The notes beneath the pieces are model-generated. The model was not told where the DNA came from. It worked only from the letters and a program-made list of their open reading frames with translations, and made no database searches. From assembly GCA_907165135.1 (NCBI GenBank), contig OU015566.1, positions 9,362,001 to 9,426,000 on the forward strand: a stretch of DNA of 64,000 nucleotides. The letters are read 5' to 3'. This document shows positions 1 through 64,000 of this stretch, one piece after another; the first letter of the stretch is position 1; every line of letters starts with the position of its first letter. The DNA comes from Oikopleura dioica (Eukaryota; Animalia; Chordata). Both the position numbers and the translations under genes were made by a program.

Positions 1-1643
1 TTTTCTTTTGGAAAATAAATAACGAGAATCATCATTTTTGTAAAAAAAACCTTTCCAGGTTCTCTTTGAAGTGATCATCAATTCTTCGATAAGAACTCTG
101 TCCTGTCTGTTCCCGCTTACAATTACACTGTCTTCAAAGAGCGCGTCGGGTTCAAATCTCAAGTGCAAGTGCCGCACCCCTCGGTGTCAAATCATTATGT
201 CCTCGGCCATATGGCATCTCCGCGAATGGTGGTGGTGTGACCATGGCGCTGTCAGATCAAGCGCGGCGCGCAAACTGTACTTGGCCACAGTTTTTGACAT
301 TTGACAAAAGCCCGCTTGACAGAAACCCTTCTAATAATTCTGGATCGATTATTCCAGCCACTCCTAATTCACACCTTTCGGTAATTCGATTACGCTTTCA
401 AAGGATGTGCAGCGTTTGGGCACACTTAGATCTGTCACATGGTAATTTTAGTGCCCAATTCATATCGCAAGGCGTGACAATTGAATATTGAAAAGAGCGA
501 ATATAAAATAATCGGACAAGAGCCGATTAGATACGACTAAATAATTTAAAGAATTTCTCGACCTACAGTATGCAAATGTTAGTACGATTTCATCGATAGA
601 ATGGTTGTAAAAATTTTAGCAACGCTGCTTAATCAGCTTCGAAAACGATGCATTCTAAGATCTAATCCAGTGGAATAACTGTTTGGCTGCCCTGGTAGTT
701 TGGCAGTGGCGATCCAGGTAGTCCGTAAACCGTGTCATCGTAAAGGGGTCCGATTCCTGCTTCACTGAACCAAAGACCGGTGATCCACTCGGATCCAAAT
801 TGCCGGCCCTACGCCCATTACGTCTACTAGAGTTCGTATTAGAACCACTCTATACAGTATCAAAAATTAAATGACATTTTGTCCTTAGTAAGAACTTCTG
901 ACTAAGACTTCGGCTGTAAAAAAAGAACAAAAAATACCCCATTCCTTCCAACCTTATTTTTACGATTTTCACGAGCTCGGTGGACGAGTAAGGAGACAGT
1001 TACAAAAAGAAAATGTTAACCAGTCTTAAGAGCTTATGATTTTCAACGACAAGGTAGTTTTTTTCTCATCGTTCTTTTTCAGAACTCCGCTCAGCCCCGT
1101 AATAGTCCTTCACTGTCACCCGATCTTCTTTAGAAGACACGATCGTCAGTGACCAACACAGGACGGAGATTTCCTCGTTCGCTTATGTTTCCAGGCGATC
1201 TTAGTCGGGAAACAAGAAATCTCGCCTTCCTGGACCCTTCAGACTGGCTAGTACTGCAATCGCCGTGTACTTTGATGCTGAAAGCCTCTCTATTCATAAA
1301 AAATAGAGATATATTCAGCGAAATATAAAACCACTCACCAGCTGGACACGCTGCCGAGCGAACGAAAATTAATGAATCTAAAATGGCGAAAGAGAAGCTA
1401 TTTGTCATGATTCACGGTGCGATTTCGACTGTTCGAAATAATGACCAAATCATTTTTAAAAGCTATTCTTTTTACGATATCATCTCATGTTCTGCTTCGT
1501 CGTCAGAACCTTTTCGACCGGCGTTTTTTCGCTTATCACGTGACTAGATTCAGCAGGATGTGCTGGCTTTATTCGCCTATCGAGGGGATAGTTTTGATAG
1601 ACCCTTTGATGACCAGTGCAACAATTTTGATGGGACACAATCA

Positions 1644-2618
1644 CTAGCCAGTTTGCGCACGGTGCACTCTACGGCCGACCCCTACTCTGGGTGTCGAGAA
1701 TGAACCTTCTCCCTTGTGGAGGATGAGAATCTGGTCAATACCTGGTTGAGGAGAAGAAACTGACTGGTTTTCGCTGCCCGAAGGCGTCAGATCACTGGAA
1801 GAACCCGTTGAGTTGTCGGCCTTTTTCGCGTTTTCAGAAGAAGATCCACAGTTTCGTTTGTGCTTAAAATAAAGATTCAAGCCAAATCTTTTTGACCGAT
1901 TCTTACTGCTAGAAACTCAGCAAGTTCCGAAATGTAAAAACAGCCATTGCATGATCCACAGACGATTTTATCTTTTCCGATCGTCATCGACGGTTGAAGG
2001 CTTGTTTGTACTGGTGCTCCAGAACTGGTTCTAAATAGTTATAACTTGTAGGGTTATTTTATTACTCTACAGAAAAGTCAGTAATTTCATAGAATTTCTG
2101 GAACAAACATTCATTTATATGAAGAAATTACGATCGCCATCAGGCGGATATGAATAAGCTGACTCTGTGACAGTCGAAAATGACGCTTACAGAATTAAAC
2201 AACCATAAAATTTCTACATTTACTGTATTTACCCGGATTTCGGTAGTGCCACCATCGACAGCATTCGGGTTAAATCTTCGTCCGAACCAGATTTTTCGAA
2301 TTCTGAAATTCACGATAAGCAACTGTTCCCGAAATCATTCAACTCTTCCTCCTACCACACAAAAACTTTCTCTCATGACTTTCTCGGTGCTCCGCCAGAT
2401 TCATAAACCCACTTGTTTCTCCGCGCTCTTTATCAACAAGCGAGGAGAGCGCTAGAATCTTTAGAGAGAAATTGTGATTTCAGAATACGAAACTTTTGTC
2501 AACTGCAAGTTCAGAGGGGAGAGATTTTTTTTGTTTCCAGCTCGACGAGGTCATTGTTTGCGGATATTGCGGCTACAAAAAGCGACAATGAAGCGCAAAC
2601 ACCGCTCTTGGCGGCCAT
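1644..2618 (-). CDS. Hypothetical multi-exon gene containing a BCL11/ZNF296-type CCHC zinc-finger motif
   Basis: Removing a 44-nt GT-AG intron (1906-1863) joins IVCGSCNGCFYISELAEFLA to HKRNC, matching the CxxC...(F)...HK(R)xC pattern of the BCL11 N-terminal CCHC finger. Further open exons with GT/AG borders lie at ~2230-2620. Gene ends are not resolved. Confidence 0.35.
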
Positions 2619-5518
2619 GGTCAGACTCTGGCAAACAGAGCTCTAGGCACGCGGACAGTTCAATTCTTATGAGGGCTACAATTCTCATTTGAACATGTGT
2701 CCGTCAGACAATGGGTCACTGTGGAACGGCTTTTAAACGTGCAAAAGTCAAATTAAAAAGTTCTTTCAAGGAACTACAATTCTAGTCAACGCTGGAAATA
2801 CCTGTTTTTATTTGGAAATGCTTCTTATCTCTGGCTTTCTGATGGGGAAAAACGTTGATACGGGAAAATTATAATGATTATTTGTTGTTTAATGTTTTGT
2901 TTGTTTAATATGTATTCTGTGAAAGATTATTAAACATTGACCCTTCGTGAAGTCCAGAAGAAGATAGCCGCTCGGAGGAGGCGCCCTCGTTGCGAAACAT
3001 CGGCGATTCGACCTAATTTCGCCGCGCGAGCGCCACCTTGTTGGGTCCAGTAATGGGCCCAGTTCACCTGTTAGTTCTTGAATCATTTCACTATCATTTG
3101 GTAACACCGACAAAATTCACCATTATTACTCATATTCTAAAGTAAGGAATAGGCTCATTCATGTATTTTAAAGTTCCCAAATAAGACTATCTCTCTAAGG
3201 AAAGTTCCAGTTTCTAAGAAAAGTTTTTTCGAAAAAAAGACTTTTTCTGGGTGAGGATTAAACGTCATGAAAGTAGTTTAGCGTTTATCTCTATCATTTG
3301 AATATGAATTTTCTGATGATAATCCCTAATTATTTCGACTATAAAAATGCTGTTTCATGAGACGAGCTATTTTCTCCCATGAATAATAAATAAATCAGTC
3401 AAAAAGGAAAATTTATTCTTGCAAAAAATCCTGAAAGAAACAAATCCACTGTAAAATCGCAAGAGTGGACTCTAGCAGAAGACAGCTGCCCTCTCCAGCT
3501 AGATGGCCAGCTCAAATTTCAACCGAACGCCAAGGTGACACTGCTCTTTATATAAGGAGCGCTTGATTCGGTACTAAGTCACTTCTATCTCGCTGGCCAA
3601 GTTTTAAAGATAGATTTATGACATTAGGCTCGATGTGCACCGATGAGCGTCCCGGTTGAAAATTATGGGGGACGAAGATCGAAAAATTTCTTTCTGCGAT
3701 TTGATCCCCGTGAGCCGTTCGGATTTCAAGTCAGCTGAAAGGAATCAAGAAACAGTCCCAAAGCAGAAGCCCCTGCGAGGTCAATCGGCCACTTTAGGGA
3801 TCTACCAGCCCAGCTGGACAACAAAAACACCGCTCTCGCGAAAATCCGCGTAATTATGTATTTCACTGACGCCAGAGCTTATGCGCATGATTCGGGCGTA
3901 AATTGTAGAGTTAAGTATTTTCGGTTATTTTCTTTCATAAGAAATCGGTTGGTTTGGGCATAATGGTTGGGTAATTGAGCTTCAGGGTAAGGGTTGCTGA
4001 TGGATTCTTCAAAAAGACATAAATATTTAACATAAATCCGCATTTTTCTTGTAATATAACGGTATGTTAGCAGCTCATCAAGCCCTACCATAAAACATGT
4101 CATTTGCCGGCCAGAAGTTAAACAATTTTCTTGCGAAACTGAGATTTATTCTAACCGGCGATGTAACTTGAATGTCAAAATCAAAAAAACTGTTCCATCT
4201 TGTAATTATAAATTGTAAGCTAAAATTACATCTTCAGAAGTGTAAAGAATGATTCAAATTTTGTGTGGAATAAACGCCAGAATCGTAATGCTAGAAAAAT
4301 GGATTTCTAAAGAGCTAGTGGGATAGTTGTTCGAGTGATCCGACTGGCAAATCGTGCTTAGCCTGTCCAGCTGGCCGCTGAAAGCCGAAAATTAGGTGAA
4401 ATTCACGCCAACTCAAGCGGGTACGTACCGCCGGCATCAGAGTGCCGCTGACATTTCAATCTCTTCACCTTGGATTATTTTGCACGGGTCGGCACGTCAA
4501 ACTCCACAAACGTGAGGCAATCTTTTCACGTCTTCCCTCACAAAAATTTAAGAAAAAATGACCTCAAAAGTTTCCAAAGATAAAATTCTTGAGTGGTATA
4601 AATTCTTACCGCTGATTCTTCGAAAAATAGGTTTCTTCAAAACCCGTTTTTTAAAACTTCTCGACTGAGCTTCATCCATCTATCTATCTTGGTTTCTTTT
4701 TTTATCAATGGCCGAATCGACAGGATTTTCTGTTCTTTTGTGCTCGCTGTCGACATGGGCCGGTCTGAAAGTAGCCGATGTCGCAACACCAGACGTCTCC
4801 TCCCTTTAAAATGCCCTATTCCGCGCCATATTCATGTATATTTAGCGCCAACAATATTTTTTACATTTTGATCTCTTGAAATTGGCAAAAGGGGACTCAA
4901 GATTGAGTCACTAACTCGCGGCGGAATGGGCGACAGTTTCATGTCTACAGTCGGTAACCCGTTGCTTTAATTGAAGACTTATGATCACAATACTTTTGTC
5001 GATAACCCTTAGTTGATTTGGGTTCAGTTGAGTTCACTGTGTTCAAGCAACGACTTGAGCTCGCCAACGAAAATGAGCTTATTTTCTGACTATTTGTTTA
5101 TATTCTTCGAAATCACTGTAATGGTTGCCGTATAGCCATCGACATCCGGAGTCAGTAAGCTTCAATATCTCGTATCAACTCAGATAAACGAACCAGGCTG
5201 GCCTTCAGATAAAAACTCAACATCGACAGTGACAAATTTCCGTTTCGAAATAGAAATGACTGTTGATGGACGTTTTAATTGATATTGCGAGACTCAAAGC
5301 AAATGGAAAAACTTTCCATTTATTCCTATTCTTTGGACCATGAAGCATAATCCGGTAGTGAACCGACTTAGAAAAATCTAGATCTCACATTAGCAGATTT
5401 TGAAATTGAAAAAGACTTGCGCAAAATTATAAAAATTATAATCATGAGACAAATAATCCGGAAAATGATAGATTCAGAAAGAGAATGTCTGAATTGACGA
5501 AAATCTATTGAAACGGGC

Positions 5519-5664
5519 TCGGTCAGACTTGTCTGTCATACCGTGGGATCCCGCGCCGTAAAGAGCGGGCGATCCACAATCACTGATAGCAACCGGTTGA
5601 AGAAGGATCGAATTCATGTCTGCGCGGCCGCGCTCATTCAGATTCGCGTGTCAAGTCTGACCGA
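5519..5664. other. Compact multi-hairpin inverted-repeat element (candidate structured RNA or degenerate MITE)
   Basis: A perfect 13-bp inverted repeat (tcggtcagacttg / caagtctgaccga) encloses further hairpins: gtgggatcccgc..gcgggcgatccac, caaccggttg and gcgcggccgcgc. No TSD seen. Confidence 0.3.
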
Positions 5665-6977
5665 CAGTGGGAGACAAGATTGAGCATGGGAAGAAAGGAG
5701 TGGTATAAAAGACTACATTCTTACTTCAAAAATATCAGCAGGGGTTGAAATGATTCTTTTATTAGTAGAATCTACTCGGCAGATTCTCAACTGGGAACGA
5801 AAAATTACGTAACACGATTTATGTTGTGTAAGAATTACAAATTTATTCTAAAAAGGGATGATGATATAACCGACAAATAATTTATTGAGAAGCTCTTATT
5901 GAAAAAAATGAAAAGAAAATTAATCATGAAATCAAGGAAGAGTACATTAATCCCACGGTCGTAAAAAAGTCTGATCTCTTTCTTACCTTTTGAACTCATC
6001 GAAACAGTGCGGTTTCCATCTGCGCTCGCGTTGTTGTTCGCCTAAAATAGTATTCTTGAAGATGTTGGTCATTTTGGGCACTCTGAGAACAATTGCCAGT
6101 GGGCAGCCGTTCAGACGCGATCGCCAAAACAGGGGTCAGTGGCTAATGAGTCGAGTTTTTCTGCTGATCGGTGCAAAACTCGCTCTATTTGTTGCGCAAT
6201 CACAACTTACAACTCGCTGGACACATTTATGATGATCTGGGAATAGCCCGCGGGGCAGGTTGTGTCTGACCGCTTCGCCTAGGGCTAATTGCGCACTAAT
6301 TCATCTACAAGTACAAGCTCGAAATAAAGCCAGGATTGCCAAAAGTCTGAGAGTCCAATAATAACGCCGCAAGTAATCGCCAAATTTACAGTTTTTGCGC
6401 AGTGGGCGCTCTAAACCACTGACCAGGTAAAATTTTGATAGCAAAACTCTCAAATCATTTCCTCGGCAAACTCGACTTGGCATTTGACGTCAGAACGCAA
6501 ACGATGGAAGGGAAGGACATTTGCGAAGCCGTCTCGCCTTCACTGACCATGGCAAAGTCACTATCGAGTTCTGTCTTATTCCTCAGTATTTTAATTGTAA
6601 TCAAACAACCCAACGCGAACTCGCCAGATTTTATGCTGACAGAGGCAATCTCGGACAGCTACCAAGCGACTTCCTCTCTGACCACCATAAAACTAATAAC
6701 GTATTGTCTCTTTTATACAAATGCTGAATAAGACTCAATAAAATGATAAATGGATAGCTTAATTATCGTTACTTTGACCATCTTAATTTTTTTTTTGTTG
6801 AACTCGATAATATGTCATCGGTGACCGTAGAATTTCTGTAGTTTTTCTGTAATTAAGGGGTTTTTGATTAACTTATCATAATAAAAATTTTCTACACTTG
6901 ACATGGTTGGTTTCTGTTACAGTCATTTTATCACTACACCTATGATTTTCAAAATATAGAATTATATGTATCATTAA

Positions 6978-7640
6978 GGGGGAGGTGGTCGAAAATTAAG
7001 ATTTTTCAAACCAAGATTGAGAAAAAACCGAAAGGGACAAGAAACTCTAAATTTTCTAGGGTTAAAGATAAACGTTGAAAGAATGTGGGCGCGTGGAGAA
7101 AAAAAATTTTTTTTTTGAAAAAAACTGAGAAAAACTTTATGAAAGTGGACCCTACTTCAATCCAAGATTACGGGCAAAATAATTTTTTTTTTCAAAGATC
7201 AAACCTCATATGATGATAGAATAGACCCTTACGGATGTGGGCGCGTGGAGAAAAAATAGGGTTGCTATGATAATTAAGGTCGAAACGGCCGATTTAAAAA
7301 TGTCGTTTTTGCTAAAAATGGTCATTTTTCACTTATTTTAAATGAAGTTTTCCAAAAAATCGCCAATAACCCTAATTTTTTAGATATTTACAATTCTGAC
7401 CTGATAAAAAAACTATATCTTCCAATAAAAAATGAAGTTCTGTTGGTTTTAGTGCGAAAAAACAGTTTCTAAAATTCCGAAAAATCTCGACTTCGTGACC
7501 TAAAATCAAAAATTTTCAATGTTAAAGTTTATCCAATCAAAAAAAGCTGGAGACCAAAAATGCTTCTTTTTTAATGGAGAATTCAAAAAAATAATCAAAA
7601 TTTTGAAAATCGAAAAAAATTTTTTTCGACCACCTCCCCC
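6978..7640. mobile_element. Non-autonomous DNA transposon, TTAA TSD, GG termini (Kolobok-like)
   Basis: ttaa|gggggaggtggtcgaaaa ... ttttcgaccacctccccc|ttaa. Internal direct repeat tgtgggcgcgtggagaaaaaa at ~7084 and ~7237. No ORF. Confidence 0.85.
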
Positions 7641-9017
7641 TTAAACTGTTATGGTGTCTTAAAAACTCTTCTGATCTAAACTCTATTAGAAACCATACAG
7701 ATACTTAGTTGAGTATTTTATTTGACTTTATTTCTATTTACCTTCAGGTCGGCGAAAGAGTTCTAGTTTTTACAGTAGTTGCTCGTCTCTACGGGGTTCG
7801 TGGTGGCTCTCTCTGTGGCGCGTTGCCGTCCAAATAATATGTGGTCATTTTTAACGAGGAAGCAATGGTCAGCATAATTTTCATTTATTTTGCGCCATGA
7901 CATTGTACGGTCCAGCCAGTGGGCACACACAGCCGTTGGGCACACACACACATAGACACGCATGAACGCTAAGCTCGACCACGGCCAAATACCAGCACCG
8001 TGACCCTAACCGACCATCGCGCAAAGCAACACTTCCTTTGTTTAACCATCTCACGCAGGGGCGCACGCCCGAGGCGATTTATTCCTGTTCTAACTTGCTA
8101 CCTGATACTGCAAACAAGCAATCTGCAGGATCTCTAGTTATAGATTTTTCTGAAAGAAAAAATGTGGAAATAGTCTTTCGACTACGTAATTTTATTGTAC
8201 CATAAATGCCCAAGAACCGAATGAAAATGAAAGTAATCATTAAAAAAAAATAACACAATCGGTATTCTTTCATAAGCCCCATTTTCAAATTATTGGTGGA
8301 AAGCTTTCAATAAAAGGCGTTATTTTATACAAATACCCGTTTTATGATTCCTTTGAAGGAATTGTAACTTGTCGAGTGAAAGATTTCATTCAACTTCCTC
8401 AGCTCATAAATAATAATTATAAAAATTTACTCCAAACAAAGCAGATCTTTCTTCTGAGCGAGGCGCTAAGTGTGTGGTGGCTACTGGCCAGTTGAAAAGG
8501 CTGCTTGACCATGCTTAGAAAAAATGCTAAGCAAGTGTTGTTCGACAATTATGTACGTGACTGAGTGATCGCTGCGGTCAGCATCCCGGAAATGGCGATG
8601 CTGATCCTCTGCCTCATCTCTGACCTTTGCGAAGCCTGCTGAAGGGCAACAAGTCGAAGTTGCCGGACTTGAAATCCCCACAGATCTCCCTTGGCATATA
8701 GAAAGGAGTCTCTCAGACTGACATTTTCAGCCATTCAAGTTGAACTTCGAAACCTTCTAAGCCTTGACAAACTTTCAAAATTTCAATATAATTAAATTTT
8801 TTAATTATTATTTTCTCAATCATAAGTAAAACTTCATGAATTATTTATTAAAGGTATCAAATTGGCTTTCTCGTTGTTAAAACGATGAGAAATAGTCTGT
8901 TTCAAATGAAGAGTTTGATAATCTATCACTAACAAATTGATTATCGAGTTAAGTTATGATCAGTGTTATAAGAGCTGTGAATAAAAACGGGTCTTCCAGT
9001 GAAATAACAAACGATTA

Positions 9018-9209
9018 CAGAAAATAATCCTGGTCTGGGACGGTCAAAAATACGCCTGGTTTGGGACGGTCGGGCCATTTAAAGATCAAAGGCGCACGCC
9101 TGGGGGGTGCTTTTTAATATGAAAGTGGCGCTAGAGGCGAGAGCGAAAATAATCCTGGTTTGGGACGCTTTGGCTGATTAAGACCGTCCCAGACCAGGCG
9201 TATTTTCTG
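9018..9209. mobile_element. MITE, TA TSD, CAG termini (Tc1/mariner-like)
   Basis: ta|cagaaaata..cctggtctgggacggtc ... gaccgtcccagaccagg..tattttctg|ta. The TIR motif also occurs as internal copies. Confidence 0.8.
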
Positions 9210-9322
9210 TACCTGATGACATTTTGCTTCATAAAACTGTCGGTCGTTATTGACGACGTGTCCTTAAGGCTTCTAGGGTAGTTGATGACTGTTCAAGCAA
9301 TCTTACTCATTCTCACCATTAT

Positions 9323-10513
9323 TTGCAGGAAGAAACAAAGAGAAATAAAAGAGATTTCAAAATGCTAGAAGATATTCCCCTCGATTGCCAACTTAAAATT
9401 GCGGCTTTATTGTCGGCTGAAGATTTATATCAAGTCGTTAGCGTTGTTCCTCAATGGAGGATAACGATGCTCCACGCAAATACAGTCAGGAAAACAATCG
9501 GTAAGTGGAAATCGAAACATGGAAAGAATGACTTTTTATTCAAGAAAACGACCTTGAAAAACGCTCAACAATTTCCTCCACCCTCTTAAAATTCCTTGAT
9601 CGCCCGGATGTCAACCTAGAAGACTTTTTAAAAGCCTCAAAATATCAACCATCACCACCGAATTTACTCGCGAGAACCTACAATAGATTTCTTCTTACAT
9701 TCGTCAACCGTCCAAAGAAGATCATCATGTTCGGAAATGGGCTTGAAAACGGACTCGTAACTTTTTTGATGACAATGTGTAAGGAAATTGGCGTGAAGTT
9801 AGCACCAGAAATGACATCTGGAGAAACACGGGGAGGACTTATTGTTGAATTCAAAGAGAACCTATTCGACCTGAACGCTTTGTATCCTGCTACGAGGAAA
9901 TAGTCGTCAAAACAAATTAAGCTAGGTATATTTTTGTATAAGTATGAATTTAAATTAATATTTTCGAATATATTCGAAGATAATTTGACGAATTCGCATA
10001 ATTGAATCACAAGATTTCTGAGAACTCGGTTACATACCGGTATGTAAATGATGACTAGAAAACAGAGAAATTCGACAAAGGGATAGCGAAGTCAGTTTGA
10101 TAGACGATAATCATGAGTTAGTACTCCAAGCTGCTCGTCGATGCCGCGACGCATCAGCAGCTGTTTGTCTATTTTCTGCGACGAAGAAACCAAATAAAAA
10201 GGCGTTTCCAGAGCTCAAGGCAATTAGCGAAAGAATACCTCAAAATGCGAAGATCATTCTAGGAAAGGTCTGTCGATCTTATTCAATCTATTTAAATCTT
10301 ATCAATGATGACCGTAGAAAAGTTGAAATGACCTTCGATGATCAACCGGATCTTCTTCATTTGGGAAAACGAGCGACTAAAGAAGCGGATCTTGGAGACC
10401 GCGAATTCGAAATCATATCAATTCTTTGCGTGGAAGAAAGAAATGCATCAAATCAAAAAAGCATCAAATTCGATCTTAAATCCATCGCGTGCCTCTTTAA
10501 TAAACTTTTGTAA
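9323..10513 (+). CDS. FBXO4: F-box protein, FBXO4-like (spliced)
   Basis: F-box LEDIPLDCQLKIAALLSAEDLYQVVSVVPQWR. Downstream KIIMFGNGLENGLVTFLM and FDLNALYPATRK resemble the FBXO4 C-terminal domain (RFAMFGPGLE...FNILILYSTTRK). Start not certain. Confidence 0.65.
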
Positions 10514-10680
10514 AGTCGCGTTCTAGTAACAGCCACAGTCTTACACAGTGAGCCAATGAGCTAATCCGATAGATTGGCATTTTGCTCAGGTCCCTGTTGC
10601 GGCTTCTTCTTCGCCACTTTTGACCTTTTCTAGCTCGCGCTGACGTTTCTTTCCTCTGACTCCAGCAAAAATATAAAAAT

Positions 10681-12012
10681 ATGATTGAACTGAGGGTGTT
10701 TTTGATTTTTATTGTCTTTAAAGCTGCCAGAGGTACATCTTGTTCGGAAAATAAATTCGAAGCTGGACCAGATTGGAGAGAATTGACATCACCTTTTTGG
10801 TCTCAGCCAATTCATGGACAGCAACAATGCGAGTGGGAGCTGACTGCCCCAATGGGTCGTCGAGTCCAGCTTTCTTTTGAAACGTTGGCCCTAGCTGATA
10901 AGACTCCTGACGAATATGGGGATGGAACTTGCTTGTACCAGTCAGTTGATTTGATTGATGGACCAAGAGTCGCAGAGGATGACAATAATTATATTTCTTT
11001 CTGCGGACGACATACGCCATCTATTGACTTTGTTTCCGAAGGAGAAGGTAGAAATTGGAGTTGGATCTTGCTTAGTCCTGAATATTCAAGCAATATTTAT
11101 TACGGTTTATTATCGCAAGATAGCATAAGTTGTTGAAATCATTACCTGTCAGCCGGACTCTTTACGGTACAAATTTTCATATCCTTTCATCCGTATCAAT
11201 GACTTCCAGCCTTTCCTAGTCATGCGTGTTTACTTACGATCGGATGTCTCCACCGCTGCTTCAACTGGTGATGAAAAATACAAGCTCAAATTTCGTTTCA
11301 CTGAACAAGAAGGAAACATGGAAGAGTACCTCATTTATATAACGAGCCCAACTTATATAAATTAAGATACATGACTGGCACAGTAAGAACGCAAAAAGCA
11401 GGTTATCTGATGTTCCGGCCAATTCGACTTAGAAATGGATTGATGGCAAATAGAAATTCCATTCATCATGAAAATATCAACATTCTCTCTCATCAGTCAG
11501 AAGAAGATTATGATTACGATGAAGAAGATCCTGCAGAACGGACGGTCGACTCCATGGGCAGAGTCAGGATTGTCTTCGGAGTTTTCCATCTTCAAATTTT
11601 TTATCAATTTCTGAAGACAACGAAGATCTCGAGTTCGAATCGGAAAATATGACCCGAGCAAAGTCGTGAAACAATACCCAAGTATAGAAAATTCATTTTA
11701 CGTCAATTTCAAAGTAATTTTAAGCTCTTGAGCCACCGAAAGTCTATGAATCACCACCAGCACCAGAGCCAGAGCCTTCTGGAGGATTTTTAGCCTCGAT
11801 TGCTACCGGCTCACTTGCATTCATCATCTTCCTGGCTGTATTTTCAGTTTACTGTTTTCAGAAACATGGAAAGGACCCAAGGAATGGAGGTTGAAAGCAA
11901 ATATTGAGATTCAAAAATGAAGGTTTTTATTTTGAATCATTGAAAAAGCCAAAAAGCAGGAACGATGGTCTACTGCACGACAACGAAGAGATACATTTCT
12001 GTAGATTCTTGA
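10681..12012 (+). CDS. CUB-domain type I membrane protein (spliced)
   Basis: Signal peptide, then CUB motifs (LTSPFW..QQCEWELTAPMGRRVQLSFETL...C..DL.DG...FCG) and a hydrophobic TM segment (FLASIATGSLAFIIFLAVFSVYCF, ~11790-11860). The last exon is uncertain; an alternative stop lies at 11894. Confidence 0.75.
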
Positions 12013-12452
12013 GAGCTCAAAATAAATTCATATATCATTCATTAAGTTTGTCTCTGAGAAGAATGTTTATGTCTTGACCGCAATAATACTACGAGCTTGT
12101 TATTAGCGGCTGCTTGCGATCGTATGTAGTAGGAAAGAAGAAAATGATCTTATTATGAAATTATCAAGCTCTCGTTTCTCTAGGGCTGCGAGTGGGAATA
12201 TTTCAGAAGATCAGAAGTGTGGTGCATTTTCTAGTGTGGAATTGTCTTGGCTCTCTGACAAATGTCGGTACCTAGTATGCCCCGAGGTGTTCCCCCATTT
12301 TCCCGCGGTCACTGGTGGAGCAGCCACTTACCTTCCACCCCCAAAAAATAATCTACTCCTGATACCCAAAACACTAATCACAACAAAGATTTTTAACTAC
12401 TCGAGTGGATACATGGGTCACTTTTGGAAGAGATAATCGAAAATCGGCGAAG

Positions 12453-12997
12453 ATGGCGCGCGGGAAAATGGGCGGTAAGTGTCCAAAGAGGGATGAAAAA
12501 CCAGTGCACCAGAATTTCTTGCCGCGGGGTGATTCGATACCTTGCTTTCGTGGTGATTACCGAAAGCGCAAGTATGATGAATGATACTCTGCAATGAGTT
12601 TTTTTCAACAGATTTATCCGTGTTTCGAGTAAATTATGGGTTGAGAAATTAATTTTATATAAGAAGCAATATGCGTAAAGGTTTGTTTTGAGTCGAATAT
12701 GAGAATCTCCACGCTAGAAACCGAATGAAAACTATTAAAAACAGGATGAAATAATTTCGAAATCTAAAACTAACCAACACTTGACCTTTAAAAGACCTCC
12801 CGCGCAATGCTCATCATAAATTATGTAAATCAAGTGAATTTCTCTTTTCAGGCAAGTCGAAGAAAATCGGCCTTGCCGCAAAAGTCCGCGCCCGACTAGG
12901 CTACATTGTCATCACGCTATGCATCGGTCTCGTTTGTTTCTACATTGGGAGGGTTGAATTTCTCGCCGAAAAGCTTCAAGGAGCGTTTACCAAATAA
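12453..12997 (+). CDS. Two-exon ~55-aa single-pass membrane microprotein, or the N-terminal anchor exons of the downstream sulfotransferase
   Basis: ATGGCGCGCGGGAAAATGGGCG|gtaagt...ttttcag|GC... gives MARGKMGGKSKKIGLAAKVRARLGYIVITLCIGLVCFYIGRVEFLAEKLQGAFTK*. AATAAA overlaps the stop. Confidence 0.6.
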
Positions 12998-13269
12998 ACC
13001 AAGAGTAACTTTAATTAATAACCAAGAATCAAGAGTCTCTTGATACCGTCCTCTTTCCGAATCCTACTGCTATTTTTCGATCAAAATTTTCTTAGTTCGA
13101 CCATTCTAACTTGACAAAAGCTGACAAGATAAATAGCAATCTGATGACATAAGCTTTTCGTAGCTGTCCAAGAATAACTGATAACAGCCGGACATATTGA
13201 TAAGACGCAATCTCGGTTAAATAGAGTAGTTTGGTAAATTAAAAAAAAGAAGCGGAGAAAATCGGAAGA

Positions 13270-15274
13270 ATGACCAGCGAAGGAGTAAATCAGCAAATCG
13301 CCATGCACGGATATCAACACCAACCGGTCGTCCCACAACCACCTCAAGTCGCAAGTCAAGCTCGACCGCAAGCCCCGAATAATGTGCTCAATAATAATCT
13401 CATTCAGGAAGGTGCCTCAAAACAAAGGCAAACATATTATTTTTTCAAATCAAAAGCGTCCATTTTCAAGCGCCTTGACAGCAAGCACCACAAAACCCTC
13501 CAGTACCTGTAAATCTTCAAAAGGTGCACGCCGGCATCCAAAACCTCCCACAAGATGTGAAAGCGCGCGAAAACGCACATCAAAACACGGTGCAGAATTT
13601 TGCCCTAGGAAATGCTCTCGAACCAGCGGCGAAAGTGATGGAGCAAGTTGAGAGATTAGGCAACCGGGTTCAAAAAAGGGATTTGTTTCGAGTGGCGATT
13701 TAAACACCGCGCGTGCATTTCTAAGTAGAATTGAGGCGCAAAAGGCAGTTTTTTAAATATTATTACTTCGTTGATCATATCAATTTTTAAAACCCGCTAA
13801 TAGTGGCCCAAGAAGTCCACGATACTGTGGGCGCGATAGAAAACGCAGCGGGAGCTGTAAACAACGCGGTTCATAACGTTATCAACGTTGGCAAGCAGAT
13901 AGAAGAAAATATCAACCTAAATTTCCAGCCTGAAGAACTCCTTCCTGAACCGCAAGATCGCCCAAGTCTCGATATCGCGGCACTCATCGCTTCCGCTAAT
14001 CGAATCAGCGTTGAAACGATTTTCCAGGATCAACAAGCTGAGCTTGCTAAGTATCCCACTTCACACTTGAAGGTACTTTTACAGTTTTGTTCATACAATA
14101 ACTGTCAACCTAAGGCATCGGCTTTCTATACCTACGAGCCAGCTAAATGGAATTGGCAAAGCATGAACTTCAAGACGCGCACGCCCAATGCTAAATTCAT
14201 CTTCCACAACAAACTGCCCAAATCCGGCTCGTCGACGATGAACCAGCTCTTGCGCCAACTATCGAAAAAGAACAACTTCAACTTCGCCAAAGTCGAACCA
14301 TCTCAGATCCCCAATGATAGGTTTGACTTGGAAAAACCGCTCGTCAAGTTTGTTCAAGAAACCAAAAAAGTAAATTGAAACGTTTTCGCTTTATTTTAAA
14401 ATTGATCTTATTTTAGGAGCCATTTTTCTTGTTGAAGCACCACTTCTGGTTCAACTTTACACGACATGGGCTTAGGCAGCCGACATATGTCAACGTTATC
14501 AGAGACCCGGTGGATTGGTACACCTCGCAGTACTATTTTCGCAGATTTGGATGGGTCCAGCAGACGACCACCAGGGACTCGTTTGCGGGGACACAGGCTG
14601 ATAGAGATAGAGTACGTAAAAGTTTATTAGACAGGTGTTATTCCCCAGCCTGGTGAATAACGAGTATTTTAGACTATCGACCAGTGTATTCAACAAGGCC
14701 TGATGGAGTGTACAAAACCAAGCTACAAGTACATACAGTATCTCTGCGGCAATCATCCGCACTGCCGAACCGTCGAGTAAGAAGCTCAATTTTGACGAAT
14801 AAACAAATAAACAACCATAATTATAGCGTTTCGGAGGAGTTGAAAGAGAAAGCCGCGAATTTGGCCAAGATCAACGTCTTGCGGAATTTCTACGCAGTCG
14901 GCATTTTAGAGCAATTTGTCGACACGCTAAAAACATTTGAGATCATCCTGCCCAATTACTATTCGGGCGTACTTGACATTTGGAATTCCAGCAGTAAGTG
15001 ATCGCTCCATAATTTGGAAGCCTAGAAACAACGCATTAGTGAAGCCACTAATTTAGAGGACCCAAATTTAAAAAAAAATTATTTTTCAGTGATGCAAGAA
15101 AAACGCAACAAAACAAAGACGCTCAATCGCAAAGAACTGTCTTCCCACAGCCGCGAGTTTCTGATGAAGGGGCCGCTGAAGTGGGAGACCGACTTGTATA
15201 TTTTCGTTCGCGCTCTCTTCAACGAGCGGTTGCGGCGGTACGAGATTGTCCCGACCGGCGTCCAGATCACGTGA
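13270..15274 (+). CDS. Heparan-sulfate 2-O / uronyl 2-sulfotransferase-like (Sulfotransfer_2 family), spliced
   Basis: 5'-PSB motif FHNKLPKSGSST and 3'-PB motif YVNVIRDPVDWYTSQYYF. Later exons (..FYAVGILEQF..LKTFEIILPNYY) are joined by GT-AG introns. 5' end unresolved. Confidence 0.85.
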
Positions 15275-15806
15275 TGAGTATTTCGCGAATACATTCCAGA
15301 AGATACAACAATCACTACTATTTATATTTTAATAATTTATACCAAAAGACACAACTGAAAATTCAATTCAACACAAAAACTGCTGAGCACAAATATTTTT
15401 GAATATTTATATATAATTCTATTCTCTTCACAGCAACTGTAACACAATGAAAATGGCACAGACAAGTGCCGCCTGTATACAAGTACAATTTTTAAATTTT
15501 ATTCCAAATAAAAAAAAGAAACTACAGTTACAGTCTCTCCCTCTCTCTGGGCTCGGCAAACTGTGTACAAAACTAGGTTACAGTAAGATCACCTGCAGAT
15601 TTTTCCGGAAGGGAGAGACCATGGTCTAAGTTACACAAACTCGTGCCACCTGAAAAGTCTTCTGACACGTGTTTATTACAGTAGGATAGAAGACAGGAAG
15701 GAAAATACGGTCTGCCACGACAAATCAAGTTTTAATTATCGAGCATAAAAACGTGGCGGGTAGAATATTTCGTCAGAAGAAAAGTTTTTAAAGAAAAAAA
15801 TAAAAA

Positions 15807-16106
15807 ATGCCTTTGATCAGAGATCGACGAATTTCCAACTTTCAGTCGTTTCTTGATAGAGATTTCGAGGTAATGAACTTGTTTTCGCGCTAATTCAATA
15901 AAAATAAGATGATGCTGAGCATGAGAAGATCAGTTACCGACGTTCACCGCCGGGCAAACTCAATTTACTCGAGTGTTCGACCACTAAAGATGGAATACCA
16001 CAGGGCAACAACAAATGTCGAGTATTTGCGCGAAAGAAGCATCGAAAGCCGCAAAAAACTAGAAGACTATCTTTTGCGACCTGATATTCGCCGCTTGAAA
16101 GTTTAA
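15807..16106 (+). CDS. Small unknown 86-aa protein (2 exons)
   Basis: Exon 1 (15807-15869, MPLIRDRRISNFQSFLDRDFE), a 39-nt GT-AG intron, then the ORF 15909-16106 in the same phase. Confidence 0.5.
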
Positions 16107-16266
16107 TTCCATGCCCCTTGTTTTGACTTATTTTGCCAATAAAAACTCAATTAGCAGAATAAATTCCGATAGTATCGTTAAAATCATCAAGTTTCTGCGT
16201 TGAAATTTATTGTTTCATATAAAATAATTTTCTGTAAAAATCATTGTGGCAGAGGAAGAGTCTAAG

Positions 16267-17212
16267 TCAGTATTTTGGAATAGCCGCGCCTTCAGGGTCA
16301 AGATTGAGATCAGCAAGTTCGATGAAGACCTTCATCGGCTTCTGAAGCCCTTCGGAAACAGCGTTCATCATGTCGTCGCCGATTCGTTTTCGGGATTTCC
16401 AGAGCTTTGCCAATTTCACATTGCTGAATTTCTCAGTTCGGGATTGAAATTAATAAAAAACGTACTTTTTCACGGAGTTTTCCAATTCATCAGCATTCAT
16501 GGTCGCTCCAGCTTCTTTCAGCTGCTCAAGCTGAGTTCGAAGTGCTTGAATCGACTCCTTCTTTTCTTTGATTTTCAGCTTTAGTTCTGCAGAAGACACT
16601 TTTGTTGTGTATTTTCGAAGTTCGGCGTCCAAATCTTTTGCTTCTTTTCGTTTTTCCTTCAATAAAATATTTTCTAATGGGAAATTTATTTCGAATGATA
16701 CCTTGACAACGAGTCGAAGTTGATCATTTTCAACTTTTAGCTGGTTGAAGCCTTCTTCATCGACTGTTTCGAATTGCGCCTGATTTGAAAAACTGGTTAT
16801 CGGCCGGTAATTAGGTTCAAATTAAACCTGATTGACGACGTAAATTGGAGTCTTTCCATAGACTTTTTCGACCAAAAGCCCGTCTTTGGCAAGTTTTTCC
16901 AGAGTAGTTTGAATTCCGGCTTTTGGCATTCGTTTCGCATGGTTGAGAAAAATGTCGTTGTGGGAATATGGGCGGTTGGCTTCTTTCATGTAATGATAGA
17001 TGGTTCCCTCCCAATGTTCTTCTGTTACGGGGTTCGAATTTGAACGAATTTTCAAAGAGAAAATACAATAATCGAACCCTCCCTGGAATCTTTTCCATTC
17101 CCGGTTTCACAGCTTTTTTCGCGCCTGCTTTCGCGGTCTTGCTAGTAGTCTTAGTTGTTTTGGCAGCTTTGGCCGACTTGGTCGACTTTGCAGGCTTTTT
17201 CTCTTTTGCCAT
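16267..17212 (-). CDS. PSMC3IP: Meiotic recombination protein HOP2 (TBPIP) with Lys/Ala-rich N-terminal extension
   Basis: TIYHYMKEANRPYSHNDIFLN...LEKLAKDGLLVEKVYGKTPIYVVNQ is the HOP2 winged-helix signature. A coiled coil follows, then the C-terminal LWKSRKRIGDDMMNAVSEG motif. Introns are ~42-70 nt. Confidence 0.85.
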
Positions 17213-17249
17213 GGCTCCTTTTTCAAAAATAATGAATCTCAAGACTAAC

Positions 17250-17816
17250 TAGAGATTGCACTTTCAAACGCTCTTTTATACCAAGCCGGGGCCTTTTTCG
17301 GCACGAAATTTGCCCGACTTGGGTAAAGCAGTGCTCGAGCAAAGACTCCGCTCGAAAACTTTCATTTTCGGAGCTGACTCTTGAAGTCCTTGTTGATTTT
17401 AACAAAAAAAAATAGATGATTTTATTCAAACAAGTAAAGACGGCTGGTGTGGGACTGATAATGAAAAATATTCTTATGCTGGATTCAAACAATTATCTGT
17501 CTTTGAATTGGCCGTGGAAATGAACTCGGGGAAATGAATAAAAGAAGATTGTGACGAGCTGTTTTATTCATCTGTCATTGTGACAGTTGCCCACGCTCGC
17601 ACTTCTTTCCAGACGAGTAGTTCCAAAGAAATCATCGCGCGGAATTTCTACCTTTTCAGGGGCAAGAGAAATCTGATCAGAAAAAGAATCGGTTCTGAGT
17701 TTATTTTCGGATATTTCAGTCAAGTTTGAGATGAAATGACCTACTAGGGTAGTGGGGTGGGTCCCCTGCTGATTGACCACCCTAAGTTTAGTTATCAGCT
17801 GAACAGGGATGCGCAT
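17250..17816 (-). CDS. Possible unknown spliced gene directly upstream of HOP2
   Basis: Short open frames (17568-17816, 17223-17492) separated by AT-rich intron-like stretches. No recognisable motif. Confidence 0.25.
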
Positions 17817-18141
17817 TTCCTTTTATCTTCAATTTCACGCTTCGCAAAAACAGAGAGATTTCAAGCTTTTTTTTTGAGATTCCAAGGCAAGCAATTATCC
17901 TGGCATCGATAATCTTTTTTTTTGAGTTTTTTGAGGATGATCGCAAATTTGCCCGACGGTGATGTCAAAAATGATGATGAATTCACTACGGTTGATTATC
18001 TACCGTCGAATTTTAGACTCTGTGAAGTTCATTACTGAGTAAGCAAGAGTCGTAAAAAAGAGAAAATTTTATGCGACGTTTCCAAAATGTTCTTTTGTAC
18101 GCCCATTTTATTTCATAATTTTATTTCATATTCAAATTTAC

Positions 18142-18296
18142 GGGGTTTCCTTACATGGTACAAATCCTTACATGGTACATTTCCTTACATGGTACAAAAT
18201 CCTTACATGGTACAAAAATCAAATTGTACCATGTAAGGAATTGTACCAGGTAAGGATTTGTACCATGTAAGGATCTGTACCATGTAAGGAAACCCC
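18142..18296. mobile_element. 155-bp foldback MITE built from 4+4 tandem copies of tccttacatggtaca
   Basis: Near-perfect palindrome ggggtttcc...ggaaacccc, flanked by the direct repeat aaatttac (8 bp, or caaatttacg, 10 bp, if the TIR starts at ggg). Confidence 0.9.
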
Positions 18297-18612
18297 AAAT
18301 TTACGAATGAGAAAGATTCCGCCCGTGAATCATAGAGATAATTCGATTTTGGACGGAGTTTGCCACTTCTGTATCGATTTCGAAGTTCCCAAGAGATAAA
18401 AATAGCTTTTTATGCACTTCAAAAACATAAAAATAGCGTCAGAGATTGTCACCTAAAGAACGAACCAGGGGTTAGACCAGGGATGGCCCGGGGCGCATCA
18501 TGGGGGCGCTGTTACTACTCCCTATATTGGCGGAACCGATTCCTGCCAGTTCAGATCAAAACTCTTCCAGAGTCATAAACAAGCTTATTTTTACAGATTT
18601 TTGAGATTCAGA

Positions 18613-19125
18613 ATGTCTGCTCCAGTCACATCCCAGCCACTTGCCTACAAATCTTCCAACGGAGAGTTCAAACACGGACTCTTTAGGTAAGTAAAAATGC
18701 AACGAGAAGAGATATCATTCGATTTTAGCTGCTTCGGCGACCTCGGAACTTCATGCAAGGTCTGCTGGTGCCCCTGCCTCGTTCACAAGTCGACACAGGA
18801 AGGAATGGGCCGAGATAACGGCGGCACTTGCTTGCTCCTCTCCTGCGCTTCTTGCTTCTTCCCTGCCGTAAGTTTTCATTCTTTTCTTTCAGATTTCATA
18901 GATAACCTTTATAATTAAATCCATTCTTAGGGATGGCTGGCAATCTCATGCATTCAGCGACAGGAACTCCGGGAACGACATGGAATCGAAGGAGGCATGA
19001 TCGGGTAAGCCAAATTTTTAATCGTCCCATTATTTTCATCGTTTTTAAGTGACTTCCTCGCAGTTTTCTGCTGCCTTTGCTGCGCCATGGTCCAGCACGA
19101 TCGCGAAGTCAACCAGAACGAATAA
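18613..19125 (+). CDS. PLAC8/cornifelin family Cys-rich protein (4 exons)
   Basis: Spliced product ...FKHGLFSCFGDLGTSCKVCWCPC...QRQELRERHGIEGGMIGDFLAVFCCLCCAMVQHDREV. All introns GT-AG. Confidence 0.9.
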
Positions 19126-19612
19126 GCCGAACTACCACTGAAAGCCGATAAATATCTTCCTTTCCACATTCTCCAAGAACGATTCCTACTGCTCATTTTT
19201 CAATTTCAACCCCTGATAAAAGCATCATTTATTGTATTTGATGTTCCCAAGCAATTCGTAACAATTTATTCATGCATTCATCTCCTTCTAACTGATTGAA
19301 AACTCCAAGACAATAAAATCAATTCAAACACACAATCGTTAATTATCACATCAAAATGCAGTATATTGTTGTTTTCTCATCAAAAGATAGTATCGAAGGA
19401 AGAATTTTTATCCGGAAAGCCATAGTTCGTTCAAGTCTCGTAATCCTTCGACAGTACAGTCGTCCAATGTAAAGTCAATTCTCAGCTGAAGTGCCCTTCA
19501 CGCTTGTAAGGATCCATTCTTTTCCGCTATCCATCAGCAAACTCACAGAAGGTCTAAAAGAGAGAAAATGTAGAGTTTACTCGGAAAGGTTTTGGTATAA
19601 AGTAAGTTTTAG

Positions 19613-20480
19613 GTGCAAATGCTGGCGGTTCATCTTCATTGCTTTGAATTTTCTTGTCTTTTTGGCCGGTTTACTTGTTTCTGTTGCTTCAATTTGGCTT
19701 CTTGTTTCTCCTGATGGCCTAAGGTAAATTTGCAGGAGCTGAAATTTGTGATTTTTCAATAGTGACTTTGTTGATACACTTTCAAATGAGACGTCAGAGG
19801 GAGTTCAAGAAGGACTTGATGATATCATAACAAGAATGAAAGGAAAAGTTAACGAGGAAAATTTTCAGTCAAAGTGATGAAATTTTATGATAACTCTGCG
19901 GAAGGCGCGACGTATATTTTCCTTGCGCTTGGAATTCTACTTGCTGCGATCTCTTTTCTTGGATTCATTGGATCAATTAAAAGAAACAGATGCATGCTCA
20001 ATTGTTTTTCTATTATCATGTTCTTAATTTGCGCTGTTGAAATTGTCGTCATGGTTGTAATGACTGTTTTCTTCCCGAAATTTGAAGAATTGATGATTGA
20101 AAGGTTCAATAATTATACGCCGGTAAGCGCTTATGCTAAAGAAAATAAGCTCAAATTAAAGGATAGGAAACAGAAGAGGGGCTTGTCGTTGACCAGATGC
20201 AACAGCTTTTCCAGTGCTGTGGTTGGAATAACGACTCAGACTTTGGAGCCAACGGTCCGCCGCTTTCTTGTCTCAACCCTGCTCTCGATCCTCCAGTGAA
20301 TTTTGAAAATGGATGCAAGGTAATTTTAGAAAATCAACTAACGGCTTATTGTTTTCCAAGGAATACATATTAGACGGAACAGCTATTATTTGGGGAGTCG
20401 TAGTAGCACTTGTTATAATTGAAGTGATTTCGATTACCTCAGCCTGTGTTTTCAAGAACCAAAATAAACAGCTTGCATAG
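19613..20480 (+). CDS. Tetraspanin (first exon not resolved)
   Basis: Four TM segments (FIFIALNFLVFLAGLL.., YIFLALGILLAAISFLGFIGSIKRNRCML.., ..) and a large loop with QQLFQCCGW (CCG motif), PLSC and NGC. Stop at 20480. Confidence 0.9.
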
Positions 20481-20674
20481 TTTTCATTCTGTTAAATAAA
20501 GGCTGATATACATTTTGAATTTTTTATTCGATTTTGTGTTTTTGAAGGAAGGAATTGGCGTAGAAATCGGATGAAGTAAGTCATAATGACTTAGTTGAAA
20601 AGTGGCATGATGAAGGCATTACTGGCAGATAAATTATGAAAAAAATGAAACGATCAGTAAAAATAGCGAAAAGT

Positions 20675-21610
20675 CTAGTTGTTGATGGTCTCGTCGATGA
20701 GTTCTCGAGTGCCATCGGGATTGACACGGAAAGTTCGGTAAACAGTTTGGACAACAGGCTCAGGTTGCTCGATAACGACTGGGCGGGTGACTTTGACGGG
20801 CTCGGGAACGTAGGCGGGCTCGCAACTGGTCTTGCCTTGGTTCATCATCATGAAGAAAAGAAGAGTCTCGTTATCGCTGTCGTCATCCATAAGGAGAAGA
20901 GGGAGCATCATGTCGGTGCCGAAAGCGGAGCCAGGAGCTTGAGATTGCATGGCCATCATAAGGACTAGGAGATCAATGCTGGTGGAGTTGTCGCTATCAT
21001 CGCCCATAAGAAGGAAGGGGAGGAGCATGTTGAAGTTGTTGTCGAATCCTTGCTGGGTGTTCATGCCACCAGTCATGGAGCTGAGCATGACCATGAGAAG
21101 AACAGAGTCAATTCCGTCAGCGTCGTCGTCCATCATGAGCATCATTGGGAGCATAGAGTCCATGCCGACTGGGGAATCGCCCATAGTCTGCATCATGAGC
21201 ATGAGCATCAAGTTGCTGGTGGAGTTTGATGAATCATCGCCGAGAAGAAGGAGGGGGAGTATAGTAGAGAATTGGTCATCAGTCTTGACAGAGCAATCGT
21301 TCTGGAGCATTGAAGAATAAAGGAAGAAGCTTGTAAAGTCGATTCCGTCGCCGGAAGAGTCATCGTCCGAAAGAAGGAGAAGGGGCAGGATTGAATTCAT
21401 GTCCGTCATCGAGCCACCTTGCATCATCATCATCATAAGCGCCATGGAATTGTCGGAATCGCCATCTGAGTCGAGGAGGAGAAGTGGGAGGAGATTGTTC
21501 ATCTGCGAAGTCTGGCCGGGTGCAACTTGGCTCTGCTGTTGCATCATCATCATAAGGAGCATGTCATCAAGAGCGCTGGCGAAAGCGAAGAAGAGACCGA
21601 AGATCTTCAT
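20675..21610 (-). CDS. Intronless secreted Met/Leu/Asp-rich repeat protein (oikosin-like, putative house protein)
   Basis: 311-aa ORF with a signal peptide and six repeats of (L/M)LP(L/F/M)LL(L/M)-acidic DDDSDN-poly-Met. Codon-rich, uninterrupted ORF. Confidence 0.75.
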   Translation of the reverse strand: MKIFGLFFAFASALDDMLLMMMMQQQSQVAPGQTSQMNNLLPLLLLDSDGDSDNSMALMMMMMQGGSMTDMNSILPLLLLSDDDSSGDGIDFTSFFLYSSMLQNDCSVKTDDQFSTILPLLLLGDDSSNSTSNLMLMLMMQTMGDSPVGMDSMLPMMLMMDDDADGIDSVLLMVMLSSMTGGMNTQQGFDNNFNMLLPFLLMGDDSDNSTSIDLLVLMMAMQSQAPGSAFGTDMMLPLLLMDDDSDNETLLFFMMMNQGKTSCEPAYVPEPVKVTRPVVIEQPEPVVQTVYRTFRVNPDGTRELIDETINN

Positions 21611-22069
21611 TTTTTGTCAAATTCCTTGTCTCTCAAAAAACTGTTTGTTACTTTTGCTATTGAAATAGAAGAAGCTTGTGAATTGATGACTTAGTGAGAT
21701 TCAGTTGAGTATTTATTCTAGAGCTGGCCACCTAGTGAGATCCGAAAGAGGTTCTGATTTATGCTCTGATACAGTCGATAACGCATCAGGTGCACCTGCC
21801 CGTGACTTCTGACCTGATTCAAATGGAGTTTAAAGGTACTTGTTTATGACTCCGTGAAATCATCTGGAAAGATACCATCTGACGATTCTAAAATTTAGAA
21901 GCTAAAGTTTATTTTTGTCTTGAAATTAAAAAAACACATTTATTTGTGGTAAAACAAGGTAGTGATATCCATTCTCATCCAATATTTGCCCTTTGAGTCA
22001 GTTAAAAAGCCTACTTGAGTGCCCGAAAAAAACCCAGCGCTTATTTTTTTCACGGACATGACAATTTTG

Positions 22070-23300
22070 TGGATAAAATGCCGTGTCTTTCAACATTATC
22101 AGGTATTAAAGCCAAGCTCGCCTTCAGATTCAAAGTAAATAAATAGACCAAAGAAACAACAGAGAAAGTCTTCCGGTTCAGTTGGAAATATTCCCCAGAG
22201 CAAAGGTCTGAATCAAGGAATTAAATATTGTCCTCTCAAATGTCTGTATTTGACGATTCATTGATTTAGTTTGTACGATTTCGCCAAATTAGTCAAAGGT
22301 CAATGCTCGGATGAAGATTGTTTGGGATGGAAGAGTATAAACATCACGTGGATAGGAATTGATTTACAGTTCTATTATGCTACCTTCTCCTACCGCGGAA
22401 ATTAACATAACACGTATTCACGTAACATTGCTGATGTTCAGTGATGTATTGACAGTCTAGGAATCAAAATTTAATAGACGAAGAGGGTGATGCAATAACG
22501 CTACAGACAGCTGAGCAGCTGAGCCATCTAGTCTCGGAATTTATAATTTTATTTCGAACGCTCAAGATTATTTTCTAAAATCCCGACTTCAGTTGATGTA
22601 ATACAAAGACTATCAGAGGGGGGAAGTTTACATGTGATTAAAATGAACGTACATGCTGAAGCTGCAAGCTGCGAAGAAGAACTCACACCTCCGAAAGAAT
22701 GACTACTGATCCGAAAACATTTGTGACCAAGATTGCAATAAATAATTAAAGGAAAGAAAACAATTTTGACGATTGATTCAGAAAGTTCAATGTTGCGGCG
22801 ACGATTTGACAGGTTGAAAATCGAGCAGATGCTAAAGTAGGATTTTTGCGAATTAAGCAAACCGGGAGGCAGATAGAGATCTGTTGTGGTAAGTTACTAC
22901 AGTTGAACGTGTATTTTCCATTTTCTCCAGACATTTTCTCGCAATGATCAATTGGAAAAGATCTCCAGACTGAATAGGTAGATTACTTCGCTGGGAGAAT
23001 TAACTGCCAGACAAGAAGAGGTTTAACCATTGCTTAATAACCAAAGATCTCCATATAATTCCTGTCTTGGTTGAACTCGTTAAGTGCTCTTCTTTTTGTT
23101 CTGTTTTAGTAGATTAAACTGACGAAAAACGATTACGACAAAGGCAAGTAACAATTTAGAAGAAGGGGTGAAACAATCGAACCGATAATTGCGCACAGAT
23201 TTTTAAATGACTACCCTAAGTTGACCTTGAAGAAGGAAATCTATAATTTACTGACAGACAGTAATTAATATCGCGGTCTATAGGGAGAAGCAGCCAGATC
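22070..23300 (+). CDS. Possible unknown multi-exon gene
   Basis: Several short open stretches bordered by ag/gt (e.g. PKKQQRKSSGSVGNIPQSK, SSMLRRRFDRLKIEQMLK, GETIEPIIAHRFLNDYPKLTLKKEIYNLLTD). No consistent model could be built. Confidence 0.2.
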
Positions 23301-23627
23301 AGAATAAGTATTGAATCAAGACTCGTGATCATAAATAGAAATTGACAACTTGGCAGTCTCTCAGTTGAATTCAGAACGCCTATCAGATGGGCTTCATTTT
23401 TTTATAAAACTGGAGCCGAACTGTGGATAAACTGTCAATAACATAACCACAATCAACTCTGGAATTAGTTCAATCTATTCTTATGAAACTCCTGCCCGAC
23501 CAGTTTTCTCGATTAGACCCTAAATGCGCATTGATTAGCCCAAATACTTACTCTTGATCGGAAAAGCTAACATTCATGTTTTGCGCGAAACGCGGAAAAT
23601 AAATTGACATATTTTAATTGCTATTTA

Positions 23628-23946
23628 CTGTGGCATCCGCTACTAGTTGGCAGTCAAAGGCGCCCCTCCTGCCAACTAGTAGCAGTGAGCGCGCGCCGCC
23701 GGGGTCCGGGACCGTTTTCCTTTCCCAGCAGGAAATCATGCAAATATCTCGGACTTTTTTGGGTTGTTCGAGACCCAAAAACCATTCCGGAAGTGGTTCT
23801 TTTTGTAAAACTTCGAATTTGAATGGTTTGATTAGCGCAAATTCTATTTTCAGCCCCAAATTAGGGTGGCTTATCAGGCCGAAAAGCGCGCGGGGTGCCA
23901 ACTAGTAGCGGAATTTCGGACTGACAACTAGTAGCGGAAGCCATAG
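23628..23946. mobile_element. MITE, TA TSD (Tc1/mariner-like)
   Basis: ta|ctgtggcatccgctactagttg ... caactagtagcggaagccatag|ta. Extra internal copies of caactagtagc. Confidence 0.75.
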
Positions 23947-24196
23947 TACGTGCTCGTTTGGCGCGAAAATCGGAGAATTCGAGGGCACTCGCATTCACAC
24001 CGACGTTCTGCCCTGGGGCGCGAGCGATCATCAAGAGCCTTGCCGCGCAGAGCCTAGAGGGCAGCGCACAACACGAGAATAGTTTTTGCTTTTTTATTGA
24101 AATATTTTAACGTGATTACTGAAATCAGGAAGAGAAATAACTAGAGAAAACTCGTCTGGTATAAGTCTTGTTCATCATCTAAAAACCCAAATAATT

Positions 24197-27100
24197 ATGG
24201 GTGCAAAGAAATCTAAATTGAGCAAGAAGAAAATCGAAGACCTCAGTAACAAAACTAAATGTAAGAAAAGAGATAGTATAACCCAATAATATACTGGATA
24301 TTATTTGTAACTATACGCGATAATCATCTTTTCCGATTAAATCATTAATAAATACGCTTAACAGAAGAGATTCGCTAAATATGGATGGCAGCCCAATGAC
24401 ATGAACAGCGTGCTCTTTCTGTTACTAGATGGGCAACGCATGAAATGTCATTGAGCCAATTACAGGGCGTCAGAATAATTTCACGTCTCCTGAGTTTCTG
24501 TAATGAATCCAATAAAATGTTCAGTCACCGCTGCAGAAATCAAAAGCTGGTATTCTGGATTCCTCAAAGATTGTCCAAGTGGTCAGCTGAGTAAGGAAAG
24601 GTCAATCATTTGTTGAGACGAATTTATAAATAATTTTTGTTCCGAAATCAACGAAGACTGAGGATTTGATCTTTTTAAGGCTGAATTTACCGCAATTTAT
24701 CGACAGTTCTTCCCAAGTGGCGACTCTGGCACTTTCTCAAAGTAGGCTCATATTGTTTTAAGGCTTAATATAGATTTATATGGTCTCATAACAGGCAATA
24801 AATCATATGTTGCTCTAATTATATATGCGTCCTTGTGGTCACCTTTTGATAATTTCGCCTGAGAGGATCTGAACTTAATTGCAAAAAACATCAAAAATGA
24901 TATCGACTCGCTTCAATAAAAGCAGCCAAGGATTGACGTCTGAAAGCTATGATCGAAGTTGTTGAAGCCGGGATTGAAGTTGATGAAGCCGGGACTGACT
25001 GTGGAGAAGCCAATAAAAACAGTTTTATCGTCAATCATTGATTGACAATCAATCTAAATTAATTCGCATCGCCGTTAGCCAAAGGCGACTATTTTGTTTA
25101 TAATAGGATGATAAAAGGTATATCAATAGAGCCAGCATAAATATGCAGAAAAAACTGCACAAGAAAATGTCTTTTTTACTAAAATAAATTTATCAAAGAA
25201 GAGTTCCTAATTAGCAAAGGAAGATTTTTTGCATTCCTAGAGCGCGCTGCTCCTTAGCGCCCCCACAAGGCCGACCCTCAAGTCAATTTTTCCCCTGCTT
25301 CGAGATGTTACGTCATTCCGAGTAATAACCACACCGCAGGCTCAAGTGAAAGTGCGCCTGAATTTTTAGCGCACCGCCCCGCGAGTGAAATCGCAACGGT
25401 ATATGGCAGCTCCCGTTTCGCCCAAAATCCCGGATCGCCCACATCCCGGATCGCCCATTTTCCTTGATCGCCCATTGTGGGCAAAACGGGAAAATGTGCG
25501 GATCAGGAAAATGTGTGATTCAGGATTGGGCAGAACGGGATTTACAAAATTAGAAAAGGAGATTTTTATCCCTGAGTTTTATATCATTTCTTCTTTTCTT
25601 TTTTCAAATTTAATCATAACTCGGTCAAATCTACTTTGGGATGTCCGATTTCTAGGTAAACTTGATGAAAAATGAGCTCTTTTTTGAGCTTTCAACATAG
25701 AGAGTTTAATACATTTTTAGAATCCCCAGAAGCTGGGGATCATTTTGACTATTGATACTTGGGGCTTTGGTTCATGCCCTGAGGCGTTTTAGGCCTTCTA
25801 AAGTCCAAAAAATCCTGCAATCTCGGTGAAATGGCCATAATTTTTGTTCCCCCACTTTCTGATGATGCTCAGCATCTCAACTTGTAGCTGGGGTTCTGAC
25901 GGTTCAGAATCTGTGTAGAAATCTACCGGACACCCCCCCCCATTCTGGCGCTCCTAGAAGCTCTAGAAGTTAGGGAAGTTCACCGAAAATCGGTACTTTT
26001 CAACTGAAATGTTGTAAAAGGTGTAAATTTTTGTCCGAAATCGATCAAAACTCGATAAAATCGGCTTTCTGATGTCCAAAATATAGTTACAAGGCATCAG
26101 AAGTCACTTCAAGTCAAATTATGTGCAAAAAATTTCGTAAAAACTCACCCGAAGTACTCGATAATGACCCAAATATATTTTTGAGGTCACAAAAACGATT
26201 TTATTATTCCTAGATCGTTTTTGTACAGAAATATATCTGTTTTACCATATTTTAGTAAAAAGTACCGATTTTCGGTGGACTTCCCTAACTTCTAGAGCTT
26301 CTAGGAGCGCCAGAATGGGGTTGTCCGGTAGTTTTCTACACAGAATGACACTGAACCGTCAGAACCCCAGCTACAAGTTGAGATGCTGAGCATCATCAGA
26401 AAGAGGAGAACAAAAGTTATGGCCATTTCACCGAGATTGCAGGATTTTGGACTTTGGAAGGCCTAAAACGCCTCAGGGCATGAACCAAACCCCCAAGTAT
26501 CAATAGTCAAAATGGTCCCCAGCTTCTGGGGATTCTAAAAATGTATTAAACTCTCTATATTGAAAGCTCAAAAAGAGCTCATTTTTCATCAAGTTTACCT
26601 ACCGATTTCCAAAGCCGTCGGTTTTATTTTCGCAGGGATTAGCACGCGCAAGTATGAGATTCAACCCTTTTTGGAGGTGACAAATTGGAGGAGTAAAGAG
26701 GAGTTTTTGCAGCAGTTTCTAGTTAGAATTTCTAAACCACCTTCTTCCATTATCAAATTTCAAATTTACAATTGCAAATCCTGGTTTGCACACAAATCCC
26801 GTTCCGCACATTTTCCCGTTTTGCCCACAATGGGCGATCAAGGAAAATGGGCGATCCGGGATGTGGGCGATCCGGGATTTTGGGCAAAACAGGCGCTGCC
26901 AATATATATTTCCTATGAACAAGGTCTAATATATAATATAAGCAATAAAAGAACCTGTCTATTTCGATTGAGGTCGATAAAAGCCCATAAGTCTTAAGAA
27001 AAATATAATTCGTTGTAACTTGTGATTCTGTTTAGTCTGGTCTTTAACCTCTTCGATGCAAATGGAGATGGAACGATAGAGTTTGAAGAGTTTCTTACGG

Positions 27101-27968
27101 CTTTGTCAGTAACTTCCCGCGGCAATCCAGAAGACAAGCTAGAATGTAAGCAATGAGTAAGACAATTTCCAAGTTGATCCGATGCTCGAAATAAGCCGTT
27201 GATCGAGAGAGACTTATCGATCCAAGTTTTCAATGATCGTAATTAACAAATTCAATGTGGCCCTTTTTATCGCCAAAGAGCCTCCAATATTTAATTTTGA
27301 TTCACTTTCGACGAAAAAGATCGCCGCAGATGATCGCTCTCTAAGCTTGAATCGCCATAAAGTCGACAGTTCTGACACATCTGCAGTGTTAGATTAGTGT
27401 TTACCGTAATATCGCGGTGTATGTTTCTTTTTACTGAATTCGCTTATAAGGACATTGATCCTATCTTATCTAAATAAGCTTCCAGAAAGAATTGATCATT
27501 TTCAGGGGCGTTCAAATTATACGATCTTGATGGAGACGGTACCATTTCCAAGCCAGAAATGCTGAAAATCGTGAAAGCAATTTCCACCATGACGGGACAA
27601 AGTGACGACACATTCAAGCCCGCGGAGCGCGTTGAGAAGATTTTCGCTACCATGGACGAGGTAAGACCTTAAGTCCCTCTACGAAAGGGATGTGGCGCCG
27701 AATTAGAGTGGATGATGCACTTTTTGAATAAATCGCGGATAAGCCTAATTGTATCCGTTGTGTCCCAGATAGAAAGGCGGTTATTAAAGAATGTTCACTG
27801 TATAAAAACGAATTTCAGGATGGAAACGGCGAGCTAACCAAGGCCGAATTTCTTGAGGGTGCGAGAAGAGATCGGAGCATCATGCAAGGTACTCGATTTT
27901 TGTCCTATAACTGTCTTATCCAACAAATTTAAGCCTTGACAATGGACGCTGGTGGAGGTGTCGCATAG
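24197..27968 (+). CDS. Neuronal calcium sensor family EF-hand protein (NCS-1/neurocalcin-like), 7 exons
   Basis: [16 protein letters not shown] (N-myristoylation Gly), [74 protein letters not shown]. Confidence 0.92.
25404..26901. mobile_element. Non-autonomous TIR element in NCS intron 3 (host of a nested hAT-like element)
   Basis: ~95-bp TIRs (tggcagc..gcccaaaatcccggatcgccc...aaatgtgcgga) containing gatcgccc repeats. Apparent 3-bp flanking repeat ata. Confidence 0.75.
25653..26601. mobile_element. hAT-like non-autonomous element with ~350-bp TIRs
   Basis: ccgatttc|taggtaaacttgatg ... catcaagtttaccta|ccgatttc: 8-bp TSD and TAG termini. Confidence 0.92.
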
Positions 27969-30664
27969 TAGAATCCCGAAAAGAGAATACGAAAAGAGCA
28001 AAAAACAGAATACATCATTTTCATGATTTCTTTGCTTTATTTGTCTGTATTTCGCTTTTTAATATTTTTACATTTCTTTTTGATCTTCCGAAAATTATTC
28101 AGTATCTTGTCATTAATAATAAACATAAGAAAATAATCCAAGAGAGTTTAGTCCAGGCGCAGTTTGAGGCGAAGGAAGATGCTTGAGAAAATACAGTAGT
28201 TGATGTTGCGACAGTTGTCACGTCTGAGAATAAAGGGATGAAAATGGATTCCTTCTAATATAAAGGTGAATTTTTGATCCCATGACTGAGGAGTTAGATC
28301 CGTTCTCGTTTGGAAAAGTCTTCTTTGATCTTACCAGTGGTTGAACTGTGACATCTTTCAAGGGTTGGAATAAGAGAGGCAAATATACATGCTAAATTAT
28401 TCTTGATAAAAACCTCGATGAACCCTTTTGCTTTCGTAGGAGTTAAAAAATGAATCAACTTATCCAGAGGAAATTATCTTTTAATCTTTTCAACTCAACC
28501 TTCAAGTGTTTGGTCTTTTTTTTGGGATTGACCCTCCATCGGCTGGTCTTGTTCTTGGCTCACAGAGGGAGCAGGGGAAGAGCTGGGCAAGACCATCGAG
28601 CAGGAACATTGACATCGTCTTAAAGATTCAATGTTTTTGCATATTTGAGCATAAGCAAAAAAGGGCTTTCAAAAGGTTCGACAAATTATTAAGCAGCTAC
28701 TGTATCATACACGTTACTTATTTCTTAAACTCTACTGTAGAAATTCTCCGGAAGCCTTTTTTTAATAGAGAATACTGGTCTCTTAAAATTTTAACACTAA
28801 ATAAACACGGTATAAATCTTAATTTACTTACTCGAGATGACATTGTTGGCAAACACAGAGGCATGATTCTTCATCATCATTATACGGACAAGCAATGACT
28901 TTGCACTTTGATAGGGTCAAAATAACAATCAAATTCTAAGTTAGAATTATATTAGAGAAACATCAACAGGCTAGTGTTGTTGCTCTTTATAAATTTCAGC
29001 GTTGACCCTTGTTGTCGAAATGCACTTGGAGGCGTAACGCTCGAGGAATTGATCTCTTGAGAGTACTTCGCTCTGGAGACTGCCCGGCAATCTTAAGGTC
29101 GTTGGCTCATCAGAAACACTCATTAACCTTATTCAAGGAGAAAATGGCGAAGCAAAAAAAAGAAGATTGACAAGTTCTGCTGGTCTACGGATAAACTGGC
29201 ATATGATAACATCATTTGCAACGCGCGGCTGCAAAATCAATGACTTCAGCAATAAACAATATCTGCTCGATGTTGGCTTTCACTGTCAATTTAAGAGATG
29301 CTACAGTCAGTAGCCTACAGTATTTTCAAGCACATCAACAAATCTGAATTGCAAATGTGCTTCGTGTAAATTTTGGAGTGTTGCTGAGAAACACTACTTG
29401 GCCGTTTTGGATGACATGATGAATATTAAATAAATTCAGTTCAATGTTAAATTCGACTCCGATTTCCCGTATTATAAAAAAGCGTGAAAATTGAACTACA
29501 GTCAACTCGCACGATTTGGCCCTATTTTGTCTTTCCGATTTCTCAAAAAAGGCCAAATTATGCGGGTTGAAAAAATCGTAACATAATGCATATTATGCAT
29601 TGCATAATATATTCTTTGAAAATGTTTTCATTTACTTACGATAAATTAACAGCCAACGTCTTTGCAAGAAGTGATTTCATAAAACCATGCTCTTTATTCT
29701 GTCTTCCTTTAGAAAAAAAAACTGGAATCAGAGTTGCTTCATTATATCAGTTGTATCTTGCAACTGGTAGAGCGAAGTCCTGCTATCCAATATTAACCGA
29801 ATGAAATATTCAGCTGCTGAGAATCAGAGCACATGCGATAATTTCTAGCGCTCTGCAGTCGTGCTAATACTAAATAAGACTGCTAAAATTAAGTTTTCAT
29901 TTAGGTAAGTATCTTATTAGCAACGGTCTTAAAAATTTAAGAACTGCAAATGTCTCAATTTTTTCAAAATAATCAACGATGGAAAACCAGTTTTCCCAGG
30001 CACAATGATCAAGAATTAAGCGGGCTAGGTTTAGGGTTAGGGATAATTTTCTATTCCTTGATCAAGATAGTCTTTTCGATTTCCAGTATCGAAACCGGCT
30101 CAAACATTTTCTGTGTTACATTGACAAGTTTTTGGTTTGAAATTGTACCATCTGAAATTGCAAATTCATGATTTTTGAGAAACTTTCCAATCGTATAAGG
30201 AGAATAATTCGCCACTGAATAAAATATGCAGGTCAAGATAAACCCGGGAGATCATTTCGGAAGATCGTAGAAGTCTTTTGAATAAACAAATGCCAGTTAG
30301 AGCCCCCTCAATTAGCGGCTGTTAATATTCACAGAGCGAGTACTGGAAGTACTGCAACTGCGTCTAATTAAACATTTTACTCTACATCCTGGAATGAAAG
30401 TGATTTTTCTATACTGCGATTTCTACGTTTGTTGCTGCGTGATATGCATATTCTGAGCGTTGCGAAAGCAATCAAGATGTAAACATGTGGTTGACAAACT
30501 CACGTATAAAAATAACGGTTAATATTCATTTGACTTGAGACACGGTCGTTCAGGTTCATCTTTAGTCAACATTCGTTGGTTCTGGAACTTTTTCGGGTTT
30601 TATTGAGGAAGATCCATTCTTTAGTCAGGGGCTGAGCAGTTTTAGTTTATGAGAGATGATGACT

Positions 30665-31656
30665 TTAAATAACAGCTTCATTAGGTGATGGACATGAGTT
30701 TTGTTGAGGAAAAGAAGGCAGGGATACAGTAGAAAAAGCAGTATAAGTTTTGTTATTGTTCTCATCTGTCGACGGAAGACGAGATAGTGCGTGCTTTGCT
30801 TTGAGTTTGAAGTTTTCTTCTTTGAACTGAGCATTTTGGGCAGCAAGGAGCTCGTTGCGCTCTAGAATTCAATAAATATCTATCGTCTGAGGCGGTCTTA
30901 CCTTCCAGTTTTTTCATATGGGCTTGGTATTGCCCCATTTTGGAAATGCACGCTTCAAGTCGGGCAATACTTTTATCTTCCTGGTCAGTGAGGCTGTGAT
31001 TTGTCATTGCTTCTTTAGCTTTTTCCTGGCTGAAATGTGATTTTGCTTGGTCCCGGTCCAGCGATGGAGATTCCACCAGCTTCGATCGAAAATTATCACA
31101 GCTCGGGCGGACGCGGTGGGAGCCATCCCATTTAAAATTCAACAGTCGAAACATCTAAATTTGGTAGAGCAAGTTATCTGACAATGAGTTGAACCAAACG
31201 GATGGCGAAAGTGAATGGTGTCACAGTTGATTACAGAGTTCAACTAGTGAACCGGTCAATAGAGAGGGCAAAATGTTCTCAAGACAGGATAGCTTACACT
31301 TCGAAGTCGATCGGGTCCAAGGCTTTGTACACGCGGTCTTTCAAACTTGCCAACAGGCTTCAGAAATCAGAATAAATATCCAACGTACCCCAATATTACT
31401 TCAACAGAAACCAAAATTATCAACAGCTTCAAAATAAGCCTGTCATATTGTAACTGTAGCGAACGATAAACGTGATTGGTAAGTGATTCTACAGTGATTT
31501 CTTCGATTTCAGTGCATATAAGTTCGTTTCCAATATCTCACATATGCAGAACACATGTATAAATTAATATAACCGAAGTTTTAATAAAGCAGACTACGAC
31601 TTTTCGACAGTTACTGACTGATTCTTCTGTGCCAGATTGAAGTTGCTCTTCAAACA
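30665..31656 (-). CDS. Unknown coiled-coil protein (spliced)
   Basis: Exons encode ..IARLEACISKMGQYQAHMKKLE|ERNELLAAQNAQFKRENFKLK.. with heptad character. ATG MFEEQLQ at 31656. Internal exons only partly resolved. Confidence 0.4.
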
Positions 31657-31828
31657 TTGTACTCTTACAGTAATATGAGTATAAGTAAAGAATCGGAAAG
31701 AGGAGAAAAACACATAGGAAGGAGTTTATTTTTCAAGCTATAATTGATTTATTCTAAAATGATGATGATTATCACAGAGAGCGGGATAAATGAATGATAG
31801 TGGGGTGGTAGTTCGGTTCAAGTTTGGT

Positions 31829-32638
31829 TCAGTCGGAATTGAATAGCCAAAAAAGGCTCTTTCTGAAGCCGTCCCCGCACTCCTCCGCCAGCGAGAGGAT
31901 CTGCTCGCGTCGGTTCTCGTTTCGATAGTGTTTCTCCGTCGATTTGTTTTTCCATTGCTTGACGCAGAGGTGAAGAACGCGGATCTGCCCGGAAAGGATT
32001 TCGAGGCCGAGGGTATCTGAAGGATAACTGTAACTCGAGTCGATGACAATTAAGTGCGCGAGCAAGTATCTCAAGATATGGTCAATAATTTAAAGACTAA
32101 AGCTATGAAAAGTTGATGGGTTAAAGCCTTTAACTTAAAGGACCTTAAACTTTCAGGTTATGTAAGGTCAAGATGGTGAACTTACCGAGAGGTATCATTC
32201 TATTTTGATACTTCCGATCCCACTCTGTCATTTTCCCGTTCATCACTTCGGCGACGATGTCCTGTCCGACAGATTCTAACGGGACTAAAAAGAAGAGATA
32301 GAGCTCCAAGAAAGTTCTGAAAAGCATGGTACCTTGTCGAAAGAGCCCTTGGTAGGGGTTGTCGATTCTCCTCGCATTGCGCCACGCAACTTCGGAGTCG
32401 GGGTATTCGGGATCTTCGGCTAGCGGATCGAGGATCGGTGAAGGAATGCCAGCTGAGGTAGACGCGGAACAAGTTTTTTCGTATTGGCCGGATTTCTTCG
32501 ACGCCGCCTAGGGATGAAGATAAACCACTTTTACAGAATGTCATTTGATGAGAACAGTACCATTACTTCTAGAAACCATTCAAAACTATTGATGCTTGGG
32601 TCTTGATTATCGAAAAACTCTTGGAGGACGTTTTGCAT
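31829..32638 (-). CDS. MRPS15: Mitochondrial ribosomal protein S15-like (spliced)
   Basis: Spliced YQGLFRQVPLESVGQDIVAEVM...MIPLDTLGLEILSGQIRVL...RREQILSLAEECGDGFRKSLFWLF loosely resembles MRPS15 (YQNVPGIEKVDD..DTRSLEAQI..QRKKML..VFEKICWGL). Divergent. Confidence 0.45.
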
Positions 32639-32660
32639 GTGTTTCTTGATAAAATTGCCC

Positions 32661-33377
32661 CTAATAGCGATTGGCTTTTTTTATGAGATTTTCAGGAAGC
32701 TCTAGTGGCTTCGCGATTCTTCCTGAAGGATCAAATTCCCAATTTGTCTTTCCATCAGTGGATAATTGGACTTGCGGACCTGCTCGCAAGTGAGCCATCA
32801 TTCCTGGAGCTCTCTTGAACTTCTGGTACATGTCGTAGATTCCATTCATATAGTATGCTTCGCCGTCCTTTTTTGGGTCGAATCGGATCAGTGCCATCGT
32901 GTCGTCTCGTTTTTCCAGCGATGCAAAGTACTCTCGACCTTCTGGGCTCACTGCCCATCTGAGGAAGTCTCGCGAATCGGCGAAGAATCGCTTCTCGAGA
33001 CGCATGACACGTGACTGGACGGAGAGATCTTCCTTTTTCGCTGCTGCTTTTACTTGCGGACACCCAAATTTCGGAAGATGAGGCAGAAGGTGCGGAGGAG
33101 GACCTGTGTATGGAGGCAATTTTTTTGGATCAAAGATCGGTGTTGGATATTTATATAGTGGTGGCTTTTCAACTTTCTGGAGGGGAGGAAGCTCAGAGGA
33201 CGATTTTTTCGTCATTTTTTCTTGTTTCGCGTTTTTCTTCTTTTTCTTTTTGATTTCAAAAGCTGGCTTTGGTGTATTAGTAAGTCGTTCCAGCTCTCTC
33301 TTTGGCTCTTTCTGGTCTTTGGCTTGCTCTTCAAGAAACTTTTTTGCTTTGCTCTCGCTCTCTAGCAAAACGTCCAT
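32661..33377 (-). CDS. Unknown intronless Lys/Pro-rich protein (~238 aa)
   Basis: Long ORF 32661-33488 with the likely ATG at 33377. Biased codon usage. Ends 23 bp before the next gene. Confidence 0.7.
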   Translation of the reverse strand: MDVLLESESKAKKFLEEQAKDQKEPKRELERLTNTPKPAFEIKKKKKKNAKQEKMTKKSSSELPPLQKVEKPPLYKYPTPIFDPKKLPPYTGPPPHLLPHLPKFGCPQVKAAAKKEDLSVQSRVMRLEKRFFADSRDFLRWAVSPEGREYFASLEKRDDTMALIRFDPKKDGEAYYMNGIYDMYQKFKRAPGMMAHLRAGPQVQLSTDGKTNWEFDPSGRIAKPLELPENLIKKANRY

Positions 33378-33640
33378 ATTTAAAATTATTCTATCTCTAT
33401 TCCCGCTGTTTTCAAAATGAAAGACCGAATGAAATGAAAAAATGCAAAAAGCGAAAAATCTAGAGATATCGACATAGACCGCATTCAAGAAAAATCTTCA
33501 CCTTTTTTTGCTGCTCGCTGTGTTTTAGTTTTTCATCGCCATTTTCGAGGATGTTGAACTGTTGGGGAGGGTGGACTTCGCCGTTGACAGGTTTCTACGA
33601 GTAAAATTAGCTCTATAATTTGTAAATTTATCGTCTCGCG

Positions 33641-33747
33641 ACCTGTGTAGAAAACCTGAGTCGGGCCCTGATCAAGATTCAGAAGGCGCTCTAAAAGAAC
33701 CTAAATTCACGGCTTTTCGGGGCCTGACTAAGGTTTTCTACACAGGT
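33641..33747. mobile_element. Short MITE family copy 1
   Basis: Inverted repeat acctgtgtagaaaacct(g/t)agtc(g/a)ggccc. A related copy lies at 38511-38615. Confidence 0.6.
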
Positions 33748-33759
33748 TAGAGAGCACAG

Positions 33760-34349
33760 GATGAATTACCATAAGAATTTTTCGGGCAAAAAAATTTTTT
33801 TTGAGATATTGGTATATTCAGAATATAATATTCTGAAAGCCCGTAAAAAGTTATACAGAATCACCAAATTCTAGGGTCAGATGACGTCATTATGACGTCA
33901 TCGGGCTGATTTGAAAATTTTGTCTTTGGAACGCTTTTTCGAGCCGAAAACGTTTTTTAATTTTATTTTTCTCGACGGATTCGGATTTTCCATGAAAAAC
34001 TACGTAGGGACCCGGGATCAAACCATTGAATATCAACCATTACCGACCGGTTCAATTTTTGAAACCGGTCGGTTCGAAAAATAAACCTCGGGTCCCTACG
34101 TAGTTTTTGATGGCGAACAACATGCCATCAATAGAAAAATCTATTTCCAGCAAAAACAGCCTCAAAAAGCGTTCCAAAGTTTCATGAATTTGGAGCCTTT
34201 TCGGACATTTATTCATCATAAATGACGTCATAATGACGTCATTGAGCCCTAGAAATTTGGGAATCGACTAATTTTGACTTGGACTTTCAGAATATACCAA
34301 TATCTCAAAAAAAATTTTTTTGCCCGAAAAATTCTTATGGTAATTCATC
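33760..34349. mobile_element. 590-bp largely palindromic non-autonomous element
   Basis: TIR gatgaattaccataagaatttttcgggcaaaaa. Further mirrored blocks (atgacgtcattatgacgtcat; aaaaactacgtagggacccg) and a central hairpin. Flanking repeat acag (4 bp) or cacagg (6 bp). Confidence 0.8.
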
Positions 34350-34609
34350 ACAGGTTCTGGCCTTACCATACGGGCTTTCCCTTTCTTCTGCTTCTGCCCA
34401 TTGTGCTGCACAGGTGGTACTTCAGGCTCTAATCGACTCTGCTGATTCGCAACGCTCATTCCTGAGAACAACAAAACTTGACACATTTCGACATACAATT
34501 TTCAATATTGAACGGTTTTGAAGAGGGCTTTTTAATTTTGACTTTGTCAGGCAGCATAAGATGATAACTGAACTAGTTTCAATTTTGAACAGACAGGAAA
34601 GTAATTAGG

Positions 34610-37466
34610 TTACAGCGGAGGCGGCCTACTGTTATTAGATCCGCCATTGAGGATCATGCGCTGCGTCTTCTCGTACCAGACGGGATGCTTGCGTTGGATT
34701 TTCTCGACAATGCTGAGCAAAGAGTCGCACGTGTCGCGGATGGAGTAGTTCCACACTGTCTCTTGACTTTCGTGTTCAAATCGGATGTACTCGTCTACTT
34801 GATCCAACTCGGCTCTGAATAACAATTCGCTGTTTTTTGAATCTGCCAAAAATTTGAAAAAAAAGACTTTTTGGCCGAGGGAGAGACTTGATCTTCGATT
34901 TGACTTACGACAATCGCTTCTCAAGAATCATGTTAGCAACAAGCTGCTCCGCCTGGCGGCAAGGAATGCCAAGAAGTCTTCCCAGATCTTGAAAGCATAA
35001 CGATTTGTAGTGAAGTGAAATCGCGAAGATGTTGTGTTCCTTCATCGCTTTTTCGATCAACGTCCATCCTTCTGGTGTCATTTGTTGGTAGTGTTTTTCT
35101 TTGAGAATTGAGGAAAATACTTGTACTTCTTTCTCGCTGATAATTTGTTGCTTGTAGACCTTTTCGAGGAGACCGAAAGTGAGCATTTTTGGAGCGCGAA
35201 TATCTGAATTTTTAAGAAAATGATGAAATGCAAGCTTAAGAATCTACCTTTATATATCGCGCAAATGAGGCGCGTTCGATTCTTTCCAGCTGGAGAAAGA
35301 ATCGCACAATTAATCGCTTTCAATAAGCACTAGTCGCAAAATAGATTAGTTTTAGTCATGTTATCATATGTTACTTTTGCTCGTTCTTCGTCGGCGACAA
35401 TATTCAAGTCTAACGAAAGTTGAAAGTATTTCTGCGAAGCATCGAGGAATTTCTGCTTGTAGTCGAGGATTCTAGCGTGGCTCAATTGGTACAATAGCTT
35501 GTCACCAGCGCTCGCTTCTTGTAAAAATGCTAAAAATGAGGGTTGAAAAGCTACTATTTGGTCAACAAGAGCAACCTGTAGCTCGATTTAAAGCAAGTTC
35601 TGCTTTTGTTGGGTCGTTTACTGACTCCATCAAATAGAGCTTCACAATTCTGAGGTAAACTCCCAGTCGATTGATTGTCAGAAACATGTCGCTTCCGATC
35701 GTCATTGCGGTTGAATTGGCAGTCACCGAAATCGAGTTGAGAATATCCGCCGTTTTTTCGAATTCGCCGTTATTTTCGTAAAGATCCGCCAGAGTCATTT
35801 TCAAATTATTGACTATTCGATTTGGTAATGATGATTTCCATTTGTAAAAATTACCGTGTTGCTCGAAGGAAAGATTTCGTGCTTGAAGGCATTCGAGTGC
35901 GACTTCGCAGAATGATCGCTTGTTCTCGTCGCTAGAAAATGGATTCGATGGGGGAATGAGGCTCAATGCATACTTCAAAGGTTGAATATCGTCGCTCAAT
36001 TGATCCAAAAACTGTCTAGCGAAAATTTGCGACCGGTTCTCGTCAGTAAGCGCGGTTAGCGTCGTCCTAACAGGGTGGAACATTCGGCCGGGCAAACTCG
36101 GGCAAATTGGTCGGCGCCGGGCAACGGCGGGCAAACGGCCGGCGCGAGGGTCATATTTTGGGTAAAAAACGGGCAACTTCGGGCAGTCGGGCAAAGTCGG
36201 CGCCCGAAAAAGGCACCATCGGCCGGGAAAAACGGCGCCCGGAAAAAGTTGGCGGGCGGGCAAAAAAGTCGGCGGGCCAACCAGGGAAGCACTAATACTA
36301 ACATTTTCAATCCCAGAGTTCGAAATCTATGGGAGTAAAATTGGGAGCTTCCAAAGGGAGCTCCCTTTTTTGGGAGCACGGAGGGAGCAGGAGCACAGGT
36401 TTTCAGGGCTGGGAGTAAATTGGGAGCTCCCCAAATAATAATAATTATTAGCTTAATAATTATTAATTATGATACCGTGATTGCTCAGATTTTTATTAGA
36501 AGAGACGTTTTTTTTATTAGATTTATTTTTAAATGTCTCTTCTGAAATTTGATATCAATAAATAGCCTAAAATTGACCTAAATTTGGTTATGTAATTTTA
36601 ATAAGAAAATATTGAAGTCATTCACGAAATTCGCCTATTTGGCATTATGCCTATTTATACTTTCTTTATCATTGCTATATAATAACCATACAACGATGGT
36701 TTTGCTACTTAGACTTTACTTAATAAAATTAAAAACTTTCGAAAATTTTTGAAATTTGAAAAAGGGAGCAAAATTGGGAGCTCCCAAAGGGAGCTCCCTT
36801 TTGGGAGCAGGGAGGGAGCAGGAGCACGGGTTTTTACGAGGGAGCTCCCTTTTTCAGGGTGAGGGAGCAGGGAGGGAGCGGGAGCACGGATTTTCTACCA
36901 GATTTCGAACTCTGTTCAATCCACTACTCTCGATTATTGTTAATTATTATTAAGGGACTTTCCTTTTTATGGTCGACATGTTTGTCATACGGTGAAATTA
37001 TCCTCCTTTTTATAAAGAATGACTTTCTACTGCCTAACCGGGCTCATATCACGAAATTTTTACATTCACTCATTTCTTAGTCGAGTAAATCGGCGTCCTA
37101 ATTTTGTCCATAAAATATCGGCGCCGGAATTATTGTTGGCGGCCGGGCAGAAATCGGCGCCGGAGTAAAGTCGGGCAAAAATCGGCGCCGGACAAAAATC
37201 GGGCAGAAATCTGCGCCGGGCAAAGCCGGGCGTCCGAAATTTCGCCGGTTTTTCCCGGCGCCGATGAAAATTTCCGGGCATCGGCGGGCAATCGGCCGGC
37301 CAGACCCAAAATTTTTGCCCGAATGTTCCACCCTGGTCCTAAGCGCTTGAATTGGCGATTCCGGATCATTTATAATTGCGTTTGTCCAAATTCTATAATC
37401 AGGTGGAGCATCGGCTGTCCAGGAAGCTCGGATTAGCTCGTCAATTCGACTGGGATTTTGGCTCAT
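34610..37466 (-). CDS. COPS4: COP9 signalosome subunit 4, interrupted in exon 1/2 by a transposon
   Basis: QALR|TTLTALTDENRSQIFARQFL, HARILDYKQKFLDASQKY, KAINCAILSPAGKNRTRLI, IEKAMKEHNIFAIS, DQVDEYIRFE..WNYSIRDTC..VEKI all match CSN4/PCI domain segments. Confidence 0.9.
36071..37335. mobile_element. Non-autonomous TIR element with 7-bp TSD inside COPS4 coding sequence
   Basis: gtcctaa|cagggtggaacattcgg ... ccgaatgttccaccctg|gtcctaa. Many subterminal (c/t)cgggcaaa and cggcgccg repeats. Confidence 0.92.
36314..36914. mobile_element. Nested hAT-like element (8-bp TSD)
   Basis: ttcaatcc|cagagttcgaaatct ... agatttcgaactctg|ttcaatcc. Internal gggagc(a/t) repeats. Confidence 0.92.
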
Positions 37467-38510
37467 ATTCGAAAACTCGTCGATAACTCGGGATGAAAGT
37501 ACAGTACCAGTGTTTCTTAAAAGAGATTGCTTGTATTTACTGCTTTTACTGTAAAAATGCATATTCTGAAGGGACAGAAGGAGAAGAGCATGAGAAAGCG
37601 ATGCGTTTCGCCTTCTTTATCGAAGACCGAATAGAACTGAGGAGACTAATTGACGCATGAGATTTGAAGTGTTGAGAAAGTTGGGCCGATAAAGATTGAA
37701 ACCGGGGCTCCCAAGAATAAAAGAGCACCGGCAAAAGCGTATATAAATCGAGAGGTTCGAAGCGTCAGATTGAGATTCATCCAAAACAGAGAAACACACG
37801 CGGATTTTCAAATTTACATCGCCATTTATAACTTCGTAAAAATGAAGAAATACACTCAACGAATAAAGTTAAATGATAATTAAATACTTAATTCAAGCTT
37901 AATTTAAGACAATTTCTCTACACTAAAATTGAGCAGAAGAAAGTCAAGTCCTTTGCCTCAGAAAAGGAGAAAGTTTGCGGAGTTGTCCATCTCACAATTT
38001 CCCATTGGCCAAATCTTCAGCGAGTGACTCAGAAGAGTGCACTCATTTGCCCCTAGAGAAATCATTTTTGCCTATTTTTCAGACTTTCAATTTTTTTGCA
38101 TTTTTACAAATTACGCAAATCTCAATTCTACAAATTCCAAGGCAGTAGACAGAGAATCACGTGACGCGTCAGGAACGCAAGGCCACCTCGTAATTTATCA
38201 TTTGCGCAAACATACCATTTTTATCATTATTTCAAAAAATTCGAATTCCAAATTTCTTTTTATCTAAAACTTTGCTTCCGAAAAACTGATTTCGGAAAAA
38301 GTTCAAAATCTGGACAACCTTTGCGTGCTCGCGGCGAAATGTCACCTCCTCGTTTCATCCCTTATTTTATTCTAGCGTTCAATCAATTTTCAGTATAATC
38401 AGTGTTTATAGTATAAACTTTATACTGTTGTCTGAACGAAGATAATAAAAAGGGATGAACCAATGTGGGGACATTTTGCTATTGACCAATTGATAGCTGT
38501 GCTGGGCTCG

Positions 38511-38615
38511 ACCTGTGTAAAAAACCTGAGTCAGGATCTGAAAATTGCCATTTCGATCTCCGTCGGCTTTTCCTCAATGATCTTTCAGACCCTGACTCAG
38601 GTTTTCTACATAAGT
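38511..38615. mobile_element. Short MITE family copy 2
   Basis: acctgtgtaaaaaacctgagtcagg ... cctgactcaggttttctacataagt, the same TIR core as 33641-33747. Confidence 0.6.
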
Positions 38616-41600
38616 TTCAGAGCCTAGTAGCTGTTATTTAGCTTAAATTTTTGTCAACAAAGTTTGACCCAGTATTTCTTGATTAATAAATCAACTAGAA
38701 CACAAACAAAAATACTTTTTACACTCTTATATGATCAACCCTCCGGCGAACGAAAAATTTCAAAAAAGTAAAGATAGTTGGATTAAAAATTCCGCGATCT
38801 TTGAACCAGAACATGGCTATTCCTAGCCATGTTTGTTGTTGCTTCTAGTGGGGTGCACGACTACTTATTTCATTCGTGGCGGTTTTCGCAACACAAACGC
38901 TTTTTAGTAAGCTGTTGTTTGGGAAACATGTTACGCTTTCCGTATTTTGCCCTTCGACCTCGGCTCTCGCTAGGTGGCGCGGCAAAAATGCGCGTTCGTG
39001 CCAGGCACCACCAGGATGCACCACCAAATGCAACGTGCCCGCCACGAAAAATTGAAAGCTCTATTTTCTATTCCCAAACGGTGCTTTTTAATTAATAACA
39101 GAAAATAAATGAGAGAAGATGATTGAGAAAAAGCACGGGCTACCCCAGACCTTCAAGTTGTGAAAAAACGGAACTTTGGTACAACAGCTCGTTCAGCTGG
39201 CTGTAGATTCTGTCTGCGAGACATCACAGCCGTCCGGGCAGCTGGCGGATCAGTTCTGTCCATTCGACGCGTTACTGTTAAGTTGAAGTCATAAAGAGAA
39301 TAGAAAGGAAAATCTGTTATTTACTTTTTATTCAATGCCAAAAATGACCCCTTATGCTTCTTTTCCAATCGAAAGACTATAAATTGCATTGTCTTAACAT
39401 CTGCATCCTTGTTGATTTCAAAACTTCGAGGCGAGGATCTTGACATTCGATCTGTAAGTTTTGGGAAAGTAGCGGCGCCTTAGGTAAGCGGTAGTGCTCC
39501 ACCGCCAAATATGCGCCGTGCGGTGTATTTTGAGGAGGCGGGCACTCGACAGCGGTCAATTGTTTGGAATTTGACGATCGCTTTCGGAAATAACCTTGAG
39601 GCTTATTATACCTGTCTGATGCTGTTGCTCTTGGAGGGCGACCAAAGTACGCAGAGCATGAAAATATTATCAGATTAGAAATTAAACTTTGGAACGCGTA
39701 TTGTTTTATCCCGATTGGGTTTTCCCAAGTTACCCTCTTTCACAGGGAATCCCAGAGTCTATTCACTGCACTTTTGAAGAAACATGAGGTTTTGAATTTA
39801 TCATTTTGTTATTATCAAGAACGGATACTCGATTGGTGAAATGGCTCAAATTTGTAATTGGCACGTTCCTGTGGTCGGATTATCATTTTATTTAGTAGAA
39901 ACATAATTCGTGCACGTGGGATTGTGTTAAGTGGCAGCAACGATCGTCATCATCGTGGTGGTTGTTTGTAGAAACAATGCGAAATTGGAGTAACAAGTGT
40001 TTACATGAAAATAGAATACAAGAAGCACGATTCTAGTGAGTAGTCCGCGCGGCACAAGAATAATAACAAATTTCGAATTGAGTATTGAGTGTTTAGAATT
40101 CTTCATTTAGAAAAATGGTTGAAGCCAGCTGCTTGATTATTTCTACATACATGAAGTACAAGTTGTCAGACAAGGGAATACGGGAAGTGGCTCTTTTTCA
40201 TTTGTATTCTAATTTCGACGTCGCCAGTCGCAGTACCGTGAAGATAAATGTCAAGAAAGCAATCCACTCAGCTTTTCAGGGATAAAAATTTGCGTCTTCC
40301 AAGACTGCATTCTGCAAAATTGTGGAGGTCGAAAGAGAAAAGTTCGAAGAACAACGAAAAAGACGCTGTTTGGCAAAGTACCAACCGTTTTCTTTGCAAA
40401 GTTGTAACTTTGCGCATGTCAAAAAAGTGACTCGCTCCCGGCTCTATTGAAACACTCGTCTGACATTCAGTGACAATTACACGTCAAGACTAGTTACTAG
40501 TTGTAGCAAGTTTGGATTACTAGTAACTAGTTTTTGTATCCCTTCCGAACATGATGAACGAGTTGAATAGAGCTTTCCAATTTGTCTTCTCTGAAAACAT
40601 ATTTTTAATAATGTCGTTCTCTGGTTGACGCATACCATCTGCTTTTATATCATCCATGACTTTTCTGAAAAACGATTTCTTCGGAAGCTGACGTTCACTG
40701 CTTGAAGCTGACTAAAAACACACCGTCTTAGATTCTCTCCTCCGTCCGTTTTAGTTGGATAAAACAATCAAAAAAAGCCTTGATCCATCAATTGTGGCGA
40801 CTTTCTTTCATAGCTCCAGCACAGCGGGCTGTTTTTTTTTCGTAGACTCGCCCCCTTTTTGGTAGAAGTGAACTGCACTATTTGCGCGAGTTAAATAATG
40901 GTGCAGAGTGGGCTTTTTATGGTTCATCAGTTTACCGAGGAGGTAATCAGCCTAACCGTGAAAATAACAAAGAAAAGATCGTATCATTATAATCAGCTCA
41001 AAAATGCTGGACTACACGCCTATCTGGGGTACTACAAGAGATTGCCAGTAATGAGTTCTCGGCGCTTGAATTTCGCCAAGTACCACAAACAAGGTTTGAA
41101 CGACCGGGTACTCCCCGGCTCGCTGGGTCAAAGATATTCAAAACCTGCGCTAACAACATGCAAATGCTTGAATGACCATTGTTTCCAAAATAACCAGGCG
41201 CGCTCAAGACACTCTCCGCGATGGACCGAATGGTTCGAGGAAATTTGAACACAGTTCAAATTCTAGTTAAAATTTGAAGAAGCGCCAAAAGTAAAGAACA
41301 GTTGCGCACTTGAAAGTGGCAATTTATCATTCTCGGGCGCGGTAAGGGTAATCATACACTGCCAGGTCATTATCTTGCCCGCTCTGAGGTCAATTTAAAG
41401 GTGAGGCGAGTAAAAAATGTTGATTTTGGCGCTAGAATGATATTGACGAATTCGTAAAATACTTCAAGTAAAAATATCTGTGAAAGAATGATTATTAACA
41501 AACCTCCAGAAGCGGCTCTTCCGACTCTGTTCTCATTGCCAACGAAAAAAGTGACAGTAAGAAAAGTACGCGCGTGTTATTAAAATTTCTCTTCTTCGCT

Positions 41601-41709
41601 AGTAACAATGACGCAAAGCTTGCAAATGGCCCCGCACCCTAACTGTGCAAACACAAAGACAGAGAGAGTTGATCAAAATCGCGTCATTGTGAAAATGATA
41701 GCCTACTAC

Positions 41710-43091
41710 CAGGGGTGACCATTTGGGCATTGGGCATTTGGGCAAATCGGGCAATTTTCGGGCAAAAACGGTTGAATCTTCCAACCTTTCGGGATCCCGA
41801 ATGTTTCGGGATTTCCCGAAACATTCGCAGTGAAAATGAGCCTTTTTGTCTTCGAACCTTTCGGGGATGATTTTCAATGATTTCTGTCCGAGAAAATATT
41901 TAAAGCAAAATAGTAACGTCTACGTACATCTTTACTGAAGCAAATGAAGGCGCGAACGAAAAAAATAATTTACACGAATTTTTGGATTTATAACTCATGA
42001 AACTCTCTATAAGACAGGCGCGGAGCGCATACATTCTCTTTGACTGCGAATTCACAATTGAAACAAGGTATGGCCTTCTTAGACCATCGAATTTGACGAA
42101 GGCAGCTAGAGATATCTTTTTGATAAGTAAAATGCCCGAATTCGGCATTTATACCACTTTTTTATAACGTAATCCTCAACTAATTTCCCGAATGATTCGG
42201 GCGATCCCGAAAGGTTCGGGAATTCCCGAAAGATTCGGGAGTAATCCCGAAAGATTCGGGAAATCCCGAAACATTCGGGATCCCGAAAGGTTGGAAGTGA
42301 CGACCGGCAAAAACGCTTTTGGGCGGGCATTTGGTCGGCTCAACGCCTGAAAATAGGCTGGGCAACATTGGAAAAGTCGGGCATTTGGGCATTTCTGGGC
42401 AGTTGGGCACCATCGGGCAGTTGGGCAAATGCCCACCGTGGAAAATCATGAACGTGGGCGTTTTCCTGTCCGCTTATTAGTCGTTAAGCTCACAAACAAG
42501 AAAAAAGATATAAGGAGAAGGTTCTGCAAGGGTGTGTGAAGTGGACCTCTATGGTTAGCTGTCTACCTTTGACCTCTTGATCCTTTTGTGAAATTGTCCC
42601 TACCCTTAACTCAGCCCCTTCTTTGCGGAGATGGTTCTGCAAGGGTGTGTGAAGTGGACCTTCATGGTTAGCTGTCTACCCTTGACCTCCAGATCCTTTT
42701 TATCCCTCATTTTTCCAACCCCATTTTTGCACCCCTTTTTTCGAGACGGTTATGCAAGAGTGTGTGAAGTGGACCTTAATGGTTAGCTATCTATTCTTGA
42801 CAACCTGATCGATCTTTTACAAAATTATTTTTTAACCGCTTTTTAAATATATTTCAAACCTTCCAAATCTTAAACTGGGATAAATTATTGAGAGAAATTT
42901 AAAAAATTAAAGTTTTAACAAGCACGAAATGTTGGGAAAATTTTTGCCCGAAAAATTGCCCAATTGCCCGATTGGGCATTCTAGGCACATTGGACTGGTC
43001 GGGCATTTGGTCGGCCCGGGTCTTGATTTTTGCTATTGGGCGGGCAATTGGTCGGCCCGACGATAATTTTTTGCCCAAATGGTCACCCCTG
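41710..43091. mobile_element. hAT-like non-autonomous element (8-bp TSD, CAGGGG termini)
   Basis: cctactac|caggggtgaccatttgggca ... gcccaaatggtcacccctg|cctactac. Arrays of gggca and ttcgggatcccgaa motifs. Confidence 0.92.
42520..42810. repeat. Three tandem ~114-bp repeats inside the hAT-like element
   Basis: ggtt(c/a)tgcaag(g/a)gtgtgtgaagtggacc...atggttagct(g/a)tcta..ttgac starting at ~42520, 42633 and 42748. Confidence 0.85.
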
Positions 43092-43716
43092 CCTACTACA
43101 GCTCATAAAAATGACGATTACACTGTTTTAGTGATGACCAAAGCAAAAAAGGAGATGATAAATTTAAAAAAAGGAATGAAACATTAAAGATATTTTATAT
43201 CTTCCATTCTAAAAGTTATCGAGTAGAACATTGAACAACGCAAGGAACTTGACATCAACAAAAAATCTGACAACACAGAGCCTCACCATATCTACAACTC
43301 GGATATCCATATTGAAAGCCCTTTGAAACTTTCACTTGTTATTTCTCTCTGAAATATATTGTCTGAAGTATTTGATCGCAATTTCGTAGAACAGAAATCT
43401 GCGGGAAATTTCGGCATTTCCGGCATTCGCTTGATCCGGTACTACTTCTTTGGAGTATTTTTGTAAGAAGTTTATTTAATATTTTTTTATTTTTTTGCGA
43501 AAGTTGAATGGGGCGAAATACGGAGATAAGTTGATGTTCAGTACTACTGAACTTCAGTAGAGCTGAGAGGAATTAATGGGAGGCAATAGGATCGGAGTCA
43601 AACCTATTAACAGACTTTTTAACAAAGTAAATGGTTCATTAATTGACTGTGATTGAACTTGAAGAGATTCCGAAGATGAGTGGTAAGAGATTGGGTGAGC
43701 TTTGGTACTGACTTAA

Positions 43717-44111
43717 GGGGGTAGAACTAGGATTTTCGAAAATAGCCAATTCTAGACCGGCGCTCAAAGTCAGACAAGCTAAGATATTCAAATTCTCTCT
43801 TCAGCTGAAGATAGAGCAAACGTAGATCTAACAACATTTTTCTTAAAAAAATTTTTCGTCAACAAATTTTGGCGGTGGAGAACAAAACACCAACCTATCT
43901 CATCGAAAATCGCCATTTTAGCCTATGCGCGTCCTCAAATTTCTCGAGTCACGTGACTAGCCAAATATTTTAAATTTCAATTTTTGATAGTTTAACGCTT
44001 TTTCTAGCAACATCTATGAGGAAATTTCGTTAACATAAGTAAAAACAGGTTTTTCTTATTTAAAGGGGCTCTCAAAAATCACTTATTTTCGAAAAATCTA
44101 GTTCTACCCCC
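43717..44111. mobile_element. Non-autonomous element, TTAA TSD, GG termini (Kolobok-like)
   Basis: ttaa|gggggtagaactag.ttttcgaaaata ... tattttcgaaaaatctagttctaccccc|ttaa. Confidence 0.88.
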
Positions 44112-44715
44112 TTAAATGGAGCTAAATCTAAGTGATAAATTGCCTAATTTATGAAATGAACAAGTTTCTAACTCGAAATTCAAAACTTCAATTTTAATTA
44201 ATAACTTCGAAAAAATAGAAATTGGAAAAAGTGGAGCTGAGATAAAATGAGACTAAAACTGGAGCCAGCCGAAGGTACTGTATTCGAAGATAGGCCGGAG
44301 AAAAGGAAAATAGGTTTTGGAAGAAAACAACAAGACGGATATTCATAAAGAGACGAGTTAATCTGTAAATGCTTGGTTGTTATTGTATGTATTCATTGTA
44401 TCGTTCCTTTTTGAGCGGTCGTAAGTTAGGCTTTATAAGAAAAGGAATAATGAAGATATTGATGGGTTCAATAAATGTCTCAATTTGTCGAGAAACAAGA
44501 TTCTAGCGCACAAAGGAATTGTTTTTTGTACAAAATGCAAAGAGAGTACGCTTTTAGTTGATAAAAAATTGCAAACAAATTGAAATTGAAAATTGGTAAA
44601 ATAGGAAAAAGAAGATTCGCTTGAAAATGGAGCTGAATTCGAAGGTTTCCGAAGAAGGGTCGTGCGGGTGGAGCAGCGGGTGGTCACTTTTAGCTTTTTT
44701 TTGAGAACGAGAGTG

Positions 44716-47700
44716 TTAACTTGTTGCAGCTTCGAGGATCTGGCAGTTGGAGCAGACGAAGTCCGGGTCGTCGCGGACGTCTTTCGGGTTAACGTTGAGG
44801 CAGAACATGTGGTACCATTTTGCGCAGCGCTCGCAGTACACCCACTCGACTTTGTTGCCGTCTGGACGCTTGCATTGGCCTAAAAACGCGTGAACACAGA
44901 AAACATTTATCCATCTTACCAGCAGCGCAAGGTCCATCATCGTCAACATCCTCGTCGTCGTCCTCGTTTTCACTAGTTTCTTGCTGGAATTGAGTCCGAG
45001 CTCCTTTGTTTTTCTTCCGCGGATTCTGCGAGCGTCGCGGGAGATCGGCATCCTTATCGCGTCGTTTACGATTCGGCGCCTTGTTTTAGAGATAAGAACA
45101 TTTCAAATTTCTTGGAGTAACCTTTGTTTCCTCGCCGAGAATGGCGCCTTCCGGTGCTTCTTGCTTGAAAATGTGAGGCCATTTCTCCTTCATCTTCTCG
45201 AGCAAATGGGTTTGATCGTCGCTGGAGACCTCTAGAAGCAAGCTTTCAAGGTAAAGATTCATCGCACGGGCGAATGTTCTGTCAGAATCACGTGATAGGT
45301 TAGGAATAAGACACTTGTAATTCGTCTGCCAGGTAATTACTCGTTCGATCAGCCCTAGAATGAAGAAATAACTGCCAGATCTGATAGAAAAGGAGAGCAA
45401 ACCTTGGAGATATTCCGACTCTTCGAATTGAAGGCCTATGTTTTGAAGATCGTGTAAAAGAGGAAGAACTTGGTTGAGATTGGGCCGTCTACTTCGAACA
45501 CAACGGAAACACAATTCGAACTTTTGAAAGGATCGTCTGTGACACAGTGCGTGGTACCACTCTCCGCATAAGTCGCAGGGAAACATAGTCTAAAAGAGGG
45601 TGATAACGATCATGAAATTTTTTGAACTACCGATTTCGCGACGCGCTGACAGCTGCAGAAAGTCGAGTTCTCGAATTTTAGCTTTTCTTTGTTTGCAGCT
45701 CTTAGGTTTTTCATTGTCTCGAGTTCTATCTTTTCCATAAGTCGGTAATCTTCAGATGTCTTCCTTTCCGTCGCATCAATTAGCATTTCGTCGGTGATAT
45801 CATCACCATCGATGTCGTCATCTGTGCTTTTGTTGCGCTTCTTTCGGTCTTTTAGTTCTTTGGCCGTAAGATTTGCGTTTTCCGCCGTCCTTGGAAGCAG
45901 AACCTCTTTAAGACTCCAAACGCATCCTTTCTTTATGAAGATCTTTCGAAGTTTTTCAATCCATTCTTCCGCCTTTTCGACTTTTTCGTGCAGTTCGCCA
46001 ACTTGAATCGGATGGAGTTGCAGTTTCTCAGCAAGCTTGAGAAGCCGGTTGGCTGTTTGCAGACTTGGAGCCTCACAATCCGGTCGTGGCTTTAGGAACT
46101 TTTGGAGCTTGTCTTTCCACTGATAGGATGCCTTCCGCTCTTCACTGAGCTCAACACAGTATTTAGGCGAGAACTGACGCATGAGAACTGCTTTAGGCTC
46201 ACTTCTTAAGGGTGTACACGACGGATTCGCGATTTATAATCAGCGAAAACCCGCTAAGGCACTACCGAATTGATCTTTGGTCAGAACTCACAAACTTAAA
46301 ATAAAATATTGCCTCTATGTAGTTAAAATAATCCTTCAAGTACACCCTTAAGTATCAATTTTTTCCTGTAGTTAATTTTGAATCTTTAGTAGAATCTTAG
46401 GATTTTTGGAAATCCATCATGGTTTTGTACAAAAACGGTAGTCGCAAAAAATTGAACGACTCAGGTCTGTCCTCGATAAGACAAGATAAAAAGAATCTTT
46501 ACTTCACGTGATTCCTTTAATTGTTAGCCTTTCCTTCAAAGCGCATGTTTTCAACGAAACAATCCACCTGAACAAAGTCGGTATGATCTGGCGAGTTCAA
46601 ATATTCTTGCGCTTGAACATCAAGTCTCCTTGCGTGCTCCAGATCTTTTTCGAATTTCTCCAAGCGGGCCAAGAATGCTTTGTTGATCTCAAATCCTGGC
46701 ATGCTGTATCCTTCGTCGACGATCTTTTGCGCCGCTTCTAGTGATGGATAGTTTGCTGAGAGCTTTGGTAGCCAGCGAATAACCGATTGCATTTCGCGAA
46801 TGAGCTTCATGTCGACAATTTCAAATAATAGGCTTCGTTCACGATTGATAAGATTTTCGCATATTTTCACGGTCAAATCGTCGAATTTCAGCTCGTCGAG
46901 GATAGTATTCGCTCGTCTGAGCTGCTCGGTCAGCATACCTGTCTTTTCAAGCTCGAATGGGAATGTTTTGATGCGATCCACAAGGGTTGACAGGTCGTTG
47001 TGAGTAAGAACAGGCCGTGTGTTTGAGTTGAAGACTTCTTCTATCAGCACCCTCACCTTCTCTGCTTCTTCGACAGTCTGACGAACTTTTTGGTACACTC
47101 TAAAATGAAAATCTTCTTTAAAAATTAATCAGAAAAAGGCCGTTACCTTGTTGTATCATAATACTTTCCAGCTTCAAGAAGTTCCTTGAAATCGTCGAAG
47201 CTGCCATCCTCGTCGGGAAAGCTATTGATTCTTGCCTCCCAAGCTTCGAAATCAGCAAGAGATTGTTTGAGTCGAGCATTGAGTTCTTTCAAATCGGAGA
47301 TATCCCAATTGACCATGAGATTCACATGTTGAGGCTTGATGTCGCAACATTCCAGCTTTGAAATCGAACAAACAAGGCATAAAAGATGGTCGCGGCCTTT
47401 CTCGATTCCCTGGAAAGTAGAATTAGCTGATAAGATTTTAGATGAAAAATTACCTGATCAACGAAACCTTCAGGAACCTCGTAGACTTCATCATTTTCTA
47501 ATTTCAAGCCAGATCTTCGGTCAAAAACAATGTATGAGCAGTAAACTGCGGTTTGACAAATGCCGCAATACGTATCCGATTTTAACCTGGTTTTCGTTAT
47601 CTTCGGATTGATAAGTTTCATAATTTGAGTACGCTCGTGCACTTCTCTGTCGATCATAAATTTCATGTCCTGGTGAGCTAGAGTGACGATCGATCCGCAC

Positions 47701-49836
47701 ACGGAATTGTTGTTCGCTGCTTCTTGGGCTATCTTCAAAATCAGCTCATCCTGGCTGAAGATGTTATATCGCTGCACTGTGCGATAGTTTTTCAAGGCTT
47801 GTCGACCAATGGTGATCCAATCGGGCGGGCAAAAATTGACTGCTTCATTCATGTTCAACCCAGTGTTGAATCCGGCGTGGTAGCCCCTCGGAAAGGTGAC
47901 GATAAATTCTCCAGGGCTCTGGACAGCTCTGTAGATTTCTACGTTATTTTCTAATAGAACCGCTGGAGACAAAGTAGTGGTGATGTGGTGCATGAGATCT
48001 CGGTTGTGTCGGTAGAGATCTTTTGCTTCGTTGCGATAAACTCGCTCTAAATTTTCCGCGGCAAACCGCGACGCTGCGTACCAAATTTTTGGCTCTCCAA
48101 AATGATGATAATTGATCGAATAGGTCCAATGATCTTCGGTATGCCAGGCGAAGGCGCTAAACATCATGCCAACGTATAACCACGGGACCTTTACGCCGGA
48201 GATATCACCGTCAATGTATTGCAAGACAGATTTTTTCGCAACGGGCAAATTCACCAGATTCCAAGGGTGATCTTTATAATGCTTATCTTCTAGCGAGCCA
48301 GGCGGATTAAAACGCGAGCAAAAGCCGGATCCCTTTTCAAGCGCTTGAATATCAGCGCCGTATTCAACAGTCAAATCGCCTTCGATCTCATCTGTAAGTC
48401 GCCAAAACTCTTCTTCGACATCGTTAGGATTGATCTCATGAGGAGGGCGGCCGAAATAGGCGCGTTTGAATTCGTCTGCTCGTTCGCCGAATTCCCGGAG
48501 ACTGTATTCGCGCTCTGATTGCTCAAAGCCAAACTTTTCTGACTTTAATAACGACGGAACGAATGTCTGAACAATTATCCGATAAAAAGCTGTATATTCG
48601 GAATGTTAATTACCTTCATACAGGCCCAGCAATGCCATTTATCCTTGGGAACTTCGAACAATTTCGGGACAACATCAGCCATAAGAATTTGTAAGCCACA
48701 TTTGATACATCGCAGCGTAACGTCGGCATGCTTCCTCGGCGAATCTGTTTTCCCAGCAGATTCTCGCTTTCTCATCGCTCTGCCGTTATCGGTTATCTCC
48801 AGCGTGGGACTGATGCCGAGGCCCTGCATTTTCGGGCCAGCGCCGAAGAGTTTCAGCTTGGCCAGTTCTTTATTCGCCACGCCGCCGATGATTTTTGCTT
48901 CTGATTTTGTTTCTTCTCCTTCACCTTGGGTATTCCTAGGAATTTCCATTAATCAATCCATATTCGTATAGAATCAAACCTTTGCTGGCGGATAAGTTTT
49001 GCCTTGTTAGGTAAGGATCTACGGCTTGGATGGGTCGATTCTGGTTTGAGGTCTTGTGTTAACTTAAAAAAAGGAGTCAGACAGAATGTAATTAGCTATT
49101 CTTTATGAGCAGAAAAATAGACTCCGGGTTCAAAACAAGTCGGGATAATCAACAAGGGATACGCAATTATGCAACATCGTAATTATGCGAGATTGAGCTA
49201 AGAAAAAAGTTGAAATCCATCAAGAATTTAATCTCAAAAACATCTTACCACATCGAAAGGATACAAAATTCGCTCGTAATGTCCTCTCAGCGCACTTGCC
49301 GAGCCCGACTTGGAAGCAAATCCAAGGGAAAGCGCCAGTTCACCCCATTTCCTATCTTCGGAGCATTTGACGAAGCCGCCAAGCTTTTGAACATTCTCAT
49401 GAAAGGTGAAGAGGCAGAGCAGCTCGTTTTCAACGCGCGGAATTTTCAGCGCGATTCCTTGAAATTCCCAAAAACGGGAAACTTTGTCGAGGAAATTTTG
49501 ACGCACACGGGTACATGCGGAAAGTTCACTGATTCGTTGTCGTCTTCGAAATTGGTTATTCTGATTTTATATATATTTTCATTACCGAGGACGGAATTTG
49601 AAATCGTCCATGTCCAAGGAGAATGTCGGATTGAAGCTTGGAGGAGGGCAGATTTTAACGATTCCATAACTAAAGATAAGTCGTGTTCCAAGCTATTTTG
49701 AATAAATAAGTGCTTCTTACCGCTCTCCTTCCGCCCGAATCGAACTAATATAAGCCAGCGGGTCCTTAAATTCTTCCTCCGTCGGTTGATAACTCGGAAC
49801 CGTTGGCGGTCTCCGAAACTTGGGCGGCTTCCACAT
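44716..49836 (-). CDS. KDM5: Lysine-specific demethylase 5 (JARID1/Lid), multi-exon
   Basis: JmjN (PSYQPTEEEFKDPLAYISSIR), ARID (LRGHYERILYPFD), JmjC (AWHTEDHWTYSINY; FPRGYHAGFN), C5HC2 finger, PLU-1, and PHD2 and PHD3 fingers. Confidence 0.95.
46210..46347. mobile_element. 138-bp MITE with TTAA TSD at the 3' end of a KDM5 intron
   Basis: ttaa|gggtgtac ... gtacaccc|ttaa. Confidence 0.7.
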
Positions 49837-49839
49837 TTG

Positions 49840-50719
49840 CCCTTTCTGATTTTGGAGATATTCAAATTTTTCGATTTTGCGAATTTTCTCGACTTTGGGG
49901 ATGAAAAATCGATATTTTCTCAGATAATGAGAGCGAGATTGGCGCCTCGCTTGGCTGGAGTAAAATATTAGGTGCCCTTTGAAATAAAAAATGTGTATAT
50001 ATCTTCAAAAATTATATAATATTACGAAAAATATATATATATAAATACATTGATTGATTTATGATTTGATATATCTTTCCTATTCTCGAAGGTATTTCTA
50101 GAGCCGCCAGAGCCTAAGAATGTGATGAGAATTTACTCTTTCAGATTTCGTTCCTTCTCCTCAGATTTTCACAAGTTTGTTTCAACAAATTCACAATTTT
50201 TGCAACACCAAACAACCTCAAAACGAAAAAAAGCTGCGTCGCCCCAAGCAGTGTGTCTACTTTCTACTAAAAACACGGCCCAGAACTGCCGATTATCTAC
50301 TTGAGCCGAAATGCTTAGAATTTTAGTTTTCCAAATTGAAAATTTTTTTCTTAAAAAATTCCAGTTCCGTTACTAGGGGAAGCTCGGGCGCGCACTTCAC
50401 TTATTTAGGGTGAGAGGGAGTTGGTGAGAGAGAGGGTGGTAGTTGCGTTTTTTGAAGTGACTCGCCCGAGACGGGGACCAAGAGAAGAAAAGAGCAAAAT
50501 AGCGTCGCGTTACCGCCGCCCGCCGACCAGCGTGAGGCCAATCACGCCCGACCGACCGCCAAATATAAAAAGCTAAATATTCGCTGATCTCATTTCGCCA
50601 CACTAGAATCAGAACCAACCCTTTCTAGCCAACCATTTCTATCTCATCCCTGTACATTCCACTTTTACCCCCTTTTCTCATCAAATTTCAAACTGACCTT
50701 CTTTTTGGTAGATGGAAGA
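49840..50719. promoter_or_regulatory. Divergent (bidirectional) promoter region between KDM5 and CEP350
   Basis: Head-to-head start codons (49836 minus, 50720 plus). GC/CpG-rich island with a ccaat box at ~50380-50570. Confidence 0.5.
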
Positions 50720-53700
50720 ATGAATCGAGTATCGGATGCAATTGTCAGAAGAGATCCTGATCCTGAGGATTTCTTCGTCATTGACAAAACAAATGCGGCT
50801 AAAATCGACCAAGACGTAAGCGAAGCTTTCTATTTCCCAATTTTCTACTCATTCTAGCGCTTGAACAGAGCTCTTGGAGTTGCCAGAGTGGTAGAAACCA
50901 ATCCTGGCCTTCAGGACGATCTATCGTCATTCTCTTCATTGTCCAAATTTGAGGTAAACCAAGATTCACAGTAGCAGTTCTTCTAAAACAAATAATTCAA
51001 GAGCATAATCTCAAACACTCGAAGTCAGGCTTCAAAAAAGTTTGTGCCGAAAGAAGGTTCTGGTCTCCTTACTTTGAAAGAAAAGATTGAGAGGCAAAAA
51101 GCCACTCGGTCAATCGTACCGCAACTGGATTGTGCAAATGCTAACCCAAAAGCTCTTACGCGAAAAGTTGCCACGACTTCTGGACCTTCCAAGTATCTTG
51201 GATTCAACACTGATGGACGCGATTCAACACCGAAAAAGAGCACTCTTAGTGGAAAACCAAGCTCGACAATTCATCAGAAATCGTCAAACTCGACTCTGAA
51301 AAAGACGGTAGTAACAGAAGTAAACACAACGACCACTCGGAAGACAAGTAAACCTGCCAAACCAACAATAACAACATCAAGTTGGAGAGATTCGCAAAAG
51401 AAGGCGCGGGAAATCTTGAAAAACGAGACTCCCAAGCGAGAACGAAACACTGAGAGGTCGAAATCGGCCGAGGTCAAATCCATCTGTGGATCAGTCAAAA
51501 GCTCTTCAAAGGACACTTCAAAGACCTCGCTTCTGAAGGAAGATGCAGAGCTGTACAAAGATCTGTCTCCAGAAGTCCAAGCGATTGTTGCAGACTTAAA
51601 ACTCGACGAACCTGCCAGCAAGGAAAAACCAGTAAAGATGGACGATGCTACTAAAATGGACCGACGAGCGCGCTCATATACGCCGAAAAGACCTGCTAGA
51701 AGAAAGAAATCACCATCGCCAGAGCCGACACCGAAAAAGAAGCATAATTATGACCAGGCAGAGATTCAAGAATACATGCGAAAGAAAAAGCAAGAGCGAC
51801 TGAAAGCCAACGAGAACAAGGCAAAACAAAAACAGGAGAAGCAGGCCAAGATCGATGCGCAACTAAAAAGCTTACGAGAGGCACAGATGAGCAACGCAAA
51901 GTCGAAAGTCAAGGCGAAATCGAGGGGTCACTCGGCGGACGCTGCGAAATCGTTGGAAATGGACTCGGTCGCAAAAGCGATGCAAATTATCAACGAGCTT
52001 GACGAAAAAGACAAACGAGCCAAATCGGCAAAGATGGCAAATATATCGAGGAGGCCTAAATCGGCGCCACCTAAGAAGACATCCAAACCAAAAGCTGTTG
52101 ATGATCCCCCAAAAGAAGCCGTGGGGATTCCGCCGAAGCTCAATCTGTCATCTTCTCGGAACTCGATAGTTAGCATAGAGAAGTTGTCCATCCCGGCAGC
52201 GAGTGGGAAAGCTTCGCCCAAATCAACGCCACGTGAGAAGTCTCACACTCCGAGAAGTGAAATATCAGATGGTTCTCGATCGGAAAAAGCCAAGAGTATT
52301 CTTGGGTTCATTCAATCATCCATCGACAATCTCGATTTTCACAACCCAAATAGACCTCCACTGGCTGAAACCCAAGAAAAAACGCAACCAAAGCCTAAAA
52401 GAACACCTCAAAATCCAAAACATTCAGCTCTATTGAAAAATCTCAAGGCCAAGTCTGATAATATCAATAAACTGACGGACGCTTGGGAGAGCAAATTAGA
52501 AGATATGGTTGAAAAGCGCGAACAGGAACATGCGTTTGACATGGCCAATCCGCCAGGTGTAAAGAGTCTTGACAAACTCGTGGAAAACACGATGCAGGAG
52601 AGATTGATATCAACTGACTCGCTTGAAAATCAAGCTAAAATGCCAGAGCCAGTTCAAACAGTTGGTATCGCCGTGGATCTTCCTGTCTACAAACCTGCTG
52701 AGAGCTCTTCATCTGTCGAGAACCTTCCACCGATGGATTTTAACCCCGATATCGGGCCCATAAAAAAGTCCTCGTCAAGGAAAAGATCGCCTAAGAAGAC
52801 TAGAAAGCCCGTTAAATTCGCCCGCTCTAGCTCTCCCGATGAATTTAACATGGTTGACTTGATGTTCCGAGAAGAGCAAGCGAGAAGAAAGGCAATGAAA
52901 ATAAAGAAGCGCGAGTCTGAGCTTTCAAAGAAATCGCATAAAACATCTTCAGTTCTTGAATCAGACGGTGCAGATTCTTACTCAGATGCCAAATTTAGTC
53001 TCGCATCTTCTGGCAAGGAAGTTGTCTCGGAAATTGTTACTCCGCGGAGCCAAGTCATTACGTCAAGGTCTGATGGCTTGTCTACGAGATCAACGGCATC
53101 TTTGAGATCTGGATCTGACGCACTGGTTTCAACATCATCCAAAAGCAATCAGTCAAAGACAAACTCTCATACTGCTTCCATAAACGAAACCAGTGCTCCT
53201 GTACGTAGCGACAAACCCGCGACAAGCGTTAGTGAATCAATCACAGAAACTCTCTCATCCTTAGCGGCAAAGAAAACTGCATCTGAAAGTGACACAGCTC
53301 AACTTTCCGAAGAAAAGTACAGCTCTTTCTCAGAAACAGACCGTGTCACAACAGTTTATCAAGGGGAAGCCTTGAAAAATGCTCTAACCAGCCATCTCAA
53401 GTTATCAGAAGGCATCGATGAGAACATTCGAGCGCTTGACGAGGCAAAAGCAAAAATGTTCCTCGATGAGATGCGAGAGATCCAACAAAAAGGAGCAAAA
53501 GCGGCGGAACTGATGCTGAAAGCGTCCAAGAATTTCGTCAAGGGAAGTCGCATCGATATCCGAGACGACGATCCTACATCAACAGATGTTACTCCAACAA
53601 GAACCTCGACGAGAACTGGCATGATCGACGAAGAGTTGTCCATTCAAAGCGAGCCGCAATACACTCCGATAAGGGCTACTGATCCTAGCTATTCAGAGGT

Positions 53701-56516
53701 ATTTTCAAGCCATTCGGAAGTAACAACGACGCAGCAACTTCCAACCCCGTCGATAAGCGCAGTAAAAACGCAATCAATCTCTGAGATAACGAAATCTCAA
53801 GCGCCCATCACGATTGATGAGACATCAACTGTCACATCGACTACTGCTACTCCTGTCAGTCAGACATCAACTATTGTGACGGTCCCAACATCGAAAAAGA
53901 CAGAAGACGTTACCTCATCCTCAACTACTGTAAACGAAGAGTCCTACGCCTCAACATTTGATGATCTTAATGAGTCCGCCAAGCTTCTGACTCCATCGAT
54001 GGAGTATCGCAAGAAGATCCCCGACGAAATCAGAAAGCGACTCCCCTCAGAAGCTTCAGATGTTTCAACTGACCTGGATACTTCTGGCTACGATGCGTTT
54101 ACAAATTTCATGGCCGACATGGTCCGGCAATACGTATCAAATGAAAAGTCTTCAAGGGAAAAGTTCCATAAAGCCATGATGCAAGCAAAGGAGCAAGCTA
54201 TTCGGGAGAAGAAAAAGAAGAAAATCCCTGAAAGCGACCCTAAAAGGTACTTTTAAAAGATATTTCAGCATTAATTCATCTACAATTTAAGAAAATCAAA
54301 GAAAGGTCGAGGTGCAGATGATAAAATGCCAACTAAGGAACAACTCGAGCATTCGATTACATTGTCGGAGTCTGACACATCTACCTCAACAATAAACAGG
54401 GTGAAAAAGTGGTTCGCGATCGACGAAAAACATCTCACTCAACGGGAAAACCAGCTTCAAAAGCGCCGCAAGAAGGCTGAAAAGCTTCTCGCTTGGAAAG
54501 AGCATTTAGATGAGCAAGAGAAATCCATTTTAGAGATCGAACAAGATGTGGCTCAAGCTATCGCTAAACGAAAAATAGTGAGTTTATGGAATAAATAACC
54601 ATCTAGCGCTACATTCAGAGCAACGAATCCGAGATCTCACAGGCTGAGTCTGCAGCTACGGATACTTTCAATGCTACAAGGTAACAGTAAATAATTAATG
54701 ACTTTTTTTACCATTTGCAACTAGTGAAACCGACATGGATAGCTCTGACCACGAAGCAAGACTAAAAGCTCTTCATGGACAGTGCCGGGAAAAGGAAAAA
54801 ATCGTTGCAAAATTACGCAGGACGTTAAAAAAGCATGCTGGAAGCAAGAAGCAAGAGTTGAAGGCACAAGAAGCCGCTGTTCAGAAGCAAATTGAGTCGT
54901 TGGATGTGATGATTGCCAAGGCAAAAGAGCAGCTGGAGTTTATTGAAAACAACAAGGTGATACATCTTTTGACTATCATAAATACCTAACTGCTTCAAAG
55001 GAGATAATCGTGAAACCAATAATAAAATCGCCACAGTCATCACAAGTTGTCGACAGACCTATTGATCGATCCGTTTCTTCTCCAGCTATCCCATTAATCG
55101 CCTCACTCCCAAAGGATGCTTCGCCCTTCACATCACCTCGTAGCTCTCGCAGCTCTTCGGAGTCTGAGTCTCAGCAGAAAACTCTTCGAAGTGAGAGCGA
55201 AACGATCTCAGAAATCGTCACAGAGTCAATCAAAGACTCTCAGTCGGTGTCTGTCAGTCAAAGTCAATCTATTGCATCAAACTCGATCGATTTGAAATCA
55301 CATTCTGAGCCGCTGATTTCTCTTGGTGAGGAGAAGGCGTTCGACCTTGTCTCGCAGTTTTCAGAGTCACGTTCAGCGACAAGTCCGAGTGAATCAGATA
55401 CGGTAACAAGTGTTGCTACTGTGACTGCCCCTGTTACTGAAAGCGTTGCCACAGCGCCTCAAAATACTCCTCCTGTGAAGTCAGAAGACCCTTGCCTAAA
55501 TGATTTCTTACCAGCCGCAGAAGAGGAGGAGGACGAAGATGTTCCTCCCACTAAAAATGCTAGCATTCTTGCCAATACTGGCGATGAGATGGCAAAAAAG
55601 ATGATCGAAGAGATCATCGGCAAGCTTTCCGGACAAGAAAAGGAAACAATCAGAGAAAACCTCAGAGCACAAGGTAATGATTTTGTCTGTAAAGTTGAGA
55701 TTCACGCAATCCTGAATCTGTCTGAATGTATTTTGAATGTTATTTGTTAGACTTCGCCCAAGCGGATGATCTATCGGAACATTCCAATGACTCCGACGAC
55801 TCACTAACCGATGCGCTTCTTGAAACGAGACCGAAAGACCTTGAACTAAACGAGATCGAGCCAGACCTCGAGTGTGATGAAGTCCTAGAAACTTCAGGCG
55901 ATGGAGAAGTTTTCAACTATTTCCAGCATTACAAAGTTGAGCAGGAACAAAAGTTGTCTACTGAAGAAGTCTTAGAAAGAGGTACCTCTGTCTGTTTATT
56001 CTACTGTTTTCATATTTGGCTTTCAGCGGATGGAATCGCTGACATGGTAAATAACAACCCTGGAGTTCCGCCAATTCACCAAGATGAGTTTGACGAGGCC
56101 CTGTACGATGTATGCCAAGAAATTGCATTTGACCTTCACCTCAGGTTAGAATTGTAAACTTCATAAAGGCTAATGACGGATCTTTAGTGGTACTGAATCT
56201 AAAGGTGCTATTCTGAATCAACTATCGCAGTATATTTCGCCCAACGGGCCCGACCTCGATCGGCACATTGTTGAAAAGATGGGCCGCAGGTCAAAGAAAG
56301 ACCGTGTTGACCGATTACTCATCGCAGAGCTTCGCCAAGACGAGAAAAATTGGATCGACTACTCGAAAGATGAAATGGTAAGTTTCCCCTTTGTATGTTT
56401 AATTTTTACATAATACTATTTAGTCGGTTCGAGATGAAGTGACCAATTCAATTCTGAACTACTTACTCGACGATACAGTTCAAGCGCTCAAAGAACGATA
56501 CTCTGTTGCAGTTTGA
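50720..56516 (+). CDS. CEP350: Centrosome-associated protein CEP350-like, multi-exon
   Basis: YDQAEIQEYMRKKKQER, FTNFMADMVRQYVSNE..KEQAIREK, and C-terminal KKDRVDRLLIAELRQDEKNWIDYSKDEMSVRDEVTNSILNLLLDDTV match CEP350 blocks. The largest exon is 51044-54248. Confidence 0.8.
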
Positions 56517-56810
56517 AAGAGTTACAGTTTCATTCTCAATTATCAAATCATTGCCAAAATGCTATTCACCAATTCTTGTGTTACACTGTTACAGTTAGTT
56601 TCGAACACATTCCACCCAAGAACAAATGACTCAAACATTGATAGCATACAATTTTTACGAAATCCGAATCCTCTGAGAAACAAACTCAATTGAGATTGAG
56701 AACCCAAGCTTTGTTCAATACTTTTTTACACTGTTCAATATTTTTATTTTTTCATTTTTTTGATACATTCCTTATTAAAAACATTTCTCGAACATTATTT
56801 GTTAAGAAAA

Positions 56811-57844
56811 ATGTCAGAGATTGATGAATTATACGAGCTCCGAAATAACTTTTACTTGGGGCACTTTGCGACTGCTGTGATTGAGGCGAACAAACTGAAA
56901 TTATGTATGAGAATTTTATCATAACTTTTTCATAAAAAATTAGCGGGAGAAAAAGCTGTTGAGCGAGACGTGTACCTATTCCGATCTCTCATTGCCCAGA
57001 AGCAATATTCGACTGTGCTGTCTGAGGTGAAATCAAGCTCTCCACCTCAACTTGTTGCCGTCAAATGCTTTGCCGAGTATCTTTCCCGTGGAAACGCCGA
57101 GGCGCAACTGAAAATCCTTGGTAAAGTAGCTCAATATCTTCCTTGATCTATCGCGATTTTAGACGGGCAGATTCAGTCCCTAACTCCAGAGAATTGGGTT
57201 TCTCCAGTGATCTCCGCCTCTATTTACTTCCAGGAAGGACAGTATGAGAATGCGCTGAGAACGCTCCAGCTTACCGACCACATCGAAGCTGCCGCTCTTC
57301 AAGTTCAGATTCTTGTTGCTATCGAGCGACCTGACCAAGGTTGATTAGGATTTCAGCTCTTTTTCTAATCCTTTTCATAGCTAAAAAGCTTGTTGCGAAG
57401 ATGGACGAAGACTCCACCTTAACTCAGCTCGCTGGAGCATGGACCAACATCTCTCTCGGGGGAGAAAAGGCCCACGATGCCTACTACGCCTTCCAGGAAC
57501 TCATGGACAAGACCCAGACGAGTCCGATTCTGTTGAACGGAGCTGCTGCGGCGCATCTTGCTCAGCAAAAGTGGGAAGAGGCTGATGGCGCCGTAAAGGA
57601 AGCGACTGAGAAAGATATCAACTGCCCAGAGACTCTCATCAATCAGATCATGGTGAGCACACTTATTCTCTTTTTGAATATTTAACAATTGCATAAACAG
57701 GTTGCCACTCAAACCGGAGAGGAAGATATTGCTCGACGAACCCTAGCGTCATTGAAAGGAAGCCATCCTTCGCATCCTTTTGTTGTCGATTTGGAACAAA
57801 AAGAAGCCGAGATGGACCGCATCATTCTCCAATACAAACCCTGA
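56811..57844 (+). CDS. COPE: Coatomer subunit epsilon
   Basis: MSEIDELYELRNNFYLG..., MDEDSTLTQLAGAWTNISLGGEKAHDAYYAFQEL..SPILLNGAAAAHLAQQKWEEA, ..SHPFVVDLEQKEAEMDR. Confidence 0.95.
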
Positions 57845-58049
57845 GAGGTCATTAGAGCTTACAACATTTCGACAAACATTTCTGAGGAAAATTTTAATAG
57901 AAAAAAACAATATCGCCGTGCAATAATAAAGCAAACTATTAACTCCTTTTTAACTCCCGTTATTCCTCCTGTGGTGAAGCTTCATTACTTAGACAAATAC
58001 ACTATTCATAACTTACTCGAGCCAATTTTTAAAACAAGACTTGCGTAGA

Positions 58050-58826
58050 ATGGATATCACGTGGGCAACAAACTTGCCGCTCAAAATAACAGTCGCTCGG
58101 GAATCAAAGGACCCAAGTCGTCCGTCAGACCAGAAGATTTACTACACATCGACGAAGTTGCTTTCATTTTTGCCCGTTACAGTCAATCAAACACGCCAAT
58201 TTTTCAACAGGGAGAAGGAAACACCTGTCTGGTTCTCTTATCAAGGATCTGCGATAAGGTTAGGATTATTTTACTGCCTTTTTACAGTACTTCCTAGGTG
58301 GCATCTTCCCGTTGGGCTTTTACTCGACCTCTACAATGTATCCACTGATGTTTGGCCTATTGAAGTCAATTTCTCTCCAGTGCCCCCTGAGATTGAAGAC
58401 CTTTCTATGTCACTACTGGAGTCGAGCTTCTGCATGTCGCTAAAAGAAGCGGACCAAATCCGCTCACGCTCCGAAAGAATCAACCTTTTCCAAAAACAAG
58501 ACTTCAAACGCCTCTGGAACGCGATACAAAACTCATCACTCGAGGAATGGCGCTCGGTCGCCAATCAACTTCTTCGCAGCAAAAACGGCGATTTTAAAAT
58601 CCCAGTAAAATTTCACTATGACAACACGTACTTCCAAAACCCCACGGAAGTTGAGGACACTGTGCAAGCTGCTCTTGAAAAAGCCTTGGCAGGGCACCAA
58701 TTCAGCCCAGAAAATTTCAAAGTCGTTTTGCTCGGCACTGAGCTAGCAGCAGACATGCCTTTGCGCGAGCTTTCGGACTTTTCTTATCCCGATACTTTTC
58801 TTCATCTTGTACTTCAAAGAGCGTAA
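58050..58826 (+). CDS. ATG5: Autophagy protein 5
   Basis: VWFSYQGSAIR|WHLPVGLLLDL..PWPIEVNFS (here VWPIEVNFS), FCMSLKEAD, DFKRLWNAI, IPVKFHY, LSYPDTFLHLVL (here FSYPDTFLHLVL). One 39-nt intron at 58259-58297. Confidence 0.9.
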   Translation: MDITWATNLPLKITVARESKDPSRPSDQKIYYTSTKLLSFLPVTVNQTRQFFNREKETPVWFSYQGSAIRLGLFYCLFTVLPRWHLPVGLLLDLYNVSTDVWPIEVNFSPVPPEIEDLSMSLLESSFCMSLKEADQIRSRSERINLFQKQDFKRLWNAIQNSSLEEWRSVANQLLRSKNGDFKIPVKFHYDNTYFQNPTEVEDTVQAALEKALAGHQFSPENFKVVLLGTELAADMPLRELSDFSYPDTFLHLVLQRA

Positions 58827-59094
58827 AATTCTTGTCTTTAAAATCTACCTAAAGTTCAGTTCCTTCAAAAGCTTTTCCTCTAACTCTCATCCATTTCAAT
58901 TATTAACACACCCATTGAAACAAAAAAATCTTTAAAAATTCATTTATTTCCAGCGTCGTCTGGAATTTTCTAGAATTGTTGTTCCCTAAAAACTTACTCA
59001 TCCGATTCACTCATTCGAGCTTTTGTAAATACAAATTTCATTTCTGAAAGTAAGCCATTTCCGAATTTTTTCTTCATCCTTTTTGATTTCAGAG

Positions 59095-61062
59095 ATGACC
59101 GCCGGAAACGCAGCAGCACCTGCGAAAGCGCCAGTCGGCAAACTTGGAGAAGGAGCCTTCAAGGACAAGGAGAAGCCAACTCATGTAAGTGTTAATTTCT
59201 AAAATCATTATTGTAAACCGTCTTAGATCCGAATGTCCAACATTGAAGCCGCCAAGGCCGTTGCAGACGCTGTCCGAACCTCCCTTGGTCCCAAGGGTAT
59301 GGATAAAATGATCAAGGACGACAAGGGTAACGTCACAATCACCAACGATGGTGCCACTATTCTCCAGCGAATGAAGGTCCTCCACCCAGCTGCTCGTATG
59401 CTTGTCGAACTCAGTAAAGCTCAAGATATTGAGGTAAGGTTCATGTCGTTTACCTTCATTTTAAACTTCTTCTCAGGCTGGAGACGGAACCACAACTGTC
59501 GTTGTTGTCTGCGGTGCCCTACTTGAAGCTGCCAAGAAGCTTTTGAGCCATGGTATCCATCCAACCAAGATCTCGGATGCCTTCCAGCGGGCTGCTTCCG
59601 AAGCCTTCAATGTCATCGAAACGATGAAGATCGAATTCGATCTTTCAAACAAGGAAGCCATGATGAAAGCCTGTGCCACCTCTCTCAGCTCCAAAGTCAT
59701 CAACACTCATTCTCTCCACATGAGTGAGCTGTGCAGCAACGCCGTCTTGAAGGTCGCCGATCCAGAGAAGAACTCGCTCGATCTCAAGGACATCAAAATC
59801 GTTGCCAAGGTTGGAGGCACCTTAGACGATACCGAGCTTGTTGATGGTCTCTGCTTGGACAGCAATGCGATGGGCACCACTAGACGAATGGAGAAGGCCA
59901 AGGTTGCGTTGATTCAATTCCAGCTTTCTCCACCAAAGACTGACATGGAAAACCAGGTACCAAATCAATACACCCATAAAGACTCAGAAGAGTAATTTTA
60001 GGTCGTCATCAACGACTACAGTCAAATGGATCGAGTCCTAAAGGAAGAGCGACAGTACACTCTTAACCTCGTCAAGGCGATCAAAAAATCCGGAGCCAAC
60101 GTGCTCCTCGTCCAAAAGAGCATCCTTCGAGATGCTATCTCTGATTTAGCTATTCACTACTTGAACAAGCTCAAAATTATGGTCATCAAGGGTAAGCTAC
60201 TCTTCAGAAACAGACTTCATTTACCATTCTCATAGACATCGAACGAACTGACGTGCCTTTTATTTGCAAAACTCTTGGATGTCACCCTGTCGCCTCAGCT
60301 GATCACTTTACGCCTGAAGCCCTTGCCAACGTTGACCTTGTCGAAGAGATCTCGATCGGTGGTGAATCCAACTGCACCAAGGTTAGTTGTCTCGTTGTAA
60401 TGAAAAACTCACCTTTTCATCTTAGTTTACTGGAATTCAAAATGCTGGAAAGACTGTTTCTCTTCTCATCCGAGCTTCCAACGAAAATCTCCTCGCCGAG
60501 GTAAGACACTCGTTTTTGATGCAGAAAGAACTGAAATTTTAGGCTGATCGATCAATCCACGATGCTCTCTGCGTCCTCAGATGCCTTGTCAAGAAGCGAG
60601 CTCTCGTAGCTGGAGGCGGAGCTGTCGAGTCTGAGCTGGCACTCAAACTTGGTCAGCGAGCCAAGGAAATCGGTGGTGTTGATGGCTACTGTCTCCAGCG
60701 ATACGCTGAAGCCATGGAGGTAATAATATATTTTTGATATTCAGTTTCTTATTCGCTATCTAGGTCGTTCCATACACTCTTGCCGAAAATGCTGCTCTGA
60801 ATCCTATTGAAGTGGTTACTGAGTTGAGAAAACGACATAATGCTGGTGAAAACAGCGCGGGTATCAACGTCAGAAAGGTCAGTGTCGAACTTGTTGAAAT
60901 CAAGGAAGACTAACTTCATTCCAGGCTGGCGTGAGCGACATGCAACGAGAAGATGTTCTCCAGCCGATGCTCGTGTCGACTTCTATGATCACACTTGCTA
61001 CAGAGACTGTGCGTTCTATTCTCAAAATCGACGACATCGTCAACGTCGTCGGTCGAGGCTAA
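59095..61062 (+). CDS. CCT4: T-complex protein 1 subunit delta
   Basis: [64 protein letters not shown]-type motif (here [21 protein letters not shown]), [16 protein letters not shown]. Confidence 0.97.
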
Positions 61063-61383
61063 TAATGCTGTTATAGAATTTTCACCATTGCCCTGTCACA
61101 GTGTCATGTACCTCGCACGCATTTATTACATCTAGTCCTACACCTATTTCCTTTTTTTTCTCTAGAATATTTTTGTTATAATTTTAGTACCAATTCCCTT
61201 TCATAGTTCACAAATACCATCAATGGCTTCACTCCCCGTTTTTGACAATTCTGACATTAGAGAGCGAACACACCGAAACCTGTACTGTTACTTTTTTTGA
61301 AAAAATACATAAAACCTTATAATCAAACTGGCTTTGAGAAAATATAATGCCTTCGATTTTTCAGCAGATAGCCCTGTACTGAA

Positions 61384-63629
61384 ATGTCGGATCGAAATGG
61401 CGAGGTGATGGTTTTAAGTGTGCCTGAGCAAGTTACTTCCCCCACTCTACCGGGACCAGCAGGCGAGTCTGGTTCTCTCACTTCTTTGCAGGAAAAGGTT
61501 CAGCCAGCGCATCAGCCACTCACAATTATAAGGCAAAGCTGAACCTAGAAAAAGAGCGGCTTGAGTCGAGAAGCGTTCTATGAAAATGACGACAACGAGC
61601 TAAAGCGCGAGTCGGCTATCGAGGAATTTCAAGCCGCCCTTGATAGCAAAACTTGTAAGTAAAAACTTCTCTAGAATATAATTATATCATACTTCAGCGC
61701 TGCTATCTAAAAGCTACGCGTTGCAGAATAAGCTATCCGAATACTTCAAGCGAAAGCGAGGATCTGGCGGTCTAATCCAAGTCGAATCAGTCGAAGGTAG
61801 GTCAAAGGGGAATTTATATTCTAATAAAGATCGCTAGAGATCGAGTGTCAATACAAAACAAGCATGGACAAGGTCGATGAACTCACGGCAAAGCTCAAGA
61901 AAGTTGGCTCCGACTGTAAAACCGACTTGGAAATGTTTCTCGAGCGATGCGAGGAGAAGCGCGTCTCCGTGAACGGCGATTACGAACGAGTCTTGAAGAA
62001 GAAACGGACCATCAGCCAGAGCTGCATTGTCCCGCGTTCTGGCCGCCCAGTGACCTCAAAAGGTAAGTGAAAGGTTCTTCTAATTGGGCTAAAAGCAGGT
62101 TTTAGACGTTGATGATTTCGAAGAGCAAGAGCGCAAAAAAGACGAAGAACTCGAAAAGGCCCGCCTGGAAAACATCAAGTGCAAGACAAAGCTCGAGAAG
62201 AGCGAGCTCTTGCTCAAAGAAAAGGAACAAGTGATTGAGGGTTTGAATCTCATCGACTTCGAGCAGTTGAAGATTGAAAACCAAACTTATCACGAGAAAA
62301 TTGACGAGCGAAACGAGGACCTTCAGAAGCTGCATAAGAAGATTGAGCGAACAGTGCAAATCCTTACTCATATGAAGGAGAAGCTAGAATTTGTATCGAT
62401 TGAAAATCAAGCGAAAAAGGACCAATTAGACAAGGTACGGTGTTGATTTAATTATCCTTTCTGAATTGTTTAGCGACTCGAAGTTTTTCGACTTCGATTG
62501 TTTTTATGCTAATAGCAAAAACCATTAAGGGCTATTTGATTTTCACGATTTGAACCTAATCAGTCACGTACTTCTCATAGAAGCCAGTTTTCTACACTAA
62601 AAATGGGGGAATTTAAAATCTTTTTGCCTGGGACGGCCTCGGGGCACCTAACTACCGCGTGTACAAACACCATAACCAACCGTTTCACCGGCGCGCCGCG
62701 ATTTTCTCTTTAAAAACACCAAATCTTGACGGTTTTCCGGATGTGTGTGACGTGAGATCTGCAGTCCCCTGTTTAGGAGTCTTCTCATCCGGTCGCACGC
62801 CTTCCACATCTCCGGAGCCCCCTCCCGATGCTCTCGCGCTCGGTCGAGGTTGCTCGTCATAAGCAATTTCCCAAAGACATAAAGTCCCGAAATAAGGTTT
62901 CTCTGACTTACGGCCCAACAAAATTGTAGTTACGCTTGCAATTGGTTGCACGAATGGTACTTTCTATCGACAGCTGCGTCGAACAACGCATCCCGCAACA
63001 TTTCCGTTGAGGTTTGAGTGAACGAAGTAGCTCCGAGTTTCTTCTAGGTTGAACAAGCAAAAGCACAAAACGCCGAGCCCTGGTCCCGAAGCAATAAAGT
63101 AACATAAGTTCCAACAAGTAGCTATAATCGTACGAAGTCCGTATCCAGTTAAAACGTTTCGTGACGCACATCCAACAATGGCACTACACGGGGTAGTTTG
63201 CCATATTTTTAGCACGTCATTTTTTCGAAATTTACGCCCCTTTCGGTCGCGGATTCTTTGACATTTAGTTATTCAATTTTAAGGCTGAGGCGGATCTCCA
63301 GTGCCAACGAGACGAGCTCAACCAACTCAAGCAACAACGAGAGCGCACTAGAAATAGCGCTGCCAAACTCCAGCGAAACATGGGTCTCTACGGCAAGGAG
63401 GTAAAGTTATCTCTTACGATGCGTTCCTCATAATTTCCAGGCCCTCCTGTTCGACTTTGAAGAACAAATTGACAAAACGGAGGAGATGAAGAAGGCGGTT
63501 GCTGCGTTGAAGGCTCGCCACGCAGAATTGAAGAAAGAAAACGCTGATTTGAATGGCAAGATCGGCACGAGATCATCTAATGCGACGCGCGTCAAGAGCG
63601 CAGCGACGGTCAATACAGTCAAGTTCTAA
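61384..63629 (+). CDS. CCDC96: Coiled-coil domain-containing protein 96 (CFAP184)
   Basis: EGLNLIDFEQLKIENQTYHEKIDERNEDLQKL..TVQILTHMKEKLEFV is the CCDC96 (DUF4201) signature. C-terminal GLYGKEALLFDFEE. Confidence 0.85.
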
Positions 63630-64000
63630 TTGCCATAACCTTCGTATCGCCTGCTTGCGTATATTTTCATACTGTAACTTTGCTGAGAAATTCTTCTATT
63701 TTTATAATATATAAATAATATTTTTATAAATGTCAAAGAAAAGAGTCTGAATAAGATTCTTTTCTTGTTGTTACGCAAGTTTTCTATGCTGGATGAATTT
63801 GTTTGGAAAGAGGATTTTTGAAGTCAGTATCTGATGATTAGAATTTTTGCTCGGACAGGAATAATTTACTTCTGAGTTTATCATAGAGAGAAAAACAAGG
63901 TTGCTAACCATGTAGAAGCAGCAGCTCCTAAAGCAGCTGCTGATCCCCCTGGACCGTGAGAGTGGCCGTCATCATCTGAATGCTGGTCATCATCATGATC

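Follow-up and report, generated by a model that had tools for sequence, protein, structure and literature searches.

On the assembled haplotype of Oikopleura dioica, the first coding exon of CSN4 (COP9 signalosome subunit 4) is disrupted by a very young, polymorphic insertion of a composite, non-autonomous hAT-like transposon, and we regard the result as probably an ordinary disruptive allele. A preliminary description of this DNA had put the insertion forward as a candidate case of intron birth, the duplicated target supplying a frame-restoring GA-AG intron. Judging from the sequence, we lean toward a negative verdict on that interpretation. All positions given below are those of the window, i.e., the whole stretch of 64,000 nucleotides that was analysed.

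Identity and Exon Structure of the Interrupted Gene

The gene lies on the minus strand, where it begins with an ATG at 37466 and ends with a stop codon at 34610-34612. In a Pfam search, a PCI domain was found at 1.4e-9 in the last large exon of the gene, while the PSMD12/CSN4_N signals were weak (E 7e-4 and 5e-3) and below the curated cut-off. When the PCI exon was compared with solved PDB chains, CSN4 was matched with an E of 3e-14 and Rpn5/PSMD12 with an E of 0.02-0.2. Since the CSN4 chains were matched far better, sequence comparison identifies the gene as CSN4 and not as the paralogous lid subunit Rpn5/PSMD12; the identity originally given to it (COPS4/CSN4) thus holds, through both the PCI domain and the best PDB matches. 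The sole close relative of the PCI exon was found in a 736-bp metagenome contig, which ends short of the insertion site. The parts of the gene are as follows.

37343..37466, minus strand: first portion of CSN4 exon 1, ahead of the insertion (MSQNPS...PIQAL with base 1 of the split Arg codon region)
35855..36063, minus strand: second portion of CSN4 exon 1, beyond the insertion (TTLTALTDENRSQ...SFEQH)
34610..35812, minus strand: CSN4 exons 2-6, with GT-AG introns of 42-46 and 94 nt between them; PCI exon at 34909-35203

Apart from the insertion, the gene has five introns, all of them GT-AG, of 42, 46, 45, 44 and 94 nt. Introns as short as these are in keeping with O. dioica as the source of the DNA. 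The first of these (35813-35854, 42 nt) is a multiple of three in length and free of stops, so that a transcript keeping it would encode 14 extra residues without a change of frame; homologues can be aligned only to the form that lacks it.

The Inserted Element and the Reading Frame

The outer element measures 1265 bp (36071-37335) and lies wholly within the first coding exon. Its ends are 17-nt terminal inverted repeats (TIRs), CAGGGTGGAACATTCGG, which are 100% complementary and have no further occurrence in the window (0.09 chance matches expected). On either side stands a perfect 7-bp target-site duplication (TSD), GTCCTAA on the plus strand and TTAGGAC on the gene strand. Both the TIR element and the TSD are therefore as they had been described at the outset, in sequence and in position, and the perfection of the two argues that the event was recent.

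37336..37342, minus strand: TSD copy nearer the 5' end of the gene, TTAGGAC; contains the proposed AG/GA donor (here and below, the slash marks a proposed cut)
36064..36070, minus strand: TSD copy on the 3' side of the gene; contains the proposed TTAG/ acceptor
36071..37335, unstranded: outer non-autonomous TIR element, 1265 bp; GC-rich arms, 15 CGGGCA repeats, ORFs without a Pfam domain
37319..37335, unstranded: TIR at the gene-strand 5' end of the element, CAGGGTGGAACATTCGG
36071..36087, unstranded: TIR at the gene-strand 3' end of the element; accounts for the greater part of the pyrimidine-rich tract ahead of the proposed acceptor

Deletion of the element together with one TSD copy leaves a single open reading frame, ...PIQALRTTLTALTDENRSQIFARQFL.... 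The protein modeled from this empty form has 437 residues, and we aligned it with 61 full-length homologues from a representative search. The insertion site falls inside an aligned block, and across it the restored protein shows no gap of its own relative to the 61 homologues, which bears out the gap-free fit to CSN4 given at first. In an unspliced transcript, the frame would pass at Arg43 into the element and meet a stop at 37098-37100, giving a truncated protein. An exact look-up of this read-through ORF in protein records found no entry, a search with the 233-aa ORF downstream of the insertion, limited to a length range that leaves out the full 437-aa protein, gave no match, and an Rfam search over 35500-38000 gave nothing near the thresholds.

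The Empty Site in Other DNA

Reads were mapped from two DNA runs (X1 and X3, belonging to two studies and carrying two organism labels) and from two bulk oligo-dT RNA runs (X15 and X16). Contigs of both DNA runs join 36063 to 37336; precisely the 1272 bases in between are skipped, and 7 letters at the joint can be assigned to either side. Such a joint represents the empty site, where TTAGGAC stands only once and which the preliminary description had suggested looking for in other haplotypes. In X3, depth was 52.7 in the contig with the empty joint and about 111-114 in the flank contigs, and positions 37506, 37512 and 37533, candidates for linked variants, were at half depth; in X1, the joint lay in a 1093-letter contig with a depth of 55.9, against 61-69 for the flanks. 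The left flank contig ended exactly at 36070 in both runs. An 8-bp TSD was also considered for this copy, but was rejected because it matches in no register and because 1272 bases (1265 + 7) are skipped at the empty joint.

The presence of the empty site in two runs, in one of them at about half the depth of the flanks, means that the insertion is polymorphic and probably heterozygous. To go by the depths and the contig ends, X3 probably carries both alleles in about equal share. Two consequences follow for the interpretation of the filled allele. If the insertion is heterozygous, the intact allele can cover for the filled one; and with an intact allele in existence, it can no longer be argued that this haplotype has to supply a working copy of an essential gene. 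Moreover, with the empty allele present as DNA, the conserved frame across the site needs no splicing as its explanation.

We also considered whether the insertion might be an artefact of assembly, i.e., a copy of a repeat misplaced into the CSN4 exon. The family is multi-copy (see below) and, across the joint, the contigs of two runs show the empty form, as a misplacement would have it. Yet the 7-bp duplication is perfect, and it doubles a target that is single in the empty allele, which is the signature of real transposition; furthermore, the flank contigs of both DNA runs break exactly at 36070/36071, where the element begins. An artefact is hence highly improbable, and we take the insertion to be real, recent and polymorphic.

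The RNA runs contributed little. X15 and X16 (RNA-seq from 2026) bear the same species label as the best-matching DNA run. Over 34400-38000 they yielded 6 and 3 reads, respectively, which were 90-95% alike, fitted only in part, and included none over exon 1. Reads so few and so dissimilar indicate that the RNA came from a diverged lineage, and it is uninformative about splicing. In the metatranscriptome runs X10 and X11, 5-7% of words were present. A single species label evidently covers deeply diverged lineages, and RNA runs need to be chosen by lineage rather than by species name.

Composite Structure and Family of the Element

The CSN4 element is a composite, a point on which the preliminary description was silent. 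Nested within it is a hAT-like miniature element of 601 bp, with a perfect 15-nt TIR and its own TSD of 8 bp, located at 36306-36313 and 36915-36922.

36314..36914, unstranded: nested inner element, 601 bp, hAT-like miniature; TIR CAGAGTTCGAAATCT, 8-bp TSD TTCAATCC, joint 36305 to 36915 in other DNA

DNA contigs of other runs join 36305 directly to 36915, with 609 bases skipped and 8 letters fitting both sides, so copies of the outer element that lack the inner one occur in other DNA. The two arms of the outer element that remain are 243 and 421 bp long, with 60% and 47% G+C (41% in the window), and carry 15 CGGGCA short repeats in total. The ORFs of the outer element returned no Pfam domain. 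One contig of X3 joins 36116 to 37287, skipping 1170 bases; it represents an arms-only, internally deleted derivative of the outer element located elsewhere in that genome.

In the DNA runs, read depth over the element was 150-3900, as compared to 55-70 over the flanks. Depths so far above those of the flanks imply that the family is multi-copy, with the inner element present in tens of copies. When metagenome contigs were scanned for the TIR plus subterminal bases, no copy of the family was found, and a scan for the 19-mer composed of exon plus duplication gave two matches, both due to chance and with unrelated flanks.

The type of the inverted repeats and the existence of related elements in the window point to membership of the outer element, which is non-autonomous, in the hAT superfamily. 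Its terminus (CAGGGTGG..., 17 nt, perfect) belongs to the (C/T)AG type and is accompanied by short subterminal repeats, which fits hAT, and 16 of the 20 outermost bases agree with those of the element at 41710. A TSD of 8 bp is typical of hAT, and this length is seen in the nested element and in the element at 41710-43091, but not in the CSN4 copy, where the TSD is 7 bp. The TSDs of those two elements are unrelated in sequence to that of the CSN4 copy.

The related element occupies 41702-43099 with its duplications; the element proper (41710-43091, 1382 bp) is non-autonomous and has a perfect 20-nt TIR, CAGGGGTGACCATTTGGGCA, an 8-bp TSD, CCTACTAC, and GGGCA-type subterminal repeats like those of the CSN4 element. 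It too is composite, containing an inverted pair of 59 nt (41769-41827 and 42248-42306, 90% complementary) with TCCCGAA-type repeats and, by eye, what appear to be three tandem units at about 42510-42790. The DNA around it has no adjoining ORF of at least 90 aa.

Two further elements were seen in the window. At 25653-26601 there is an element of 949 bp with a perfect 32-nt TIR (TAGGTAAACTTGATGAAAAA...) and an 8-bp TSD, CCGATTTC; once it is removed, two plus-strand frames of 154 and 117 codons continue through the joint, the peptides of which look low-complexity. A miniature element of 155 bp, at 18142-18296, has a perfect 21-nt TIR (GGGGTTTCCTTACATGGTAC) and an 8-bp TSD, AAATTTAC; across its empty site, no frame of at least 90 codons is open.

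Could the Filled Allele Be Spliced?

The intron-birth interpretation supposes that the spliceosome removes the element plus one TSD copy exactly, cutting at AG/GA and TTAG/G, in which case the filled allele would make normal CSN4 mRNA and be near neutral. Owing to the TSD, exact removal could occur in any of eight registers, just one of which ends in AG; this register starts with GA.

36067..37338, minus strand: candidate GA...AG intron, 1272 nt; the sole exact-removal register ending in AG

It is the very register that had been proposed (37338..36067, 1272 nt), and at the sequence level it stands: both splice sites would derive from the TSD, the frame would be kept, and the conserved protein would be unchanged.

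In O. dioica, 11-12% of introns are non-canonical, many of them GA-AG, and they are enriched among new or lineage-specific introns (PMC8008620, PMC4122922). GA-AG is the main non-canonical class, and its GA donors share an AG upstream and an A at +3 (PMC7072748). The putative donor in CSN4, TTAG/GACCAG, does have the AG upstream, but its +3 position is C rather than A, and positions +3 to +6 (CCAG) do not match the donor consensus. The putative acceptor, CCACCCTGTTAG/G, is a reasonable one and, as in the GA-AG class, it has a pyrimidine-rich stretch ahead (GTTCCACCCTGTTAG/GAC).

Other features of the site also tell against exact splicing. A canonical GT, absent from the preliminary description, lies only 7 nt inside the element (CAGG/GTGGAA, 37331); if it were used with the same acceptor, 7 nt would be added, and the frame would shift and run into stops. 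The candidate intron, at 1272 nt, would be far longer than the other five introns of the gene (42-94 nt). The predicted fold of the pre-mRNA is ambiguous in this respect. The TIRs and subterminal arms are predicted to pair over about 45 bp, in a stem that would bury the splice signals by covering all donor positions from +4 and the sequence that precedes the acceptor, yet would draw the two sites together.

That one register should offer a GA-AG pair is most likely due to chance. A G?-AG register comes with 2.3% of the 7-mers in this CDS, and with about 8% at equal base use; with a whole genome looked through and a 2-8% chance per insertion, such cases are expected to turn up by chance. Given also that an empty allele exists, selection need not have kept the filled allele working. 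Taken together, the sequence features make exact GA-AG splicing of the element unlikely, and intron birth as an explanation of the locus rather unlikely too.

Rescue of the filled allele might instead be imprecise, the use of cryptic sites yielding an in-frame protein that differs slightly from the normal one, or else a mix of products mostly out of frame and degraded. In maize, Ds and Mu are familiar examples of transposons that are spliced from exons partially and imprecisely. Around the two junctions of CSN4, there are 432 G?-AG pairs, and with 145 of them the frame is kept and no stop arises, which also means that "frame-restoring" registers are easy to find. Among them are the GG-AG option adding 2 residues, which had already been listed and does exist, the GT at 37305 with the same acceptor (+11 residues) and the GT at 37331 with the AG at 36039 (-7). 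On this point the initial figures need revision: the nearest GT-AG options were said to delete about 9 residues or insert about 37, while those that actually keep the frame delete 6-7 or add 11. The site, for its part, falls in a stretch that is gap-free across the 61 homologues, where changes in length may not be tolerated. Imprecise rescue accordingly strikes us as distinctly improbable.

The course of events that we favor is a simple one. A composite, non-autonomous hAT-like transposon would have inserted into the first coding exon of CSN4, duplicating TTAGGAC. Transcripts of the filled allele would remain unspliced at this point, so that the frame would enter the element and stop there, yielding a truncated CSN4. 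Most likely, then, the filled allele is a loss-of-function or strongly weakened one, carried with or beside an intact empty-site allele, and the AG/GA...TTAG/G register of its duplicated target is a coincidence.

Relation to Known Systems

The disruptive allele that we favor has its nearest counterparts among polymorphic hAT insertions in exons, such as those of maize Ac/Ds. These likewise have short TIRs starting with CAGGG, subterminal repeats and a perfect TSD, the element contains no transposase, and an empty allele is found in the population. They differ in the TSD, typically of 8 bp as opposed to the 7 bp of the CSN4 copy.

The intron-birth interpretation, for its part, has good precedents. 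In an old model, a transposon that inserts into an AG/G(T) site is flanked by ready-made splice sites, and Oikopleura is listed among the species with indirect evidence for it (PMC3443670). The CSN4 locus resembles this protosplice-site scheme, based on AGGT duplication, in that the TSD would provide the 3' border (...AG/) as well as the 5' border (/G...), with exact removal. The model, however, needs AG/GT, whereas the CSN4 TSD offers AG/GA and would rely on the tolerance of O. dioica for GA.

Introners, which operate as a genome-scale process in protists and algae (PMC11282704), offer a second comparison. Those of Micromonas and dinoflagellates (Huff et al. 2016, Gozashti et al. 2022; PMC11282704) are, like the CSN4 element, non-autonomous and multi-copy, have TIRs and a TSD, and lie within coding sequence; in both cases, the TSD could be the source of one splice site or of both. 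On the other hand, many introner copies have been shown to be spliced, while the CSN4 element is one exonic copy known from DNA alone, far longer, composite and with a GA donor. Our search of the literature for an introner family in O. dioica found no paper showing one.

Within the same animal class, the introns of Fritillaria borealis are for the most part non-canonical and carry inverted repeats and duplications, according to the accounts of Henriet et al. 2019 in PMC11282704 and in PMC13326754. As portrayed there, these MITE-derived introns share with the CSN4 insertion the inverted repeats and duplications at the borders, together with a relaxed spliceosome. They differ from it in being mostly AG-AC or AG-AT, fixed, numerous and shown in RNA, as against a candidate GA-AG pair that is polymorphic and seen in DNA only.

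Implications

The origins of new spliceosomal introns in animals are still poorly documented. Well-established cases of transposon-born introns come from algae, dinoflagellates and Fritillaria, and none of them is an allele still segregating in an animal amenable to laboratory crosses. An insertion segregating in an essential chordate housekeeping gene and removed exactly at a GA-AG pair built by its own TSD would amount to an intron observed in the act of arising, in a population that also retains the allele without it. From the sequence, we consider it quite unlikely that CSN4 presents such a case.

The locus is a good test case nonetheless, because both alleles exist: if the filled CSN4 allele were spliced exactly, the two would be available side by side for a direct test. 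It also carries a caution, in that "frame-restoring" registers at target duplications arise by chance. Should the allele turn out to be an intron at birth after all, it would point, together with other exonic insertions, to an active introner-like process in an animal. If it is not spliced, which we judge to be the likelier outcome, the CSN4 insertion would be one more young deleterious insertion in a gene-dense and highly polymorphic genome.
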